DNA from: an uncultured Brevinematales bacterium
GTDB lineage: Bacteria > Spirochaetota > Brevinematia > Brevinematales > CAZQBT01
Direction of reading: 5' to 3'
NCBI GenBank assembly: GCA_964591955.1
Contig: CAZQBT010000006.1
Span: 1,809-65,808, forward strand
Length of the DNA stretch: 64,000 bases
Position 1 is the first letter of the stretch. Every line of letters starts with the position of its first letter. The notes under the pieces are model-generated. The model saw nothing but the letters and a program-made list of their open reading frames with translations. It was not told the DNA's origin and made no database searches. This document shows, piece after piece, positions 1 through 64,000 of the stretch. A program made the translations under genes and the position numbers.

Positions 1-2
1 AT

Positions 3-1724
3 ACAACTTTATTAGAAGCTGCAAAAATGCTCAATATAAAAGTCCCGACTCTGTGTCAACACCCCGACCTGCTTCTTGCGGGAAATTGCCGAATTTGTGT
101 TGTCGAGGTTAAAGGCTCAAGAACGCTTCAGGCATCTTGCTGCACTCCTGTTCGCGATGGTATGGATGTATTCACAAATACGCAGATGGTTCGACGCTCA
201 CGTCGCCATACTCTTTCCTTATTGCTGTCCGAACACAATAACGATTGTGTCAGATGCTATAAGAACGGTAATTGCGAATTACAGGCTCTTGCTATGGAAT
301 ACGGTATTGAGGGGGAAACCTTTATCGATATTAGCGGCGACACGGCTATTGATATGTCTTCACCTTCCATTATGAAAGACGACAGCAAATGTATCAAATG
401 CCAACGATGTGTGAGAACATGTCAGGAACTCCAACAGGTAAGCGCGCTTGCGGTTGCCCATAAAGGAAATTCCATTAAGCTGACAACATTTATGGAAAAA
501 CCTTTGCATTTTGTAGTATGCACAAACTGCGGGCAATGCGTTAACCGGTGTCCTACGGGCGCATTAATCGAAAAAAGCTATATTAGCGAGGTTTGGAATG
601 CTTTAGATGACCCTGCCAAACACGTTGTTGTCCAGACAGCGCCCGCGGTTAGAGTTGCTTTAGGCGAAACTTTAGGTTATGACCCCGGCGAAAGAGTAAC
701 GGGCAAAATGGTTACCGCCCTGCGCCGTCTCGGATTTGATTCGGTCTTTGATACAAATTTTACGGCAGACCTTACCATTATGGAGGAAGGAACGGAGTTG
801 CTTATGCGGTTAAAATCTGCACTTGCCGATAAAAACCCTGCCGCTTTACCGCAGTTTACCTCTTGTTCGCCGGGATGGATTAAATATATTGAACACGAAT
901 TCCCGGATATTCTTGATTATCTTTCAACTTGTAAATCTCCTCAACAGATGTTCGGCGCAATTGCCAAGACTTATTACGCTCAAAAATCCGGTATTGACCC
1001 TAAAGATATAATAGTTGTGTCCGTTATGCCCTGCACGGCTAAAAAATTTGAAGCAAACCGCCCTGAAATGAATTCAAGCGGGTATCAGGACGTTGACTAC
1101 GTGATAACAACCCGCGAACTCGGTCGTATGATACGGGAGGCGGGTATAGACTTCAAGGAGCTTGAGGCTGGAGAATGCGACAGTCTTCTCGGAAAGCATA
1201 CCGGAGCTGCGGTTATTTTCGGTGCAACCGGCGGAGTTATGGAGGCAGCGCTTCGCACCGCTTATGAAATTATTACGGGGCGTGAAGTGCCTTTTGATAA
1301 TCTTAACATCACCCCCGTTCGCGGTATGGAGGGTGTAAGAGAAGCGACAATCAAAATCGAAGGATGCGTTCCGGACTGGAGTTTCCTTGAAGGTGCGGAA
1401 TTAAAAGTTGCAATCGCTCACGGGCTTTCAAACGCAAGAAAGGTTACAAAACAAGTTGCGGAGGGAAAGTCCCCTTACCATTTTATTGAAATTATGGCAT
1501 GTCCCGGGGGATGTATCGGGGGCGGCGGCCAACCTATCCCGACAAGTCTTGATATTAGACAGTTGCGTATGGATGCTATCTATAACGAAGATGGCGATTT
1601 GCCTCTGCGAAAATCCCATGAAAACCCGGAGATTACGCGTATTTACTCCGATTTCTTAGGAAAACCCCTAAGCCATAAATCACACGAGCTTTTGCATACC
1701 CATTACACAAAAAGGAAATGGTAA
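3..1724 (+). CDS. hydA: [FeFe]-hydrogenase catalytic subunit, group A (HndD/HydA-like), 5'-truncated by the window edge
   Basis: H-cluster motifs FTSCSPGW, MPCTAKKFE and EIMACPGGCIGGGGQP. N-terminal [2Fe-2S] (PTLC..CRICVVE..SC), His-ligated cluster (HNNDCVRC..NC) and two CxxCxxCxxxC clusters. The frame is open back to base 3 (TTLLEAAKM), so the true start is upstream. Confidence 0.95.
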   Translation, partial: TTLLEAAKMLNIKVPTLCQHPDLLLAGNCRICVVEVKGSRTLQASCCTPVRDGMDVFTNTQMVRRSRRHTLSLLLSEHNNDCVRCYKNGNCELQALAMEYGIEGETFIDISGDTAIDMSSPSIMKDDSKCIKCQRCVRTCQELQQVSALAVAHKGNSIKLTTFMEKPLHFVVCTNCGQCVNRCPTGALIEKSYISEVWNALDDPAKHVVVQTAPAVRVALGETLGYDPGERVTGKMVTALRRLGFDSVFDTNFTADLTIMEEGTELLMRLKSALADKNPAALPQFTSCSPGWIKYIEHEFPDILDYLSTCKSPQQMFGAIAKTYYAQKSGIDPKDIIVVSVMPCTAKKFEANRPEMNSSGYQDVDYVITTRELGRMIREAGIDFKELEAGECDSLLGKHTGAAVIFGATGGVMEAALRTAYEIITGREVPFDNLNITPVRGMEGVREATIKIEGCVPDWSFLEGAELKVAIAHGLSNARKVTKQVAEGKSPYHFIEIMACPGGCIGGGGQPIPTSLDIRQLRMDAIYNEDGDLPLRKSHENPEITRIYSDFLGKPLSHKSHELLHTHYTKRKW

Positions 1725-1831
1725 TTTAGGGATTTCGCCGACGGAATGATAGAATTTGTTTTTTTGCGTTTTGATATTGAACTATCTAAATTTTCCAAAA
1801 TATAAAAAATATAATTTAAAAGATTCTTATC

Positions 1832-1860
1832 TTGTAATACTTTTGGTTTTATGATATACT
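1832..1860 (+). promoter_or_regulatory. Putative sigma70 promoter for the secretin gene
   Basis: TTGTAA-N17-TATACT with an extended -10 TG, 33 nt upstream of the ATG at 1894. Confidence 0.5.
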
Positions 1861-1893
1861 TTAATGCCATAATAAATTAGCGGAGAAAAATTA

Positions 1894-3297
1894 ATGAAGA
1901 AAATATTTTTAGCATTGACGGCTATTTTGATTATATCTGTTAATTTGTATGCCCAGCAGGGTTCTCCTCAGGAAATGCCTCCGGGTATGCGGGAACGTAT
2001 GGAAAGCGGAGGCGGTGATAGTTCCGGAGCTATTATACAGATAAAGGGCACTCTAATCGAAGGTCTAAGCGGTAATTTTTCCGCGACTTTTCAGGGAACA
2101 CCGCTTCAGGATGTCATTCGTCTTTTCGCTATGCAGTCCGGTCTTAATATTATAGTTACGCCAAAAGTTCAGGCTACCATAACTGCAAATTTCAAGGATG
2201 CCCCAATAAAGGATGCATTTTATGCCATCCTTTCCGCAAACGGTTTATATTATCTTGAACAGGGAAATATAATTAAAATTCTGACGCTTAGCGAATATCA
2301 AAGCGACTTAAAAAAATCTTATTTGGTTACCCAAACCTACGATGCCTCAATAATTGACTTGGAAAATCTTGTAACGGTAATCCGTCCTTTCCTTACCCCG
2401 GGTATAGGTAATATTTCTTTAGATAAACAATCATCCAAGATTATAGTTACGGATGTGGAAGATAATTTTAAGCGAATAGAAAGGGTAATTAACGAGGTAT
2501 CTTCCTTGCCGAAAATGGTGGAAATAGAAACCCGCATAGTTCAGGTTGCGCTTGAAGACGGTGACGAAATCGGTATAAGATGGGAGTATCTTGACCCGAC
2601 GAAGGGTGGCTCGCTAAAAATCCAGCATCTGATGGGTCCCGATGGAGGATTTGGAACAGGAGCTTTTACAATCACCGGATTAAAAGAGTTCGATAATCTT
2701 ACAACGCTAAATGCCGTTATTTCTTTGCTTGCCCAGTCTTATGACCTTAAAATTGTCGCAAAACCCCGTATTCTTGCTATGAACAGGGGTAGTGCCAGTA
2801 TCCTTATAGGGGACAAAGTTCCTTACATAAAAAGTATTATCCGCGATTCGGCAACATCGGAGCAAACCTCGCAAATAGAGTTTGTGGATGTCGGTATCAA
2901 ATTGGAAGTCAAGCCTACTATTACAATCAACAACGAGGTAAAAATCGAGGTGAAGGTTGAGCGAAGTTCGCATGAGTTTATTCCGATTACATCAACGGAA
3001 AACGCACCGAAGGTCATTACCACAGAAGTTATCAGCGAGGCTATTGTCCGCAACGAGGAAACCATAGTGATAGGCGGGCTAATCCGCACGGAAACTTACG
3101 AAAGGATTAGCGGAATACCGTTTTTAAGTCGAATTCCTGTGCTTAAATATCTGTTTTCACACACAAAGACGGAAACCAACCGCTCAGAGCTTTTGATTTT
3201 CCTTACTCCCCGCATTATTACGGACGGGAAAAGCAATATAAATTTAGGACATTATAACGAGGCTATTTTGAGGGAAGAGGGGTTTATTAAAGACTAA
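1894..3297 (+). CDS. Secretin (GspD/PilQ family outer-membrane channel)
   Basis: Signal peptide (LYA|QQ), STN-like N domain (PLQDVIRLFAMQSGLNIIV), secretin core (VEIETRIVQV, VGIKLEVKPTI, IVIGGLI, GIPFLSRIPVLKYLF, ELLIFLTPRII). Confidence 0.9.
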   Translation: MKKIFLALTAILIISVNLYAQQGSPQEMPPGMRERMESGGGDSSGAIIQIKGTLIEGLSGNFSATFQGTPLQDVIRLFAMQSGLNIIVTPKVQATITANFKDAPIKDAFYAILSANGLYYLEQGNIIKILTLSEYQSDLKKSYLVTQTYDASIIDLENLVTVIRPFLTPGIGNISLDKQSSKIIVTDVEDNFKRIERVINEVSSLPKMVEIETRIVQVALEDGDEIGIRWEYLDPTKGGSLKIQHLMGPDGGFGTGAFTITGLKEFDNLTTLNAVISLLAQSYDLKIVAKPRILAMNRGSASILIGDKVPYIKSIIRDSATSEQTSQIEFVDVGIKLEVKPTITINNEVKIEVKVERSSHEFIPITSTENAPKVITTEVISEAIVRNEETIVIGGLIRTETYERISGIPFLSRIPVLKYLFSHTKTETNRSELLIFLTPRIITDGKSNINLGHYNEAILREEGFIKD

Positions 3298-3314
3298 ATT
3301 TTCGGATACTAATT

Positions 3315-5291
3315 GTGAGATTAATAAAGCGCAAAAAAATCAAATCATCCGTATCGGTTGTTGCCCTTGTTACCACCGCTATTTTGATGATTCTCGCGAT
3401 TACTTTAACAAATATGGTTTTTTTCTCGATGATAACATCGGAACGCGAGGTGGAGATACAGCGTGCAAGATGGTTTTTAGAAGGGCGGGTTCAGGAATAT
3501 TTTGACCAAATTATTCGCGGCAATGCAAACATTGAGTTCGGCAGACGCACCTTTGTTGAGGAAATTGAAGAAAAAGAACAGCCTTATGATTTTAATTTGT
3601 ATGAAAAAGACGGCGCATTTTTTCTTCATGCCTCTATGCGATGGAAAAACCGGTATGCTACCGAACAGCTTATTCAATTTAACCGTCTGAATATCTTTGA
3701 ATATGCGCTTTTTTTCAATGGTGATAAAGAAATGGTGTTAATGGATAACCTTATGGTAGTGGGGGATATAGGAGTAAAAGGTCGACTACGGATTATCAAC
3801 ACCCCCGATAACAGGTTCTTTTTATATGCATCCCCTCCTTCTTTTATACCCAGAATAGATTTTCCCGAAGCCTCTCCTGTTGTTTCTCCGATTTATTTCA
3901 CCGAATCAATGAGCCGACTTCTTGAGATGTCATACCAAAGTTTCGATTATGAAAGACTTGAAATTCCTAATACTTCGGTTTTTAATCAAAGCGAAAGAAT
4001 TAATCATCTTGAATTGCCGAGTTTTAATACTATTTGGAGAAGCTATTATCCTTACAGGGATACGGCGTGGTTTATTGATAATCCGTCTTTTTACACAACA
4101 AAACAGATAGCAAACCCACTTTCAAGCACCAAAGAGCTTATAGCAATAGGTAACGGGTACTCTACCTCATTCAGAGCAAATAGAAATGAAATCCAAAACG
4201 TATATATAAAAAGAACCGATAGCAGAAGACGTTTCCAAAGGGTAGAATCCTTGGATTATTCATACTTTTACGGTCCCCAGTCAAAAGACAGGTTTTTCAG
4301 GTTTGACAGGGGGCAGCTTACGCTTGTTGCCTCTTCGATGCCGATACCTTTAATGTTACCCGAAGAAAGTATCCAAATATTCAGGGAGATAGGGCTTACG
4401 GGAAGAAACTGGTCTGTAATATCACGTGATGAAAGAATAGAAGATTTATATTTTGATAATCCGGCACCCCGAAACAGGCTGTTAAATAATGTCGATTACC
4501 GATATTATTTTAACGACAAAGCAATAAGCCTGCAATCAAGAGCATTTTTTGAAAATCATACCTGGAGCTTGGGGCGCGGAGACGGGGCAAGAGTGTCTTA
4601 TCCGATAGGAAAGCGTGGTAGTAGGACTTATATCTACGTCGGACAAGAGAGAACCATTGGTTTTTCGTCCTACGGAAATACCGTTGTATTCACAGACCCT
4701 CCCCCGTATGGAGTTGAAATCCGTTCAATAATTGACCCTCCCCAAGTTTACGCCCGAAAAAGCCCTCCATCATCGCGAGACGGCATTTTTATTGATACAA
4801 TCGACAATGCCGTTGTCCTTGACCTGTCAAGAATACAAAATTATCCCCGAAACGGGGTAATTTTATCTACGCTACCGGTATTTGTTACGGGAAATGCAAG
4901 AGAACCGTTGGTTATTATATCCAGTGATTCCATTTATTTGGACAACATAAATCAGGATTATTCGGGCGAACCCGTTATGGTTATTTCGCGCGAGGGGGTT
5001 TGGGTTTACCGCAAATCGGACAGTTTGGGCGATGAAATGCTTAATAAAGTCGTTATCTATTCGCCTCTAAAAGGACTTTACACTATTACCGAAAACGGCA
5101 ATTGGGGAAATTATCCTATCAACGTTTACGGGACTGTTGTTCTAAGCTATGAAAACCCCGAGGGCTCGGTTGATATCGACCTTATGGAAAAGAATTATAT
5201 CTATTATCCGGGAATACTGAATTATATCAACAAAAAACCCTTTTCAATATTTCCATTGCCTATTGACATTGTATCCGTTCGCAGAAGGTAG
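3315..5291 (+). CDS. PilX/GspK-like minor pilin-type protein with a large C-terminal region
   Basis: Basic leader, then a hydrophobic helix and the amphipathic segment EREVEIQRARWFLEG. FEYALFFNGD..GDIG segment. Lies directly downstream of the secretin. Confidence 0.5.
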   Translation: MRLIKRKKIKSSVSVVALVTTAILMILAITLTNMVFFSMITSEREVEIQRARWFLEGRVQEYFDQIIRGNANIEFGRRTFVEEIEEKEQPYDFNLYEKDGAFFLHASMRWKNRYATEQLIQFNRLNIFEYALFFNGDKEMVLMDNLMVVGDIGVKGRLRIINTPDNRFFLYASPPSFIPRIDFPEASPVVSPIYFTESMSRLLEMSYQSFDYERLEIPNTSVFNQSERINHLELPSFNTIWRSYYPYRDTAWFIDNPSFYTTKQIANPLSSTKELIAIGNGYSTSFRANRNEIQNVYIKRTDSRRRFQRVESLDYSYFYGPQSKDRFFRFDRGQLTLVASSMPIPLMLPEESIQIFREIGLTGRNWSVISRDERIEDLYFDNPAPRNRLLNNVDYRYYFNDKAISLQSRAFFENHTWSLGRGDGARVSYPIGKRGSRTYIYVGQERTIGFSSYGNTVVFTDPPPYGVEIRSIIDPPQVYARKSPPSSRDGIFIDTIDNAVVLDLSRIQNYPRNGVILSTLPVFVTGNAREPLVIISSDSIYLDNINQDYSGEPVMVISREGVWVYRKSDSLGDEMLNKVVIYSPLKGLYTITENGNWGNYPINVYGTVVLSYENPEGSVDIDLMEKNYIYYPGILNYINKKPFSIFPLPIDIVSVRRR

Positions 5292-5329
5292 TAAAAAACC
5301 GGTATTCTAAGAAATATTCCGGCAAAAAC

Positions 5330-5376
5330 TTGACCTGTTTTGTATATCGAGGTAATATATATCATTATGATATACA
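5330..5376 (+). promoter_or_regulatory. padR promoter with overlapping palindromic operator(s)
   Basis: TTGACC-N17-TAATAT (5330-5358). Perfect inverted repeat TATATCAT-T-ATGATATA (5358-5374), preceded by a degenerate copy (5343-5359). Confidence 0.65.
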
Positions 5377-5386
5377 GGGGGTTTCT

Positions 5387-5929
5387 ATGAATTTAGAGAA
5401 TATGGCGCTTGCTTTTCTAAATCAATCACCTATGACGGGGTATCAACTTAAAAAAATTATCGAAAAATCGACCGGACATTTCTTTAAGATGAGTTTCGGA
5501 AGTATTTACCCGTCTCTGCATCGTCTTAACACTCAGGGATTCCTTGAGATGCAGGAAACTACCGAAAACGGAAAAACCAAAAAGGTATATTCAATCACCC
5601 CCGCCGGAAAGGAAAAATTTATTGAGTGGCTTCGAATCCCGCCTGAAGTATCCCTAATAGAGGAAGAGTTTTTGGCAAAACTCAATTTTTTCGAGAATTT
5701 AACTCCAAAAGAAATCCGCCATTCAATCCATTCCTACTTAGAAAAACTGTCGGAACTCAAATGGAAGCTTGCGGAAATTGAGGAATTTATATTAAACTAC
5801 GAAAGGCAATACCCATCATCTGACCTCTGCTTTAAAAAGGCAACGGTAAAATTCGGCTTACAATACTACGATTTGGTTCGCGACTGGTTTTATGATATCC
5901 TAAAAGAGCTTGATAAAAAAAGGATATAA
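5387..5929 (+). CDS. PadR-family transcriptional regulator
   Basis: PMTGYQLKK..SFGSIYPSLHRL..KKVYSITPAGK wHTH motif. ATG at 5387 follows a GGGGG RBS. Confidence 0.92.
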   Translation: MNLENMALAFLNQSPMTGYQLKKIIEKSTGHFFKMSFGSIYPSLHRLNTQGFLEMQETTENGKTKKVYSITPAGKEKFIEWLRIPPEVSLIEEEFLAKLNFFENLTPKEIRHSIHSYLEKLSELKWKLAEIEEFILNYERQYPSSDLCFKKATVKFGLQYYDLVRDWFYDILKELDKKRI

Positions 5930-6011
5930 AGAAAACTCTCAATAATATTTTCTATTGACTTTTTAAATCCCGACTATATAATTATTCCAAAAAAAAAAAA
6001 TAAACAGGGGT

Positions 6012-7451
6012 ATGAAAATGCAGGAAAATACCGCAAAGCTTCCGCTAAAGGTTAAAATGGGTTACGGCGTTTGTGATATAGGAGGAAATCTATTTTTTAC
6101 TATTGTCGGGTTTTGGCTTTTAAACTTTATTACCGACACCATAGGTTTAGCCCCTATCCTTGCAGGCACGGCGCTTATGATAGGAAAGTTATGGGATGCT
6201 GTAACCGACCCTATGGTCGGCTATATCTCCGACAGGACAAAAAGCAGATGGGGGCGACGTCTCCCGTATATCCTTTTCGGTTCACTGCCTCTTTTTATTA
6301 CCTGTTTTCTTATGTTCTCAAACCCCGTAATGCTCTTTAATTTTTCCCCCGAAAACCAGATGGGGCTATTCTGGTGGACGCTTGTAATTTTCAGCCTTTT
6401 CTCTACCGCATACACTTTAGTTAATATACCCTACTCCTCATTAACGCCCGAACTTACCCCCGACTATAATGAGCGCACCTCTCTTAATGGGTTTCGTATG
6501 TCGTTTGCGGTTGTAGGCACTTTAATAGGCGCAGGCGCAGCGCTTCCGATTGTTAATGCTTTTGCACCGGGCGATGATAAAAGTGTAGGATGGATGATTG
6601 CGGGGTTGGTTTTCGGCGCAGTTATGTTGATTACCGCGCTTATCACCTTTTTCTCAATAAAAAATCATAAAACCTCCCATCGTTTCGAGCCTCCGAAAAA
6701 ACAAGCCAATATCTTTTTATCTTATTTCTCTGCTATAAAATGCAAGCCTTATTTACTAATTCTTATCCCTTGGGTTATGAATATGGCGGGAATTACTATT
6801 GTGCAAAGCGTTTTAAAATACTATTTTGACCATATCTACAAGCAAAGCGACCTTCTGACTATCGCAATGGGAATTCTAATATTAACCGCACTTATTTTCA
6901 TCCCTCTATGGGTGGCAATATCAAAGCGTATCGGGAAAAAGTTTTGCTATATTATAGGTTTGTCTATTATCGCGCTTAATTTAATTCTCTTTTTTATCTT
7001 TGCGCACACGACGGGAATATGGTATGCGTTTCTAACTATGTTTTTAACCGGTTTCGGACTTTCCACAACTTATGTGTTCCCGTGGTCTATTGTCCCCGAT
7101 GCTATTGAATATGACTATATTACTCACGGTAAACGTCGCGAAGGGGTATTCTACGGAATGTGGACATTTGTTTCAAAGGTGGCATCGGCGTTTGCACTGT
7201 GGCTTACCGGGTGGGTTTTACAAATTTCGGGGTATATTCGCCTGACCGATAAAATTGCAGAACAACCCCCATCTGCGCTTTTCGGTATCCGTTTTCTTAC
7301 GGGTCCCGTGTCCGCAATATTTTTTGTAATCGGCGCTTTAGTATTGTTTTTCTATCCTATCACCAAAGAAAGATATAAAATCATACGCGAGCGCGCTCAA
7401 AAAATAGAAAGCGGGGAAATCCAATCCGGCTTGGACGGCTTGGATTTTTAA
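6012..7451 (+). CDS. MFS transporter, glycoside-pentoside-hexuronide (MelB-like) family
   Basis: KLWDAVTDPMVGYISDRTKSRWGRRLPY, NIPYSSLTPELT and GKRREGVFYG motifs; about 12 hydrophobic segments. Confidence 0.92.
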   Translation: MKMQENTAKLPLKVKMGYGVCDIGGNLFFTIVGFWLLNFITDTIGLAPILAGTALMIGKLWDAVTDPMVGYISDRTKSRWGRRLPYILFGSLPLFITCFLMFSNPVMLFNFSPENQMGLFWWTLVIFSLFSTAYTLVNIPYSSLTPELTPDYNERTSLNGFRMSFAVVGTLIGAGAALPIVNAFAPGDDKSVGWMIAGLVFGAVMLITALITFFSIKNHKTSHRFEPPKKQANIFLSYFSAIKCKPYLLILIPWVMNMAGITIVQSVLKYYFDHIYKQSDLLTIAMGILILTALIFIPLWVAISKRIGKKFCYIIGLSIIALNLILFFIFAHTTGIWYAFLTMFLTGFGLSTTYVFPWSIVPDAIEYDYITHGKRREGVFYGMWTFVSKVASAFALWLTGWVLQISGYIRLTDKIAEQPPSALFGIRFLTGPVSAIFFVIGALVLFFYPITKERYKIIRERAQKIESGEIQSGLDGLDF

Positions 7452-7513
7452 ACCTTAAAACCGTTTAATAGTGGCAAAGTCATCCTGATTGTATGAAAAG
7501 TATTCACGAAAGG

Positions 7514-7617
7514 TAGATGCATCATCTAAATGGGTGGCTCCGACTTTGCTCATCCACCGGGCTGATGGTTTTCAGTTTGCTACGCTCAATGACCGGTCGA
7601 TGAGTGTAGCCGAAGCG
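7514..7617. repeat. GC-rich intergenic palindromic (REP-like) element
   Basis: Three hairpins: TAGATG/CATCTA (7514-7528), GGTGG..CCACC (7533-7558) and GCTACGCTCA..TGAGTGTAGC (7579-7610) around GACCGGTC. Confidence 0.55.
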
Positions 7618-7759
7618 CGCTCAAGACGACTCTCAATCGGGCAAAAATTAAATTTGCACTGCAATTTATTATTATCACTCCGAAAAATTTTACTTTTTAG
7701 CAAATTTCTTTTATAATAATCCTCTTTTTTAAAATTACAGATTGTGGAAGGGGAATACG

Positions 7760-8635
7760 ATGGATTCCGAAACGAAAAAAATTCTTGACCAAAAGGCGCG
7801 TGATTTCCGAAGGGATATACTGCTTATGCTTTATGAGGCAAACAGCGGGCATCCCGGCGGCTCGCTTTCCGCGATAGACGTAATAGCATATCTTTTCCTT
7901 AAAGTTATGAAATTCGACCCGAAAAACCCCTCAATGCCCGACAGAGACCGTTTTATTTTGTCGAAAGGGCATGCCGCACCCGCTCTGTATGTGGTGCTTG
8001 CAAACGTGGGATATTATTCAACCAGATTGTTGAAAACGCTTCGTAAGCTCGGAAGCCCGTTGCAGGGTCATCCCGACAGCCGAAAACTTCCCGGCGTGGA
8101 AACATCCACAGGCTCGCTCGGACAAGGCATATCTATTGCCGGAGGTATGGCTCTTGGCGGAAAACTCGATAAGATGGACTATAATGTCTTTACTATGATT
8201 GGCGACGGGGAATTACAGGAAGGACAGGTTTGGGAAGCGGCTATGGCTATTGCCCATTATAAATTAGACAACCTCTGCCTTTTTATTGATAATAACGAAC
8301 TTCAGATAGACGGCACGGTATCGGAGATTATGAATGTTCATCCGATTGATGAGAAATTTAAGGCTTTCGGATGGCAAACTATGGAAATTAACGGCAATGA
8401 CTTTGAAGAAATAGAAAGCGCAGTTGAGTTTTTTAAATCCAATAAAGGAAGCGGTATGCCGACCGCTATCATTTCCCATACCGTTAAAGGTAAGTGTATT
8501 TCATTTATGGAAAACAAATTGCAGTGGCATGGCGTAGCGCCTAAGAAGGATGAAGTCGAAAAGGCGCTTGATGAGTTGGGATGTGTTGAGTCGCTTGATA
8601 ACTGGCTTAAGGAGGTCGAGATATGGAAAAGATGA
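7760..8635 (+). CDS. tkt: Transketolase, N-terminal (TPP-binding) subunit
   Basis: SGHPGGSLS, RDRFILSKGH, STGSLGQG and GDGELQEG..WEA motifs. Confidence 0.95.
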   Translation: MDSETKKILDQKARDFRRDILLMLYEANSGHPGGSLSAIDVIAYLFLKVMKFDPKNPSMPDRDRFILSKGHAAPALYVVLANVGYYSTRLLKTLRKLGSPLQGHPDSRKLPGVETSTGSLGQGISIAGGMALGGKLDKMDYNVFTMIGDGELQEGQVWEAAMAIAHYKLDNLCLFIDNNELQIDGTVSEIMNVHPIDEKFKAFGWQTMEINGNDFEEIESAVEFFKSNKGSGMPTAIISHTVKGKCISFMENKLQWHGVAPKKDEVEKALDELGCVESLDNWLKEVEIWKR

Positions 8636-9576
8636 AGTTTGCCTCAACCCGAAGCGCATACGGAAAAGCCCTGCTTAAACTCGGCAAAGAAAACCCCAAT
8701 ATCGTAGTTATGGATGCCGACCTTGCCTGCTCTACCAAAACCGCGCTTTTCGGCAAGGAATTTCCCGACAGATTTTTTAATATGGGTATTGCCGAAGCTA
8801 ATATGATGGGGTTCGCCGCAGGTCTGGCTATTTCCGGTAAAATCGTTTACGTCAGCACTTTTGCTATGTTTGCCGTATTAAGACCTTATGAGCAAATAAG
8901 AAACTCTATTGCATCACAAAACCTCAACGTCAAAATAGTCGCAACGCATGCCGGTATTTCCGTAGGTGAAGACGGACTTTCTCATCAGGCTATTGAAGAT
9001 GTTGCGATACTTCGTGCAATACCGAATATGAAAATTTTTGTTCCTGCAGATGCGGTTTCTGCGGAAAAAATGGTCGAAGAAGCATCTAAAATTCTAGGTC
9101 CAGTTTATATCCGTCTAAGCAGACCCGATACGCCTACTATTTACAATCCGAACGACTATGTTTTCCATAAGGGACAGGCTAATATCCTTAAAGATGCTAC
9201 CGAGGCAAGAATAGCCTTTATTGCAGCGGGAAATATGGTTTATGAAGCGTTAAAGGTTTCCGAACGCTTTGAAAATGAGGGCATATCGACAATCGTGGCG
9301 GATTTCTCCTCTATAAAACCGTTGGATAAAGAAAAATTAATCAGCATAGCAAGACGCACAAAGCTTATCATAACTATGGAGGAGCATACGGTAATCGGCG
9401 GGCTTGGAAGCGCGGTATGTGAGACATTATCCGAGGAATACCCCGCGCCTGTAATCCGTATCGGTATTAACGATTTATTCGGAGAGTCGGGAAGCCCCGC
9501 TGCACTTTTCCAACAGTTCGGGCTAAATTCGGAAGAGGTTTACCGCAGGTTGCTTAAAAAAATACGGTATTTATAG
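8623..9576 (+). CDS. tkt: Transketolase, C-terminal subunit
   Basis: RFFNMGIAEANM, GEDGLSHQ, GPVYIRL and EEHTVIGGLGSAV motifs; overlaps the N-terminal subunit gene. Confidence 0.95.
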   Translation: MEKMKFASTRSAYGKALLKLGKENPNIVVMDADLACSTKTALFGKEFPDRFFNMGIAEANMMGFAAGLAISGKIVYVSTFAMFAVLRPYEQIRNSIASQNLNVKIVATHAGISVGEDGLSHQAIEDVAILRAIPNMKIFVPADAVSAEKMVEEASKILGPVYIRLSRPDTPTIYNPNDYVFHKGQANILKDATEARIAFIAAGNMVYEALKVSERFENEGISTIVADFSSIKPLDKEKLISIARRTKLIITMEEHTVIGGLGSAVCETLSEEYPAPVIRIGINDLFGESGSPAALFQQFGLNSEEVYRRLLKKIRYL

Positions 9577-10383
9577 GTTTAATTCAAGCAATCTCTCGGC
9601 ATTTTTGTAAAAAATCATTGTTTCAAACATTTCGCCTAAGTTCAGTCCTTTAATCTTTTCGACAAGTTTGACGGGGTCTGTCCATGGGTAATCGCTGCCG
9701 AAAAGTATCTTGTAGGGTCCATGCCCGTATATTATTTCCTTCATCTGCCATTCTTCCATTTCAAGACAAAAGCCCGTGTCAAAATATACCCCATGCATAC
9801 CCATAAGATATTTTTCCACGTCATCCCACATAAGCCATCCGCCCATATGCGCAAGAACGACTTTCAAATCCCCCTCAAAGGCCTTAATCTGTCCGAAACG
9901 CTTTGGAGTTCCGTGAACACCGTCAAAACCTATATCCCTGCCTGCGTGAAAATAGACAATCAGTCCCAAATCCCTGCATCCCTCGTATATATCGGTCATT
10001 TTAGGGTCATCGGGGTAAAACTCCTGATATTCGGGATGCATTTTTATACCCTTTATTTGTTTCTCTTTGAGAAATTCCAACTCTTCGCGAACGTTTCCTA
10101 TTGAAGAAAAATCCGGGTGAATTGTGCCGAATGATATTACTTTTTTATGTTCGGGATTTTCGTTATATTTAATCATCTTGCGGTTAATCCCCATAACCTG
10201 ATCCGGTTTGGTCGCAATAGGTAAGTTAATTGAAATAGAGATACCGCGTTCTTCCATACTTCTTTTTAAATCAAAAACCGTTCCGTTACCAAGCGCTTTC
10301 ATCCCGGATTCCTCTTCAAGATACTCAATAGTGTATTGTGCAATATTTTCAGGATAAAAATGTGTGTGCGTATCAATAATCAC
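9571..10383 (-). CDS. Amidohydrolase_2 family metal-dependent hydrolase
   Basis: IIDTHTH, GIKMHP, FHAG, LAHMGG and ILFGSDYPW motifs. Confidence 0.88.
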   Translation of the reverse strand: MIIDTHTHFYPENIAQYTIEYLEEESGMKALGNGTVFDLKRSMEERGISISINLPIATKPDQVMGINRKMIKYNENPEHKKVISFGTIHPDFSSIGNVREELEFLKEKQIKGIKMHPEYQEFYPDDPKMTDIYEGCRDLGLIVYFHAGRDIGFDGVHGTPKRFGQIKAFEGDLKVVLAHMGGWLMWDDVEKYLMGMHGVYFDTGFCLEMEEWQMKEIIYGHGPYKILFGSDYPWTDPVKLVEKIKGLNLGEMFETMIFYKNAERLLELNL

Positions 10384-10429
10384 CGCGCCCCTTCCTCCGA
10401 TTTAATTATAAGTTAAAGGAATTTATTAT

Positions 10430-11545
10430 TCAAGAAAGCTCCTTTATATAATCCAAAGCCTTGTCTATTTCGTCAACGGAAACCGAAAAAGAAAACTTAC
10501 CGTCTTTATCAAACACATTGCCGATATCTTCAAGCAAAACTATGTTTATTTTACCCGATTTGTTTTTTTTATCCATAAAAAGCGAAGAACGGATTTTCTC
10601 TTTATTGATTGATTTTATATCCGGCAAAAATCTTAAAAGCTCAAATTTTTTAAGAGTATCGACTATTATATCGAAAATACTTTTTTTAAGCCCCGCCTTT
10701 TCGACAGCAATATACGCCTCGGCAACCATCCCCAAAGCTACGGAAAACCCGTGAGGTATCTTGTAGTCCGAAGCGTTTTCGATAGCGTGTCCTATTGTAT
10801 GTCCGAAATTGAGTATTTGACGAAGTCCTGCTTCCTTTTCGTCCAATTCCACAACACGGGCTTTAATCCCGCAACTTTTTTCGATAACCTGTATTAATAT
10901 TTCTTCGTCTTTTCGGAGAATTTTATCCTTATTTGAACTTAAAAACCCGAAATAATCGCGACTTTTAATAAAACTATGCTTGATAATCTCCGCAAGCCCG
11001 TTTATAAACTCAATTTCGGGGAGAGTAGTAAGAAACCCTACGTCTATTATTGCGGATTGTGGCTGATAAAATGCACCTGCAAGGTTTTTACCCTCAGGAG
11101 TATCGACCCCGGTTTTACCCCCGACCGAACTGTCCACCATAGCAAGCAGGCTTGTCGGCACCTGAATAAACGGAATACCACGCATATAAATCGATGCCAG
11201 AAAGCCTGCCATATCTCCGGTTACCCCTCCCCCGAAAGCAATCATTAGCGATTTCCTGTCGAGGTTGGCTTGTGCTAACTGCGAAAACAGGCTCATTATC
11301 GTATCCATCTTTTTGTTTTCTTCACCTGCGGGAAAAACGGCTTTTACACAGGAAAATTCTTTGAAAATGTCGTTAAGAAAATCCCCGTATATATTATCTA
11401 TGTTTGAATCCGTAACTACCGCTATTTTAGACGGGGACAAGTTATTAAGATACGAATTTATTGTATCTGCAAAAATACCGTTACCGATAGTTATATCGTA
11501 AGATAAATCAACAGCTTTTTCGAGATTGATATGAATTTTTTTCAT
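10430..11545 (-). CDS. aroB: 3-dehydroquinate synthase
   Basis: GGGVTGDMAGF, PTSLLAMVDSSVGGKTG, LNFGHTIGHAIE and PHGFSVALG motifs. Confidence 0.96.
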   Translation of the reverse strand: MKKIHINLEKAVDLSYDITIGNGIFADTINSYLNNLSPSKIAVVTDSNIDNIYGDFLNDIFKEFSCVKAVFPAGEENKKMDTIMSLFSQLAQANLDRKSLMIAFGGGVTGDMAGFLASIYMRGIPFIQVPTSLLAMVDSSVGGKTGVDTPEGKNLAGAFYQPQSAIIDVGFLTTLPEIEFINGLAEIIKHSFIKSRDYFGFLSSNKDKILRKDEEILIQVIEKSCGIKARVVELDEKEAGLRQILNFGHTIGHAIENASDYKIPHGFSVALGMVAEAYIAVEKAGLKKSIFDIIVDTLKKFELLRFLPDIKSINKEKIRSSLFMDKKNKSGKINIVLLEDIGNVFDKDGKFSFSVSVDEIDKALDYIKELS

Positions 11546-11548
11546 TTC

Positions 11549-13645
11549 TTATTCCTGTAAATTAATAGTTTTCAGTTTCTTTCCGCAAATTTTTTGAAAC
11601 CGTGATTTAATGTCATCATCCATAGTAAGATACAAAACCTGCCACCCCTCTTCAACAAGCGCCTTGGTTTCTTCGATAAGGTAGTCCCGTCTTTCCCAAT
11701 CTGAATACTGGAAAGCATCGTCAAGTATAAAGAACAACGAATTTTCGCCCGTAAGTTTTCGGGCTATTCCTACACGAAGCGCAAGTAAAACCTGCTCACG
11801 CGCCCCTGTGCTTAATTCGCTTAACTTGAAAGAGCGACCATCCCCGTCATTTAAGACAAGCTCCTCGCCGTCAAAGCGGATTTTATTATATCTTTTGGTG
11901 AATTTATAAATAAGGTCTGTAATAGACTTATCGTTAATTATTTCCTCAATTTCACTATCCTCTTCTTTAATGAATTCTTCAAGCACGTCTTTTACGCAAT
12001 GCCCCGCTATCATAAGCGAAAGGTTTTTGCTGATTTCGTTTTTGTATTCAAGGATTTTTGCCTCTATTCTTTCGGATATTTCCTCATCGGATAAATTCAA
12101 GGTGCTTCCGATATAATCGGACAATTTATCTTTTAAAGAAACCCAATCATTGTTTTTGCTTTGTATAGCCTCTTCCATTACTCTGATTTTATTATCAATT
12201 TCATCAAGTTCATTTTGCGAAAACTCTGTGTTTGCAGGGTCTCTTCTAAAATCATTTTCCTTAATATTCAAAGAAGAAAACTCTTGTTGAATTTCACTTA
12301 GGTTTTTCTCTAAACTCCCGCGTTTTATCTTCAGATTTCGGAGCGTCTCCTTCCACAAATCTTCCGTAACATCAATCCCCAAGTTATTAAAGAGGTTATC
12401 AATCTCTATTTTAAGCCCTTTTATTTGGAAAGCCTTATCCTCGTAATCTTTTTTTATATAATTATTTTTTTCAATTTGTCTTTTAAGACTTTCTTTTTCG
12501 GTATCAAAATCCGCCTCGGAATTTAATTCTCTGTTGAATTTTTTATAAAAATCCTCGCGAATTTTCATCAATTCATTTGATTCAAGGTCAATTTTCCCCT
12601 TCCTGTTTAAAAACCAAAGTATAGTAAAAATCGAAAGAGAAACAAACCCCGTCGCGGTAACTATTACTTGCGCTAAAAACGGAAAAACAAAAATCGAAAC
12701 ACCGACCGCTAATAAAGCAACCAAACTTAACAGCAAAAGAAATGTTGCAAGCCCACGTTTTTGTTTGTTACGGTTTTCGTTGTATATTTTTTTGGATATT
12801 TCAAGCCAATCTATCAGATAGTCCAAATCCTTATAGCCTTCAATTTCTTTTTGCAGATTAAAGCATTCCTGCTTAACCTTTTCATATTCGCTTATTTTCT
12901 GGGATAGCATATACAAGTCATCTTGCGAGATATAAACGATTTCATTGCGCAGTTTGTCTATTTCCTGCTTCAGTTTAAATGCGTAATACCGTTTTGCTTT
13001 TATGAGTTCCTGTTTTTCCTTTTCGATATTAGACTTTTGATATTCAAAGCGTTGTATTTCCAATCGAATCGGGCTTTGATAATACTTTTCGGATAAACTT
13101 TTGAGGTTGCCGAGTTCATGCGAGGTGTCTAAATGAGTTTTGTTCGCGCCCTGCTTGTTTCCCGTAATAATTCCATTTTCAAGCGAGGTATATCCGGTTT
13201 CATTAGGTATTTGACTTTTTACACGACGATAAACATCCTGTCTCGATAAAAGCTCTTTGATTCTGCTTTTAGTAACGCCTGCGCCGTCTATCCCGCTTTC
13301 CGCACCCTTGATATACAATAAACGAAACAGGCTTTTCGGCAGAGTATTATCTTTTTGAATTAGTATGTCGTCTATCTTTTGCTTATAGTCGGGTGAAAAC
13401 TCAAGATTATTTTTATTATCAAATCCGCTTATTATAACCTTAGCCCCGCCGCTGAATGACCTTGCCCGCAAATCCCTGCTTGTTTCTTTGTCGATATCAA
13501 AAACAGATTTGATAAGATTTTCAACAATCGTCGTTTTTCCTCTTTCATTTTTACCGTAAATCAAGGTTAAGGATGGGATTTCATAGTCGAAATCAATCAA
13601 AGGACCTGAGTTTACAATCTTTATTTTATCTATCTTAATAGCCAT
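11549..13645 (-). CDS. SMC/Rad50-like ABC ATPase (YhaN/SbcE-like) with a central transmembrane hairpin
   Basis: Walker A GKNERGKTT, long coiled coil, signature LSTGAREQ, Walker B FILDDAF; two hydrophobic helices mid-protein. Confidence 0.8.
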   Translation of the reverse strand: MAIKIDKIKIVNSGPLIDFDYEIPSLTLIYGKNERGKTTIVENLIKSVFDIDKETSRDLRARSFSGGAKVIISGFDNKNNLEFSPDYKQKIDDILIQKDNTLPKSLFRLLYIKGAESGIDGAGVTKSRIKELLSRQDVYRRVKSQIPNETGYTSLENGIITGNKQGANKTHLDTSHELGNLKSLSEKYYQSPIRLEIQRFEYQKSNIEKEKQELIKAKRYYAFKLKQEIDKLRNEIVYISQDDLYMLSQKISEYEKVKQECFNLQKEIEGYKDLDYLIDWLEISKKIYNENRNKQKRGLATFLLLLSLVALLAVGVSIFVFPFLAQVIVTATGFVSLSIFTILWFLNRKGKIDLESNELMKIREDFYKKFNRELNSEADFDTEKESLKRQIEKNNYIKKDYEDKAFQIKGLKIEIDNLFNNLGIDVTEDLWKETLRNLKIKRGSLEKNLSEIQQEFSSLNIKENDFRRDPANTEFSQNELDEIDNKIRVMEEAIQSKNNDWVSLKDKLSDYIGSTLNLSDEEISERIEAKILEYKNEISKNLSLMIAGHCVKDVLEEFIKEEDSEIEEIINDKSITDLIYKFTKRYNKIRFDGEELVLNDGDGRSFKLSELSTGAREQVLLALRVGIARKLTGENSLFFILDDAFQYSDWERRDYLIEETKALVEEGWQVLYLTMDDDIKSRFQKICGKKLKTINLQE

Positions 13646-13647
13646 AC

Positions 13648-14712
13648 TTATTTCTCCGAATACACAATTTCAAGGGCTTTACGCAAAGCGAGTTTTTTTA
13701 ATTCATCCGCGTTATCATAATTAAGATTTAATTCCTCGATTTTTCGGGTGATATTTCCGGCAATCACCGCGAGGTCTTTATCGGCTTGGATTTTAAGGCC
13801 TTCAATATCCGGACTTTCCACTAAATTTGCCCCTTTTTTTTCTATAACCCCCGATACGGTTTTCGCCACACCCTCACGGGAACTGCAAAATCCCCAAATC
13901 CTGAGTTTAATATAAACGTTTGACGGAATAATATCGCCGACATATTCTCTCTCAAAGTCCGACCATTGCTTATTAAACTGTGCTTCTACCTGTGCAGCCT
14001 CGTTATCATCGGGTATAATAAAAAACTCCATATCAATATAAACCGGCGGCGCTACAAGATACAAACTGCTCGCCTTTAATGTTTCGGTATCCAAGACAAG
14101 AACCCTTCTTTGTCCCGTCTCGCTATTGCGAACAGGATAAGGCGAGCCGGCATAAACAACCCGTCCGTTTTCAATCTCCATAGGTTTATGCAAATGACCG
14201 AGTAAAACCAAATTCGGTTCAAATATACTAATATCGCTTCTTGTTAATGGAAAATACCCTATTTCTCCGCCGTTCAAATCAACTTGCTTACGTTCAAAAT
14301 CGCAATGTGAAACCAAGACCCATTTTTGCGCTCGGTTTTTGCCCGTCCAATAATTATTTAGCAATTTCCCGGCAAAAGCGCTCTCCTTGTAAGGCAGAAA
14401 TAATATATCAAGCCCGTCAAAGTTTCTCATTACGCTTTCTTCCATAACTTCTATATTTTGAGCGCTGAATTTATGATTACTAATTTGTATATCGTGATTA
14501 CCCGGTATAATCAAAAAATTAAATTTTGTGTATTTTTCGGCAAGCGTATCCAAATCACTGTAACCGTCATAATCTTTGTCAAGCGTATCGCCCGCCAAAA
14601 CCATAGTTGAAATATCTTCATTAATAAGGATATTTATAATTCCCTCTAAATTTGCAAACCTTTCCCCGTTCTTTGAGTTAAGATGCAAATCTGCGGTAAC
14701 GGCTATTTTCAT
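13648..14712 (-). CDS. Mre11/SbcD-like metallophosphoesterase (YhaO-like nuclease)
   Basis: ADLHL, AGD, PGNHD, LGHLH and YAGSP motifs; adjacent to the SMC-like ATPase. Confidence 0.85.
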   Translation of the reverse strand: MKIAVTADLHLNSKNGERFANLEGIINILINEDISTMVLAGDTLDKDYDGYSDLDTLAEKYTKFNFLIIPGNHDIQISNHKFSAQNIEVMEESVMRNFDGLDILFLPYKESAFAGKLLNNYWTGKNRAQKWVLVSHCDFERKQVDLNGGEIGYFPLTRSDISIFEPNLVLLGHLHKPMEIENGRVVYAGSPYPVRNSETGQRRVLVLDTETLKASSLYLVAPPVYIDMEFFIIPDDNEAAQVEAQFNKQWSDFEREYVGDIIPSNVYIKLRIWGFCSSREGVAKTVSGVIEKKGANLVESPDIEGLKIQADKDLAVIAGNITRKIEELNLNYDNADELKKLALRKALEIVYSEK

Positions 14713-15203
14713 AATTTCCCCGCGCTAATTTGAATTACAATTATTCTATGAAGTAACGCCTCTTATGTCAAGTATTTTGCCTTCTAACAAAAATTGATTG
14801 ATTGTGCTGCATAATTTGATATTTTTGCTTTTATACTTTAAAATTATACCTTATATTGTAATTAACTATATACCACATAAGAAAAGATAAGAAAAAGAAG
14901 GTGCGGGCAAGTATGGTATTCCGTTTGTTCAATAATCATTCTGATTTGATTGTCTCACGAAGGGTTATATTGAATTTTAATAATTTAGGGCAAAACTCAG
15001 GTTTAAAATTAATCAATCGAAGATTTTTTAGAATCTTTCGTTCTTTCCATATTCTTTTATGCGCATATCAAATTTGCGTTTTAGCTTTATCTTTGGTAAT
15101 TTTTTACAATAATAAAACTCGCTTAAATTTTACCTCAATAAGGCTCATTTGCTAAACCTTTTTTCTTTTACCGAACTTTAACTAAACAAAAGGAGCGTAT
15201 AAT

Positions 15204-16085
15204 ATGGATCATCTTCAACAGCTTGAAAATACAAGCGTCCATATACTACGGGAAGCCTATGCTAATTTTAAAAATATGTGTATGCTATGGTCGATAGGAA
15301 AAGACAGCACGGTGCTTTTATGGCTTGCGCGCAAGGCATTTTTCGGGCATGTCCCCTTCCCTTTAGTGCATATAGATACTTCATTCAAAATTCCCGAAAT
15401 GATAGAATACCGCGACCGTCTGACGGCAGAATGGCGTCTCACTATGATTTACGGTCAAAACTTGGATGCTTTGGAAGAAAAGAAAACCTTTCCCGACGGT
15501 AACATTGACCGCATAACCTGTTGTAAACTTCTTAAAAGCGAAGCTCTTAAAAACACGTTAAGCGGTAAATGGAAACGTTTTAGGTTTAACCATGAGAAAG
15601 GCAAGTATGAGGTGGATAAAAACACCGAACCTTATATCGGCGTTATTGTCGGGGTGCGTGCCGATGAGGAGGGGTCTCGCTCTAAGGAAAGATATTTCTC
15701 ACCGAGAGATAGAGAAAGCGACTGGGATATCGGAGACCAGCCACCGGAATTTTGGAATCAGTTTAAAACCGATTTTGCTCCCGGGACCCATATCCGTATC
15801 CATCCTTTGCTTGACTGGACGGAACTTAATATCTGGGAATACATAAAACGCGAAAATATACCCACGGTTTCGCTTTACTATAATCAAGGCGATAACAAGC
15901 GGTATCGTTCGCTCGGGTGTGATCCCTGCACTTATCCCGTTGATTCTTCGGCAAAAAACGTGGATGAGATAATCGAAGAGCTTAAGACCGGCAAATTCGC
16001 ACATATTGCGGAACGTTCCGGTCGTGCGCAGGATAAAGACGACGGCGGCGGACTTGAAACTCTACGCCGCGGCGGATATATGTAA
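15204..16085 (+). CDS. cysD: Sulfate adenylyltransferase subunit 2
   Basis: [38 protein letters not shown] and [10 protein letters not shown] motifs. Confidence 0.93.
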
Positions 16086-16095
16086 GGGGATTTAT

Positions 16096-17886
16096 ATGCA
16101 AAAACAAAAAATGAATATCGTTATAGCAGGTCATGTTGACCACGGCAAAAGCACCGTTATAGGCCGTCTTCTTGCCGATACTCAAACTCTCCCCGAAGGA
16201 AAGCTTGAAAGCCTGAAGGAGATGTGCGAACGTAATTCAAAGCCTTTTGAATATGCGTTTCTTATCGATGCTTTAAAAGATGAGCAGGCTCAGGGTATTA
16301 CTATCGACGCAGCAAGAGTATTTTTCAAAACCTCAAAAAGAGATTATATTATTATCGATGCACCCGGACATATAGAATTTTTAAAAAATATGGTTACGGG
16401 AGCCTCCCGTGCAGAGGCGGCACTTCTTGTTATTGATGCCAAAGAAGGGGTGCGGGAAAACTCAAGAAGACACGGGTATATGCTTTCTATGCTCGGCATA
16501 ACTCAAATCGCTGTCTTGGTTAATAAGATGGATTTGGTTGACTACGATGAAACGGTTTTCAAAAATATTGTAGCGGAATATTCCGAATTCCTGAATGAAA
16601 TAAAGATTACCCCTTCGGCTTTTATCCCCGTTAGCGGTATGGATGGCGATAATATCGCATCTCTAAGCGACAAAACCGAATGGTATAAAGGGGACACGGT
16701 TCTTGAGGTTCTCGATAATTTTAAAAAGGAAAAAGCATTGTCCGACAAGCCGTTCCGTATGCCCGTTCAGGATGTTTATAAATTTACCAAGTTCGGCGAT
16801 GACAGAAGGATTATGGTCGGAACAGTGGAAACCGGCTCTGTCTCCATAGGCGATACGGTTATATTCTACCCGTCCGGCAAAAAAAGCAAAATTAAATCAT
16901 TTGAAAGTTTCAATACTTCACCTATTAAAAACGCAAGTGCCGGATATGCCTCAGGTTTTACCCTTGATGAACAGATTTACGTTACACGGGGTGAGGTTGC
17001 GGTAAAAAAGGAAGAGCAACGCCCAGAGGTTACATCGCGTATCCGTGCAAATATATTTTGGCTCGGCAAGAAACCGATGGTCAAAAAAAAGGAATATTTC
17101 CTCAAAACGGGAACGGCAAAGGTCAGCGCCCGCATTGAAAAAGTTGTCCGCGTAATAGATGCATCCAACCTTCAATCGTCGGAAAATAAGCAACAAATCG
17201 AAAGACATGATGTTGCGGAATGTATCTTAAATCTCGGTAAAGCCATTGCTTTCGATACATCCGAAAATATTTCACAAACAAGCAGGTTTGTGATTATCGA
17301 CGATTATGAAATTTGCGGAGGAGGAATTATCCGCCAAGGGCTTTCCGATAAGCAATCCGATGCACGGGACCAGATTTTATTGCGAAACTATAAATGGGAT
17401 AAAAGCATCATTTCAACCGTAGAACGTGCGGAACGATATAACCAGAAATCCGCCCTCATAGTAATTACGGGCGAAGAGGATACCGGCAAAAAACCTTTAG
17501 CGCGAAAACTTGAAGAAAACCTTTTTCGCGAGGGCAAATTCGTTTATTTCCTTGGAATAGGCAATGTTCTTTACGGGGTTGATGCCGATATACGGGATAG
17601 CGATGAGAGAAGCGAACATATCCGCAGACTTGCAGAAATCGCGCATATATTGCTTGATACGGGAATGATTTTAATAATAACCGCAAAATCGCTTACACAG
17701 GAGGATTTAGAGCTTATTAAAATGAGCGTAAATCCCGATGATATACTTTCGGTTTGGGTCGGCGACAAAATTACTACCGATTTGGAATGCGATATGCATA
17801 TTTCGGGAAATGATACAACCGAGGAATCCTGCAACAGGATTAAGGGAATTCTTCAGGAAAGCGGCGTTATTTTTAAACCTTGGTAA
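16096..17886 (+). CDS. cysN: Sulfate adenylyltransferase subunit 1 (GTPase) fused to a degenerate APS-kinase-like domain
   Basis: [20 protein letters not shown] and NKMD G-motifs. The C-terminal CysC-like domain has the P-loop altered to TGEEDTGKK. Confidence 0.93.
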
Positions 17887-17900
17887 AAAAATATAAGTAG

Positions 17901-19190
17901 GTGGGTTTTATGGGAACTGATTATATCTTAAAGTGTCTTGAATGTGGTAAAGAAATCGATAATGACGAACTTCAGCTTGTTTGCCCGATTGAGCATAGAC
18001 CGTCATTTTTGAGGGCTATTTATAAAAACAAAAAATTGGAAGTAAAAGACGAAACATTGGGGTTTTATAAATTTTCAGACTGGCTTCCGATTAAGCGTAT
18101 GCTTAAAAATTCAAGCGCTCCCGTTACTTACAGGAGTCAAAAACTCGCGGAACGTATAGGAATCCCTAACCTGTATATTACCTTTAACGGATATTTCCCC
18201 GAAATCGGGGCTAATATGACAACCGGCAGTTTTAAGGAATGTGAAGCATATTCGGTTTGCGCAAGATTACCGGATGATTTTTCGGATGTCTTGGTTGTAG
18301 CCTCGGCAGGCAATACCGCCCGCGCATTTGCCAAAGTATGCTCGGACAACAATATTAATCTCTTGCTTGTCGTTCCCGAAAAAAATATTGAGGCTTTATG
18401 GTTTGCAGAAGAATTAAACCCATGCGTAAAACTTCTTTGCGCAGGAGCAGACAGCGATTATTCCGATGCTATTTATTTATCGGAATTAGTATGTAAGATT
18501 AAGGGTTTTGTCGCGGAGGGCGGCGCTAATAATGTTGCGCGCAGAGACGGTATGGGAACAACCGTATTATCCGCCGTTACTACTATCGGTCAAATCCCCG
18601 ATTATTATTTTCAAGCAGTCGGAAGCGGAACCGGTGCTATCGCCGCATGGGAGGCTAACCTTCGTTTTATCGAAAGCAAAGATTACGGCAATAAAAAAAT
18701 GAAACTTATTCTTTCCCAAAATGACCCTTTTCTTTTGCTTAAACAATCATGGGAAACCCGTAAACGCGAGCTTTTTAAAATTGACGAAAGAGAGGCAAAA
18801 GCTCAGATTTTTACAATCAATGCCAAGGTACTTTCCAACAGAAACCCTCCCTACGGTATAGTCGGCGGACTTTATGATGCATTGTGGGATACAGACGGTA
18901 TAATTCTCGGTGCAACAAACGATGAGGCGCGTTTAGCGGGAATTTGGTTTAAAGAAGCCGAAAAAATTGATATTTCGCCTGCAGCCTCCGTTGCCCTTGC
19001 TTCTCTGATACAATCCGTTCAATCCGAATTGATTGATACGGACAAAATTATTATGCTCAATATTACAGGCGGCGGTATAGAAAGGTTCAAAACCGAACAT
19101 AAAATTATCTATCTTAAACCGGCTAAGGTAATCAACAGGGAAGATTTCAGTATAGATAAAATCAAAAAAGCTATAGAAAAATTATTTTAA
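17901..19190 (+). CDS. Cysteate synthase (threonine-synthase-like PLP enzyme)
   Basis: N-terminal Zn-ribbon-like CxxC, TTGSFKECEA (PLP Lys), ASAGNTARAF, EGGANNVARRDGMGT, YFQAVGSGTGAIAAWEA and VLSNRNPPY. Embedded in a sulfate-activation cluster. Alternative start at ATG 17910. Confidence 0.85.
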   Translation: MGFMGTDYILKCLECGKEIDNDELQLVCPIEHRPSFLRAIYKNKKLEVKDETLGFYKFSDWLPIKRMLKNSSAPVTYRSQKLAERIGIPNLYITFNGYFPEIGANMTTGSFKECEAYSVCARLPDDFSDVLVVASAGNTARAFAKVCSDNNINLLLVVPEKNIEALWFAEELNPCVKLLCAGADSDYSDAIYLSELVCKIKGFVAEGGANNVARRDGMGTTVLSAVTTIGQIPDYYFQAVGSGTGAIAAWEANLRFIESKDYGNKKMKLILSQNDPFLLLKQSWETRKRELFKIDEREAKAQIFTINAKVLSNRNPPYGIVGGLYDALWDTDGIILGATNDEARLAGIWFKEAEKIDISPAASVALASLIQSVQSELIDTDKIIMLNITGGGIERFKTEHKIIYLKPAKVINREDFSIDKIKKAIEKLF

Positions 19191-19206
19191 TGGAGGAATA
19201 AATAGG

Positions 19207-20457
19207 ATGGACATTTTCGATAAATGTAAGTCCGACGGTGGTTTTTTTCCAAGGTATCGTATGGAGAACGACAATTTCTTTACCCAGCCGGTTATGGATA
19301 CTCCTCCCGGAACGGTGATGAAGTTTCACGGTAAAGAACAAATTATCTGGTCGGTAAACAGTTATTTGGGGCTTGCAGGCAACGAAGAGATTAAATCCGT
19401 TGCCCGCGATACGCTTGATGAGTGGAGTGTCAGCGGTCCTATGGGTTCGCGTATGATGAGCGGTAACACAATTCATCATATAGAACTCGAAAAACAACTC
19501 GCGGAATTTGCTCAAAAAGAAGCCTCTATTCTTTTCAACTACGGTTATCTCGGCGTTATAGGCTCTATTGCTTCTATTTTGGGACCTGATGATACAATCG
19601 TGATGGATAAACTTGCTCACGCCTGTATAATCGACTCTGCGTTAATGTCGCGGGCGCAATTAAGGGTTTACCGTCATAACGATATGGAAAGCCTTGAAAA
19701 TACCCTCAAACGGGCTAATAAAAACCGCAAAGGCGGGGTGCTGATTCTTACTGAAGGTGTTTACGGTATGACCGGCGACCTTGCCAAACTTGATGAAATC
19801 TGCGCGCTTAAAGAAAAATACAACGCCCGCATTTTTGTTGATGATGCCCACGGTGTCGGGGTTGTGGGAGACAAGGGAAGAGGCGCTGCCGACTTTTTCG
19901 GGGTTCAGGATAAAGTCGATTTGTATTTCGGCACTTTCGCCAAGGCTTTCGCATCTATCGGGGGCTTTACCGCAGGCGATACCGATGTTATCCAGTGGAT
20001 AAGATACAATGCCCGAACCCAAATTTTCGCAAAAAGTCTCCCGATGATTTACGTTAAATCCCTCGAAAAAACTTTAGAATTGGTTATAAACGGAGACGAC
20101 AGGCGAAAAAAATGTTTTGAAAATTCTCGTAAACTTGCAGACGGGCTCAGGGATTTGGGATATTTTATTGCTAAGGTTGATTCCCCTATCGTGCCGGTAT
20201 TTTTGCCTGAGGGCGAGGAGATGGCTACCACAATGATGGCTTACCTCAGGGAACGCGGGGTGTTTATTTCCGCAGTAGTTTATCCCGTTATTCCGCGCGG
20301 ACTTGCTCTTATTCGTATGATTCCTACCGCTGCCCATACCGACGAACAGATTAATACAACAATAGAAAAATTTAAAGAAATGAGAGACGAACTCAAACTC
20401 CATCTCAATATGGACCCGAAGGTAGTTCATAGAATCTACTCCGGGCATGATGAATAA
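19207..20457 (+). CDS. Alpha-oxoamine synthase, cysteate acyltransferase (SulA/CapB-like; serine palmitoyltransferase superfamily)
   Basis: WSVNSYLGLA, GSRMMSGN, AHACIID, EGVYGMTGD, DDAHG, GTFAK (PLP Lys246) and RYNARTQIFAKSLPM (Lys276). Directly downstream of cysteate synthase. Confidence 0.8.
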   Translation: MDIFDKCKSDGGFFPRYRMENDNFFTQPVMDTPPGTVMKFHGKEQIIWSVNSYLGLAGNEEIKSVARDTLDEWSVSGPMGSRMMSGNTIHHIELEKQLAEFAQKEASILFNYGYLGVIGSIASILGPDDTIVMDKLAHACIIDSALMSRAQLRVYRHNDMESLENTLKRANKNRKGGVLILTEGVYGMTGDLAKLDEICALKEKYNARIFVDDAHGVGVVGDKGRGAADFFGVQDKVDLYFGTFAKAFASIGGFTAGDTDVIQWIRYNARTQIFAKSLPMIYVKSLEKTLELVINGDDRRKKCFENSRKLADGLRDLGYFIAKVDSPIVPVFLPEGEEMATTMMAYLRERGVFISAVVYPVIPRGLALIRMIPTAAHTDEQINTTIEKFKEMRDELKLHLNMDPKVVHRIYSGHDE

Positions 20458-20473
20458 TATATTTGAAATATAA

Positions 20474-20497
20474 GGGGACGCTCTAAAAGGCGTCCCC
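20474..20497 (+). other. Strong intergenic hairpin without a U-tract (mRNA stabiliser or weak terminator)
   Basis: GGGGACGC-tctaaaag-GCGTCCCC. Confidence 0.6.
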
Positions 20498-20518
20498 GTT
20501 ATATGTTATGGAGGTTTT

Positions 20519-21232
20519 ATGATTTCAAAGGATAAACTCGCCTTATATCAGGAAGAACTGAAAGATAAAAGCGCTGAGCAGGTCTTAAAATGGGCTTTCG
20601 ATAATTTCAATATAAAAAAAGTTGCTTTGGCGACAAGTCTAAGTATAGAAGATCAGGTTTTAACCGATATGATAATCAAAATAAACCCCGAAGCCCGTAT
20701 ATTCACCTTGGATACGGGACGTCTTTTTGAGGAAACCTATCAAACTATTGACGCTACCTGTATGAAATACAAAATAAAAATGGAAATACTGTTTCCCGAC
20801 AAGAAAAAAGTAGAAAAAATGGTTAATGAAAAAGGTATTAACCTGTTTTATGAGAGCGTGGATAACAGAAAACTTTGTTGCAATATCCGAAAGGTAGAAT
20901 CGCTTAAAGCTATGTTATCATCATTAGACTGCTGGATAACGGGTTTGCGCAGGGAACAATCCGTTACCCGTGCCGATGTCAAAAAGATAGAATGGGACGA
21001 TGCCAACAACATATTCAAACTCAACCCGCTTGCAGACTGGAGCGAAGGCGACGTGTGGAATTATATAAAAGAGAACAATGTTCCGTATAATAAACTCCAG
21101 GACAGGCATTTCCCTTCAATCGGATGCGCGCCCTGCACCCGCGCCATAAAAGAAGGTGAGGATATTCGTGCCGGCAGATGGTGGTGGGAAAATCCCGAAC
21201 ACAAAGAATGCGGACTTCATATAAAAAAATAG
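20519..21232 (+). CDS. cysH: APS reductase (CysH family, [4Fe-4S] type)
   Basis: TLDTGRL, LCCNIRKVE, WITGLRREQS, SIGCAPCTR and ECGLH. The CC plus CxxC ligands indicate an Fe-S APS-type enzyme. Confidence 0.92.
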   Translation: MISKDKLALYQEELKDKSAEQVLKWAFDNFNIKKVALATSLSIEDQVLTDMIIKINPEARIFTLDTGRLFEETYQTIDATCMKYKIKMEILFPDKKKVEKMVNEKGINLFYESVDNRKLCCNIRKVESLKAMLSSLDCWITGLRREQSVTRADVKKIEWDDANNIFKLNPLADWSEGDVWNYIKENNVPYNKLQDRHFPSIGCAPCTRAIKEGEDIRAGRWWWENPEHKECGLHIKK

Positions 21233-21461
21233 CCGATTTCTTTGACTAACATTTCATATTACCTTATAATAAGAAGGTTTGGGGCTATATCTTTGTTAAT
21301 TTCTTAGGTTTAGTGTCCTTATCATTTATGTGGGTTGTTGTTTCAGAGTTTTTATCAGGATAGAAATTGACTGAATAAAATCGAATTTTGTCGAAATTTA
21401 GCTTATTAGTTTAAGGGGTGGACTCGGCAAAATTAAAAATCAATTTTTTCAGGAGGCATTT

Positions 21462-23105
21462 ATGACAAAAGAATTTTTCAAAACCCCGAAGGAGTTCAGG
21501 AAATTAGCTTCTCAAATCAGGACTACCGTCCAAACTGCATTTAACAGGAATAATGTAATTCCTATGGATTATCCAAAGGAGGCTTATCATTTGGCAAAAA
21601 ACAGTCCCGGAACCGTGGAACTTACGGGAATGCCTATTTATAAGCCCGAAGAACAGGGATTACCGTTCGGAGCAAATATGCTTCTTTTTAATGACGGGAC
21701 GGTGTTCGGCAGATGTGCTGCGGCAAGACGGATTCTCGGCGAACCTAACGTGGATTTAAAGGAATATTCCGCAAAAGTGCGCGAGGCTATCTATAAAACC
21801 AGATACAAAATGATGTATCACGCACAGGCTGTTATCGGGCTTGATAAAGATTTTATGATAAAAGCCCACCTGCTTATTCCCGAAAACCACGAAAATATAA
21901 TGTTGTCCTGGCTTTTGAATTTCCAGTATATAAGCGACAGGTATTATAATATGTATAAGGATTCGCGGGAACTTCCCGACGGAGACATCTACATCTTCTC
22001 CGACCCCGACTGGTCTCATCCCGACCATCCGCTCGGCTTGACTTTTTTTGACCCGGAAAACAACGTTGCGGTATTGCTCGGTATGAGATATTTCGGCGAA
22101 CATAAAAAAGGCACGCTTACATTATCATGGGGAACTGCGACACGCAACGGTTTTGCATCCTGCCACGGCGGTTTAAAACGTTACAACCTTGATAACAACA
22201 AAAAATATGTTGTCGCCGTTTTCGGACTTTCCGGTTCGGGAAAATCCACTATCACACATGCCAGACATAATAACAAATACAATATTACCGTTCTTCACGA
22301 TGATGCATTCATTATTAACCTGAAGAATAAGTATTCCATTGCGCTTGAGCCGGCTTATTTCGACAAGACTCAGGACTATCCTATGGACTGCGAAGATAAT
22401 AAATTTATACTTACATTGCAAAATTGCGGTGCATTTTTGGGCGAAGACGGCAAAGTTTATCCCGTTACGGAGGATATCCGCAATAGGAACGGGCGCGCCG
22501 TTAAATCAAAACTTTGGTCTCCCAACAGGGTTGACAGGATTGATGAGCCGATTAACGCCATTTTCTGGCTTATGAAAGACCCCACTATCCCCCCTGTAAT
22601 CAAACTAAAAGGGGCATCGCTCGGCTCCGCTATGGGCGCTACTCTTGCAACCAAACGCACTACCGCGGAACGTCTTGCTCCCGGCGTTGACCCTAACGCT
22701 CTTGTGGTCGAGCCTTATGCAAATCCGTTCAGAACCTACCCTCTTGAGAAAGACTATTCCGCTTTTAAAAATCTTATTGAAGAGGGCGTGGACTGTTATA
22801 TCCTCAATACCGGAATGTTTATGGACAAAAAGGTTAAACCCGAACACACTCTCGGCGTTATTGAGGCTATTATCGAGGGTAAGGCTAAATTCGAGAAATG
22901 GGGCAACCTCTCCGATATTGAAATTTTAAAAGTTGACGGGTTTAATGCGGAATTTACCGATAAAAATTACAAAGAAGAGTTTATCAAGCGATGGAATGAC
23001 CGTATAAACTATATTAAATCAAGAGATACGGAAAAAGGCGGAGTTGATAAACTCCCGTCGGATGCATTAGAATCGTTGGAAAAGGTATTAAAAGAATTGG
23101 GATAA
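21462..23105 (+). CDS. pckA: Phosphoenolpyruvate carboxykinase (ATP), atypical clostridial-like type
   Basis: YFGEHKKG, CHGG, FGLSGSGKST, HDD, RNRNGR and ANPF motifs. Confidence 0.82.
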   Translation: MTKEFFKTPKEFRKLASQIRTTVQTAFNRNNVIPMDYPKEAYHLAKNSPGTVELTGMPIYKPEEQGLPFGANMLLFNDGTVFGRCAAARRILGEPNVDLKEYSAKVREAIYKTRYKMMYHAQAVIGLDKDFMIKAHLLIPENHENIMLSWLLNFQYISDRYYNMYKDSRELPDGDIYIFSDPDWSHPDHPLGLTFFDPENNVAVLLGMRYFGEHKKGTLTLSWGTATRNGFASCHGGLKRYNLDNNKKYVVAVFGLSGSGKSTITHARHNNKYNITVLHDDAFIINLKNKYSIALEPAYFDKTQDYPMDCEDNKFILTLQNCGAFLGEDGKVYPVTEDIRNRNGRAVKSKLWSPNRVDRIDEPINAIFWLMKDPTIPPVIKLKGASLGSAMGATLATKRTTAERLAPGVDPNALVVEPYANPFRTYPLEKDYSAFKNLIEEGVDCYILNTGMFMDKKVKPEHTLGVIEAIIEGKAKFEKWGNLSDIEILKVDGFNAEFTDKNYKEEFIKRWNDRINYIKSRDTEKGGVDKLPSDALESLEKVLKELG

Positions 23106-23116
23106 ATTCATCACGA

Positions 23117-23141
23117 GCGCTCTTCGGAGCGCCTTTTTTTT
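23117..23141 (+). terminator. Rho-independent terminator after pckA
   Basis: GCGCTC-TTCG-GAGCGC followed by a T-run. Confidence 0.85.
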
Positions 23142-23420
23142 ACAAGAAGCCCTCTTTATTTTTTAGTTTCTTTTTCAATTGCCTGTTTATATTCTCAATA
23201 ACATTTGAAGTTACGAATAATTGCCTTAAGTATATTGTCCCTGAATTTTTCAGCAGTCCCATAGCCGGGAATAGAATCAAGGTTGGAAAAACTCCATTTG
23301 CTTAGGGGGACAAATAACTTTGTGAAAATACACACTAACCTTATAAAAATTTGCATTTTATAAAATAACGCTTTAATATAAATTGTTTATTAATCAAACT
23401 AAAAAAGTAGGAGCTTAATA

Positions 23421-24134
23421 ATGGAAGGAGATTTAAGCGTACTCCTCGCAGCTTCTGCCTCAATCGGATTTCTACACACTATCTTAGGACCTGATCATTA
23501 TATTCCGTTTGTAGCGATTGCGCGCGCAAGAAAATGGTCGCTTCTCAAAACGTCTCTGGTTACTTCTGTTTGCGGATTGGGACATATAGCGGGTTCCGTT
23601 ATTCTCGGTATTATAGGTATCGCACTCGGAACAGCTATTTCTCAAATAGAAGTTATAGAGGAGTTTAGAGGCGATATTGCGGGATGGTTATTAATAGGTT
23701 TCGGGCTTGTTTATATGATATGGGGAATACGCCGCGCAATAAAAAACAAACCCCATACCCATACCCACACACATCCCGACGGCACAACGCATCTGCATAA
23801 GCACACCCATAACAAAGAGCATTCACATATTCACGCGGAGGACAAGCCTGTGTCGGTAGTACCATGGACGCTTTTTATTATCTTTGCGTTCGGACCATGC
23901 GAACCTCTAATCCCGATTTTGATGTATCCCGCTTTACAACATAATATCGGCGGGGCGGTTTTAGTTACAGCCGTTTTCGGTGTAGTTACTATTGCTACGA
24001 TGCTCGGAGCCGTAATTGCGCTTTATCTTGGAGTAAAGGTGCTTCCTTTCAAGCGATTTGAACGGTATGCTCACTCAATTGCGGGGGCGGTAGTCTTACT
24101 TAGTGGTATCGCTGTGGTGTTTTTAGGATTGTAA
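23421..24134 (+). CDS. His-rich nickel permease / accessory membrane protein (UreH/NiCoT-like)
   Basis: HTILGPDHY motif, GHIAGS, His-rich loop HTHTHTHPDGTTHLHKHTHNKEHSHIH and GPCE; first gene of the hydrogenase operon. Confidence 0.8.
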   Translation: MEGDLSVLLAASASIGFLHTILGPDHYIPFVAIARARKWSLLKTSLVTSVCGLGHIAGSVILGIIGIALGTAISQIEVIEEFRGDIAGWLLIGFGLVYMIWGIRRAIKNKPHTHTHTHPDGTTHLHKHTHNKEHSHIHAEDKPVSVVPWTLFIIFAFGPCEPLIPILMYPALQHNIGGAVLVTAVFGVVTIATMLGAVIALYLGVKVLPFKRFERYAHSIAGAVVLLSGIAVVFLGL

Positions 24135-24168
24135 ATAGTTTTCCAATAAAATTATAACGGAGGTAATT

Positions 24169-25236
24169 ATGGAATATGCGGTATTGCCGAAAAGCGGTTA
24201 TGATAAATTCATATCGTTTTTAGCAAAACAAAAAAAACTCGTCGCTCCCGTTTATAAAGGTAATAACCATTACGCTTTTGAGCCTGTAACTAACGCCGAA
24301 CAAATCTCGCTTAGTTATATCCCGACAATTCTACCGCCTAAAAAATATTTTATGCCTCAATACGAAACGCTTGTCGAATACGATACCCACGAAGGACAAA
24401 ATATGCAGGCGGTTGTCGAATTAGAGGATTTAATACTTTTCGGTGTCCATACCTGCGACATTGCGGGAATTCAATGCCTTAATATGGTTTTTATCGACCG
24501 TCCGAGAGACCTGAACTACCTTATACGAAAAAACCACATTATTATCATAGGCTTTGAATGTAATAACTATTGCGACTCCGATGCTTCCTGCGGACTTATG
24601 GATACCTACAATCCCAATGGCGGTTACGACTTGTTTCTAACCGACCTCGGCGATTATTTCCTTGTCCATATCAGCACGCATGCCGGCGAGGAATTGGTTG
24701 TAAAAAGCAAAGCCTTTGAAGATGTAAAACCCAATCATTTTGAGGATTTAAAAGCGCTTCGTAAAAAGAAAGAGGGGATATTCAAGCCGGAAGTTCCTGT
24801 CAATCGCGATGATATTCCGAAGATGTTTGAAGAGGGATTTGACTGCGAGGTTTGGGAGGAAATCGGAAACCGTTGTCTTTCCTGCGCAAACTGCACAAAC
24901 GTATGTCCTACGTGTTATTGTTTTGACGTTAAAGACATACCTAACCTCGACCTCAAAACGGGAAAACGTATCCGTATTTGGGACTCCTGCCAAAACGAAC
25001 CTTTCGCAAAGGTTGCCGGCGGGGAAAGTTTCCGTGAAAAACGCAAAGACCGTAAACGCCATCGTTTCAACAGGAAATTTAATTATCCCGTTAAACGGTA
25101 TTCCCGCTTTTTCTGCACGGGTTGCGGAAGATGCACAAGGGTATGTATGGCGGAAATAAATCTTAAAGAAACAATAGTTGCTCTTGCCGAGCAAACGGGT
25201 TATATCAAAAAGTCCGCTAAGCAGGAGGTAAAATAG
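24169..25236 (+). CDS. hyhB: Group 3b (sulf)hydrogenase beta subunit (Fe-S)
   Basis: PPKKYF, GVHTCD, CLSCANCTNVCPTCYCF, WDSC and CTGCGRCTRVC motifs. Confidence 0.88.
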   Translation: MEYAVLPKSGYDKFISFLAKQKKLVAPVYKGNNHYAFEPVTNAEQISLSYIPTILPPKKYFMPQYETLVEYDTHEGQNMQAVVELEDLILFGVHTCDIAGIQCLNMVFIDRPRDLNYLIRKNHIIIIGFECNNYCDSDASCGLMDTYNPNGGYDLFLTDLGDYFLVHISTHAGEELVVKSKAFEDVKPNHFEDLKALRKKKEGIFKPEVPVNRDDIPKMFEEGFDCEVWEEIGNRCLSCANCTNVCPTCYCFDVKDIPNLDLKTGKRIRIWDSCQNEPFAKVAGGESFREKRKDRKRHRFNRKFNYPVKRYSRFFCTGCGRCTRVCMAEINLKETIVALAEQTGYIKKSAKQEVK

Positions 25237-26073
25237 ATGGAAAAAATATTAATCAACCGCTCAGGTTATAGAATCAAAGAAGCCAAAATCCTGCGCACGA
25301 AAAAGATGACCGAAACGGAAAAACTCTTTGAAATTGGACTCGCCGACGGCGATTCGCTTGATTACGACCCGGGTCAATTTGTAGAGGTATCACTTTTCGG
25401 CGTGGGTGAAGCCCCTATCTCGATTTGTTCCTCCCCGACAAAAAAAGGGAGTTTTGAAATGTGCGTAAGGTCAATCGGACGTTTTACAAGCGCGATGCAT
25501 CGCCTCGAAAAAGGCAATGAAATCGGTATCCGGGGACCTTTCGGCGTAGGTTTCCCTGTCCGTCATCTTGAAGGTATGGATATTTTAATGGTAGCCGGCG
25601 GGTTGGGTATCGCACCGCTTCGCTCGCTTATCAATTATATACTTGACAACCGTCGCGACTACGGTAAAGTTATGATTCTCTTAGGATGCCGTAATCCTAA
25701 AAGTATGCTTTTTAGCGATGAGGTTGACGGATGGGGTAAGCGAATGGATGTCAATTTTAATTGCACGGTCGATAAAGCCGACCCCGACTGGCAGGGTAAT
25801 GTCGGCGTTATCACCTCGCTTATTCCCGGTGTTGACATCAACCCCGAAAAAACCTATGCCGTTGTTGTCGGACCTCCCGTTATGTATAAATTCGTTATAT
25901 CGGAAATACTGAAAAAAGGTATCCCCGACTCGAGAATTCTTGTCTCATTGGAACGTCATATGAAATGCGGGCTCGGTAAATGCGGACATTGCCAAATCCA
26001 CGATATTTATTGTTGTCAGGATGGTCCCGTATTTTTCTATGACCGCATAAAAAATCTAAAGGGGGCAATATAA
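25237..26073 (+). CDS. hyhG: Group 3b (sulf)hydrogenase gamma subunit (FAD/NAD(P)-binding)
   Basis: PGQFV..GVGEAPISI, RGPFGVGF, AGGLGIAP and LERHMKCGLGKCGHC..DGPVF motifs. Confidence 0.9.
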   Translation: MEKILINRSGYRIKEAKILRTKKMTETEKLFEIGLADGDSLDYDPGQFVEVSLFGVGEAPISICSSPTKKGSFEMCVRSIGRFTSAMHRLEKGNEIGIRGPFGVGFPVRHLEGMDILMVAGGLGIAPLRSLINYILDNRRDYGKVMILLGCRNPKSMLFSDEVDGWGKRMDVNFNCTVDKADPDWQGNVGVITSLIPGVDINPEKTYAVVVGPPVMYKFVISEILKKGIPDSRILVSLERHMKCGLGKCGHCQIHDIYCCQDGPVFFYDRIKNLKGAI

Positions 26074-26837
26074 TGAATAATAAACCAAAGGTAGCATTTT
26101 TCGATTTTGCTTGTTGCGAAGGGTGTCAGCTTCAGGTAGCAAATCTCGGAGAGGCTCTTATAGATATTCTCGAAATTGTTGACGTGGTGGAATTTCGTGA
26201 GGTTATGAGCGAAAAATGGAATGAAAGCTACGATGTCTCCATTATAGAAGGTAGTATTACTACTCCTCACGCCGTTGAGCGGATTAAAAAAATCCGCGAG
26301 CGCTCAAAATTCCTTATTGCTTACGGCTCCTGTGCAACAATCGGCGGCGTCAACGGTATGAAACATAATTTCGACCTTGAAGAAATCCGTAATTATGTCT
26401 ATAAAGACGGCGCCAGATATTTCGACACCATTCCCACCAAAGCTGTTCATGAGGTCGTCAAGGTTGATTATTTTGTTCACGGATGCCCAATATATCCGCC
26501 GGAATTTCTTGAGGTTTTAAAATCCGCGCTTTCGGGATTGCCTTACTCTGTCCCCGATAACGCGGTATGCGTGGAATGTAAATTTAATGAAAATGTCTGT
26601 ATGTATGAAAAGGGATTAACCTGTGCGGGTCCCGTTACGCGCGCGGGATGTAACTCTTGGTGCGTCAATAACGGAAATATCTGCTACGGATGTCGCGGGC
26701 TTGTTTCCAATCCCAATGAAAACGGCTTTGCCGAAGTCCTTAAAAAATACAAAATTTCCGCCGAATATATTATCGGCAAGATGGATATGTATAATTCTTG
26801 CAGACTTCAAAATGAAAAGTCTAAAAAGGGAGCATAA
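26073..26837 (+). CDS. hyhS: Group 3b [NiFe]-hydrogenase small (delta) subunit
   Basis: CCEGC, EGS, GSCA and HGCP motifs, plus a C-terminal Cys-rich cluster region. Confidence 0.92.
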   Translation: MNNKPKVAFFDFACCEGCQLQVANLGEALIDILEIVDVVEFREVMSEKWNESYDVSIIEGSITTPHAVERIKKIRERSKFLIAYGSCATIGGVNGMKHNFDLEEIRNYVYKDGARYFDTIPTKAVHEVVKVDYFVHGCPIYPPEFLEVLKSALSGLPYSVPDNAVCVECKFNENVCMYEKGLTCAGPVTRAGCNSWCVNNGNICYGCRGLVSNPNENGFAEVLKKYKISAEYIIGKMDMYNSCRLQNEKSKKGA

Positions 26838-26839
26838 CT

Positions 26840-28171
26840 ATGGGCAGGAATGTAAAAGTTAATGTGGAATATTTGACCCGCGTTGAGGGTCACGGTAATA
26901 TAGTTGTAAACGTGAAGGATGGAACTCTTGATGAATGCCATCTCGACATTGTGGAAGCCCCGCGTTTTTTTGAGGGTATGATTCGCGGACGCTCTATTTT
27001 TGAAGCCCAGCATATTACCTCAAGAATTTGCGGTATATGTGCTTGCGGACATACTCTCGCATCGCTTCAGGCGGCGGAGGATGCTATCGGGTTTACACCC
27101 TCCAAACAAACCAACGCTCTTCGCAAACTGCTTCTGAATATGGAGATATTGGACAGTCATCTGCTTCATATTTATATACTTGTCGCACCCGACCTTTTGG
27201 GGGTAAAGAGTTTCGTTCCGTTAATTGCAAGTCATAATCAGGTAGTCCGTCGCGCATTGCGTATGAAAAAGACCGTCAACGACGTTTGCGCGCTTTTTGC
27301 AGGAAGGCATATTCATCCTATAACCTCAATAGTCGGCGGCTTTACAAGACTTCCGCGCGAGAAAGACCTTGAGGCAATGCTCGGCTTACTTGAAGGAATG
27401 GTCTCCGATATGAACGCCACAGTGGAACTTGCCGCGACACTCACTTTCCCGGATTTCCATCGTGAAACCGAATATATCGGGCTTGTGAATGATGAAGAAT
27501 CTTATCCGATGCTTTACGGCGATATTGGTTCTACCGACGGTGTTCGTATGAATAAAAAGGACTACAAAAAGGCTACTAACGAATTTGTTGTCCCTCACTC
27601 CTCCGCCAAGCATACGAAACTTTCTCGAAGTTCTTATGCGGTGGGAGCTTTGGCAAGACTAAATCTCAATTTCGATAAACTCCGCAAAGAGGCTAAAGAG
27701 ATTGCTAATGCCATAGGGCTTAAACCCATCACAACAAACCCGTATCTTAACACCGCCGCGCAATTAGTCGAGTGCGTTGAGTGCTTATACGATTCTATTG
27801 ATATAGTAAAAAGCCTTCAAAAGTCCGGTGTTAATTATGAAGAGGAAATAGTGGTGGGATTAAACGAACAAAACCGTATTCCCGTTAAAGCCGGTATAGG
27901 GGTTGGAGCTGTTGAGGTGCCGAGAGGGCTTCTTTATCATTGCTACGAGGTTGACGATAAGGGTAAAATTATTAACGCCGATTGTATTATCCCTACAAAC
28001 CAAAACGTCAATAATATAGAACACGATATGCGTAAACTTGTGCCTGAAATCCTCGACAAAACCGATGAGGAAATTACTCTTGCGCTTGAAATGCTTGTCC
28101 GCGCCTACGACCCCTGTATATCCTGCTCGGCACATTTTCTGGATGTTAAATTTGTCGGAAAAAGAAGTTAG
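26840..28171 (+). CDS. hyhL: Group 3b [NiFe]-hydrogenase large (alpha) subunit
   Basis: TRVEGHG, EAPRFFE, L1 SRICGIC, EVPRG and L2 RAYDPCISCSAH, plus an 11 aa C-terminal extension. Confidence 0.95.
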   Translation: MGRNVKVNVEYLTRVEGHGNIVVNVKDGTLDECHLDIVEAPRFFEGMIRGRSIFEAQHITSRICGICACGHTLASLQAAEDAIGFTPSKQTNALRKLLLNMEILDSHLLHIYILVAPDLLGVKSFVPLIASHNQVVRRALRMKKTVNDVCALFAGRHIHPITSIVGGFTRLPREKDLEAMLGLLEGMVSDMNATVELAATLTFPDFHRETEYIGLVNDEESYPMLYGDIGSTDGVRMNKKDYKKATNEFVVPHSSAKHTKLSRSSYAVGALARLNLNFDKLRKEAKEIANAIGLKPITTNPYLNTAAQLVECVECLYDSIDIVKSLQKSGVNYEEEIVVGLNEQNRIPVKAGIGVGAVEVPRGLLYHCYEVDDKGKIINADCIIPTNQNVNNIEHDMRKLVPEILDKTDEEITLALEMLVRAYDPCISCSAHFLDVKFVGKRS

Positions 28172-28634
28172 GGCAGCGCTTAAACCGTCAAGCGACGGTC
28201 TAACCCTCATTATTACAATCGGGAACGCTTTAAGAAAGGACGACGGCGTAGGTCCATATATAGCGGAGAAAATAAAACAATCACTTCCGGAAAATATTGC
28301 GCTGATTAACGCCGGGGACACCCCTGAAAATTGTATAGATGAGGCGGTCGGGTATAACCCAAAAAAGGTTATATTTATAGATGCGGGGAATTTCGATGTA
28401 AAACCGGGAACCGTATCTGTAATTCCCGAAGATGCCATACCGCAGAATTCTTTAAGCACCCATTCTTTCCCTCTGCCGATAGTCTGCGGTATTATCAGAG
28501 AAGATACGGGGGCGGAAATTGTTTTTATCGGTATTCAGATAAAAGACATTTCTTTCGGCGAGGGAATTTGCTCGGAGGTAAAATTCGGCGCAGATAAAAT
28601 TATTGAAATAATAGAGGAGACAATAAATGCATGA
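28143..28634 (+). CDS. hycI: Hydrogenase maturation endopeptidase (HycI-like)
   Basis: IGNALRKDDGVG, IDA and STHSFPL motifs. The likely ATG at 28143 overlaps the end of the large-subunit gene. Confidence 0.88.
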   Translation: MLNLSEKEVRAALKPSSDGLTLIITIGNALRKDDGVGPYIAEKIKQSLPENIALINAGDTPENCIDEAVGYNPKKVIFIDAGNFDVKPGTVSVIPEDAIPQNSLSTHSFPLPIVCGIIREDTGAEIVFIGIQIKDISFGEGICSEVKFGADKIIEIIEETINA

Positions 28635-28869
28635 ACTTCATCTTTTAAAGGATTTGATGGCGGATATATTAAAAATAGCAAAAGAGGAAAAAGCCGAAAA
28701 AATCACAAAGATTTATCTTCGGATGGGTGAATTTACCGAAATCAATCCCGAAATACTTACATATTACTTTGATGAACACGGCAAGGGAACTATTATCGAA
28801 GGAGCGACAATCAATATCGAGAAAAGCCCCGAAAGAGAGCTAACCCTGCTGTCGTTTGACTGCGATTAG
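28627..28869 (+). CDS. hypA: Minimal HypA (Ni metallochaperone) lacking the Zn-finger
   Basis: MHE N-terminus, GEFTEINPE, GTIIEGATINIE, then directly RELTLLSFD with no CxxC pairs. Confidence 0.85.
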   Translation: MHELHLLKDLMADILKIAKEEKAEKITKIYLRMGEFTEINPEILTYYFDEHGKGTIIEGATINIEKSPERELTLLSFDCD

Positions 28870-28877
28870 GAGAGCGT

Positions 28878-30194
28878 ATGTGCTATGCTATTCCGGGAAA
28901 AGTTTCCGCTATTGAGGATAATATCGTAACCGTTGACTATTTCGGTGAAAAAAAACGAGCCTATAATGAATTCGACAATCTTAAAATCGGCGATTATATA
29001 TACGCACAGGGCGGATTCGTAATAAAGACTATCCCTCCCGAAGAGGCAAACTCTATACTTGCGGTTTGGCGCGAAACCTTTTTTGAACTTCAGGAGCATG
29101 ATTTGCGTCTGTCTCGTATTGATATTGAAAAAAGCGGAGTTGAAAAACGACTTACTCTTATTCTCGACAAGGCAATCGAGGAACGCCCGCTCAGGAAAGA
29201 CGATTTTTTATACCTGCTGAACCTTCGGGACAGCGATTCAAAGAACCTGCTTTACAAAACGGCAAATTTTTTACGTCAAAAATACCTCGACAATTCCTGC
29301 TGCGTTCACGGAATAATTGAGCTTTCAAACTACTGCGCGCGAAATTGTTATTATTGCGGTATTTCGGTTCACAACAGCAAAATCCCGCGATACCGTATGG
29401 ATAAAACCGAGATACTCTCAACCGTTGAAAGCGCCGTAGAAAAATACGGGTTTAAGGCTCTTGTGCTTCAATCGGGAGAAGACCCCGCTTTCGATACGGA
29501 CTTTTTTTGCGATATTATCCGTGAGATTAAATCACGTCATGCAGTCTTAATATTTATCAGCTTCGGTGAAACGGGCTTGAAATCCCTTGAAAAATTATAC
29601 GAGGCAGGAGCGCGGGGGCTTCTACTGCGCTTTGAAACATCCAATCCCGATTTATACCGAAAACTCCACCCCGGTTATGAGCTTCACACCCGCATTGAAC
29701 ATATAAACTATGCAAGGGAACTCGGCTACCTGATAATAACGGGAGGGCTTACCGGTATTCCGGGACAAACAAACCGCGATATTCTAAACGACATCCTGCT
29801 TACCAAAGAGCTCGGGGCGGAAATGTATAGCTTCGGACCTTTTATACCTCACCCCGATACGCCGCTCGGCACTCATCCGATTACAACAAGCGAAAATATA
29901 TTAAAAACAATAGCCGTATCCCGAATAGTTGACCCTCAAAATGCCAAAATTCTCGTTACCACCGCGTTTGAAACAATAGATAAAGAGGCGAGATTATCGG
30001 GGCTTATGAGCGGGGCAAATTCGGTTATGCTTAACGTAACGCCTGAAAACCTGCGGGAAAAATATTCGATATACCCAAACCGCGCACATAACGAGGAAAG
30101 TTTGCAAATCCAGATTGATGACACGCTTTCGCTGCTGTATAGTCTCGGACGCGCACCCACCGATTTAGGCGTAAGCGGGAACAGGCAAGTCTAA
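28878..30194 (+). CDS. HypC domain fused to a HydE-like radical SAM enzyme
   Basis: Residues 1-~66 MCYAIPGKV..GDYIYAQGGFV..EEA (HypC). Then IELSNYCARNCYYCG, VLQSGED, LLRFETS, GIPGQT, GPFIPHPDTPL, GANSVMLNVTP and YSIYPNR (HydE-like). One uninterrupted frame. Confidence 0.85.
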   Translation: MCYAIPGKVSAIEDNIVTVDYFGEKKRAYNEFDNLKIGDYIYAQGGFVIKTIPPEEANSILAVWRETFFELQEHDLRLSRIDIEKSGVEKRLTLILDKAIEERPLRKDDFLYLLNLRDSDSKNLLYKTANFLRQKYLDNSCCVHGIIELSNYCARNCYYCGISVHNSKIPRYRMDKTEILSTVESAVEKYGFKALVLQSGEDPAFDTDFFCDIIREIKSRHAVLIFISFGETGLKSLEKLYEAGARGLLLRFETSNPDLYRKLHPGYELHTRIEHINYARELGYLIITGGLTGIPGQTNRDILNDILLTKELGAEMYSFGPFIPHPDTPLGTHPITTSENILKTIAVSRIVDPQNAKILVTTAFETIDKEARLSGLMSGANSVMLNVTPENLREKYSIYPNRAHNEESLQIQIDDTLSLLYSLGRAPTDLGVSGNRQV

Positions 30195-30601
30195 CTATGC
30201 TTTAAAAGTATTTCTTTTTCGATATGGTAAATCTCAAAGCGGTATTGCTCAATGCGTTTTATATTTTCAAGCGAAATCCCGAAACATTCCAATTTAGCGC
30301 ATTCCTCAATAACGCGAAACGCTTCCTCGGCACGCTTAATATTCGCCTTAACTAAATCCGTCAAACCGCTTCGGTTTTCGCTTCCGTATTTCAACACCCC
30401 TTTTCCTACGTCGTCCCGACTTTCTCTCGCTTCAATAAGCGCGCTATCGGGGAAAAGTGTCCTCAAAAAATGACGTATTTCTTTTAGATGAGTGGAGTTT
30501 ATTTCATCATCAAACACAAATCTGCAAATATCCTCAACCACCCGAAGCCCCTCGCATGCACGGTTGATGTTGGCATCAAGCATACGATAAACCTTATCCA
30601 T
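30191..30601 (-). CDS. Stand-alone ThiD2-like domain protein (N-terminal domain of long ThiE)
   Basis: RMLDANINRACEGLRVVEDICRF, ARESRDDVG, ANIKRAEEAFRVIEE and RFEIYHIEK motifs; ATG overlaps the hisG stop. Confidence 0.75.
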   Translation of the reverse strand: MDKVYRMLDANINRACEGLRVVEDICRFVFDDEINSTHLKEIRHFLRTLFPDSALIEARESRDDVGKGVLKYGSENRSGLTDLVKANIKRAEEAFRVIEECAKLECFGISLENIKRIEQYRFEIYHIEKEILLKHS

Positions 30602-31226
30602 CAAGCGCGCCCTTGATATCCGACACGAATTTTTCAATAACATTGAGCTTGTGATAAAAACTCGCGCGATTACATATCAGGCGGGCTGTTGAATCAAAAA
30701 TTTCCTCGATAGCAACAAGCCCGTTTTCCCTGAGGGTAGCGCCTGTGGAAACAATATCCACAATACAATCCGCCATTCCGGCTATTGCCGAGAGTTCAAC
30801 AGAGCCGTATAATTTGATAATCTCCGCCTGTATGGAAATATTCGAAAAGAATTTCTTTGCGATATTGGCGTATTTTGTTCCTACCTGAAGGAAATCCGAT
30901 GATAAAACGGATTTGGGGTCAATGTCTTTAGATACCGCAACAACCATTTTACAATACCCGAAACCCAAATCAAGCAACTCCAAAACGTCGCAGTGATGTT
31001 CCAATAAAACGTCCTTGCCGACTACGCCAATATCGGCGGTTCCTTTTTCAACATAAGTCGGCACATCCTGCGCACGGACAAGCAATACCTTTATTTTATC
31101 GTTAAGATTGAAAATCAGTTTACGCGAATCCTTCGGCACGCCGTTTTTTATTACCCCGGCTTTAAGCATAAGTTTTTCCGTATCCTCGCCTAACCGTCCT
31201 TTAGGTAACGCAATAGTAATCATCAA
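30594..31226 (-). CDS. hisG: ATP phosphoribosyltransferase, short form
   Basis: IALPKGRL, RAQDVPTYVE, DLGFGYC, LYGSVEL and IVDIVSTGATLRENGL motifs; 210 aa. Confidence 0.95.
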   Translation of the reverse strand: MMITIALPKGRLGEDTEKLMLKAGVIKNGVPKDSRKLIFNLNDKIKVLLVRAQDVPTYVEKGTADIGVVGKDVLLEHHCDVLELLDLGFGYCKMVVAVSKDIDPKSVLSSDFLQVGTKYANIAKKFFSNISIQAEIIKLYGSVELSAIAGMADCIVDIVSTGATLRENGLVAIEEIFDSTARLICNRASFYHKLNVIEKFVSDIKGALDG

Positions 31227-31240
31227 AAACTCCTCAAGCC

Positions 31241-31615
31241 TTAACGGTCAAACCGTGTGGGCTTTCCATCCTCATCAACGGCAACCATCACAAATTTAGC
31301 ATCCGCCACCTCAAATATTTCGCCGCTTTTGAGACGCTCCCCGCGAATCCTGACATTAACGTCAAGCGATGAATTACCCACCCTGCAAATTTCAGCATCC
31401 ATAATAACCAAGTCCCCGACCCTGACGGGAGCAAGAAAACTAACCTCTTTCACCGATGCGGTTACAACGTTAGTCCTGCAATACTGGGAGGCAAGAGTGT
31501 AAGCCAAATTATCCGCCGAAAGCATAATAATCCCGCCGTGAACGTTACCGTAATGGTTGGCATCTCTGGGCATTACGGTAAAATTCGATGACAGCTTTTT
31601 ACTTCGCGACATCAC
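31241..31615 (-). CDS. Hotdog-fold acyl-CoA thioesterase (YciA-like)
   Basis: PRDANHYGNVHGG, VVTASV..FLAPVRVGD and VAVDEDGKP motifs. Confidence 0.88.
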   Translation of the reverse strand: MMSRSKKLSSNFTVMPRDANHYGNVHGGIIMLSADNLAYTLASQYCRTNVVTASVKEVSFLAPVRVGDLVIMDAEICRVGNSSLDVNVRIRGERLKSGEIFEVADAKFVMVAVDEDGKPTRFDR

Positions 31616-33813
31616 AAATACCTCGTATTATATAATTCGGTTGCCTCATCAAGCGAAATATCGACTAAGTTTTCTCCCTTATTCGATATGGAAATACGAT
31701 TATCGCTTGTAACGTTACCGATTGTATTAAAAGGAATTTTATATTTATCCGCCAAACCGAGTATATCCTCTTTATTATTACCGGAGTAGGAAATAATAAT
31801 ACGGGACTGGGTTTCGCCGAAAAGCAATGCTTCAGCGGGAATATCCTCATCAAGCGAAATATCTGCGCCGAACTTGACGGAGTTTACGGCACACTCCGAA
31901 ACCGCTACGGCAAGCCCGCCGTCGGATATATCCTGCGCGGAGTTTACCAATCCCTTGTCGTTAAGCTCCCGGATAAGTTTTTGTAATGCCGCTTCAAAGT
32001 CAATATCGAATTCGGGACATTTGCCTGCAATTTTTCCGCAAACCTTTTCCAAGAAAAGCGAACCGCCGATTTCGTTTTTATTTTCGCCCAAAACCCCGAT
32101 TTTATCGCCTGCTTTTTTAAAATCGGAAAGCAGGATTTTCTTATAATCGTCAATAACACCGACCGCCCCGACAACTATCGTAGGCAGGATAGGTTCGCCG
32201 TCCGTTTCGTTATACAGGGATGCGTTTCCTCCGGTAACCGGCGCGGATAAAACCTCACAGGCTCGCCCCATCCCCTCAATAGCCTTGGCAATCTGGTAAT
32301 ATACGGCGGGCTTTTCGGGGCTGCCGAAATTAAGGCAGTTGGTTATACCATACGGTTCTGCGCCCATGCAGGATATATTCCTGCACGCCTCGGCAACCGA
32401 CTGCATACCCCCGACATAAGGGTCAAGATAGGTATAACGCCCGTTCCCGTCGGTGGTAACGGCAATTCCTTTTGTAGTCCCTTTTACGCGAAGCATCGCC
32501 CCTCCCGCCATCACCGGCTCTGCAAGGAGATTTGTTTGAACGTGATGGTCATACCGCTCATAGACCCATTCTTTAGATGCGATATTCACATCGGAAAGAA
32601 GACGTTTGAGCATATCCGTGTAAGAAATATCCATAGTAAAATCAGGCAGGCAGGTTGCTTTATCAAGGTATTCGGGAAAAATAACATCACGAACATACTG
32701 AGGCGCATCATCAACAAGATGGGTTACCGAAAGGTCGGCTTTAATAACCCCGTTTTCCTTAACGACTACGCGTGGTTTTTCCAATTTATCGGAGGTTACC
32801 TTGCCGAAAACGGAATAATCAAGTTCCCACTTTTCCATAACTTCAATGACCGCGTAAAGTTGAGAGGGTTCAATCACGGCGACCATTCTTTCCTGACTTT
32901 CGGACAAGAGAAATTCATAAGCAATCATATTCTCTTCGCGCGCCGGAATTTTGTCTATATAAATTTCAATAGAGGATTTGCCCCGTGAAGCCATCTCACT
33001 GGTGGAACTGGTAATACCTGCAGCGCCCATATCCTGAATACCGACAACAAGGTTTTTATCAATGAGTTCCAAAGTGGCTTCCAAGATAAGTTTTTCGGTA
33101 AAAGCATCGCCGACCTGCACGGAGGGACGCTTATCCTCGCCCTCGGAAGATAATTCGGCGGAGGCGAAAGTCGCGCCGCCAAGCCCGTCCCGTCCGGTTT
33201 TTGAACCGTAGTAAAATATAAGATTATCCTTACCCTGAGCAATAGCTTTGCAAATCTTATCGCGTTTAGCAAGCCCCACGCACATAACGTTCACAAGAGG
33301 GTTGCCCTCGTAACTGTCCTCAAAAACCACCTCGCCTGCAACAGTCGGAACGCCGACACGGTTTCCGTAATCACTGACACCGTCTATAACCCCGCCGACA
33401 ATATAACGGGTGCGTTTGGAATCCCGTTTTCCGAAACGAAAGGAATCCAACGAGGCAACGGGAAAAGCTCCCATAGCAAAAATATCGCGCAGAATACCGC
33501 CTATACCGGTTGCCGCACCCTGATACGGTTCTACCGCAGACGGATGGTTATGGCTTTCTATCTTAAATACAATAGCGTAATCATCAAACCCGACAATGCC
33601 GGCATTCTCACCGGGGCCTTGTATTATATGCTTGCCTTTAGTGGGAAGTTTTTTAAGTAAAGGACGGGTATTTTTATATCCGCAATGCTCACTCCATAAA
33701 GCTCCATACATACCGATTTCCTCAATCGTGGGGATGCGTCCAAGCTCTTTTTCTATCAACTCAACTTCAGATTTTGAAAGTCCGGCTATCTCAATCGCCT
33801 TTTTTAAATCCAT
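31612..33813 (-). CDS. purL: Phosphoribosylformylglycinamidine synthase subunit PurL (small type)
   Basis: WSEHCGYK, KIESHNHPSAVEPYQGAATG, QDMGAAG, LSESQERM and NCLNFGSPE motifs; likely ATG at 33813. Confidence 0.96.
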   Translation of the reverse strand: MDLKKAIEIAGLSKSEVELIEKELGRIPTIEEIGMYGALWSEHCGYKNTRPLLKKLPTKGKHIIQGPGENAGIVGFDDYAIVFKIESHNHPSAVEPYQGAATGIGGILRDIFAMGAFPVASLDSFRFGKRDSKRTRYIVGGVIDGVSDYGNRVGVPTVAGEVVFEDSYEGNPLVNVMCVGLAKRDKICKAIAQGKDNLIFYYGSKTGRDGLGGATFASAELSSEGEDKRPSVQVGDAFTEKLILEATLELIDKNLVVGIQDMGAAGITSSTSEMASRGKSSIEIYIDKIPAREENMIAYEFLLSESQERMVAVIEPSQLYAVIEVMEKWELDYSVFGKVTSDKLEKPRVVVKENGVIKADLSVTHLVDDAPQYVRDVIFPEYLDKATCLPDFTMDISYTDMLKRLLSDVNIASKEWVYERYDHHVQTNLLAEPVMAGGAMLRVKGTTKGIAVTTDGNGRYTYLDPYVGGMQSVAEACRNISCMGAEPYGITNCLNFGSPEKPAVYYQIAKAIEGMGRACEVLSAPVTGGNASLYNETDGEPILPTIVVGAVGVIDDYKKILLSDFKKAGDKIGVLGENKNEIGGSLFLEKVCGKIAGKCPEFDIDFEAALQKLIRELNDKGLVNSAQDISDGGLAVAVSECAVNSVKFGADISLDEDIPAEALLFGETQSRIIISYSGNNKEDILGLADKYKIPFNTIGNVTSDNRISISNKGENLVDISLDEATELYNTRYL

Positions 33814-34143
33814 ATCATACTCCAAGAAAGAATGTCCTATATTATACAATAAAACGAAGGATTTTGCATATTTTGAAAGACAAATAATCGGCAGGCTCAC
33901 TACAAGAAAAATAATTTTTAAAAGCCCGGATGAAATCTTAATCTCCAAAATTGACTTTTTTAAACTCAAACTATACACTTTAGTCGGTCCGGTTTTTGGA
34001 GCATTTCATATTTAATAACTAATTCGTAAATCAACAAAGTCTTATTGCTGTTACACCAATCACGCGGTCAAAATCAAAAAAGCCGAATTTAGCAAAAACC
34101 CTATTATTATGCTATAATATAATACATTATTACGGAGATTTTT

Positions 34144-35166
34144 ATGATTCCGAAAATTTTATATGTGGATGATGAGCCCGATGCCGAAGCGTTGGTTCGT
34201 CTTAAATTCAGGAAACAAATTAAAGAGAAATCAATTTATTTTGTGTTTGCCAACAACGGTGCTGAGGCTTTGGAAATAGTAAAACAAAATCCTGATATTG
34301 AAATTGTTTTCACCGATATAAATATGCCGAAGATGGACGGACTGACATTGCTTGCCGAATTGGCAAAGATTTCGGAAAATATTCGCACGGTAATAGTATC
34401 CGCTTATGGAGATATAAAAAATATCCGTACTGCGATGAATCGCGGGGCTTTTGATTTTCTTATAAAGCCCATTGACCTTACAGACTTTGAAATAACACTC
34501 AATAGAATTGTGGAACATACTGAAAAGCTCAGGAAAGAGCGCGAGTATAAACTGCGTCTCCAACAGGAACTTGATGCTTCTCAAAAAGATATGATTTACA
34601 AATTAGGAGAGGTTGTAGAAGTCCGTTCCTATGAAACCGGGAATCATGTCAGGCGAGTATCCGAATATTGTTCTATAATTGCACGTGAATGCGGTTTTTC
34701 CGAAAAAGAGACACAGACCATCAAGCTTGCCTCATCTATGCACGACATAGGAAAAGTTGCTATCCCGGATACCATATTGAACAAACCCGACAAACTAACC
34801 CCCGAAGAGTGGGAAATAATGCAAACCCACGCGATAAAAGGTTATGAAATATTAAAAGATTCAAAAAGAGAAATACTCAAAGCCGCTTCTATAATTGCAT
34901 TGGAACATCACGAAAAATTCGACGGGAGCGGGTATCCCCGCGGTCTTTCGGGTGAATATATAAATATTATGGGAAGAATTGTTGCTATTGCCGACGTGTT
35001 TGATGCATTGGGGAACAAGCGGGTTTATAAACCGGCATGGGAACTTGATAAAATTTTAGAGCTTTTTAAGGCGGAGAGAGGCAACCATTTTGACCCTGCT
35101 TTAACGGATATATTTTTTAAAAATTTGGATGAATTTTTAGAGGTCGGGAATTTGTATAAAGACTAA
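34144..35166 (+). CDS. Response regulator with HD-GYP c-di-GMP phosphodiesterase domain (RpfG-like)
   Basis: REC domain (VDDE, TDINMP, KP); ETGNHVRRV, HDIGK, HHEKFDGSGYP and ADVFDAL motifs. Confidence 0.92.
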   Translation: MIPKILYVDDEPDAEALVRLKFRKQIKEKSIYFVFANNGAEALEIVKQNPDIEIVFTDINMPKMDGLTLLAELAKISENIRTVIVSAYGDIKNIRTAMNRGAFDFLIKPIDLTDFEITLNRIVEHTEKLRKEREYKLRLQQELDASQKDMIYKLGEVVEVRSYETGNHVRRVSEYCSIIARECGFSEKETQTIKLASSMHDIGKVAIPDTILNKPDKLTPEEWEIMQTHAIKGYEILKDSKREILKAASIIALEHHEKFDGSGYPRGLSGEYINIMGRIVAIADVFDALGNKRVYKPAWELDKILELFKAERGNHFDPALTDIFFKNLDEFLEVGNLYKD

Positions 35167-35240
35167 ACTTGGGTTGTCAGACACATAGTTAGGCTGCGTA
35201 AATTTATTGTATTCCAATAAGTTTATTATTGATATTTCCA

Positions 35241-35268
35241 TTGACAAAATATCGATTTTATATAAAAT
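35241..35268 (+). promoter_or_regulatory. Putative sigma70 promoter for the STAS pair
   Basis: TTGACA-N16-TAAAAT upstream of the ATG at 35285. Confidence 0.55.
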
Positions 35269-35284
35269 TAATTGCGGGGAAAAA

Positions 35285-35620
35285 ATGAAATACTATATTA
35301 AATTTGAAAACGGGATAACCTTTGTTTATCTGATGGGCAAATTACAAAACGATGATTATGCGCAATTACAACATGAAATAATAAAACAAATAGCGGAAAC
35401 GGATAAGCCGAAAGTTTTATTAAATATGAAAAATATGGATATTATTGTTTCAGATGGGATTGCGTTTTTACTCCTGCTTTCAAAAAAAATTGATAAACTC
35501 GGTGGGATTTTGAAATTAGCGGAGCTTTCGCGTGCCGTAAAATATGCGTTCGAAATTTCGGATGTTGACAAAATATTTAAAATATATGACAGCGAAACTT
35601 CGGCGTTGGAATTATGGTAA
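35285..35620 (+). CDS. STAS-domain anti-sigma-factor antagonist
   Basis: About 111 aa; VLLNMKNMDIIVSDGIAFL, GGILKLAEL and IFKIYDSETSAL segments. Confidence 0.8.
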   Translation: MKYYIKFENGITFVYLMGKLQNDDYAQLQHEIIKQIAETDKPKVLLNMKNMDIIVSDGIAFLLLLSKKIDKLGGILKLAELSRAVKYAFEISDVDKIFKIYDSETSALELW

Positions 35621-35643
35621 ATTTCGATTTTTAGGGGGTTGTT

Positions 35644-35982
35644 ATGAACTGCGTTTTAAAACAAAAAAATGACGTTCTCTGCGTCTATCTAATCGACAAA
35701 TTGGAAGATAGCATATATTCCAAGATGCAGGCGGAAATAAGCAAATTAATAAAAAAAAAGAATATCAAAAATATACTGGTTGAAATGGAAAACCTAATTT
35801 TATTAACCTCCTGTGGTTTGAAGTTTTTGATTTTTTTATCCAAGCTGATTAAGGAAAAGAACGGAAAACTCAAACTTGCCTGTCTGTCCATACAGGCAAA
35901 AAACGCTATTCTTGTAGCAAGTATGGATAAACTTTTCGAGGTTTTTGATAATGAAAAAGAAGCGCTTGATTCTTTCGCGTAA
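35644..35982 (+). CDS. STAS-domain anti-sigma-factor antagonist
   Basis: 112 aa; ILVEMENLILLTSCGLKFL, NGKLKLACL and LFEVFDNEKEAL segments. Confidence 0.8.
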   Translation: MNCVLKQKNDVLCVYLIDKLEDSIYSKMQAEISKLIKKKNIKNILVEMENLILLTSCGLKFLIFLSKLIKEKNGKLKLACLSIQAKNAILVASMDKLFEVFDNEKEALDSFA

Positions 35983-36072
35983 TTCATACCGATAATTTCA
36001 TAGCTCTTTTTATTTGATATTTTTCGACAAAAGCAACATAATAAACATATAATATGGAGCTATGGTGGGATT

Positions 36073-37932
36073 ATGAAACTTAAAAGTCGTATGTTGTGGA
36101 CTTATATTCTTGTAGGCGTAATTCCCGTTTTTTTATCTTTAGTGATTTTTATTTTTGTTTTCAGGACAAGGTGGGAAGATACCCTGATTAATGACCTCTC
36201 AAGTATTATTAGCGAAATAAAAAGAAACATCTATGAAAAAGCCGAAAGACAGTCCTTTTTCGCCTACACAATAGCAAATTATATTTCCGCAGGCGAGGGT
36301 TTTAAATCGGCGGTTGAGCGCGAGGAACTTACCCGTTTTATTAATCAGCTATCCGGGACATCTACCGGCAGAAACAAGGTTTTTACGCGGTCTTACCTGC
36401 AACCGGAAATTATAGAATTTTTCCACAGGGATAAATTAGTGCAAAGCGAGTTTTGGTTGGAACATGCTTTCTATATAGAATACGGAACCCCTCCCGAACA
36501 TGCAAGCTATATGTGGGAATATCTAAGCGACCCGGTAAGACACAGGTATTTTACCATATCTTTTCCTATGCTTCGTTCCAACACTTTAGTTATGCGAAAC
36601 AGCGCAATCCTTTTTGATACCGATAGCAATGAGAAAGTCGGGATGGTTGTCTGCAGTTATCCGGTAAACAGGGATTTCCTGAATGGGCTTGTTAACCATC
36701 GCGAGGGAATAATCGCTTTTGTAAAAAACGATAACGGCATAGTTTTCAGCGACAATCAATTCGGCGAACTTAATATATTTGATAAAATCGCTGAAATTGA
36801 ACTAACTGTGGAACGCCCTTATGCCTTGCTTATTATTGAGGGTTACGGAAAATACTATCTTGCCCGCGAAAACGTTTACTCATCAGTCGAATATGTTGAC
36901 GGGAAAGTGGTGCGCAAAAGGATTGCCGATGTCGGTGTGCTTTATAGTTCAGCTACCATTGATAAACAGGTTTCATCTTTTCGTATTATAGGCGGTTCAA
37001 TTTTACTGCTTATTTTAATCATTGTTTTTATCTTGGCATGGTACTCATCTAATGTTATAACCACCCCTATCATTAACCTTAAAAGTATGGTAATGGATTT
37101 TAAACATAATTACAACCCGATTCCGCCTCCGAATAAACTTGATGAAGAAATCTATTTGTTACAGGAAAGTTTTACCCAAATGTCCGAATCCATAATTTCC
37201 GATTTTGAACAAGCCTCTGTGGTGCAAAAATCCATATTAACGCCGGAATCTATTTACGGAAATATAGACGATTACGAAATAGATGTAAAATATCTGCCCG
37301 TAAACAGAAATATCAGCGGAGATTATTACAATGTAGAATCAATCGGAAACGGGATTATCTCGGTATTGTTATCCGATGTTTCGGGGCATGGAACACAGGC
37401 GGCGCTTTCCACTATGCAACTTCACGTTCTCAATACAGAATCTTTAAATTTCCATTTGCCTCACGAGCGTTTGGAATTTTTCGATTTTCGTTTCACCAAA
37501 GACCTCAAATCGAAAAATTATATAACCTGCTTTTTGCTTCATCTGTATAAAAACAAAATTATATACTCCAGCGGAGGTCATCCCGAACAATATCTGCTTA
37601 AAATTAAACTACGAAAGATTATTAAATTACAAACCGAGGGTAATATTATCGGCGCTTTTGCAGCCAATAATTTCACATCAAAGGAACTGGCTATAGAAAA
37701 GGGGGATATTATATTACTTTTCACAGACGGTATCTATGAGGAGTTCAACAAAAATAAGCGTGAATTCGGTCAGGCAAGACTTTTAAAATTTTTGGAAAAA
37801 GAAATCAAAAAAAAGTTGTTTGACCTCACCGCAAGCAAAATAAATGAAAAAATACTACACAGGGTTAATACCTACCGCAAAGAAGAACCTCTGAATGATG
37901 ATATTACTATGATTACGATTAAAGTCCTGTAA
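36073..37932 (+). CDS. Membrane sensor PP2C/SpoIIE (RsbU-like) phosphatase
   Basis: Two TM helices around an extracytoplasmic domain, a HAMP-like linker, and SGDYY, DVSGHG, FTDG and DDIT motifs. Confidence 0.9.
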   Translation: MKLKSRMLWTYILVGVIPVFLSLVIFIFVFRTRWEDTLINDLSSIISEIKRNIYEKAERQSFFAYTIANYISAGEGFKSAVEREELTRFINQLSGTSTGRNKVFTRSYLQPEIIEFFHRDKLVQSEFWLEHAFYIEYGTPPEHASYMWEYLSDPVRHRYFTISFPMLRSNTLVMRNSAILFDTDSNEKVGMVVCSYPVNRDFLNGLVNHREGIIAFVKNDNGIVFSDNQFGELNIFDKIAEIELTVERPYALLIIEGYGKYYLARENVYSSVEYVDGKVVRKRIADVGVLYSSATIDKQVSSFRIIGGSILLLILIIVFILAWYSSNVITTPIINLKSMVMDFKHNYNPIPPPNKLDEEIYLLQESFTQMSESIISDFEQASVVQKSILTPESIYGNIDDYEIDVKYLPVNRNISGDYYNVESIGNGIISVLLSDVSGHGTQAALSTMQLHVLNTESLNFHLPHERLEFFDFRFTKDLKSKNYITCFLLHLYKNKIIYSSGGHPEQYLLKIKLRKIIKLQTEGNIIGAFAANNFTSKELAIEKGDIILLFTDGIYEEFNKNKREFGQARLLKFLEKEIKKKLFDLTASKINEKILHRVNTYRKEEPLNDDITMITIKVL

Positions 37933-38027
37933 TTAATTATTCCGTCTATTCTAAACGCAGGAAAACTGGAATTTTTCATCAAGTTAGGTGTAAAATATAC
38001 GCTAATTTTAAAATCGAGAGGAATGTT

Positions 38028-38858
38028 TTGGGTTTGGTTAATATGCATATTCACTCAAGCTATTCGGATGGTATATATTCGCCGATGGAAATTTTAAATC
38101 TTTTGGAGAAAACAAACCTTAGCGGATTTGCGCTTACCGACCATGATACATTCGACGGAATTGAATATATGCAAAAATGTATAAAAGAAACCAATTCTTC
38201 GCTTTTTTTTATACCCGGATGTGAAATTTCAACCTATTTTGGGCCATTGGGTGATATACATATACTCGCATATTTTGCCGACAATAATTATAAGAAATTT
38301 CTGCCGGTATTAAACGATATGCATCTTTACAGAAAAAATCGAGCAAAGGATATTATCGACAACTTAAACAATGCGGGATACTCATTGGATTTTGATAAAA
38401 TATCAGGTAACAAAAAAATATCGCTCGGACGGATGCATATAGCGCGTGAATTGGTCAATCAGGGGTATTTTGATAATACCGATAAGGCTTTTGAAACCCT
38501 TTTACGTAAAGGATGCCCTTTTTATATACCGAATAAGTTGTTTAACACTATTGAGGTAATCGGCGAGATTTACGGTAATGGAGGAATTGCGGCACTTGCC
38601 CATCCCACTTTCCTTCAGGATGAGGAAAATTGGAAATATATTGATAATTTTGTAAAAAACGGGCTTAGCGCAATTGAGTGCTTCCATCCGAAAATTTCAA
38701 AAAAATTATCGCGAAAGATAAGACGGGAATTCAGATATAAACTGAATTTTGTCGGAGGAAGCGATTTCCACGACAACAGGGATTTTTATAACCTTGCTAA
38801 ATTCGGTATAGATTTAAAAGAGGCAAAAGAACTTGTCAAATACTTTTATGTTTCATAA
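38028..38858 (+). CDS. PHP-domain phosphoesterase (TrpH/YciV-like)
   Basis: HIHSSYSDG, LTDHDT, GCEIS, GRMHIA, LAHP and GGSDFH motifs. Confidence 0.9.
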   Translation: MGLVNMHIHSSYSDGIYSPMEILNLLEKTNLSGFALTDHDTFDGIEYMQKCIKETNSSLFFIPGCEISTYFGPLGDIHILAYFADNNYKKFLPVLNDMHLYRKNRAKDIIDNLNNAGYSLDFDKISGNKKISLGRMHIARELVNQGYFDNTDKAFETLLRKGCPFYIPNKLFNTIEVIGEIYGNGGIAALAHPTFLQDEENWKYIDNFVKNGLSAIECFHPKISKKLSRKIRREFRYKLNFVGGSDFHDNRDFYNLAKFGIDLKEAKELVKYFYVS

Positions 38859-38901
38859 ATATTTGATATAATATTACATAAAAAAAATAGGAGGAAAATA
38901 G

Positions 38902-39366
38902 ATGGCACCTAAAATTGAAGGCGTAGTAAACAGCACCATAGGGGAAGGTTCCGTATTTCAAGGAAAATTCTTTGTCCAGGGTTCTTTCCAAATTAACGGC
39001 AAATTCGAGGGTGAAATCCGCACCGAAGAACATCTGCTTGTAGGCGAAACCGGTAAAGTAAAAACACAGGTTCTTCGCGCAAAGAAAATTACCGTTGCGG
39101 GAGTTGTCCTTGGTCATATAGAAGCACAGGAAGAGGTTAGACTCTTATCAACCGGCAGGGTTCTGGGAAATATCTCCGCACCGCAGATTACTATTGAACC
39201 CGGGGTTGTCGTAAAAGGTCAACTCCATCTTACCGCAGGACAGAAAAAGGACGTTGACAAGCTTATTGAGGATGCATATAATTCAGGACCTAATATAAAT
39301 CTTGAAAATATGTTTGTCGAAAACAAAAGAAGCGAAGAACTAAAAGTAAAAGAAGAAATTAAATAA
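38902..39366 (+). CDS. Bactofilin (polymer-forming cytoskeletal protein)
   Basis: NSTIGEGSVFQGKF..INGKFEGEI..VGETGKVK..VLGNI beta-helix pattern. Confidence 0.9.
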   Translation: MAPKIEGVVNSTIGEGSVFQGKFFVQGSFQINGKFEGEIRTEEHLLVGETGKVKTQVLRAKKITVAGVVLGHIEAQEEVRLLSTGRVLGNISAPQITIEPGVVVKGQLHLTAGQKKDVDKLIEDAYNSGPNINLENMFVENKRSEELKVKEEIK

Positions 39367-39369
39367 CTA

Positions 39370-40134
39370 ATGAGACTCAAGAGCAAAACAGAAATTGAAT
39401 ATATCCGCAAAAGCAACAGGATTATTGCCGAAATATTTGAGAAACTAAAACCCTATATGAGAGCGGGAATTACAACGCGGGAAATAGATAAGATTGCCGA
39501 AGACCATATATTTTCGCGCGGAGCACGTCCGGCATTCAAGGGATATACCCCCGCATTCGGTTTTCCTCCGTATCCCGCAAGCACCTGCGTTTCGGTTAAT
39601 GAACAGGTTATCCACGGCATACCCGGAGACTATATACTTCGGGAAGGTGATATTGTCAGCGTGGATATAGGCACCGAACTTGCCGGTTATTATGGCGATG
39701 CTACCTACACATACCTTATCGGCGAAGTTTCGGATGAGATACGCGCGCTTAGTGAAAACACATTTCAGGCTCTTTATGAGGCAATATCCGTTTGTAAAAA
39801 AGGGAATTATCTTAACGAAATCGGCAAGGCTATCGATTTTTTTTTAAAGCCTTTCGGTTACGGTATTGTTCGGGACTACTGCGGGCATGGTGTCGGTAAT
39901 GCAATACACGAGCCTCCCCCTATCCTGAACTACTTCGACCCCAAGCGCAAAGGTCCACGTCTCCAAAAAGGTATGGTTTTGGCTATTGAACCTATGATTA
40001 CTCTGGGGAGTTACAAAGTTAAGACACTTCCCGATAAATGGACATTGGTTACGGAAGACGGGAAACCGGCAGCGCATTGGGAACACTCCGTTGCAATAAC
40101 GGACGGAGAGGCGGATATTCTGTCCGTTATTTAA
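39370..40134 (+). CDS. map: Methionine aminopeptidase type I
   Basis: SVNEQVIHGIP, GDIVSVDIG, GHGVG..IHE, AIEPMI and AHWEHSV motifs. Confidence 0.96.
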   Translation: MRLKSKTEIEYIRKSNRIIAEIFEKLKPYMRAGITTREIDKIAEDHIFSRGARPAFKGYTPAFGFPPYPASTCVSVNEQVIHGIPGDYILREGDIVSVDIGTELAGYYGDATYTYLIGEVSDEIRALSENTFQALYEAISVCKKGNYLNEIGKAIDFFLKPFGYGIVRDYCGHGVGNAIHEPPPILNYFDPKRKGPRLQKGMVLAIEPMITLGSYKVKTLPDKWTLVTEDGKPAAHWEHSVAITDGEADILSVI

Positions 40135-40151
40135 TTTTTAGGGAACAGGCT

Positions 40152-41708
40152 ATGGATTTTGAAATAGTTATAGTCGGTAGCGGAATCGCCGGCAATATCA
40201 CAGCTTATCATCTTGCCAAATCAGGTTTTAACGTTGGAATTATCACCAAAAACGACACAATAGAAGAAAGCAATACTTTCTATGCTCAAGGCGGAATTGT
40301 CTATAAAGGCTATGGGGATAAGCCCGAATTTCTTTACAACGATATTATGAATGCGGGGGCGGGAATCTGCAACCCCGAAGCGCTTAAAATTATCAGCGAA
40401 CTTGGTTCCAAGATGGTAGAAGAAACCCTAATCAACGAGCTTAACGTTAATTTTACCCGTAAAGAAGACAACTCTCTTGATTTAACCGACGAGGGCGCTC
40501 ACTCGGTTAAGCGAATAATCCATTCTTACGACACTACCGGGCAAAGCATCCAGACAGCTTTAACAAAAGCCCTGTCCGACTTCCCGAATATAACTTTCCT
40601 TACCGACCATACGGTAATAGATATAATCACCCTTCAACACCACTCCAAAGACAAATTCCGTATGTATAAACCGCATATTGCGCTTGGGGTTTACGCACTT
40701 GATAACAAAACCAAAAAGGTCAAAAGAATTCTGTCAAAGACTGTCGTTCTCGCGACCGGAGGTATCGGACAGGTATATCTCCATTCCACAAACCCGCCTT
40801 GCGCTACGGGGGATGGTTATGCGATGGCGGCACGCGCGGAAATTCGATTAATCAATATGGAATATACGCAATTCCACCCGACAACCCTTTATCATTCCAA
40901 AGGGAATAATTTTCTAATATCCGAGGCTGTGCGCGGCGAGGGTGCAATTTTGACAGACCGTAACGGGAACGCCTTTATGCACAAATATCATCCGCAAAAG
41001 GAACTTGCCCCGCGTGATATTGTTACCCGTGCCATTCTTGCGGAGATGCTCGAATCGGGGGACAAATTTGTTTATCTTGACCTGTCGCCTATCGAAAAAA
41101 ATAAAATAATGGAGCGTTTCCCCTACATTTACAATACCTGTTATAATCTCGATATTGATATAAAAAATTATCCCATACCGATAGTTCCGGCGTTTCATTT
41201 TTCCTGCGGAGGTATAAAAACGGATATGCTGGGAAGAACGGAATGCGACAGGCTGTTTGCCGTAGGGGAGGTTGCATGCACGGGGCTTCACGGCGCAAAC
41301 CGCTTGGCAAGCACCTCGCTTCTTGAAGGCGTTGTATTCGGACAAAGAATCGCCGAATTTATTACCGAAAATCGCGAAGACTATATAAATTATAAATTGC
41401 CGGATATTCCCGACTGGATTGATACGGGATTCACGGATACCGTTGACCCCGCTTTAATCCATCAAGACCTGACCTCGTTACAGCATATTATGTGGAATTA
41501 CGTCGGAGCATTAAGAAGCAAACGAAGACTCCAGCGCGCCATAACCGACCTTAAAAATCTCCGCGACGAAATAGAAATATTTTACAGGGATACGAAAATC
41601 GACAAGCGCATAATCGAATTGCGTAACGCCGTTCAAACCGGCTTGATTGTAGCGCGTCAGGCATGGACAAACAGGGAAAGTTGCGGCGCTCATTACAGGA
41701 TTGATTAA
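40152..41708 (+). CDS. nadB: L-aspartate oxidase
   Basis: GSGIAG, SNTFYAQGGI, EGAHS..RIIH, QFHPT, LISEAVRGEG, TGLHGANRLASTSLLE and ESCGAHYR motifs. Confidence 0.95.
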   Translation: MDFEIVIVGSGIAGNITAYHLAKSGFNVGIITKNDTIEESNTFYAQGGIVYKGYGDKPEFLYNDIMNAGAGICNPEALKIISELGSKMVEETLINELNVNFTRKEDNSLDLTDEGAHSVKRIIHSYDTTGQSIQTALTKALSDFPNITFLTDHTVIDIITLQHHSKDKFRMYKPHIALGVYALDNKTKKVKRILSKTVVLATGGIGQVYLHSTNPPCATGDGYAMAARAEIRLINMEYTQFHPTTLYHSKGNNFLISEAVRGEGAILTDRNGNAFMHKYHPQKELAPRDIVTRAILAEMLESGDKFVYLDLSPIEKNKIMERFPYIYNTCYNLDIDIKNYPIPIVPAFHFSCGGIKTDMLGRTECDRLFAVGEVACTGLHGANRLASTSLLEGVVFGQRIAEFITENREDYINYKLPDIPDWIDTGFTDTVDPALIHQDLTSLQHIMWNYVGALRSKRRLQRAITDLKNLRDEIEIFYRDTKIDKRIIELRNAVQTGLIVARQAWTNRESCGAHYRID

Positions 41709-41713
41709 TCTAT

Positions 41714-42484
41714 CTAAACGTCAAGAATAATTCCCACGGGGCAATGGTCTGAGCCTTTAATATCGGGCAATATAAGCGCATCTTTAACGCAAGGCAGAAA
41801 CTCATCGTTGACAAAAAAATAGTCTATACGCCATCCTATATTGTTATCACGGGCACTAAAGCGATATGTCCACCACGAATACTGCTTTTCAAGTCCGGGA
41901 TTAAAATGTCTGAACGTGTCGGTATATCCATAAGATATAAATTTATCAATCCATTCCCTTTCGACAGGCAAAAACCCCGAATTTTTCTCATTAGCTTTTG
42001 GGTTTGCAAGGTCGATTTCTTTGTGTGCGGTATTAAAATCCCCGCAAACCACGATATTTTTACCGTCCCTTCTCAAACCCTCCGCATATTCCAAAAAGGT
42101 ATCATAAAAATCAAGTTTATATTTCAAGCGTTCATCGTCTTTCTGACCGTTGGGAAAATAAATATTGAAAAGGACAAATTTTTCATATTCGGCAATTATA
42201 GTCCTGCCCTCGTTATCAAAATGCTTGACGCCGAAACCTTTTTTGACCGAAAGAGGCTTGATTTTAGAAAACAACGCCGTCCCGCTATACCCCCTTCGTT
42301 TCGCGGGATTCCATATAGAGGTATAATCTTCGGGTGAAAGGATAACCTCGCTTAACTGTTCGGGCAATGCTTTAATCTCCTGAATGCCGAGGATATCCGG
42401 TTTTTCCGTATTAAACCAATCGAAAAAACCGTTTTTTACAGCCGCGCGAATACCGTTTACATTCCACGAAAATAGTCTCAGCAT
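41714..42484 (-). CDS. xth: Exodeoxyribonuclease III / AP endonuclease
   Basis: [27 protein letters not shown] and SDHCP motifs. Confidence 0.95.
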
Positions 42485-42492
42485 AAAATCTC

Positions 42493-43335
42493 CTATAAAA
42501 CGGGAGTTTCAATAAGCATCAATTCTATATCGCCCCTTCCGCTAACCGAAATATTATATGAAAAAATACCTTTACGAATAGAGAGAGTGAGATAAAAAAA
42601 TAAGTCCCCCGTTTTGCTTACAAGCATCCCGTCAATGTAATTAAATATATCGGTAAGATTTAACTCGGCGCTCCCCATTTTTTGAGGAGTAACGGCTTTT
42701 TCATATTCGTCCCTTTCAAAAACGTCTATGCCGATTTTATTTGCTACATTAAGATTTAGCGTGTCGAAATTACGAATAGAACGGGAATGGGAATATGCGG
42801 CAATATACCTGTCGTCCCTGCCGCTTTCCCTGACGTTGTAATTGGTGGAAACCGTATAACCGTTCCAAAGTTTTTCCATATCGTCGAATTGAGGTAAAAC
42901 CGCATTGGCATACGAGGAGAGTTGTGCATTGGGACGCTCCTGATGAAACGCCGTAACTTTTCCGTATTCGGTAATATAGAAAGTGGAAAACCACGTTCTA
43001 AGCAGGTTTACGCTTTTGATAATCTCCGCGTTGACACGCGCATCTCCGCCGTCAACATTGAGGTCGCGGATTATAAAATTTACCCTGTATCCCAGATTCG
43101 ATACATAAGAAACGGGGGTCATTTCGGCTTTTCCGCTGATTTTTATATCTCCGCTGTATTGAATTATCATAGCATTGACATTCATATTTACATCAACCTT
43201 AAAATCGTAGGCAACCGTTTTGCCTTCCTCAAAATTGTAACGGGGCTTTATATCGGTTCTTACTTCTCTTGCGCAGGTTGAAACCATAATTACGGTTATT
43301 AAACTAAGCGCTATATTCACCCATTTCTTTTGCAT
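42493..43335 (-). CDS. Hypothetical lipoprotein
   Basis: Basic N-terminus, hydrophobic stretch and lipobox-like MVSTC; beta-rich mature part; start overlaps the 3' end of proS. Confidence 0.6.
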
Positions 43336-45025
43336 AAATCTCTCCTATTCTGGAATCAATCAAATCAGGCGAAACAAGCTCCGCTTCCGAACCTTTGCGG
43401 GCTTTAAGTTCCAACTTATTATCATTAACAAAACTTTTGCCTACCGTTAAACGTATAGGTATCCCGATTAAATCCGCATCCTTGAATTTAACCCCGGCGC
43501 GCTCATCCCTGTCGTCTAAAAGGACTTCATAATTTTTGCCGAGTTCTTTATAAAGCCTCTCCGCCTCGTTCATAATCTTTTCATCGGAAATATTAACGGG
43601 AACAATAATAATATGATACGGAGCAATAGACATAGGCCAGATAATACCGTCCTTATCGTGGGATTGTTCAATTACGCTTGCGAGAGTTCTACCTACCCCG
43701 ATACCGTAACATCCCATAACCGGATGTCTGTCCTCTCCGTTTTCATCCTGAAACGTAACGTTCATAGATTTAGTATATTTATAACCGAGCTTAAAAATAT
43801 GCCCGACTTCAATTCCCCTGTAAGCGGAAAGCGGGGTTTTGCATTCCGGGCAAGCGTCGCCTTCTTTTACAAGTGAAATATCGGCAAAAATATCAACCTT
43901 AAAATCGCGTTCGATATTGACATTGATAATATGGGTGTCCTTTTTGTTGGCTCCCGTTATAACATTGCTCATATATTTAACCGAATCATCGGCAATAATC
44001 TTAACCCCTGAAATCCCCGAAGGACCTGCAAAACCTACGGGAGCGCCTGTAACTTTAAGTATGGTTTCATCATCGGCAAGTTCAATTTCCGCCGCGCCGA
44101 TTGCATTCTTGAGTTTAACCTCATTGATTTCCAAATCGCCGCGTATAATAGCAAGTATAGGTTTGCTATCCGCGATATAGACTATGGATTTTATAAATTT
44201 ATCAGGCTGGGTTTTAAAGAATACGGTCAACTCTTCAATAGTGCGAACATCGGGAGTAGCGACTTCCTCAACGGGATTAAGTGTTACTTCGGAAGCGACA
44301 AATTCCCTGAAAGCAACGGCGCGTTCGGTATTTGCTATATACCCGCATTCAGGGCATTTAACAATTTCCTCCTCGCCGACTTCGGAAGCCACCATAAACT
44401 CCTCGCTTGCAGAGCCTCCCATAGCGCCGGTATCCGCCTGCACCGGGTCAACCTCAAGCCCGCATCGCTTAAAAATCTTTCGATAAGCCTTTCGCATAGC
44501 CTGATAGTTAGTCTCAAGCCCCGCCTCGTCTATATCAAATGAATAAGCGTCTTTCATAATAAACTCCCGCGCCCTCATCACGCCGAAACGCGGACGGATT
44601 TCATCACGGAATTTCAGGTTAATTTGATAGAGGTTTAACGGCAAATCGCGATACGACTGGATATTTTCGCGAACTATTGAAGTAAACGTTTCCTCGTGCG
44701 TGGGTCCGAGAATTAAATCAACGTTATGGCGGTCTTTAAAGCGAAGAAGCTCTTTACCGTAAGCAAAAAAACGTCCGCTTTCTTTCCAAAGTTCGGCGGG
44801 TGTTACAAAAGGCGGTAAAAGCTCCTGAGCGCCCGCTTTATCCATTTCATCGCGGATAATATCCATAACTTTGCGAAGGGAACGTAAACCGAGAGGCATA
44901 AACGTATAAAGTCCTGCTGATGTTTTACGAATAAGCCCCGCGCGAATCATAAGAATATGCGATTTGATTTCCGCATCCTTTGGTTCTTCACGAAGTGTAG
45001 GTAACAGCAATCTTGAATAACGCAT
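43304..45025 (-). CDS. proS: Proline--tRNA ligase (bacterial type with INS editing domain)
   Basis: PTLREEPKDAE, LGPTHEE, FRDEIRPRFGVMRAREF, GIEVGHIF and MGCYGIG motifs; likely ATG at 45025. Confidence 0.97.
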   Translation of the reverse strand: MRYSRLLLPTLREEPKDAEIKSHILMIRAGLIRKTSAGLYTFMPLGLRSLRKVMDIIRDEMDKAGAQELLPPFVTPAELWKESGRFFAYGKELLRFKDRHNVDLILGPTHEETFTSIVRENIQSYRDLPLNLYQINLKFRDEIRPRFGVMRAREFIMKDAYSFDIDEAGLETNYQAMRKAYRKIFKRCGLEVDPVQADTGAMGGSASEEFMVASEVGEEEIVKCPECGYIANTERAVAFREFVASEVTLNPVEEVATPDVRTIEELTVFFKTQPDKFIKSIVYIADSKPILAIIRGDLEINEVKLKNAIGAAEIELADDETILKVTGAPVGFAGPSGISGVKIIADDSVKYMSNVITGANKKDTHIINVNIERDFKVDIFADISLVKEGDACPECKTPLSAYRGIEVGHIFKLGYKYTKSMNVTFQDENGEDRHPVMGCYGIGVGRTLASVIEQSHDKDGIIWPMSIAPYHIIIVPVNISDEKIMNEAERLYKELGKNYEVLLDDRDERAGVKFKDADLIGIPIRLTVGKSFVNDNKLELKARKGSEAELVSPDLIDSRIGEIYAKEMGEYSA

Positions 45026-45115
45026 AGGTTTCTCCATAAAAGTAAATTGCCTGAATATTATACAATAATACGGACATAAAAGCCAGAAAATTAAGTTCAA
45101 CTGCAAAAAGGGATG

Positions 45116-46816
45116 TTACCAGCTACCGCCGCCGCCCCCTCCGAAACCGCCTCCGGAGCCTCCGCCGAAACTTCCACCGGAGAAACCTCCCCCCGAACCG
45201 CCGCCCTCCGGCGCGGGTTGAGACACCGCAGAACTATTTATATCGGAAAGACTGTGCCTTAAATCACGGATAAAATATGTCGCCATAAACGCCCCCGCCA
45301 TTCTGTTGCCGGAATACCATTGCGGAGGTTCGGTCAAAAGTTTGTTAAACAACTTGCCCCACCTGTTTTCCATACCGAATATTATCGCATACGGAATTGT
45401 CTCATCAAAGTAATGAGGGTCTTCTTTCAGGAGCATCCTGATTCTATCCTCTTCGGCGCGTCTCATAAATTCCCTGAAGCCCAAAATTTTGCCGTAAGAA
45501 TCTAAACCCTTAACGGTTTTTTTAGGCATAATTATAGCAAAAAATATACTGCACAGCGTTGTAAACACAAAAAGCAAAGCCGATTTTAAAGGATTTTCAA
45601 AAAATATCAATCCGATTATTATCATAATCAGAGACACAACGGCAAAGAAAATATACATCCCGCGCCAGAAATTTCCGCTTTCCTCAAAAAATCCTCTTGT
45701 CTTGAAATACCCGTCAAAAGTATTTTTTACCATCGCTAAGTCCGAAAAGAATTTCTCCTCGTAAGACGATGTATAAACGCGGTTGGGGATTTTTTTGTTT
45801 ACATAAGTCTTTTTAAACATTCTGTCAAGAAGCTCTTCCTCAAAACGCCTGATAAAAGCATTTTCGGGAACATTTTCGACTTTTTCAATAAAGGTTTCGC
45901 CGTCTTTATCCTGCCCGATTTTAATAAACCCTCTCTGAGCCAAATCGACAACGGTAGAGGGCAAATCGAAATTGGCGAACTGACTTAAAATAGATTTTGC
46001 ATCGGATGGTGAAACATCTTTCGGCGGGAAAAACTCGGTCATTACCGGAATACGCTCATCCTTGCCATGCTTCCACCATATCCGAAAAGAAATAAGTAAA
46101 AATATCGCCATACCAATCAAATGGTAATAAGCCCTTAAAAAGTTCATTAATTTATACAAAAATTCGGTAAACGGACTTCTATGAATAATCCCTTTTGGAA
46201 TGCGCGCTTGGACGGTAATGCCCTGATAAGGCGAAAGTCTGTGCGGGAAATCGATAATTAATTTACGCCCGTCGATTTGTCCCTGTAATTGATTTGTAGC
46301 TTCCCGCGCCCCGTAATAAATCCTGTAATCTATGTTTTCACCCATAGCTATATTTGTAGGAAAAGTCATAACGACACGGGATTTATAGATATTTACAGGC
46401 CATTCCGTCCCGATAACGTTCCAGTAAATTTCATCATAGTCATCATTGTCGGTAATAACGGCGTGATTTGCCTCATACGAAATATTGTAAAGCCTTTCTC
46501 CGCGATGATAAACTCCCTCCGTTCCGAGACGGATTTTAACGTAGCCGTTGTCCCGCATAACGACTTTCTCATGGTCGGAATCTATATTTCCAATCCGAAT
46601 GCGCCTCTTTTTACCGTCAATCTCCGAGATATAAGGAATAGTTCTGAAAATCCCCTGCCTTGAGTAATGAAAATCGACCAATATCCTCTCTTCAAAGACT
46701 AAAACCCCGCTTTCAAGAACCTCAACATCGACCTCAAAGTTTTTAATATCGAAATACTCGGCAAAAGCGCAGACAGGTAAAAACAAAAACAGCACAAATG
46801 CAATAAAATTTTTCAT
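45116..46816 (-). CDS. DUF2207 (YciQ-like) membrane protein
   Basis: Signal peptide, GIFRTIP, YWNVIGTEW, PYAIIFG and a Gly/Ser-rich C-terminus ending GGGGGGSW. Confidence 0.85.
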   Translation of the reverse strand: MKNFIAFVLFLFLPVCAFAEYFDIKNFEVDVEVLESGVLVFEERILVDFHYSRQGIFRTIPYISEIDGKKRRIRIGNIDSDHEKVVMRDNGYVKIRLGTEGVYHRGERLYNISYEANHAVITDNDDYDEIYWNVIGTEWPVNIYKSRVVMTFPTNIAMGENIDYRIYYGAREATNQLQGQIDGRKLIIDFPHRLSPYQGITVQARIPKGIIHRSPFTEFLYKLMNFLRAYYHLIGMAIFLLISFRIWWKHGKDERIPVMTEFFPPKDVSPSDAKSILSQFANFDLPSTVVDLAQRGFIKIGQDKDGETFIEKVENVPENAFIRRFEEELLDRMFKKTYVNKKIPNRVYTSSYEEKFFSDLAMVKNTFDGYFKTRGFFEESGNFWRGMYIFFAVVSLIMIIIGLIFFENPLKSALLFVFTTLCSIFFAIIMPKKTVKGLDSYGKILGFREFMRRAEEDRIRMLLKEDPHYFDETIPYAIIFGMENRWGKLFNKLLTEPPQWYSGNRMAGAFMATYFIRDLRHSLSDINSSAVSQPAPEGGGSGGGFSGGSFGGGSGGGFGGGGGGSW

Positions 46817-47036
46817 CAGGTTTCTCCGTTTTTTTATTCAAAGGGAATGGTCTGTTGCCTCAATATTCCCGATAACTTATTGTAATATACGGAGTTGCAG
46901 GCGTCAAGAATGAGGGTTTTTGTTTCAGTTAAATCGGAACAAATTGCACATTAAATATCAAAAACCTGATTCAACTTGACATTAACCCTGTTTAGCGTTA
47001 TCTTACAAGTAGGGAGAGAAACCGCAAAAATTGGGG

Positions 47037-47063
47037 TTATAGTTATTTTATTTGTGCCGATAA
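47037..47063 (+). promoter_or_regulatory. Putative sigma28 (FliA) promoter for fliD
   Basis: Perfect -10 GCCGATAA at 47056-47063 upstream of a flagellar gene; the -35 is imperfect. Confidence 0.55.
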
Positions 47064-47101
47064 TTAGAAACAGAAGAAATATTAAAGGAAAACGGCAAAA
47101 A

Positions 47102-49171
47102 ATGGATAAAAGCAGGGTTTTAGTCTTCCTCTTTGTAGTATTTTCGATTTTTTCAACTGTCTATGCACGTCCGCGATTACCGCTTCCCGGCGCTTCCGAT
47201 AAAATGGATACGGAAAAGATAATAGACGACCTTGTTATGTTAAAGCGAATACCCATCGAGCAAAAAGAAAACGACAAAAAAGATTTGGAACTTGAAAACT
47301 TTATTCTTAATGATTTTGCAAAATACGTTCAGGAATTGGATACGCGTTCAAAAACGCTGTTCGGTCATCGTTCTCCCTTCAGGGAGATGCAGGCTCACCC
47401 ATCGGATGAATCCGTTTTTGAAGCTATTGCAAACAGAAACGCGGCTAAACAAAATTACAATATAGAGGTTGAAAAAGTTGCACGTCCCGATTCTTTTGCA
47501 TCGGACTCCATACAGCGTAACGAACGATTATCCAAAGCATTTTTTACTATTAATATCGGGGGCGAAACTTTTCATATACGCTTTGCAGGAGGAACTATAA
47601 ACCAGCTTGCCACAATAATTAACCAGCAGGCGGGTGAAAAAATTAACGCGAGGGTAATCAACGATACCTCATCTACGGCAGTGCTTCAGGTTTCAGGAAA
47701 GAAACCGGGAGCAGAAAACAAAATAGAGTTTTCCGGTGAAACGGATGAGCTTTTTAGGATTGGATTATTGAAGCAGGGAATAGAAAGAACCGATGATATT
47801 AAAATCATCCTGTCCGATATTTTATCAATGAATGAGCTTCAGATTCTTGCAACACCTGAAAGAGTGATATTGCGTTCGCAAAACGAGGGAAGCCTTGATA
47901 TTTCAAAGCACAATATTGAAATTTATCCCAAAACAACGTTGTTTTTTAACGCGGAAATTCGGATTTTGGATAAGGACGCTCCTGTTACCGAAGCCGTTGA
48001 TAATGATGAGTTTCCTGCGCTTAGAATCGGGCAAATGGAAGGAATTACGTTAAGCAACATTACGGTTGAGGGTGGATGGCTTATACCGTTTTACGTTGAG
48101 GAGACAGAACCTCCTGCAGCGCCGCAGGAAGTTACTAATTTTACGGGAATTTTTACTATCGTTTTTGAGGATAACACTCGCCGCACTTTTGAAGTAACCG
48201 AAAGCGGAAGTTTTTCATTCCCTTTGGGAAGTTTTTCGGAAAAACGAGCTTCCAAGATAATACTCAGGAATCTCAACACCGACCGCGATGTTACTATTTC
48301 GGATGTTCGTTTTGTTACCGAAATAGAAGACGGCGGTATTCAACCGAAAAACCCTATTACAAAGGCAAGCGATGCCGTTATCAAAGTTGACGGCGTTAGA
48401 GTTGTCAGACCTGATAACAGTATAGATGATATAATAGACGGCGTTACTCTCCATCTTAAAAGGGAATCGGAATTTCCTCTAAACCTGAATGTCGATTATG
48501 ACTATGACTTAATAATAGATTCAATCTTAGACTGGGTTCACGCATATAATCTTGTAATGGAATATTTAGTAATAGTAACGCGTCCTAACTTAGCCAGAAC
48601 CCCGTTGCATAAAAGAGAAGATGAAAACTTGCGGGACGGGGTATTTCAAACCGATTCGAGTTTTCAAACCTTGCGAACCCGCCTAAGAAATGTTGTTATG
48701 AACTCATATCCCACTTCTCTCGGCAGAGAATTAGCTGTTTTAGAACAAATTGGAATATTCACAAAGCGCGCGGGAAGAATTGACACAGCATCGGACGAAT
48801 GGGAAATTGCACGAATGGGAATATTGGATGTGGACAAGGATAATCTAAGGGAATCTCTTTTAACGAAATTCAGGGGAGTGGAAGAAATTTTTGCAAATGA
48901 CACAACGGGAGATATTGTAAGAGATTCGGGAGCTGCGGTTGAAACCGCAAACGTCCTTCAATTAGCGCAGGGAGCAGCCGGATTTATCACCCGTAAGCGT
49001 CAAAATAATGAAGAACGTATCAAAGAACACACAAGACAAATCGCAAGAATGGAAGAAGACATCAAGGATTATGAGGCACAGGAAAGAAGGCGTTTCGGGA
49101 GAATGAATCAGGCTATTATAGAATCCGAATCCCGCAAAAACTGGTTGGATAATCAATTCAAAAACCGCTAA
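47102..49171 (+). CDS. fliD: Flagellar filament cap protein FliD (spirochaete-type, long), with an N-terminal signal-peptide-like extension
   Basis: LPGASDKMDTEKIIDDLV N-motif, YNIEVEKVA, ASDAVIKVDGVRVVRPDNSIDDIIDGVTLHLK, WVHAYN, LEQIGI and a C-terminal coiled coil ending RRFGRMNQAI. Confidence 0.85.
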   Translation: MDKSRVLVFLFVVFSIFSTVYARPRLPLPGASDKMDTEKIIDDLVMLKRIPIEQKENDKKDLELENFILNDFAKYVQELDTRSKTLFGHRSPFREMQAHPSDESVFEAIANRNAAKQNYNIEVEKVARPDSFASDSIQRNERLSKAFFTINIGGETFHIRFAGGTINQLATIINQQAGEKINARVINDTSSTAVLQVSGKKPGAENKIEFSGETDELFRIGLLKQGIERTDDIKIILSDILSMNELQILATPERVILRSQNEGSLDISKHNIEIYPKTTLFFNAEIRILDKDAPVTEAVDNDEFPALRIGQMEGITLSNITVEGGWLIPFYVEETEPPAAPQEVTNFTGIFTIVFEDNTRRTFEVTESGSFSFPLGSFSEKRASKIILRNLNTDRDVTISDVRFVTEIEDGGIQPKNPITKASDAVIKVDGVRVVRPDNSIDDIIDGVTLHLKRESEFPLNLNVDYDYDLIIDSILDWVHAYNLVMEYLVIVTRPNLARTPLHKREDENLRDGVFQTDSSFQTLRTRLRNVVMNSYPTSLGRELAVLEQIGIFTKRAGRIDTASDEWEIARMGILDVDKDNLRESLLTKFRGVEEIFANDTTGDIVRDSGAAVETANVLQLAQGAAGFITRKRQNNEERIKEHTRQIARMEEDIKDYEAQERRRFGRMNQAIIESESRKNWLDNQFKNR

Positions 49172-49244
49172 AGCAATTTTACACTAAGGATTTTTTCTCA
49201 AGATATTTTTTTTATTTATTTTTATGAATCAAACAATTTTTCTA

Positions 49245-49347
49245 TTGACAAAAAAAGTAAAAGAGTTAGAATATGGGTCAGTTAATAAAAATAATCCTTT
49301 CATAATAATCAAAAACATATTGACAATAAAAAAAAATATTATAAAAT
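49245..49347 (+). promoter_or_regulatory. Two tandem sigma70-like promoters upstream of the ABC permeases
   Basis: TTGACA-N16-TAGAAT (49245-49272) and TTGACA-N16-TAAAAT (49320-49347). Confidence 0.55.
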
Positions 49348-49398
49348 ATGCATTCAAATTGAAAGTTCGATAAAGTAAAGAAGGATGGAGGGTATCCT

Positions 49399-51033
49399 AT
49401 GGATTTACAAGAAAGGGCTATTGACAACCGAAAATATGCTCGTGAAAAGCGAAGGAAAGATGTATTTGCGGCGTGGGTATTTTTGCTGCCCAATTTTTTG
49501 GGTTTTCTGCTTATAACGTTTTTTCCCGTGTTTTTTACCTTTTTCCTGTCGTTTACCGAGTGGGATGGGCTAACATGGGCAAGTCCTGCCGAACTCTCGG
49601 TAGTGTTGGCAACCCGGGACGGGTCTCCTGCCAGACAAACCGTAACCTTACCTGAAGGAACTCCGCTTACCGTAACTACAACTCAACGTGATAGACGTCA
49701 AGTGGGAATAAATGTTCCTTACCGTATAAATCAGGATATTGTCATTGGCGCAGAAGAAACTATTCATTCATTTATACCTATAAATGCATTAAGGGAATGG
49801 TCATTTTATAAAACTCCTGCCGACACGCCTATAGTTGAGCCGGTGGTTGATATGGTAGAAGAAGATTTAAGACAAAATATTGCTGAGGGTCAACTTTTCT
49901 TTTCAAGAGATAATTTGACGGCAATTAACCCCCGTTTTGAAAAAGGTGTTGAAGGTGTGGCTTTGGAAGCAAGCGAGGCAACTGCCGATATTTCTATTGT
50001 TAAAAGAGTAACCGAAGAAGACGTGGTTATACCTGCAGGCACTGTGTTTTTTGTTGACCTTTTTATAAACATAGTAACAGGTGTGGAAACAGTGGAATGG
50101 ACTTTTATTTTAGACAGACCTCTTGTCCTTCAGGCGGGTGAAACCGAAACAAGAGTTCCCGTTAACGTTAAGGCTGAACAAAGCGGAGCAATAGCCGCAG
50201 AGCCGGTTTTAAGAAGGATGACGCTTGAAACTCCCGAGCGAATACCCAATGTTGCCGTCCGCCCTAAATTTATTCGCAGAACGGGAACAAGCGGTATAAA
50301 AATGGTGGGTTTTAAAAACTATAGAAATCTATTTGTTACGGACTCCCGTTTTCGTTTCTATATGTATAATACGCTCATATTTTTACTCCAAATTCCATTC
50401 GGTATGGCGCTTTCACTTATAATGGCGCTTGCTATGAACCAACCGCTAAAGGGAATTGTGGTATTTCGTGTGTTATTCTTTATCCCCGTTATTTCAAATA
50501 TCGTAGCCGTTGCCCTTTTGTGGCGATGGATATTTAATGCCGATTATGGGTTAATAAATACCGTGCTTAGAGGTATAGGTGTAATGAATCCGCCGCGATG
50601 GTTTTCTAATCCCGGATGGGCAAGGGTTACCATCATTATTGCTGAAGTTTGGAAAGGCGCAGGTTATAATATGATGCTTTATCTTGCAGGTTTACAGGGT
50701 ATTCCTCACTATCTTTATGAAGCAGCGGAAATTGACGGGGCAAGCGGATTTCAAAAATTCTGGAATATTACCTGGCCTCTGCTCGGACCTACCAATTTCT
50801 TTATTATAATTATGGGTGTAATCGGGGGATTTCAGGCTTTCGGCACGCAATATGTAATGACAGCCGGAGGTCCTGCAGGCTCTACCACTACAATAGTGTA
50901 TTACCTCTATAACCACGCTTATCAGTGGAATAATATGGGCTATGCGACCGCTATCGCCGTTGTGTTGTTTGCTTTCGTTATGATTATTACAATCATAAAC
51001 TGGAACCTGACCGAAGGCAAAGTGGAATATTAA
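49399..51033 (+). CDS. Carbohydrate ABC transporter permease (MalF/UgpA type) with a ~240 aa extracytoplasmic insertion
   Basis: FLLPNFLGF..LSFTEWDG, then the insertion, then VGFKNY; EAA loop YEAAEIDGA..KFWNITWPLL; MGYATAIA. Confidence 0.92.
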   Translation: MDLQERAIDNRKYAREKRRKDVFAAWVFLLPNFLGFLLITFFPVFFTFFLSFTEWDGLTWASPAELSVVLATRDGSPARQTVTLPEGTPLTVTTTQRDRRQVGINVPYRINQDIVIGAEETIHSFIPINALREWSFYKTPADTPIVEPVVDMVEEDLRQNIAEGQLFFSRDNLTAINPRFEKGVEGVALEASEATADISIVKRVTEEDVVIPAGTVFFVDLFINIVTGVETVEWTFILDRPLVLQAGETETRVPVNVKAEQSGAIAAEPVLRRMTLETPERIPNVAVRPKFIRRTGTSGIKMVGFKNYRNLFVTDSRFRFYMYNTLIFLLQIPFGMALSLIMALAMNQPLKGIVVFRVLFFIPVISNIVAVALLWRWIFNADYGLINTVLRGIGVMNPPRWFSNPGWARVTIIIAEVWKGAGYNMMLYLAGLQGIPHYLYEAAEIDGASGFQKFWNITWPLLGPTNFFIIIMGVIGGFQAFGTQYVMTAGGPAGSTTTIVYYLYNHAYQWNNMGYATAIAVVLFAFVMIITIINWNLTEGKVEY

Positions 51034-51043
51034 GGAGGATAAT

Positions 51044-51997
51044 ATGGCAACAGTATCAAGTAAAACTACTTCATATACAAATACCAAAGGGCTAACCCTT
51101 CAGGAAATACGAAGGCGGGAGCGAATACGGCGTAATATTATCTCTTATGTTGTATTAAGTTTGGTGTCGGTATTTTTTATTCTCCCGTTTATCTATACAA
51201 TATCTACATCAATGAAATATCCGGGAGACATCTTTGACGGCAGATTTATACCTAATCCGGTTATAGAACCGTTTTGGTATAACTTTTTCGGGCGCACCGA
51301 AATGGCAATTTCCGGGCTTAGATATGACGGCGCGTTTTATGCGGGATGGTCGAGAACGGGAATTCCTCCTTTCGCAAGATATTACCTCAACTCCATTATC
51401 GTAGCCATAACCGTTACATTCTTGCAACTTGTTACCTGCTCTTTAGCCGCTTATGCATTCTCCCGCCTCAAATGGCCCGGCAGAAACAAAATATTTTTGG
51501 CATATCTCGGAACAATGATGGTTCCCGGTCAAGTTTTGATGATACCGTGGTTTATTATGTTTACTCAAATCGGCTTGATTGATACTTTGATGGCTATAAT
51601 ACTTCCGGGCGCTTTTTCCGCATACGGAACGTTTATGCTACGGCAATACTTTATGTCTATACCGGCTGCGCTTGAGGAAGCGGCTGTTATTGACGGGGCT
51701 TCAAAAATGCAAATACTCGGTTTGATTATAGTTCCGTTGTCTAAAACGGCGCTTGCCACGTTGGCAATTTTTACATTCCTGTTCTCATGGAATGACTTTA
51801 TGTGGCCTTTGATTGTTCTTCATTCCGATACAAACAAAACTTTGCCTATCGGCTTGCAGGCATTCCAAACATCTTACGGCGCACAGTGGCATTTGATTAT
51901 GGCGGCTTCGTTAATCGTGCTTTTACCCGTGATTATAGTGTTTATCGCAGGGCAGAAGCAAATTACCAAAGGTATTATGATGACGGGTATTAAATAG
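51044..51997 (+). CDS. Carbohydrate ABC transporter permease (MalG/UgpE type)
   Basis: NSIIVA, AAYAFSRL, LEEAAVIDGA, WNDFMWPL and TLPIGL motifs. Confidence 0.93.
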   Translation: MATVSSKTTSYTNTKGLTLQEIRRRERIRRNIISYVVLSLVSVFFILPFIYTISTSMKYPGDIFDGRFIPNPVIEPFWYNFFGRTEMAISGLRYDGAFYAGWSRTGIPPFARYYLNSIIVAITVTFLQLVTCSLAAYAFSRLKWPGRNKIFLAYLGTMMVPGQVLMIPWFIMFTQIGLIDTLMAIILPGAFSAYGTFMLRQYFMSIPAALEEAAVIDGASKMQILGLIIVPLSKTALATLAIFTFLFSWNDFMWPLIVLHSDTNKTLPIGLQAFQTSYGAQWHLIMAASLIVLLPVIIVFIAGQKQITKGIMMTGIK

Positions 51998-52014
51998 ATT
52001 TTAGTTTATAATTT

Positions 52015-52044
52015 GCGAGCCTCTTTTGAGGCTCGTTTTTTTTT
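52015..52044 (+). terminator. Rho-independent terminator after the permease pair
   Basis: GCGAGCCTC-TTTT-GAGGCTCG followed by a T-run. Confidence 0.88.
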
Positions 52045-52093
52045 GACTTTTATTTACGGTAAGTTTACAATTATCTAAATCAAGGAGAAACGC

Positions 52094-52471
52094 TTGAAAG
52101 AAACATACAACCCCCTGTCATTAAAAAATGCCGAAATCTACTCTTTGCCTCTTTACGAACTTGATTCCTCTTATAAGCAAGTATTTTTAGCCCATATTTT
52201 AACGGAAATCGGAAATAAACTTGAAAATCTCGGTATAGATGAGTTTGTTGTTTTAAACACCGAAAAGATGGATATTTTCTATAAATCGAAAAGAACTAAA
52301 AAAGCGCTTCCTATCCTGATGATATATATAGCGAATGGGAAGATAACGGTAAAACTTAAAAACAGGAGCAAACCCGCTATATTGGATAATGCCTGTGCCG
52401 AAACCCTTTTGGATATTAACGAGGCAATTATCGCATACATAAAAAATCATAAAGTTAGACGGGAGAGCTAA
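52094..52471 (+). CDS. Hypothetical protein
   Basis: 125 aa ORF with a GGAG RBS before a TTG start, filling the gap between the terminator and suhB; no family recognised. Confidence 0.6.
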   Translation: MKETYNPLSLKNAEIYSLPLYELDSSYKQVFLAHILTEIGNKLENLGIDEFVVLNTEKMDIFYKSKRTKKALPILMIYIANGKITVKLKNRSKPAILDNACAETLLDINEAIIAYIKNHKVRRES

Positions 52472-53258
52472 CCTCTTTCAGAATTTCCACCATTCTTTCA
52501 TGTATCCGCCCGTTAGATGCAATAATGGTTTTCTGATATACGTCAAAATCCCCGCCGTAATAATTTGTAACTACCCCGCCGGCTTCACGAACAATAATAT
52601 AACCCGCCGCCATATCCCAGGGTTTGAGCCCCTCTTCATAGAAAGCATCGCAACGCCCGCAAGCAACATACGCCAAATCCATAGCGGCAGAACCAAGCCT
52701 GCGAAATGCCTCAAAGTCTCTCACGATAACTTCCATACTTCGCATAAGTTCGTTCATTCTCCCGCCCTTGCGATATGGAAATCCCGTAACAATCATAGAT
52801 TTGCCCGGATTGGATATGTTTGATACCTGTATGGGGTTGCCGTTCAAAAAAGCGCCATCGCCCAAAGATGCGGTATATAGCTCCTGCAATACGGGATTAT
52901 AAATCACGCCTGCAACGATTTTTTTTTCAATCTCAACGGCAACACATACGGCAACATAAGGAATTTTATGAGTGAAATTTACCGTGCCGTCTATAGGGTC
53001 TATTATCCATTTTATATCACTGCCTTTATCGACGGAAAGGTTTTCCTCGGTAAGTATGGAATGTGCGGGGTACCGGGAATTTATAATGCGCACAATCGCT
53101 TCTTCGCTTAATTTATCGTAAAGCGTAACGGGGTCGGCAAAACCTTTAAGCTCTATTTTTTTATCGACGCTATCCCTGCCGAAACCCTCTGAAATAATTT
53201 TTCCGCCTTCCATCGCAGACTTAACTGCAACATCAAGAAATTCCTTATAACTCATCAA
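52455..53258 (-). CDS. suhB: Inositol monophosphatase family protein
   Basis: WIIDPIDGTVNF, RRLGSAAMDLAYVACGR and PWDMAAG motifs. Confidence 0.92.
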   Translation of the reverse strand: MMSYKEFLDVAVKSAMEGGKIISEGFGRDSVDKKIELKGFADPVTLYDKLSEEAIVRIINSRYPAHSILTEENLSVDKGSDIKWIIDPIDGTVNFTHKIPYVAVCVAVEIEKKIVAGVIYNPVLQELYTASLGDGAFLNGNPIQVSNISNPGKSMIVTGFPYRKGGRMNELMRSMEVIVRDFEAFRRLGSAAMDLAYVACGRCDAFYEEGLKPWDMAAGYIIVREAGGVVTNYYGGDFDVYQKTIIASNGRIHERMVEILKEVSSPV

Positions 53259-53266
53259 AACTCCGA

Positions 53267-53992
53267 TTAACTTAGTAATTCCTTAAGCCGTTTTGCATTT
53301 TCAACGGCAAACCCGGAAGATGTATTATTAAAAAAAATGAAACACTTTTCAAAGCCGGATATTTTAATTTTTTCGGCAAATTCCTTAAGCTCATTATCCG
53401 TATAAAGAGAGTGAAGCATACGGTCTTTTCCATGAAACCGAAAATATAAAGTGTTGAATCTGGAATTATCAGGAAAAAACTCAATTTTCGGAGAAGAAAC
53501 ACCTACCGGAATAATATTTTTATTAGCGCAGGCATCAAGAAACCCTTTTTTCAGGCATTCCTCATTTCTAAACTCCAAAGCATAACGATATTCTTTAGGA
53601 AGCAAGGAAAAAAATTTTTCAAGCTTGTCTTCGCTAAAATCACAATCCTGAGGAAGCTGGATTAAAATAATCTCCACCCGTTCTTTGATAATATTGATTC
53701 TCTCAAAGAACTCGTCAATTACTTTGCGATTATCGGTTTCCGCTCGAAGATGTTTTTGGTGAGAAATCTTGCCGAACATTTTGACGCAAAACCTAAAATT
53801 CTCAGGGGTCTTTGCCTTCCATGATTTCACGTAATTAACAAACGGTAACCTGTAAAATGTCGAATTGACTTCAATAATATCAAAATGTTTGGAATAAAAA
53901 GATAAATAATCCCCGCACGGTAAATCGGGAGGATAAAACTCTCCTACCCAATCATCATAATTCCACCCGGATGTTCCGATTTTTATTTCCAT
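53267..53992 (-). CDS. DUF72 (YecE-like) protein
   Basis: IGTSGWNY, EVNSTFY, LEFR, YFRFHG and FFNN motifs. Confidence 0.9.
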   Translation of the reverse strand: MEIKIGTSGWNYDDWVGEFYPPDLPCGDYLSFYSKHFDIIEVNSTFYRLPFVNYVKSWKAKTPENFRFCVKMFGKISHQKHLRAETDNRKVIDEFFERINIIKERVEIILIQLPQDCDFSEDKLEKFFSLLPKEYRYALEFRNEECLKKGFLDACANKNIIPVGVSSPKIEFFPDNSRFNTLYFRFHGKDRMLHSLYTDNELKEFAEKIKISGFEKCFIFFNNTSSGFAVENAKRLKELLS

Positions 53993-54054
53993 AATTCACC
54001 CCCCGTATTACCTATTTTTTTTCTTATTACTTTTTACAGAACCTTATTTACAAC

Positions 54055-55170
54055 CTAATAACTTCCTTTTGAATATGAACCCAAAATTTTCAGAAATACC
54101 GAATCCTCCTTAACTTTATCAAGCGCTTTTTTGAGCGCACTATTATTGATACTCTCGTCAATATCAATAAAGAACAAATAATCCCAAGGTCTTCGCTTTG
54201 ACGGTCTGGATTCTATCTTTGAGAGATTAATATTATAAACCTGAAAAGGCGAAAGGAGTCTCAACAAAGCGCCGGGTTTGTCTTTAACCGAAACAAGCAC
54301 GGTGGTTTTTTCGGGATTATCAGCCTTTTGTTTATCGGTAGAGATAATCCAAAAACGGGTATAGTTTTCGGGATTGTCCTCAATATTTCTTTCTAAAATG
54401 TTTAGCCCGTATTTTTCGGCAGCTATTTCACTTGCGATTGCCGCAGAAAATTTATCCCAAGGAACCAAACTTGCGGCTTTGGCGGTGCTTGACACCTCCA
54501 TTTTTTCCGCATTCGGAAGATTGGTTTCTATCCATATACGACACTGCGCAAAGCCCTGTGGATGCGAATATATGCGCTTAATCTCGCTTATATTATCAAC
54601 GTTTGCCAACAGATTATGATGGATACTCAGATAAGTTTCGCCGACTATGGTTAAAGGAGAATCGACAAACTCATCAAGAGTCAAATTAACCGTTCCCTGC
54701 TGGGAATTTTCAATAGGAACGATACCGAAATTCATCTTGCCGTTTTCAACCTGACGGAAAACGTCGGGGATTGTAGCAATGGGATTTAATATAACGGAAC
54801 TCCCGAAATGTTTTATAGCCGCCTGCTCGGTAAAAGTTCCCTCAGGACCGAGATAACCAATCATCAAAGGTTCTTCAAGAGAACGCGCCGCAGATACAAT
54901 TTCGGTAAAAATATGCATCAGGGCTTCGGTAGGAAAAGATTTTTTTGAATTAGACAATATACGGCTTTTTACTTCTTTTTCACGACCCGGCTGGTAAATA
55001 GGAATATCATATTTTTTCTTGTAGTCACCTATCTTTTTAACTAAATCAGCGCGCTCATCCAATAAGTTTACCATTGAAATATCAACATCATTGATTTTCT
55101 TGCGAAGTTCGTCAAGGAACTTCATATCCGCAGCGTTGCTTTCCTCTTTTTTATTTTTAGCATTCGCCAT
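54055..55170 (-). CDS. pheA: Chorismate mutase / prephenate dehydratase (P-protein)
   Basis: N-terminal CM domain (LRKKINDVD); YLGPEGTF, VPIENS, SHPQ, NYTRF and ACT-domain LSKIESRP motifs. Confidence 0.95.
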   Translation of the reverse strand: MANAKNKKEESNAADMKFLDELRKKINDVDISMVNLLDERADLVKKIGDYKKKYDIPIYQPGREKEVKSRILSNSKKSFPTEALMHIFTEIVSAARSLEEPLMIGYLGPEGTFTEQAAIKHFGSSVILNPIATIPDVFRQVENGKMNFGIVPIENSQQGTVNLTLDEFVDSPLTIVGETYLSIHHNLLANVDNISEIKRIYSHPQGFAQCRIWIETNLPNAEKMEVSSTAKAASLVPWDKFSAAIASEIAAEKYGLNILERNIEDNPENYTRFWIISTDKQKADNPEKTTVLVSVKDKPGALLRLLSPFQVYNINLSKIESRPSKRRPWDYLFFIDIDESINNSALKKALDKVKEDSVFLKILGSYSKGSY

Positions 55171-55182
55171 TTATAACCTCCA

Positions 55183-56028
55183 TTATTCCGTAAGTTGTAA
55201 AGCATCAAGACTTGTTCTAATAGAATCCAAAACGCCTTCTATATTAGCAGAAGTAAGTCCAAGTTTTCCATATTCCTCAGGCATAACATTCTTATCCACC
55301 CTAAAGTCAACACTGCTTCCCGGTGCAACCTGATAAGAAAGCCTGTTGGCAACATCTATTATATAAGCGTCCGTTTTAAAGTTTGCAGGCGCTTTTGAAC
55401 TGGTGTGATGGTATCTAACGGAATTGACTAAGAAATCCGGTAAGTTCCAAATTTCAATAAGTTTAGACCCGATTAAAGCATGGTCAATCCCCGCTATCCT
55501 CAATTCCGCCTCAATAAAATCAACTTTTCCCTCATTAACCTGAAACTTCAGGTTATCCACATAATTTTTAAGTGTAATATCCAATAAAATTTTGCCGACA
55601 TCATGCAAGAGACCCGCAACAAAAAATTTTTCATGATTGGAAAGCTTCATTATTTTTGCAATTGAACGAGCCGTCATCGCAACAGCCAAAGAATGAGACC
55701 ACAATTCACCTTTTTTCAGTCCATAAGTATGCAAGTCTTTAGAAAGCATCTGCCGCGTCAACATAGATAAAACAAGACTCTTTATTGTATCCAATCCTAA
55801 TATTACAACCGCATCTTTAACATTAATAATTTCCCGCGCATACCCGTAATATGCGGAATTTGCCATTTTCAAAATTTTTAACGTTAAAACCTGGTCGCTT
55901 TCAATAATTGCCTCAAAGTCGGCGGGAACGGAAAATTTATCCTCAATAAGATTAAGTATCTCCATTCCTATATGAGGCAAAACCGGCAAATCCTCGGCTT
56001 TAGCTAATATCTTATCAAATTTATCCAT
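55183..56028 (-). CDS. HDOD-domain protein
   Basis: LPVLP, ILKMANSAYY, LWSHSLAVA, AGLLHDVGK and HALIG..WNLP motifs. Confidence 0.92.
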   Translation of the reverse strand: MDKFDKILAKAEDLPVLPHIGMEILNLIEDKFSVPADFEAIIESDQVLTLKILKMANSAYYGYAREIINVKDAVVILGLDTIKSLVLSMLTRQMLSKDLHTYGLKKGELWSHSLAVAMTARSIAKIMKLSNHEKFFVAGLLHDVGKILLDITLKNYVDNLKFQVNEGKVDFIEAELRIAGIDHALIGSKLIEIWNLPDFLVNSVRYHHTSSKAPANFKTDAYIIDVANRLSYQVAPGSSVDFRVDKNVMPEEYGKLGLTSANIEGVLDSIRTSLDALQLTE

Positions 56029-56087
56029 AACAGCCCCTATAAACACAAACCTCAAAATTTCTAACTATAAAAATAAAACACGATATT

Positions 56088-56729
56088 CTATTCTTCACCC
56101 CCAAGACTTAATTCCAGCTCATTTTGCCCGTTTTCATCTTCAATCTCATTATCCTCGTCCTCATCATCCATAGAAAATTCGTTCAAATTAATGGTTTCAA
56201 GCGAGGGTAAATCATCCAAGTTCTCAAGCCTGAAAAGTTCCAAAAAGCGCTTGGTTGTCGAATACACAGGAGACTTTAAAACGTCATCGGTAGAACCCGA
56301 AATAGTAATGAGTTTATAACCTAAAAGCATATTAATACTACGAGTGCTTGAGACACCGCGAATTTTATCAACGTCCTCTTTGGAAATCGGTTGCTTATAA
56401 GCAACAATCGCGAGAGTTTCAAGAGCGCTTCGGGATAACTGGTTCTGGTTTCTCCTGCCGAAAAGCTCCTCCATCTCATCTTTAAAATGCGGATTTGATA
56501 CCATCTGAAACCCGCCCGCGACCGAAATTATATTCATACCTGCTTTTCTATCATTATAATCGGCATTAATCTCATCAATAAGAGAAATAATTTCATTTTT
56601 AGACATTTCAAATATATCACAAAGCTCGGAAAGTAAAACGGATTTCCCGTTCACAAAAAGGATAGCTTCCATTAATCCTTTAAGCTCGCTGCGGGAATAA
56701 GTCTTGTTTAAAAATAGAGAACCCCTCAT
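56088..56729 (-). CDS. scpB: SMC-Scp complex subunit ScpB
   Basis: EAILF, VAGGFQM, LSRSALETLAIVAYKQP, IRGV and TTKRFLELF motifs. Confidence 0.93.
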   Translation of the reverse strand: MRGSLFLNKTYSRSELKGLMEAILFVNGKSVLLSELCDIFEMSKNEIISLIDEINADYNDRKAGMNIISVAGGFQMVSNPHFKDEMEELFGRRNQNQLSRSALETLAIVAYKQPISKEDVDKIRGVSSTRSINMLLGYKLITISGSTDDVLKSPVYSTTKRFLELFRLENLDDLPSLETINLNEFSMDDEDEDNEIEDENGQNELELSLGGEE

Positions 56730-56746
56730 CTTCCCCTTCCTTTTGT

Positions 56747-57487
56747 TTAACTAACCTTAATATCATCACATCTCTCAATATCGATATCCGAAAACAATTT
56801 CATCTGGTGAAGCAAAACCTGTTGACGATGCCCCAACTCCATTGAACCGAGAAACGATGCTATTTTATCTATTTTCGTCTTTTGGTTTTTTGCAACCTCA
56901 CTAAATTTTACCATTTTTTTTGTATTAAGTAAACCTAAAATGAAGTTCATTTTTTCCTCAACATTAACTTCTCGCCTTTTTATAGGTATAGGTTTGCGGA
57001 CAAAAGAGCCGTAATATCGTCTAACCGCCGAAATAAGGTCTCCGACCATAAGCTCATCAAGACTACGCCCGCGGGATTTGGCAAACGGGTCTCTGACATA
57101 CCCGCGCGCATAATAAATATCCCCCGCGCTTTTCAAGCGGCCGAGTTCGCGTCCAAGATACCTGAATTTCTTATACTCTTTCAAACGCGCAAGAAGTTCC
57201 GCCTCATCCTCCTCCCCGAGAGTGTCCTCCTCCAAGCGAAGATGCGGCAATAATTTACGGGACTTAATATACACAAGTCGCGCCGCCATAACAAAAAACT
57301 CCGATGCCATATCTATATTAAACATCTGCATCGTCCGTATATAATGTATATACTGGTCGGTTATTTCGGCAAGCGCTATATCCGTAATATCAAGTTTAGC
57401 CTGTCCTATTAATTCCGTAAGCAGGTCTAAAGGTCCCTCAAAGTTTTTGAGCTTGAGATTATAACCGCATTTAATTATACCAAGCAT
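56747..57487 (-). CDS. scpA: Segregation/condensation protein A (kleisin)
   Basis: FEGPLDLL, ITDQY, SEFFVMAARLVYIKSRKLLP and FLGSMEL motifs; likely ATG at 57487. Confidence 0.92.
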   Translation of the reverse strand: MLGIIKCGYNLKLKNFEGPLDLLTELIGQAKLDITDIALAEITDQYIHYIRTMQMFNIDMASEFFVMAARLVYIKSRKLLPHLRLEEDTLGEEDEAELLARLKEYKKFRYLGRELGRLKSAGDIYYARGYVRDPFAKSRGRSLDELMVGDLISAVRRYYGSFVRKPIPIKRREVNVEEKMNFILGLLNTKKMVKFSEVAKNQKTKIDKIASFLGSMELGHRQQVLLHQMKLFSDIDIERCDDIKVS

Positions 57488-57498
57488 ACTCCCCTCAT

Positions 57499-58500
57499 TT
57501 AATACCGTCTTTTGCAATCCATACCAACTGCTTCACGCACCTTCAGCATAGTTTCTTTAGCGGTTTTCCCCGCACGCATAGTCCCGTCATTCAAAACGTC
57601 GTTTATATAATCTTTATCGTTTATCAATTCGGCGCGTTTTTCTCTAAATTCGGCAAAAAATTCTTCAAGCGCCGCGACTAACTTTTTCTTGCAATCCACG
57701 CACCCCATAGAAGCGGATGTGCAATCATTCCTGATTTGACCGATAAATTCCTCTTCGTTTTTAAAAGCAAGATAATAAGGAAAAAGATTACACTCATCGG
57801 GATGCCCCGGGTCGGTGCGTTTAACTCTTTTAATATCGGTAACCATACTCATAACTTTTTTTCTTACCGTTTCGGCGTCATCGCTAAGATAAATAGCGTT
57901 TTCATAAGACTTGCTCATCTTACGTCCGTCCAGACCGTTGAGTTTTGTAACCTCGCCAAGTATGGGTTCCGGTTCTACAAGAACCCGACATTTATAAATA
58001 TGATGGAATCGCCTGATAATCTCACGGGTTATCTCAAGATGAGGAAGCTGGTCTTTCCCGACCGGAACACGATTTGCCTGATAGACGGCAATATCCGCAG
58101 CCTGAAGCACAGGGTAAGCAAGAAAACCGACATTATCAAGGTCTTTGCCTTTAATCTCCTGCATCTGCTCCTTATATGTGGGGTTTCTTTCAAGCCAGGA
58201 AACCGGAGTTATCATAGAAAAAAGGGAAAACAACTCGCAATGTTCAGGCACATCCGATTGAATAAAAAGCACCGAACGCTTTGGGTCAAGCCCCGCGCAA
58301 AGCCAGTCAACAACCATATTATATATATATTCGGTCGTTTCTTCTTTATACTGCGCTTGGTTAGACGTAAGCGAATGAAGATCGGCAATCATATAATAGG
58401 CTTCATATTCATCCTGAAGTTTAGCCCAGTTTTTTAAAGCGCCGACATAATTGCCGAGATGTAAAAGTCCTGTCGGTTTCATACCGCTAAGAATCCTCAT
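57499..58500 (-). CDS. trpS: Tryptophan--tRNA ligase
   Basis: SGMKPTG.LHLGNY, YPVLQAADI, VPVGKDQ and KMSKS motifs. Confidence 0.97.
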   Translation of the reverse strand: MRILSGMKPTGLLHLGNYVGALKNWAKLQDEYEAYYMIADLHSLTSNQAQYKEETTEYIYNMVVDWLCAGLDPKRSVLFIQSDVPEHCELFSLFSMITPVSWLERNPTYKEQMQEIKGKDLDNVGFLAYPVLQAADIAVYQANRVPVGKDQLPHLEITREIIRRFHHIYKCRVLVEPEPILGEVTKLNGLDGRKMSKSYENAIYLSDDAETVRKKVMSMVTDIKRVKRTDPGHPDECNLFPYYLAFKNEEEFIGQIRNDCTSASMGCVDCKKKLVAALEEFFAEFREKRAELINDKDYINDVLNDGTMRAGKTAKETMLKVREAVGMDCKRRY

Positions 58501-58540
58501 AACTTCTCCTTGACAGCTTATATACTCTTAAGATTTATGC

Positions 58541-59215
58541 TCAAGCAAAAAAGCCCTCGTAAAACCTTTCCGCTCTTTTACGATATTCCTTTATATTCTT
58601 TTCCGTAGCCTTTTTAAGGCTATTATGGTCAATGGGTTCATCTTTCATCCACTCAAAGATAATATTTTCATCCGCCTCTATATGAAACTGAAAGGCATAA
58701 GAATTATCCCCGTATTTAAAAGCCTGATTTCGGTATAATTCGGAGAAGGCAAGTCTCCGCGCTCCATACGGAATATTAAACGTCTCGCTATGCCACTGGA
58801 AAACCGTAACCATCGGATTATCCGCATCAACTAACTTAGAAAATACCGGGTCGTTTAAACCGTCATCCGTTACGGTTATCTTATCCCATCCTATTTCAGG
58901 TTTTGCACCTTTATAGACATCTTCTCCCAATGCGGAAGCTATTAATTGAGCGCCTAAGCAAACACCCAATACTCTCTTTTTGTTATCAATAAAATCCCTG
59001 ATAAGCGCCTCTTCTAAGGAAAGATACGGATAAATCTTTTTATCATGCACGCTCATCGGTCCACCCATTATTATTAATACGTCATAGTCCCTATCCAAGA
59101 TAAGGGGCTCATTTGTGAGTTCTATTATACTGTAACCGATATTATTTTTAGTAAGAAATCCCTCAATTGTCCCGGGACCTTCCTTTTCAATATTCTTTAA
59201 AATTAATGTAGCCAT
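58541..59215 (-). CDS. Class I glutamine amidotransferase-like protein
   Basis: MGGPMSV, GVCLGAQL, QWHSETF and FQFHIE (Cys-His-Glu triad). Confidence 0.9.
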   Translation of the reverse strand: MATLILKNIEKEGPGTIEGFLTKNNIGYSIIELTNEPLILDRDYDVLIIMGGPMSVHDKKIYPYLSLEEALIRDFIDNKKRVLGVCLGAQLIASALGEDVYKGAKPEIGWDKITVTDDGLNDPVFSKLVDADNPMVTVFQWHSETFNIPYGARRLAFSELYRNQAFKYGDNSYAFQFHIEADENIIFEWMKDEPIDHNSLKKATEKNIKEYRKRAERFYEGFFA

Positions 59216-59235
59216 CCCCTGCACCTTTAAATCTT

Positions 59236-59814
59236 TTACTCCAAAACAATATCTTTCTGAAACAAATATCGTATTTGAAACAGGAATGTATCGCGATAAA
59301 CAACATTGAAATACAACGGATTATCCTTAATCTCGCCGGAGTTATTACTCCACAAAATATCAAAAACCATATTTTGGTATTTCAACTTAATACCTTTTTT
59401 CCACTCATAAAAATACTTTTCATATTCGCTTGCGGAATTTTTTATTTCATAATCAAACGTGTCGTTTAATTCAAAAAATTTATCTAAAATGCTTTTATAA
59501 TACTGCAGGAAATCATCAAAATCCGGATTTAAAATATCACCAAACTGATATTTAACCTCAAAAAAATATGTATTACGATGGCGCACATCCATAATAATCT
59601 GATTTTTTGTAATTTTTCTATCGTTTGTAGCCCAATGCATATCAATAAAAACATTACGATATTTTTTAGCCATATCGCTGCGCCAACTTGTAAATACAGC
59701 GTCATAATCAACGGTCATCATTTTTTCCTTAGTATTAAAATGCCCGTTTAAAAAATAGAATTCCGCCAAAATCTGACGGTAAATCAAAAGAAACTTCTCG
59801 ATGTCATAAATCAT
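59236..59814 (-). CDS. Hypothetical protein made of two ~95 aa tandem repeats
   Basis: The two halves align (see finding); no family recognised. Confidence 0.7.
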   Translation of the reverse strand: MIYDIEKFLLIYRQILAEFYFLNGHFNTKEKMMTVDYDAVFTSWRSDMAKKYRNVFIDMHWATNDRKITKNQIIMDVRHRNTYFFEVKYQFGDILNPDFDDFLQYYKSILDKFFELNDTFDYEIKNSASEYEKYFYEWKKGIKLKYQNMVFDILWSNNSGEIKDNPLYFNVVYRDTFLFQIRYLFQKDIVLE

Positions 59815-59885
59815 TTTTAAATCCCGTATTGATTTAATTTATTTCATATTATATAAAAAAAACCGAATTAAATCCAGTTTTAAGC

Positions 59886-60632
59886 TCAAAAACTATAGTC
59901 CTTTTCAATAATATCTTTTACCATATCCGCCACCTCATCCCCTTTCATATCGGACAGACTTTCAATGGAAATCGGCTTATGAATGATTATCTCGATTTTT
60001 TCCTTAGGATTAATATAAAAAGGCTTGCCGGCAGGTTTGAAAGAATAAAGCCCTTGCAAAGTAACAGGCAAAATATCCAAACCGCGTGAGCGGGCAAGTT
60101 TTACAAACCCCTGTTTAAACTCCATAATATATCCGTCTTTAGTCCGCGTTCCTTCGGGAAATATAATAACGGAGCGTTTATTCCCCGCCTGTTTAAGCCC
60201 TCTTTTTAAGGAAGCCGCCGTAGCACGGGCATTTTGCCTGTCGATAGGTATTGCAATACCTAAGGCAAGCGCGTTACCAAAAAAAGGAATCAAAAACAAC
60301 GACCTTTTGGCAACCCATGAAAACATCTTTGTCTGGATTAGGCAAAGCGCCGGTATATCAAACACACTTGAATGGTTTGAACAAATAAGATATGCCTTAT
60401 TATTATCCAAATTTTCCTTGCCGTATATTCTCGGATGCTTTAAACCGACCCAGAAACTAAGTCGTGCCCATACCATTTCTATTAACCAAACTACCCTAAA
60501 AGCCCTCATTAATAAGAAAGGGAGAGCAAGTATGCTGAATACAGCGGTAAAAATAGGAACGCATATATAAGAAAAAATCGTCGCAAGCACAATTCCGAGA
60601 AACAAGACGATTTTTTTTAAAATATCAAGCAA
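59886..60632 (-). CDS. plsC: 1-acyl-sn-glycerol-3-phosphate acyltransferase (PlsC family)
   Basis: NHSSVFD (HX4D), IPIDR, IFPEGTRT and ILPV motifs. Confidence 0.88.
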   Translation of the reverse strand: MLDILKKIVLFLGIVLATIFSYICVPIFTAVFSILALPFLLMRAFRVVWLIEMVWARLSFWVGLKHPRIYGKENLDNNKAYLICSNHSSVFDIPALCLIQTKMFSWVAKRSLFLIPFFGNALALGIAIPIDRQNARATAASLKRGLKQAGNKRSVIIFPEGTRTKDGYIMEFKQGFVKLARSRGLDILPVTLQGLYSFKPAGKPFYINPKEKIEIIIHKPISIESLSDMKGDEVADMVKDIIEKDYSF

Positions 60633-60660
60633 ACCTTTCCTCCGCTAAGTAGAAAATTGA

Positions 60661-61821
60661 CTAAATTTTCATATCCCAGACTCTGAATTTTTTGTAAACC
60701 TCGCCTCCCATTTTTACGATTGCGCGCTTAATGGGTTCATTATCTTCAAGTTCCCATGATAGTTCGGCATCGGTAAGTCCCAAAATTTTTCCCGCCTGAA
60801 AAGGAAGAGTGTAAAGAAAAGCATCAAGCCCCATCTTACGATACCCCGGTTTAACCCCGGCAAGCAAAAGACGCCCTCTTTTAAACTTATTTTTCGGCTT
60901 TATAAAAAGACGCCATACCAATCGCATAACTTGGCGAATATAAATATACCAAAGAGGACATCTGTCTAATCTTCTAAGCGAAAAGGTTACCTCCATAATA
61001 TCATAAACCGCTACCGCCATCGCCACCGGCTCTTTTTTATCCTCAACAATAGTAACCAAACTGTCATCGGTAATCATCGCAAGAGTTTCGGGCATACTAT
61101 CAAATTCGACATCGGTCAATGGGACAAAACCCCAGTTTTCTTTCCAAGCGTCATGGTAAATATTCATTACGGTTTTTATATCTTTGCGAAGCTGTTTTCG
61201 GTTAAGATGGCGTATGGTAAGCCCTTTTTCTTCCGCCTTTTCCTTCAGATGGTTTGCAATACGCAAAACCTTAGGATTAATCTCTTTAGTAAGGTCAAGA
61301 TAAAACGCTATAAGGTCTTTGGCTTTCTGCATACCGTATTTATCACACAAATCCATATAATACATCGGGTTGTGAGGCATAATAGGGTAACGATGAGAAC
61401 CATCGGTTTCAAAAAGCATTCCAAGTTCATCATTGGTGGAAAAACTGAAAGGACCCCGCATAGTATCTTTACCCCTATTCTTAAGCCAATCGCGTGCGGC
61501 ATCGAAAAGAGCATTTGCCGTTTCCTGATCGTTTATACAGGCAAACATCCCCCAAAACCCGACTTTATCTTTCCAGTAGCTGTTATGATTGGGATTATCG
61601 ACAGCGGCAATACGTCCGACAACTTTTCCATCCTTGTAAGCAAGGAAATATTCCGCGTTTGCATGCTTGAAAAAAGGATGCTTTTTTCGGTTGAGCTTAT
61701 CGTATGTGTCCATAAGCAAATCCGGCGCCCAAGTAGGATCATCCCGATAAATATCAAAGGCAAGCCTGATAAAAGAATTCAAATCACGACGGGAAACCAC
61801 TTTCTTAATTTCAACTCCCAT
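60661..61821 (-). CDS. Tandem-GNAT N-acyltransferase resembling the bacterial ceramide synthase (bCerS) family
   Basis: FIRL..IY.DDP.W.P, KHPFFKHA, FLAYKDGKVVGRIAA, MRGPFSFSTNDELG, HNPMYY, AWKENWGFVP, GVKPGYRKMG and ELSWELEDN segments. Confidence 0.7.
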   Translation of the reverse strand: MGVEIKKVVSRRDLNSFIRLAFDIYRDDPTWAPDLLMDTYDKLNRKKHPFFKHANAEYFLAYKDGKVVGRIAAVDNPNHNSYWKDKVGFWGMFACINDQETANALFDAARDWLKNRGKDTMRGPFSFSTNDELGMLFETDGSHRYPIMPHNPMYYMDLCDKYGMQKAKDLIAFYLDLTKEINPKVLRIANHLKEKAEEKGLTIRHLNRKQLRKDIKTVMNIYHDAWKENWGFVPLTDVEFDSMPETLAMITDDSLVTIVEDKKEPVAMAVAVYDIMEVTFSLRRLDRCPLWYIYIRQVMRLVWRLFIKPKNKFKRGRLLLAGVKPGYRKMGLDAFLYTLPFQAGKILGLTDAELSWELEDNEPIKRAIVKMGGEVYKKFRVWDMKI

Positions 61822-63022
61822 TTTTTCCTCCGATTTTTACAGATAATTTATAAATTTCTCTCAAAAACTCCGAGCGAAAAGAGGATAATTCAAGCCCGCG
61901 CCTTTTCATCATCTTCCCTATATCCTCTAAAAACCTGTCTATTTTATAAACCGATTTAAGCCCCCAACTGAAGGGTTTTATATATTTGGGGTATTGCTTT
62001 GCCTCAAGAAACATATTAGTTCCCAAGTCTATTACGCTTCCGGTATTAAGCATAATACCGATACCTATTTTGGAATAATCGCAGATAATTGAGCCGAATT
62101 TTATAGAGTCGGTATTAATCTCTTTTTTATCGATAACAAGTCTTACTTCACCGTAGTTGTTTTTAAGGTCGCTTGTAGTAGCAAGCGCACCGATATTAAC
62201 CCATCTGCCTATATACGAATGCCCGACAAAACCCTCGTGATGTTTATTAGAGAACTCCTCAATAACGGAAGCCTCGACCTCGCCGCCGATTTTGCAATTA
62301 TTTTTAATAGTAGTATCCTCGCGTATTTTTGCGCTGTCTATAACGGAGTTTTTTCCTATATACGCTGGACCATCTATGATAGAAAAAGACCTGACACATG
62401 CTCCGTTGTCTATTACAATAGGGTTATCTCCGGGCTGAAGTGAAACATACTGCTGAACCTCGGCTTTACGATGTATAAACACGTTGTCGCTATGCGATAC
62501 AAATTCGCCGTCTCCTTTTATTAATCTGGAATCCAACCGTATCGCTTTTCCGTTTAAATTTACAATATCCACGATTGACGATATAAAAATTCCGCTTTCA
62601 ACGGTTTCGGTTTTATACCTTGTGGTTATGGAAGCAAAGTCCTGATTCAGAAACAGGTCTATCTCCTCTTTGGAGATATTCTCCTTACGAAAATATACAA
62701 AATCCCCGTCCTTTGTAACTCCGATATGGTTCATTTTCGGTTTAAAATCCTTGCCGGGAATATACAGCGGATTTATTATTGTATGAATGGGGCCGCCGGC
62801 GGAATAAATATCCCCCCCATACTCCCCTTTCAGCAACCCGTAATGGGAATCATTGAAACGAATAGAATAAACCTTGATGTCCTTAAAAACAATACTCCAT
62901 CGTTCAAGCGCATTAAACATACCTGCGGATATTTCCCATAAGAATCTATTTCGGGATACGGGTAAAAAATCCCTGTGTTTTTCGGTTTCAATAAGTAATA
63001 CGGACATTTCAGCTCCTGACAT
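61811..63022 (-). CDS. GlmU-related protein with a degenerate nucleotidyltransferase-like N domain and a hexapeptide (LbH) acyltransferase domain
   Basis: FLPVSRNR..WEISAG N-terminus; GPAYIG, KIGGEVEAS, SNKHHEGFVGHSYIGRWVNIGA and SDLKNNYG motifs. Confidence 0.8.
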   Translation of the reverse strand: MSGAEMSVLLIETEKHRDFLPVSRNRFLWEISAGMFNALERWSIVFKDIKVYSIRFNDSHYGLLKGEYGGDIYSAGGPIHTIINPLYIPGKDFKPKMNHIGVTKDGDFVYFRKENISKEEIDLFLNQDFASITTRYKTETVESGIFISSIVDIVNLNGKAIRLDSRLIKGDGEFVSHSDNVFIHRKAEVQQYVSLQPGDNPIVIDNGACVRSFSIIDGPAYIGKNSVIDSAKIREDTTIKNNCKIGGEVEASVIEEFSNKHHEGFVGHSYIGRWVNIGALATTSDLKNNYGEVRLVIDKKEINTDSIKFGSIICDYSKIGIGIMLNTGSVIDLGTNMFLEAKQYPKYIKPFSWGLKSVYKIDRFLEDIGKMMKRRGLELSSFRSEFLREIYKLSVKIGGKNGS

Positions 63023-63124
63023 ATTAAAATAGACCCAGACATTTTAACTATGTATCGTGAAATTTTCAAGTTAAGTATAATTAAATTTTCAAGGCTTATT
63101 CCGGGTTTAATAATCCGGGATATT

Positions 63125-63195
63125 TAAGTTTTTACTCCTAATTTCCGATAAAGTTTCATTTTTCTATTGACTTTTCGGTATTTTGTATATATACT
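63125..63195 (+). promoter_or_regulatory. Tandem sigma28-like and sigma70-like promoters
   Basis: TAAG-N15-TCCGATAA (63125-63151) and TTGACT-N17-TATACT (63167-63195). Confidence 0.55.
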
Positions 63196-63236
63196 AAATG
63201 TATAGGATAGGATTTTCGTAATTTCGGGAGGAAATT

Positions 63237-63467
63237 ATGGAAGCGGGGATTAAAGGAATTGGAGGAGGCGGTAGTCAAATCCGTTCTCCCCAGATAACCG
63301 AAGAGCAGGCTTTAAATCAACGGGATACTCATATTGAAGATCAGGAAAGAGCCAATGTGAGAGCGGCGGAAATTTCCGCACAAGAGCAGGAAAAAAATCG
63401 TATTGCGGATGAGCAATCAGAGCTTGTTAAGCTTGACTCCTCCGGTGAAATTGATGTTACGGGTTAA
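63237..63467 (+). CDS. Small hypothetical protein (possibly flagellum-associated)
   Basis: GGAGG RBS; MEAGIKGIGGGG N-terminus; C-terminal GEIDVTG. Confidence 0.7.
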   Translation: MEAGIKGIGGGGSQIRSPQITEEQALNQRDTHIEDQERANVRAAEISAQEQEKNRIADEQSELVKLDSSGEIDVTG

Positions 63468-63491
63468 TACTTGTTCAAGGAGGGTGTTATT

Positions 63492-63707
63492 ATGGAAAAC
63501 GGCATTATAGGCATCGGCGGTTTAGGCGGAGATATCAGGGTAATCGGTTCTTCCGGCAGCCCTAATACCAACTTAAGGCGTCTTATTGATGAAGGCAACA
63601 CCAAAGGAAATACCAAGATGTCTAAGGTCGATTCTCAAGGAACTGTGCGCGAAAGTAACGGCCTTAATACCATAGGCACCGGAGTTATGGTTGATATTAC
63701 CGTATAA
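63492..63707 (+). CDS. Small hypothetical protein (possibly flagellum-associated)
   Basis: AGGAGG RBS; MENGIIGIGGLGG N-terminus; C-terminal GTGVMVDITV. Confidence 0.65.
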   Translation: MENGIIGIGGLGGDIRVIGSSGSPNTNLRRLIDEGNTKGNTKMSKVDSQGTVRESNGLNTIGTGVMVDITV

Positions 63708-63886
63708 CAATCACTTTTCAATTATTCTTTCTTACTTTATTTTTCAATTTTAAAAAGTTTATTATATTCAAGGCTTCTTTGATTATAACGAGTTTTATGT
63801 TATTTAGTTGAATTTTTTGGATTTGATAGTTAAAATACTCTATACTCATCCCATTTGTCGTCCGTAATATAAGGAGGTGCGTGAAA

Positions 63887-64000
63887 ATGGGTTTTCCCGC
63901 AATATTTACGCTAATTGTTGTGCTTTTGATGCTTATTGCGTTGGCAAGCGAATTTATAAGCTCGGACTTTGTAATGTTTTTTGCGCTTAGCGCACTTTTA
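63887..64000 (+). CDS. Membrane permease N-terminus (possibly SLC13/TrkA-C type), truncated by the window end
   Basis: AAGGAGG RBS; the open frame reads MGFPAIFTLIVVLLMLIALASEFISSDFVMFFALSALL to the window end. Confidence 0.55.
   Translation, partial: MGFPAIFTLIVVLLMLIALASEFISSDFVMFFALSALL

Follow-up and report, generated by a model that had tools for sequence, protein, structure and literature searches.

The window analysed here is a 64,000-nucleotide stretch of a contig from an uncultured Brevinematales bacterium. Between positions 23421 and 30194 it carries eight open reading frames on one strand, tightly packed or overlapping, which run up against a convergent ninth gene; an earlier note made from the sequence alone had described this layout, which is confirmed.

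23421..24134, + strand: His-rich membrane protein resembling DsbD_2/RcnA, predicted to transport Ni/Co (DsbD_2 in Pfam at E 5.5e-9; RcnA weak at E 3e-4)
24169..25236, + strand: group 3b beta subunit, Fe-S (sulfhyd_HydB E 6.9e-73, Fer4_22)
25237..26073, + strand: group 3b gamma subunit, FAD/NAD(P), 2Fe-2S (PRK08345 E 2.8e-89; sulfhyd_HydG E 1e-72)
26073..26837, + strand: group 3b delta (small) subunit (sulfhyd_ShyD/HydD E ~1e-49, Oxidored_q6)
26840..28171, + strand: group 3b alpha (large, NiFe) subunit (top PDB match sulfhydrogenase 1 alpha, E 6.6e-70)
28143..28634, + strand: HycI-type maturation endopeptidase, start inferred (TIGR00142 hycI, 122.9 bits against a cut-off of 119.1)
28627..28869, + strand: 80-aa zinc-free HypA (PF01155 positions 1-68)
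28878..30194, + strand: HypC-HydE fusion, 438 aa, the key part (HypC, PF01455, plus radical SAM plus BATS)
30191-30643, - strand: convergent ThiD2-family gene, its end overlapped by 4 nt by the fusion gene

A predicted group 3b [NiFe]-hydrogenase operon

Intergenic spacing from the first to the eighth gene is 34, 0, -1, 2, -29, -8 and 8 nt, and the protease start is most likely the ATG at 28143, judging from the N-termini of homologues. A promoter and terminator scan returned counts at chance level (15 versus 15.1 and 10 versus 8.5), and a Rex-box pattern was matched only at up to 4 mismatches.

The beta-gamma-delta-alpha order, with Fe-S, FAD/NAD(P), small and large subunits, is that of group 3b, and by sequence the operon encodes such a [NiFe]-hydrogenase, with a predicted NiFe(CN)2CO centre and predicted H2/NAD(P) activity. 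Both CxxC motifs are present in the alpha subunit, as are two residues of the cyanide pocket, the PRG arginine and the PT threonine, and a cleavable tail past His432; these motifs are the same as those in the large subunits of HypD-bearing genomes. Values of dN/dS are 0.03-0.08 for the large subunit (10 informative pairs) and 0.05-0.12 for the fusion (8 pairs), and purifying selection also acts on the metal ligands and on the protease. The Pyrococcus sulfhydrogenases SHI and SHII (PDB 9NEZ, 5YXY) share the gene order and NiFe motifs and supply the best family and PDB matches; the present operon differs from them as a bacterial branch, scoring below the NCBIfam equivalog cut-offs set for archaeal sulfhydrogenase proteins, and in its predicted maturation without HypDEF.

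Two of the accessory genes are not specific to a fusion-based kit. The first gene had been called a Ni permease; it does encode a His-rich membrane protein, whereas nickel transport is only a prediction from Pfam DsbD_2 and the weak NCBIfam RcnA match. This gene lies beside 6 of 80 fusion loci and also beside canonical kits (4 of 12 operons from HypD-bearing genomes), which led us to reject it as a core part of a new kit: it is an accessory, not specific to fusion-based maturation. The small HypA, as the earlier note had stated, has no Zn-finger: CxxC pairs are missing and PF01155 is matched at positions 1-68 only, with the MHE N-terminus, presumably the nickel-binding motif, retained. The canonical combination of HypB GTPase and zinc-finger HypA is not found in the host. 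The note had counted this HypA as support for a remodelled pathway, and that argument fails, since the same form accompanies normal HypCDEF kits: among the 12 operons from HypD-bearing genomes, 10 have the same ~80-aa HypA, one has a full-length HypA and one stretch has none. The mini-HypA was thus rejected as a marker of a new iron route.

Architecture of the HypC-HydE fusion

The fusion begins with a HypC domain (residues 1-65; PF01455, 47.9 bits against a cut-off of 28.5), followed by a linker and a HydE-type radical SAM barrel. Cys2 after the initiator Met is kept, and it is invariant in a 22-row alignment, as in HypC/HybG/HupF chaperones. The loss of the conserved HypC His, presumably E. 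coli His51, had also been noted earlier and is confirmed: Gln44 stands at a position occupied by His in 10/10 stand-alone HypCs, and Gln is found there in 193/193 fusions. The domain thus departs from a stand-alone HypC that pairs with HypD.

The radical SAM domain is of HydE type in motif, profile and fold, with 258.5 bits for TIGR03956 (cut-off 254.6), 38% identity to HydE and a TM-score of 0.93. Relative to Thermotoga maritima HydE, an [FeFe] H-cluster maturase (PDB 3CIW, 7O1O, 7O1T; TIGR03956), it keeps the CxxxCxxC motif and the equivalents of Y303/Y306, and residues E58, V105, Q107, L157, R159, M224, T269 and M291 are retained across fusions. The differences lie in the added N-terminal HypC domain, the missing C-terminal auxiliary-cluster cysteines and a barrel in which the canonical set of R54, T134, R155 and K309 is not fully present: R54 is replaced by His, H52 by Cys, R155 by Gly/Ala, T134 by Phe/Cys and K309 mostly by Arg. 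The last of these is no clean marker of altered chemistry, because Arg occurs in 174/193 fusions and Lys is still present in 19, as it is in 9 of 11 triple fusions. Cys142 and His144, by comparison, are present in 193/193 fusions and in 0/5 canonical HydEs; strand alternation suggests that both point inward. In the structure model of the fusion, pLDDT falls below 50 at residues 1-3 and 66-70.

Maturation genes in the host and in other fusion genomes

The earlier note had reported hypB, hypD, hypE and hypF as absent from the window, and profile searches extend that absence to the whole host genome (95.31% complete, 120 contigs). HypD and HypB gave no matches, HypE and HypF gave matches only far under the cut-off, and a tblastn search of the host genome with HypB/C/D/E/F of relatives confirmed that the canonical set is absent. 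The one weak HypE-profile match in the window (C6:34569-34889) falls within an open reading frame at 31612-33978 that we take to be PurL-like. A homologue of the HypF C-terminus is present on host contig C7 with degraded motifs. It was considered as a working short HypF and rejected: HHxAH, DGxGxG and GRLFD are lost, and all three are kept by 11/11 HypFs from canonical kits, short ones included. In the genome-wide HypF test, which covered six genomes, this relic was not found in genomes G005 and G181.

The host encodes one HypC, which is the fusion, one NiFe large subunit, a separate canonical HydE, HydF, HydG and two [FeFe] enzymes. HydG lies outside the window and unlinked to the operon (G000:C24:29607-31103, + strand), scores 439 bits, over the TIGR03955 cut-off, and is the likely partner of the fusion. 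Like the tyrosine lyase that makes [Fe(CO)2(CN)(Cys)] (PDB 4WCX; TIGR03955), it keeps the dangler His and the C-terminal auxiliary-cluster cysteines. The presence of HydG, HydE and HydF in this host is also accounted for by its two [FeFe] enzymes.

Fusion genomes number 401 in all, and one cultured carrier is a Caldatribacterium strain whose genome is complete (L028). Co-occurrence was assessed genome-wide for 50 of 80 fusion loci, the first in the list. G005 and G050 among them consist of a single chromosome each; most genomes are draft assemblies, and related genomes are not independent. HypD and HypE were each found in 0/50, and HypD in 0/5 of a further set. HypB occurs in 5/50. HydG exceeds its cut-off in 46/50, with three further partial matches, and the remaining genome, G042, has only a sub-cut-off HydG/ThiH-like match. 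[FeFe]-hydrogenase is encoded in 26/50 and HydF in 25/50; HydF, absent from the other 25, was accordingly rejected as a needed partner. Both are missing from 24/50, and 23 of these 24 keep HydG, in contrast to the HydG of [FeFe] systems. The fusion thus does not show the co-occurrence with HydF and [FeFe]-hydrogenase that characterizes a HydE maturase: about half of its genomes lack HydF or HydA, 19/41 fusion-bearing Omnitrophota lack [FeFe]-hydrogenase, and in the host it coexists with canonical HydE.

The same division appears in a panel of 301 Omnitrophota genomes. HypD is present in 108/108 genomes with stand-alone HypC versus 0/41 with fused HypC, and HydG in 41/41 fused-HypC genomes versus 22/108 with stand-alone HypC. 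When Omnitrophota that encode an [FeFe]-hydrogenase are set aside, HydG is found in 19/19 genomes with the fusion and in 5/162 of the rest. A clear NiFe large subunit occurs in 153 genomes, accompanied by HypD in 109, by the fusion in 41 and by neither in three; a search of these three and of two genomes with weak large-subunit matches revealed no hidden fusion. The three kit-less genomes, like the weak HydG of G042, may reflect assembly gaps.

Fisher tests overstate these associations because the genomes are kin, and kit changes on a tree are the fairer measure. On a FastTree phylogeny of large subunits the kit label switches 12 times (8 forced), and subunits that go with one kit branch among those that go with the other, in pairs up to 88% identical and with matching active-site motifs. 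Synteny agrees: the order alpha, protease, mini-HypA is followed in the same slot by hypFCDE (L245, L252-254, L257) or by the fusion (window, L142). HydG often adjoins the fusion in fusion genomes and is sometimes joined to it; triple HypC-HydE-HydG proteins are found at L142 and in 11 clusters, on two HydG types, and this recurrence led us to reject a single assembly error as their origin.

It could be argued that the canonical genes are simply missing from the assemblies, or that the degraded HypF works with unrecognised partners, and that the fusion supplies the [FeFe] enzymes with another HydE or the NiFe protein never acquires its metals. The 120 contigs and two [FeFe] enzymes of the host, the score of the fusion above the HydE cut-off, the HypF C-terminal homologue and the existence of truncated HypFs all allow for this. 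Set against it are the absence of HypD in all three fusion sets, single-chromosome G005 and G050 included, versus its universal presence in same-panel controls, the many fusion genomes without an [FeFe] enzyme, the separate canonical HydE of the host, the lost motifs of the HypF relic and its absence from G005 and G181, and the purifying selection on metal ligands and protease. We regard this explanation as highly improbable and already largely refuted.

A remodelled pathway rather than scattered genes, as the earlier note had proposed, is thus strongly supported, although its HypA argument falls away: the normal hypABCDEF set elsewhere that would have spoken for the opposite is found neither in the host nor in the 50 other fusion genomes. 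Nor is "reduced", as the earlier note had put it, a sufficient description of the kit, in which HypD, HypE and HypF appear to be replaced by the fusion and HydG.

A predicted route from HydG to the NiFe site

Because the fusion, over hundreds of genomes, excludes HypD and nearly always occurs with HydG, the iron-carbonyl-cyanide centre is likely built by an undescribed route borrowed from [FeFe] systems. The fusion and HydG probably take the place of HypD, HypE and an intact HypF when the iron half of the site is assembled. HydG would cleave two tyrosines to give [Fe(II)(CN)(CO)2(cysteinate)] and a spare cyanide, as published for [FeFe] systems. The HydE-like barrel would take this complex into its conserved SAM-proximal site, where an adenosyl radical would add to the cysteine sulfur, as in HydE; this step would strip the cysteine off the iron rather than leave the sulfur for dimerisation. 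In the remodelled lower barrel, Cys142/His144 and HypC Cys2, the latter acting in the role of HypD Cys41, would then capture the iron, and replacement of one CO by the spare cyanide would yield Fe(CN)2CO. The HypC domain would pass this unit to the apo large subunit, with delivery via Cys2. Nickel insertion would follow, carried out by the mini-HypA with no HypB, and the tail would be cleaved by the protease. Published chemistry behind the proposed steps is found in PMC8855341, PMC11826987 and PMC11565642.

This route would require the exchange of CO for cyanide: the published HydG product, Fe(CO)2(CN) (PMC8855341), contains two CO and one CN, whereas the NiFe site contains one CO and two CN. 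In the boldest form of the second-pathway reading, the same route would run without ligand exchange and yield a new NiFe(CO)2(CN) active site. That product stoichiometry and the lack of an evident dedicated cyanide-transfer protein favour this version; however, the PRG arginine and the PT threonine are conserved alike in the large subunits of fusion and of HypD genomes, and the two classes are intermixed on the tree at up to 88% identity. We consider it distinctly unlikely.

Alternatively, HydG could provide cyanide and CO in free form, or else complex A, the earlier Fe(CO)(CN) species, and the fusion could itself put Fe(CN)2CO together as a scaffold in the manner of HypD, its radical SAM site performing some reaction other than HydE-type sulfur adenosylation. 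All co-occurrence data fit this scheme equally well, it carries no CO/CN mismatch, and the lower barrel is indeed rebuilt, through the substitutions of R54, T134 and R155 given above and a new Cys142 and Glu365. Nevertheless, fusions almost invariably keep the SAM-proximal residues of HydE and its two methionines, and the dangler His, present in 35/35 HydG sequences listed, points to an iron-bound product. The scaffold role is unlikely in our judgement, and we retain the radical route through an iron-bound HydG product.

In either case the comparison with canonical maturation (HypABCDEF, with the E. coli HypC/HybG-HypD scaffold; PMC11565642) is one of shared framework and changed core. The HypC fold with Cys2, HypA, the endopeptidase, the operon slot and the large-subunit motifs are common to both; here HypD, HypE and an intact HypF are absent, HypB is mostly absent (45/50 genomes), and in HypC, which continues into a radical SAM barrel, Gln replaces the conserved His. 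More broadly, we consider it very probable that a second pathway exists, based on radical SAM enzymes, in which two proteins, HydG and the HypC-HydE fusion (sometimes one polypeptide), make the NiFe iron-carbonyl-cyanide centre from tyrosine. It would be interchangeable with HypCDEF, serve group 3b, group 4 and other large subunits over many phyla, and link the biosynthesis of two hydrogenase classes long held independent. Tyrosine, cleaved by HydG, would be the source of CN and CO in place of the carbamoyl phosphate of canonical maturation.

[NiFe] and [FeFe] hydrogenases have been treated as having wholly separate cofactor assembly lines. HydG feeding the NiFe site, if true, would overturn the rule that HypD, HypE and HypF are indispensable, and would offer a two-gene or one-gene alternative for producing active [NiFe] enzymes in heterologous hosts. 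It also makes testable the HydE radical step on complex B, the fate of the second cyanide of HydG and nickel insertion without HypB. The component families are known; the pathway, with its predicted chemistry, is the new part. A search of article main texts, mostly open-access, turned up no description of the fusion or of NiFe maturation that depends on HydG; the supplementary tables in PMC6349859 and PMC10066038 may hold relevant data.

Fusion-type proteins are at present annotated as HydE, HydG or biotin synthase. Such labels would cause [FeFe] capacity to be misreported and working NiFe enzymes to be hidden, and their correction touches 41 of the 153 NiFe-bearing genomes in the Omnitrophota sample.

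Maturation genes of the operon and its genome

The eight-gene hydrogenase operon (23421-30194, plus strand) contains the genes that the earlier note described, and profile searches back their families. The beta, gamma, delta and alpha subunits, the last being the group 3b NiFe large subunit, match sulfhydrogenase profiles best yet score under the archaeal equivalog cut-offs; the closest solved structure to alpha is sulfhydrogenase 1 alpha, and the protease scores over the HycI cut-off. HypA has indeed lost its Zn-finger, being an 80-aa protein without zinc cysteines (mini-HypA). In the protein of the last gene (28878-30194), a HypC domain is followed by a radical SAM barrel that scores only just over the HydE cut-off, and the AlphaFold model of this HypC-HydE* fusion (mean pLDDT 87) finds its best structural match in T. 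maritima HydE (TM 0.93, on target).

A divergent 547-aa PEP carboxykinase gene (21462-23105; under NCBIfam cut-offs) lies 5' of the operon and is closed by a terminator-like hairpin at 23117-23132. On the minus strand, a convergent stand-alone ThiD2-family gene (30191-30643) overlaps the fusion stop by 4 nt. A likely bifurcating [FeFe]-hydrogenase, accompanied by NuoE/NuoF-like partners, is encoded 22 kb upstream (27-1724 of the window and 86-3529 of contig C6), and contig C10 of the same genome carries a second cluster of this type.

This genome is 95.31% complete with 0.52% contamination. Judged by what groups with its large subunit on the tree, it probably belongs to a Brevinematales spirochaete. 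The genome-wide profile search that the earlier note had called for returned zero matches to HypB or HypD, and only matches far under cut-off to HypE and HypF. Searching by tblastn with real Hyp proteins of relatives, we found a single large subunit and a single HypC, that of the fusion. The genome also encodes HydG, HydF and two [FeFe] enzymes, together with a canonical HydE distinct from the fusion; these genes are spread over five contigs. For HypF, the best match is a 528-aa protein limited to the C-terminal domains:

Contig C7, 42659-44245 (1468-3054 of locus L001), minus strand: HypF-like protein, read as a relic, with HypF C-terminal (Kae1-like) domains

The motifs HHxAH, DGxGxG and GRLFD are absent from this protein and kept in 11 of 11 canonical-kit HypFs, including short forms (open frames of 353-390 aa). 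With its orthologues (L230:6720-8333, L231:6297-7892; proteins of 528-538 aa) it is conserved in three or more genomes of the window's order, away from hydrogenase genes, and it may have a new role.

Distribution of the fusion and co-occurrence with HydG

A HypC domain sits on the radical SAM protein in 118 of the best 120 protein matches, the two exceptions being shorter, partial-looking entries. Relatives are encoded on 401 stretches of the species-genome collection. The best 80 were surveyed with flanks that reach 10 kb at most and are frequently truncated where the contig stops; the groups named in their record titles are, among others, Margulisbacteria/Saganbacteria, Omnitrophota, Atribacterota, Spirochaetota and Elusimicrobiota. 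Within these flanks a NiFe large subunit occurs at 67 of the 80 loci, the protease at 64, HypA at 48, HydG at 36 (about 1 kb or nearer in 22), an [FeFe] enzyme at 10, the His-rich permease at 6 and HypB at 1, while HypD, HypE and HypF occur at none. Judged by similarity and context, the partner enzymes include members of group 3b, group 4-type enzymes and one of Tat type.

Several loci show further features. A 392-393-aa fusion subtype with a linker about 40 residues shorter (L143:7531-8709, L144:8582-9757, L145:9519-10694) often lies directly 3' of HydG. A Put_DNA-bind_N plus CoA_binding protein, which we take to be a Rex-like regulator, is a neighbour of the fusion at 34 of the 80 loci (e.g. 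L091:14397-15026) and suggests redox control of the kit. A 660-aa Tat-type NiFe small subunit with C-terminal bacterial Ig-like domains (L147:4775-6754) adjoins hydG and the fusion. At one locus each (L042, 733-aa ORF; L205, genome G166), the large subunit is apparently fused in frame with the small subunit or with the protease, possibly through frameshift or assembly error.

Whole-genome profile searches covered the genomes of the first 50 of these 80 loci, for which completeness figures are not given. HypD and HypE were found in 0 of 50 and HypB in 5; HydG passed the cut-off in 46, gave partial or split matches in 3 and in 1 was represented only by a sub-cut-off match that appears ThiH-like. 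HydF occurs in 25 and [FeFe] enzymes in 26, and HydG is kept in 23 of the 24 genomes that have neither of these two, among them the single-chromosome record G050.

The controlled panel comprised 301 Omnitrophota genomes (the phylum of genome G013), 5 of which also belong to the 50 above. Of the 301, 151 encode a HypC domain: 108 have short frames, 41 have frames of 372-917 aa (10 checked as fusions by sequence, the others assigned by frame length), and 2, both with partial HypD, have no frame listed. HypD accompanies 108/108 short-frame genomes vs 0/41 fusion genomes, and HydG 22/108 vs 41/41. Among the 181 panel genomes without [FeFe] enzymes, HydG is present in 19/19 with the fusion vs 5/162 others. 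At a large-subunit cut of E 1e-10, picked after the scores were seen and dropping 23 weak matches, 153 genomes carry a large subunit, of which 109 have HypD, 41 the fusion and 3 neither. That genes are merely missing, or that the fusion serves [FeFe] enzymes, is highly improbable beside these counts.

In the order to which the window belongs, a HypC domain is present in 12 of 34 genomes, always in a long frame. Five genomes tested lack HypD; five tested have large subunits, of two kinds in three, and in 5/5 stretches fetched the fusion gene is separate from hydrogenase genes, as expected of a general maturase.

No description of a HypC-HydE fusion was found in the literature searched, a scope that excludes most subscription journals. 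PMC6349859 and PMC10066038 deal with these hydrogenases, and the terms matur-, HypC and HydG do not occur in their main texts; the parts covered of PMC9324843, PMC9431212 and PMC5350229 do not describe the fusion, the last mentioning a truncated HypF1.

Cassette exchange and the large subunit as client

A synteny survey, also proposed in the earlier note, found that the fusion takes the place of the canonical genes. At five HypD-genome loci alpha-protease-miniHypA is followed directly by hypF-C-D-E; in the window and genome G181 the fusion fills this slot. The G181 gene is:

L142, 9651-12395: HypC-HydE-HydG triple fusion, 915 aa, ending a group 4-type NiFe operon

Eleven further clusters share this architecture (identity 65-74% and 43-45%), some from Nitrospirae. 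Because the triple fusions carry two different HydG cysteine patterns and require 3 label changes on a tree, 2 of them forced, they probably arose repeatedly.

Contrary to the earlier note, the zinc-free mini-HypA does not mark a remodelled pathway: the window type also occurs in 10 of 12 HypD genomes fetched, and the nickel arm was therefore reduced independently of the iron arm. In the canonical kits of Omnitrophota (L249, L251-L259), HypF is mostly short, with open frames of 353-390 aa and no N-terminal domains; mini-HypA is present and an adjacent HypB usually absent.

Across 127 large subunits, one locus of which gave no motif match, the CxxC motifs, PRG arginine and PT threonine/serine are similar under either kit. 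After exclusion of two incomplete rows, the kit label changes 12 times on the 125-row tree (two pairs of rows being from the same genomes), 8 changes being forced by well-supported branches, against 33.6 in shuffles. Cross-kit identity reaches 88%; between the alpha of the window and a large subunit from a HypD genome it is 76.5%. Among 11 fusion-locus pairs, dN/dS is 0.03-0.08 for alpha (10 informative) and 0.05-0.12 for the fusion (8 informative). Shared motifs, intermixed tree, cross-kit identity and low dN/dS argue, at the sequence level, for a functioning enzyme whose large subunit is unchanged between kits, and the cofactor in fusion genomes is most likely the standard one. Set beside this, Fe(CO)2(CN) as product, although it would match the ligands of HydG's complex B, seems quite improbable.

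Anatomy of the fusion and a candidate route

We aligned 193 fusions, chosen by N-terminal motif so that Cys2 is fixed by construction, with five canonical HydEs, mapping T. maritima HydE numbering by alignment. At least 189 of 193 keep the equivalents of E58, V105, Q107, S136, L157, R159, E161, M224, T269, M291, Y303 and Y306. R54, T134, R155 and R159 have known roles in HydE. In all 193 fusions R54 is replaced by His and H52 by Cys, and Gln occupies the HypC His position, bearing out the reported loss of that residue. The fusions also differ from canonical HydE in the loss of R155, T134 and the auxiliary cysteines at the C-terminus, and in 174 of 193 Arg replaces K309. Since Cys142, His144 and Glu148 alternate along one strand of the AlphaFold model, we infer that they point inward, at the far end of the barrel.

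According to the parts covered of PMC8855341 and PMC11826987, HydE holds complex B, HydG's Fe(CO)2(CN)-cysteine product, next to the SAM cluster; the radical adds to its sulfur, K309/E58 aid C-S cleavage (computationally), and iron sits at M224/M291. Complex B excludes the second cyanide of HydG (PMC8855341, parts covered). Canonical maturation holds Fe(CN)2CO between HypC Cys2 and HypD Cys41, and its delivery by HypC alone is a proposal (PMC11565642, parts covered).

Our best reading, which we consider probable, is that the fusion processes HydG's complex B by a radical step and that its HypC domain delivers Fe(CN)2CO. The radical step would strip cysteine from complex B, Cys142/His144 and Cys2 would hold the de-cysteinylated iron, the spare cyanide would be used in conversion to Fe(CN)2CO, and the HypC domain would pass this on. 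The analysis as a whole rests on the exclusion seen across whole genomes, HydG being kept where [FeFe] enzymes are absent, the exchange at the operon slot, the repeated occurrence of the triple fusion and mini-HypA being decoupled from the iron arm. The fusion acting as a scaffold for assembly from free ligands is rather unlikely; the replaced barrel residues speak for it and the retained HydE residues against it. Replacement of HypDEF by HydG plus the fusion would be common to complex B processing, the scaffold and an Fe(CO)2(CN) product.

Follow-up and report, generated by a model that had tools for sequence, protein, structure and literature searches.

A HypC-HydE radical SAM fusion in the operon slot of hypF-hypC-hypD-hypE, and the HydG-fed route to the [NiFe] iron centre that it probably serves

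How does a [NiFe] hydrogenase obtain its iron centre when the last maturation gene of its operon joins a HypC-like domain to a HydE-like radical SAM barrel? The question is raised by a stretch of 64,000 nucleotides, hereafter the window, from an uncultured Brevinematales bacterium. There, a co-oriented run of genes encodes in turn a membrane protein, the beta, gamma, delta and alpha subunits of the enzyme, a HycI protease, HypA and, finally, the fusion (Table 1). The large subunit displays intact RICGIC, EVPRG, PTNQN and DPCISCSAH motifs. The real start of the protease is probably located downstream of the listed TTG. Open reading frames whose N-terminus resembles that of the His-rich membrane protein follow hypE in three other loci (L111-L113). 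The catalytic subunit of an [FeFe] hydrogenase, cut by the start of the window, is encoded on this contig as well, some 27 kb upstream at positions 27-1724.

Table 1. Features of the [NiFe] operon and of the fusion, in window coordinates.
Feature	Position	Strand	Evidence or remark
His-rich membrane protein heading the operon, likely a nickel transporter	23421..24134	+	weak NF007454 match, E 3e-4
Group 3b-type [NiFe] hydrogenase beta subunit (Fe-S)	24169..25236	+	NF040833 E 7e-73, under its cut-off
Group 3b-type gamma subunit (FAD/NAD(P))	25237..26073	+	Pfam and NCBIfam profile searches
Small (delta) subunit	26073..26837	+	PF01058, NF040831
[NiFe] large (alpha) subunit with C-terminal extension, likely client of the fusion	26840..28171	+	PF00374; alignment
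HycI-type maturation protease	28038..28634	+	TIGR00142 122 bits, over cut-off 119.1
HypA, 80 aa, N-terminal MHE motif, no CxxC zinc motifs	28627..28869	+	PF01155 54.5 bits
HypC-HydE fusion, single open frame, 438 aa	28878..30194	+	start MCYAIPG; AGGAG ribosome site ahead
HypC-like domain of the fusion, residues 1-79	28878..29114	+	Cys2 kept, His replaced by Gln44; five strands and helix 54-79 (model)
Short linker, residues 80-89	29115..29144	+	coil, block pLDDT 74
HydE-like radical SAM barrel, residues 90-438	29145..30194	+	TIGR03956 258.5 bits; no C-terminal three-Cys cluster motif
Radical SAM CxxxCxxC, C153/C157/C160	29334..29357	+	invariant
Cys142-x-His144, candidate iron hand-over site	29301..29309	+	replaces HydE aromatic/His52 and Arg54; 145/145 fusions

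The initial annotation described an intact frame of 438 residues whose HypC-like N-terminus bears the Cys2 of MCYAIPG, and this description is borne out. The frame is uninterrupted, residues 1-64 match HupF_HypC (PF01455) with 47.9 bits for a cut-off of 28.5, and Radical_SAM (PF04055) and BATS matches cover residues 147-305 and 322-406. On the HypC profile TIGR00074, the score of 38.7 bits stays under the cut-off of 48. The T. kodakarensis-type HypC chains 2z1c and 3vyr align to residues 1-67 (the source organism of 3VYR is named in PMC11565642), and the annotated replacement of the conserved His is found as Gln44, where three canonical HypC proteins have the His. An AlphaFold2 model based on 131 sequences (pLDDT 92.2, pTM 0.91 across both domains) places five strands and a helix (54-79) ahead of the barrel.

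That barrel belongs with HydE, rather than BioB or PylB, by both profile score and fold. HydE (TIGR03956) ranks first among the NCBIfam profiles, its cut-off of 254.6 bits being narrowly exceeded (258.5 bits), and T. maritima HydE is the nearest solved structure by sequence (E 6.5e-65) as well as by fold (Foldseek TM 0.91-0.96 normalised by target, 37-39% identity). A PylB, BioB or HmdB identity is rejected, the scores lying far below the cut-offs (150 for 348, 97 for 225 and 71 for 321 bits, respectively) and structure identity being 28% for PylB and 19-22% for BioB; HydG is likewise far below its cut-off with 67 bits. The CxxxCxxC motif and the HydE-type motifs LLRFET, GPFIPHPDTPL, GANSVMLNVTP and YSIY, all noted at first sight of the sequence, are present in the fusion. 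The additional pair of cysteines reported just upstream exists as C141-C142, but only C142 is invariant (145/145 fusions), C141 being Cys in 124 of 145.

An assembly artefact or a lost stop codon is excluded because 118 of the best 120 homologs carry PF01455 and PF04055 together, at about equal length. Sampling of 402 genomes from two phyla moreover yielded 33 carriers of the fusion, two archaeal records add to these, and the source names of homologs include Omnitrophota, Margulisbacteria, Saganbacteria and Candidatus Caldatribacterium. All 21 fusions detected in the phylum of genome G002, a record named Omnitrophota, start with MCYAIPG or MCYSIPG, and four of them are of a short-linker form of 392-393 aa. 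A quickly computed tree with 53 rows unites the fusions in one branch separate from HydE (SH-aLRT 99); since it contains no PylB or HcgA rows and only one BioB row, at the end of a very long branch, this tree shows only that the fusions stand apart from HydE.

Several other features of the family may be mentioned. In shorter fusions (L049-L052 and L006; 392-413 aa), the helical stretch that joins HypC domain and barrel is shortened or missing altogether. In records named Woesearchaeota and Micrarchaeia (L005, L006, L119 and L120; about 0.8 Mb), the fusion adjoins hydG and a group 3b-like large subunit is encoded on a separate contig, with no hydA, hypD, hypE or hypF match. Among 28 matching plasmid records, none spans 80% of the query. 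The fusion proteins have been deposited under the names HydE, HydG, HypC or biotin synthase.

The distribution of the fusion was compared with that of hypD, hypE and hypF in two sets of 201 genomes, all of them drafts, whose kinship makes them non-independent so that Fisher values overstate the association. In the phylum of G002, where the same set served for six profile searches, the fusion occurs in 21 genomes and HypD in 61. PF00374 marks 104 genomes of this set at E<=0.001 and 82 at E<1e-10, a threshold chosen after the table had been seen, by which 22 weaker genomes, none with HypD or the fusion, were dropped uninspected. These 82 [NiFe] owners split into 60 with HypD only, 21 with the fusion only, none with both and one with neither. 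In the phylum of the window itself, with a PF00374 threshold of 1e-9 fixed beforehand, the 73 owners split in the same manner (60 HypD only, 12 fusion only, 0 both, 1 neither). Carriers thereby make up roughly a fifth of the genomes with a [NiFe] enzyme in the two phyla (33/155).

A [NiFe] subunit is matched in all 33 of these carriers and in four of four further ones, two of which are archaeal and all of which are devoid of both HydA and HypD. Over the 37 distinct carriers, HypD is never matched. HypE never passes its cut-off either (0/26 and 0/5 carriers, against 4/4 controls), three carriers having weak matches of 60-82 bits. For HypF, 25 of 26 carriers have no match at E<=1e-25, and the four controls all have one, in three cases a short form under the cut-off. 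The profiling that the initial annotation called for thus yields 0/37 carriers with HypD and 0/31 with HypE over cut-off. In the genome from which the window derives (completeness 95.3%), HypD has no match, HypE none over cut-off and HypB none, and a tblastn search with a canonical HypC query found no second HypC. An isolated 528-aa frame of this genome (L014 1468-3054, minus strand, contig C7 of G000) encodes a diverged HypF C-terminal domain (126 bits for a cut-off of 466) behind an unrecognised N-terminus of 150 aa; it is possibly a relic or a repurposed HypF in a genome without hypD and hypE.

Matched operons were compared as well. Behind a membrane-bound group 4-type operon, L111-L113 have the order protease-hypA-hypF-hypC-hypD-hypE, and behind the same operon type, L114, L001, L002 and L004 have the order protease-hypA-fusion (in L002, L111 and L113, the hypA slot is held in the list of reading frames by an overlapping frame of the opposite strand). 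In these operons, the fusion occupies the slot of hypF-hypC-hypD-hypE. When 46 large subunits are arranged in a tree, seven changes of the fusion/HypD label are required, five of them forced by well-supported branches. A mere lineage effect is disfavoured by these matched operons and label changes.

Two other candidate hallmarks of the fusion system were rejected. Loss of HypB is not specific to it, HypB being found in 10 of 37 carriers and in four of nine HypD controls; the many genomes without HypB (27/37 and 5/9, respectively) suggest a minimal nickel-insertion route. The 80-aa HypA without CxxC zinc motifs is not specific either, as it occurs in fusion and HypD operons alike (also L112 6155-6397 and L114 9407-9649). 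The HypD operons of this lineage encode a short HypF of 353-361 aa (L111 4974-6059; L112 5092-6153) that matches only the C-terminal half of TIGR00143.

The partner that accompanies the fusion is HydG. Its profile cut-off is passed in 20 of the 21 carriers from the phylum of G002, genome G136 having the fusion without a HydG match, and in five of five tested carriers of the window's own phylum. Neither hydA nor hydF occurs in 11 of the 21 carriers. Among the 115 genomes devoid of both, hydG is present in 11/11 carriers vs 3/104 others, that is, hydG follows the fusion even without [FeFe] genes. In 10 of these 11 carriers, hydG sits at most one gene away from the fusion or the two are joined; of the nine carriers that have hydF, eight encode hydG within about 4 kb of it.

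The association can extend to a single polypeptide. Of 18 longer homologs, 16 are HypC-HydE-HydG triple fusions, another one being encoded in L038, and eight triple fusions included in the 53-row tree fall at four separate placements. Such architectures suggest that a labile product is channelled. The remaining two longer homologs, P0138 and P0139 (814 and 803 aa), are canonical HydE-HydG fusions without a HypC domain. HydG itself gives no sign of alteration, the dangler His and the C-terminal Cys motif being kept wherever the pattern matched. A subtype of about 500 aa, in which CTAGYRC replaces the auxiliary-cluster motif CTACYR, is encoded in L009 (1426-2925), L001, L002, L004, L038 and P0122-P0125, and the only HydG of the source genome is of this subtype. 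In several group 4-type operons, a gene for a Rex redox-sensing repressor is located between fusion and hydG (confirmed in L001, 11332-11982; also L002, L004, L034 and L039).

At the residue level, 145 fusions were compared with 123 canonical HydE proteins, the latter mostly close kin of the HydE of the source genome; T. maritima numbers were taken from the sequence alignment, which reproduces residues named in PMC11826987. Invariant in all 145 fusions are the three cluster cysteines, V105, Q107, S136, L157, R159, E161, M291, Y303 and Y306, and near-invariant are M224 (142/145), T269 (131/145, Ser in 13) and K309, which is Arg or Lys in 143. Among these, Q107, S136, R159, Y303 and Y306 are presumably the HydE upper-site residues. 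Other positions are changed in 145/145 fusions: position 52 to Cys142, R54 to His144, T134 to F/C/I/M, R155 to G/A, G195 to I/A/M/L and others, and G226 to S/T. None of R54, T134 and R155 is kept in any fusion, whereas all three are kept in 123/123 canonical HydE, where position 54 is always Arg (123/123) and never His. The C-terminal three-Cys motif differs as well, with no Cys in 140 of 145 fusions and at least three in 120 of 123 HydE. In the QM/MM study of PMC11826987, R54, T134, R155 and T269 are placed on the CN ligands of a proposed Fe2S2(CO)4(CN)2 product, M291 and M224 being iron relays. Since the upper residues and the methionines are conserved and R54, T134 and R155 are lost, the synthon entry site and the relay are kept and the dimer site is rebuilt.

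In the HypC domain, Cys2 is found in 143 of 145 fusions, with a gap in the other two rows, and the position of His51 is Gln in 142. According to PMC12134894, the iron is bound by HypD Cys41, HypC Cys2 and possibly His51, the latter being needed for activity in E. coli. In PMC11565642, HypCD binds iron via Cys2 and HypD Cys41 with a His nearby, Fe(CN)2CO is modelled on Cys2 and Cys41, and HypC alone is the proposed carrier.

We have little doubt that the fusion replaces HypD, HypE and HypF and is fed by HydG. It is also very likely that it represents a second, HypD/E/F-independent biosynthesis of the [NiFe] iron centre, in which CO and cyanide derived from tyrosine by HydG would be reworked in a HydE barrel and delivered by HypC, sometimes within one polypeptide, and which would have been swapped repeatedly with hypFCDE in bacteria and have reached small-genome archaea. 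That the fusion builds and delivers Fe(CN)2CO from a HydG-made synthon, not from carbamoyl phosphate, by the following route is probable. The handover of a HydG synthon through HypC, bypassing HypD/E/F, had been put forward in the initial annotation, and judged from gene content and residues this putative handover passes every genomic test run.

The route would start with the conversion of tyrosine to [Fe(II)(Cys)(CO)2(CN)] by HydG, as known for [FeFe] systems. Once bound in the upper site of the barrel, which is conserved, the synthon would have its cysteine stripped by a SAM radical as in HydE, and Met384 and Met316, both observed in the fusion, would pass the iron down. In the rebuilt lower cavity, the iron would stay mononuclear at Cys142/His144 and one CO would be swapped for a second cyanide, supplied either by another synthon molecule or as free cyanide that HydG releases; this swap is the weakest step of the scheme. 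By analogy with canonical HypC, Cys2 would then bring Fe(CN)2CO into the apo-large subunit, before nickel insertion by HypA and cleavage by HycI. The need for this swap weighs against the route, as the HydG synthon holds two CO and one CN whereas the [NiFe] site holds one CO and two CN. The Gln at the His51 position, the genome without a HydG match and the HypF-like 528-aa frame of the source genome also count against it.

An alternative that avoids the change in ratio assigns the fusion the role of a scaffold in place of HypD/E/F. HydG would free CO and cyanide, Fe(CN)2CO would be built de novo on Cys2, Cys142 and His144, and the cluster of the fusion would be a redox centre like that of HypD, with no cysteine stripped from a synthon. 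The 2:1 ratio of CN to CO is then obtained directly, release of free CO and CN by HydG is reported in PMC9431212, and the invariant Cys142/His144 pair could mimic the HypCD iron site described in PMC11565642. Nevertheless, a plain scaffold would need neither the complete upper HydE site nor the two relay methionines that the fusion retains, and the triple fusions suggest the channelling of a labile product. This alternative is therefore considered unlikely.

Delivery of Fe(CO)2(CN) unchanged, resulting in a non-canonical NiFe(CN)(CO)2 site, would dispense with ligand exchange altogether and fits the ratio of the HydG product (PMC11826987). The large subunits speak against it. The four-Cys, PRG and PT motifs of carrier proteins are as in HypD genomes, the PRG and PT motifs of the ligand pocket being identical in 26 carrier vs 20 HypD-genome sequences where the pattern was found, and motif and alignment comparison revealed no altered pocket. 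Carrier and HypD-genome subunits interleave on the tree, and the window's own shares 72% identity with a subunit encoded in a HypD genome. A non-canonical site is thus quite improbable.

Still less credit can be given to the fusion being an [FeFe] maturase, namely a second HydE whose HypC-like domain would be incidental or would donate iron to HydF. In its favour are the TIGR03956 cut-off, narrowly passed, and the full [FeFe] set of the source genome, which comprises two hydA, hydF, one hydG over cut-off and a separate canonical hydE. However, that separate HydE (364.7 bits on TIGR03956) is itself an objection, as are the 11/21 carriers without hydA and hydF, the 4/4 further carriers without hydA, the [NiFe] subunit present in all tested carriers and the loss of the residues proposed to hold the dimer. 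As this genome has one HydG, the enzyme would serve both its [FeFe] and its [NiFe] systems. The other option raised at the outset, that the fusion gives only CO to an otherwise normal HypCDEF pathway, draws on the anaerobic CO source being unresolved according to PMC12134894 and is scarcely credible, because carriers without HypD, HypE over cut-off and full HypF (counts above) have no normal pathway to supplement and must obtain cyanide from elsewhere too.

The fusion shares features with several known systems. With HydE (TIGR03956; T. maritima PDB 3CIX, 7O1O and 8QMK), it shares the fold, CxxxCxxC, the upper-site residues, the M224/M291 relay, the YxxY lid and the partnership with HydG; it differs by its N-terminal HypC domain, its remodelled lower site with a new invariant Cys, the missing C-terminal three-Cys motif, its own branch on the tree and its linkage to [NiFe] genes rather than hydA/hydF. 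With HypC/HybG/HupF (PF01455, TIGR00074; PDB 2Z1C and 3VYR), it has in common the N-terminal Met-Cys, the beta-barrel and helix, 31-33% identity to the HypC of sister operons and the position after hypA in [NiFe] operons. Unlike HypC, it has Gln for His51, a TIGR00074 score under cut-off and an attached radical SAM barrel, and its HypD partner was not found in carriers. PylB, BioB and HmdB/HcgA display the same barrel fold and BATS domain, but the fusion scores much lower on their profiles than on that of HydE. A possible precedent is HmdB/HcgA, a relative of HydE that acts on behalf of a mononuclear Fe-CO cofactor.

As for the canonical HypC-HypD-HypE-HypF pathway, the large subunits, HypA, the protease and the operon slot are the same, whereas the cyanide of that pathway derives from carbamoyl phosphate and the ligands of the fusion route would derive from tyrosine via HydG and radical chemistry. 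As read from its residues and partners, the fusion would be HydE-like in the first half-reaction and HypC-like in delivery, yet it lacks defining features of both; it is placed in neither family because the HydE lower site, the hydA/hydF linkage, His51 and the HypD partner are lacking.

The fusion is real, widespread and undescribed within the literature searched, which was mainly outside subscription journals and contained no paper describing a HypC-HydE fusion. The available text of PMC9431212 handles the [NiFe] and [FeFe] pathways separately. The main text of PMC11216029 mentions neither hypC nor hypD, its supplements tabulating archaeal HydE/HydG matches; that of PMC12134894 has no hydG, and that of PMC11227167 no hydE or hyp.

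If the proposed route is true, a synthon is common to cofactor assembly for [FeFe] and [NiFe] enzymes, and CO and CN can be traced to the same named source in these anaerobes, tyrosine. A maturase of two proteins, or of one, could simplify the heterologous production of [NiFe] hydrogenases. For genome annotation, an orphan hydG/hydE pair need not mean an [FeFe] enzyme.
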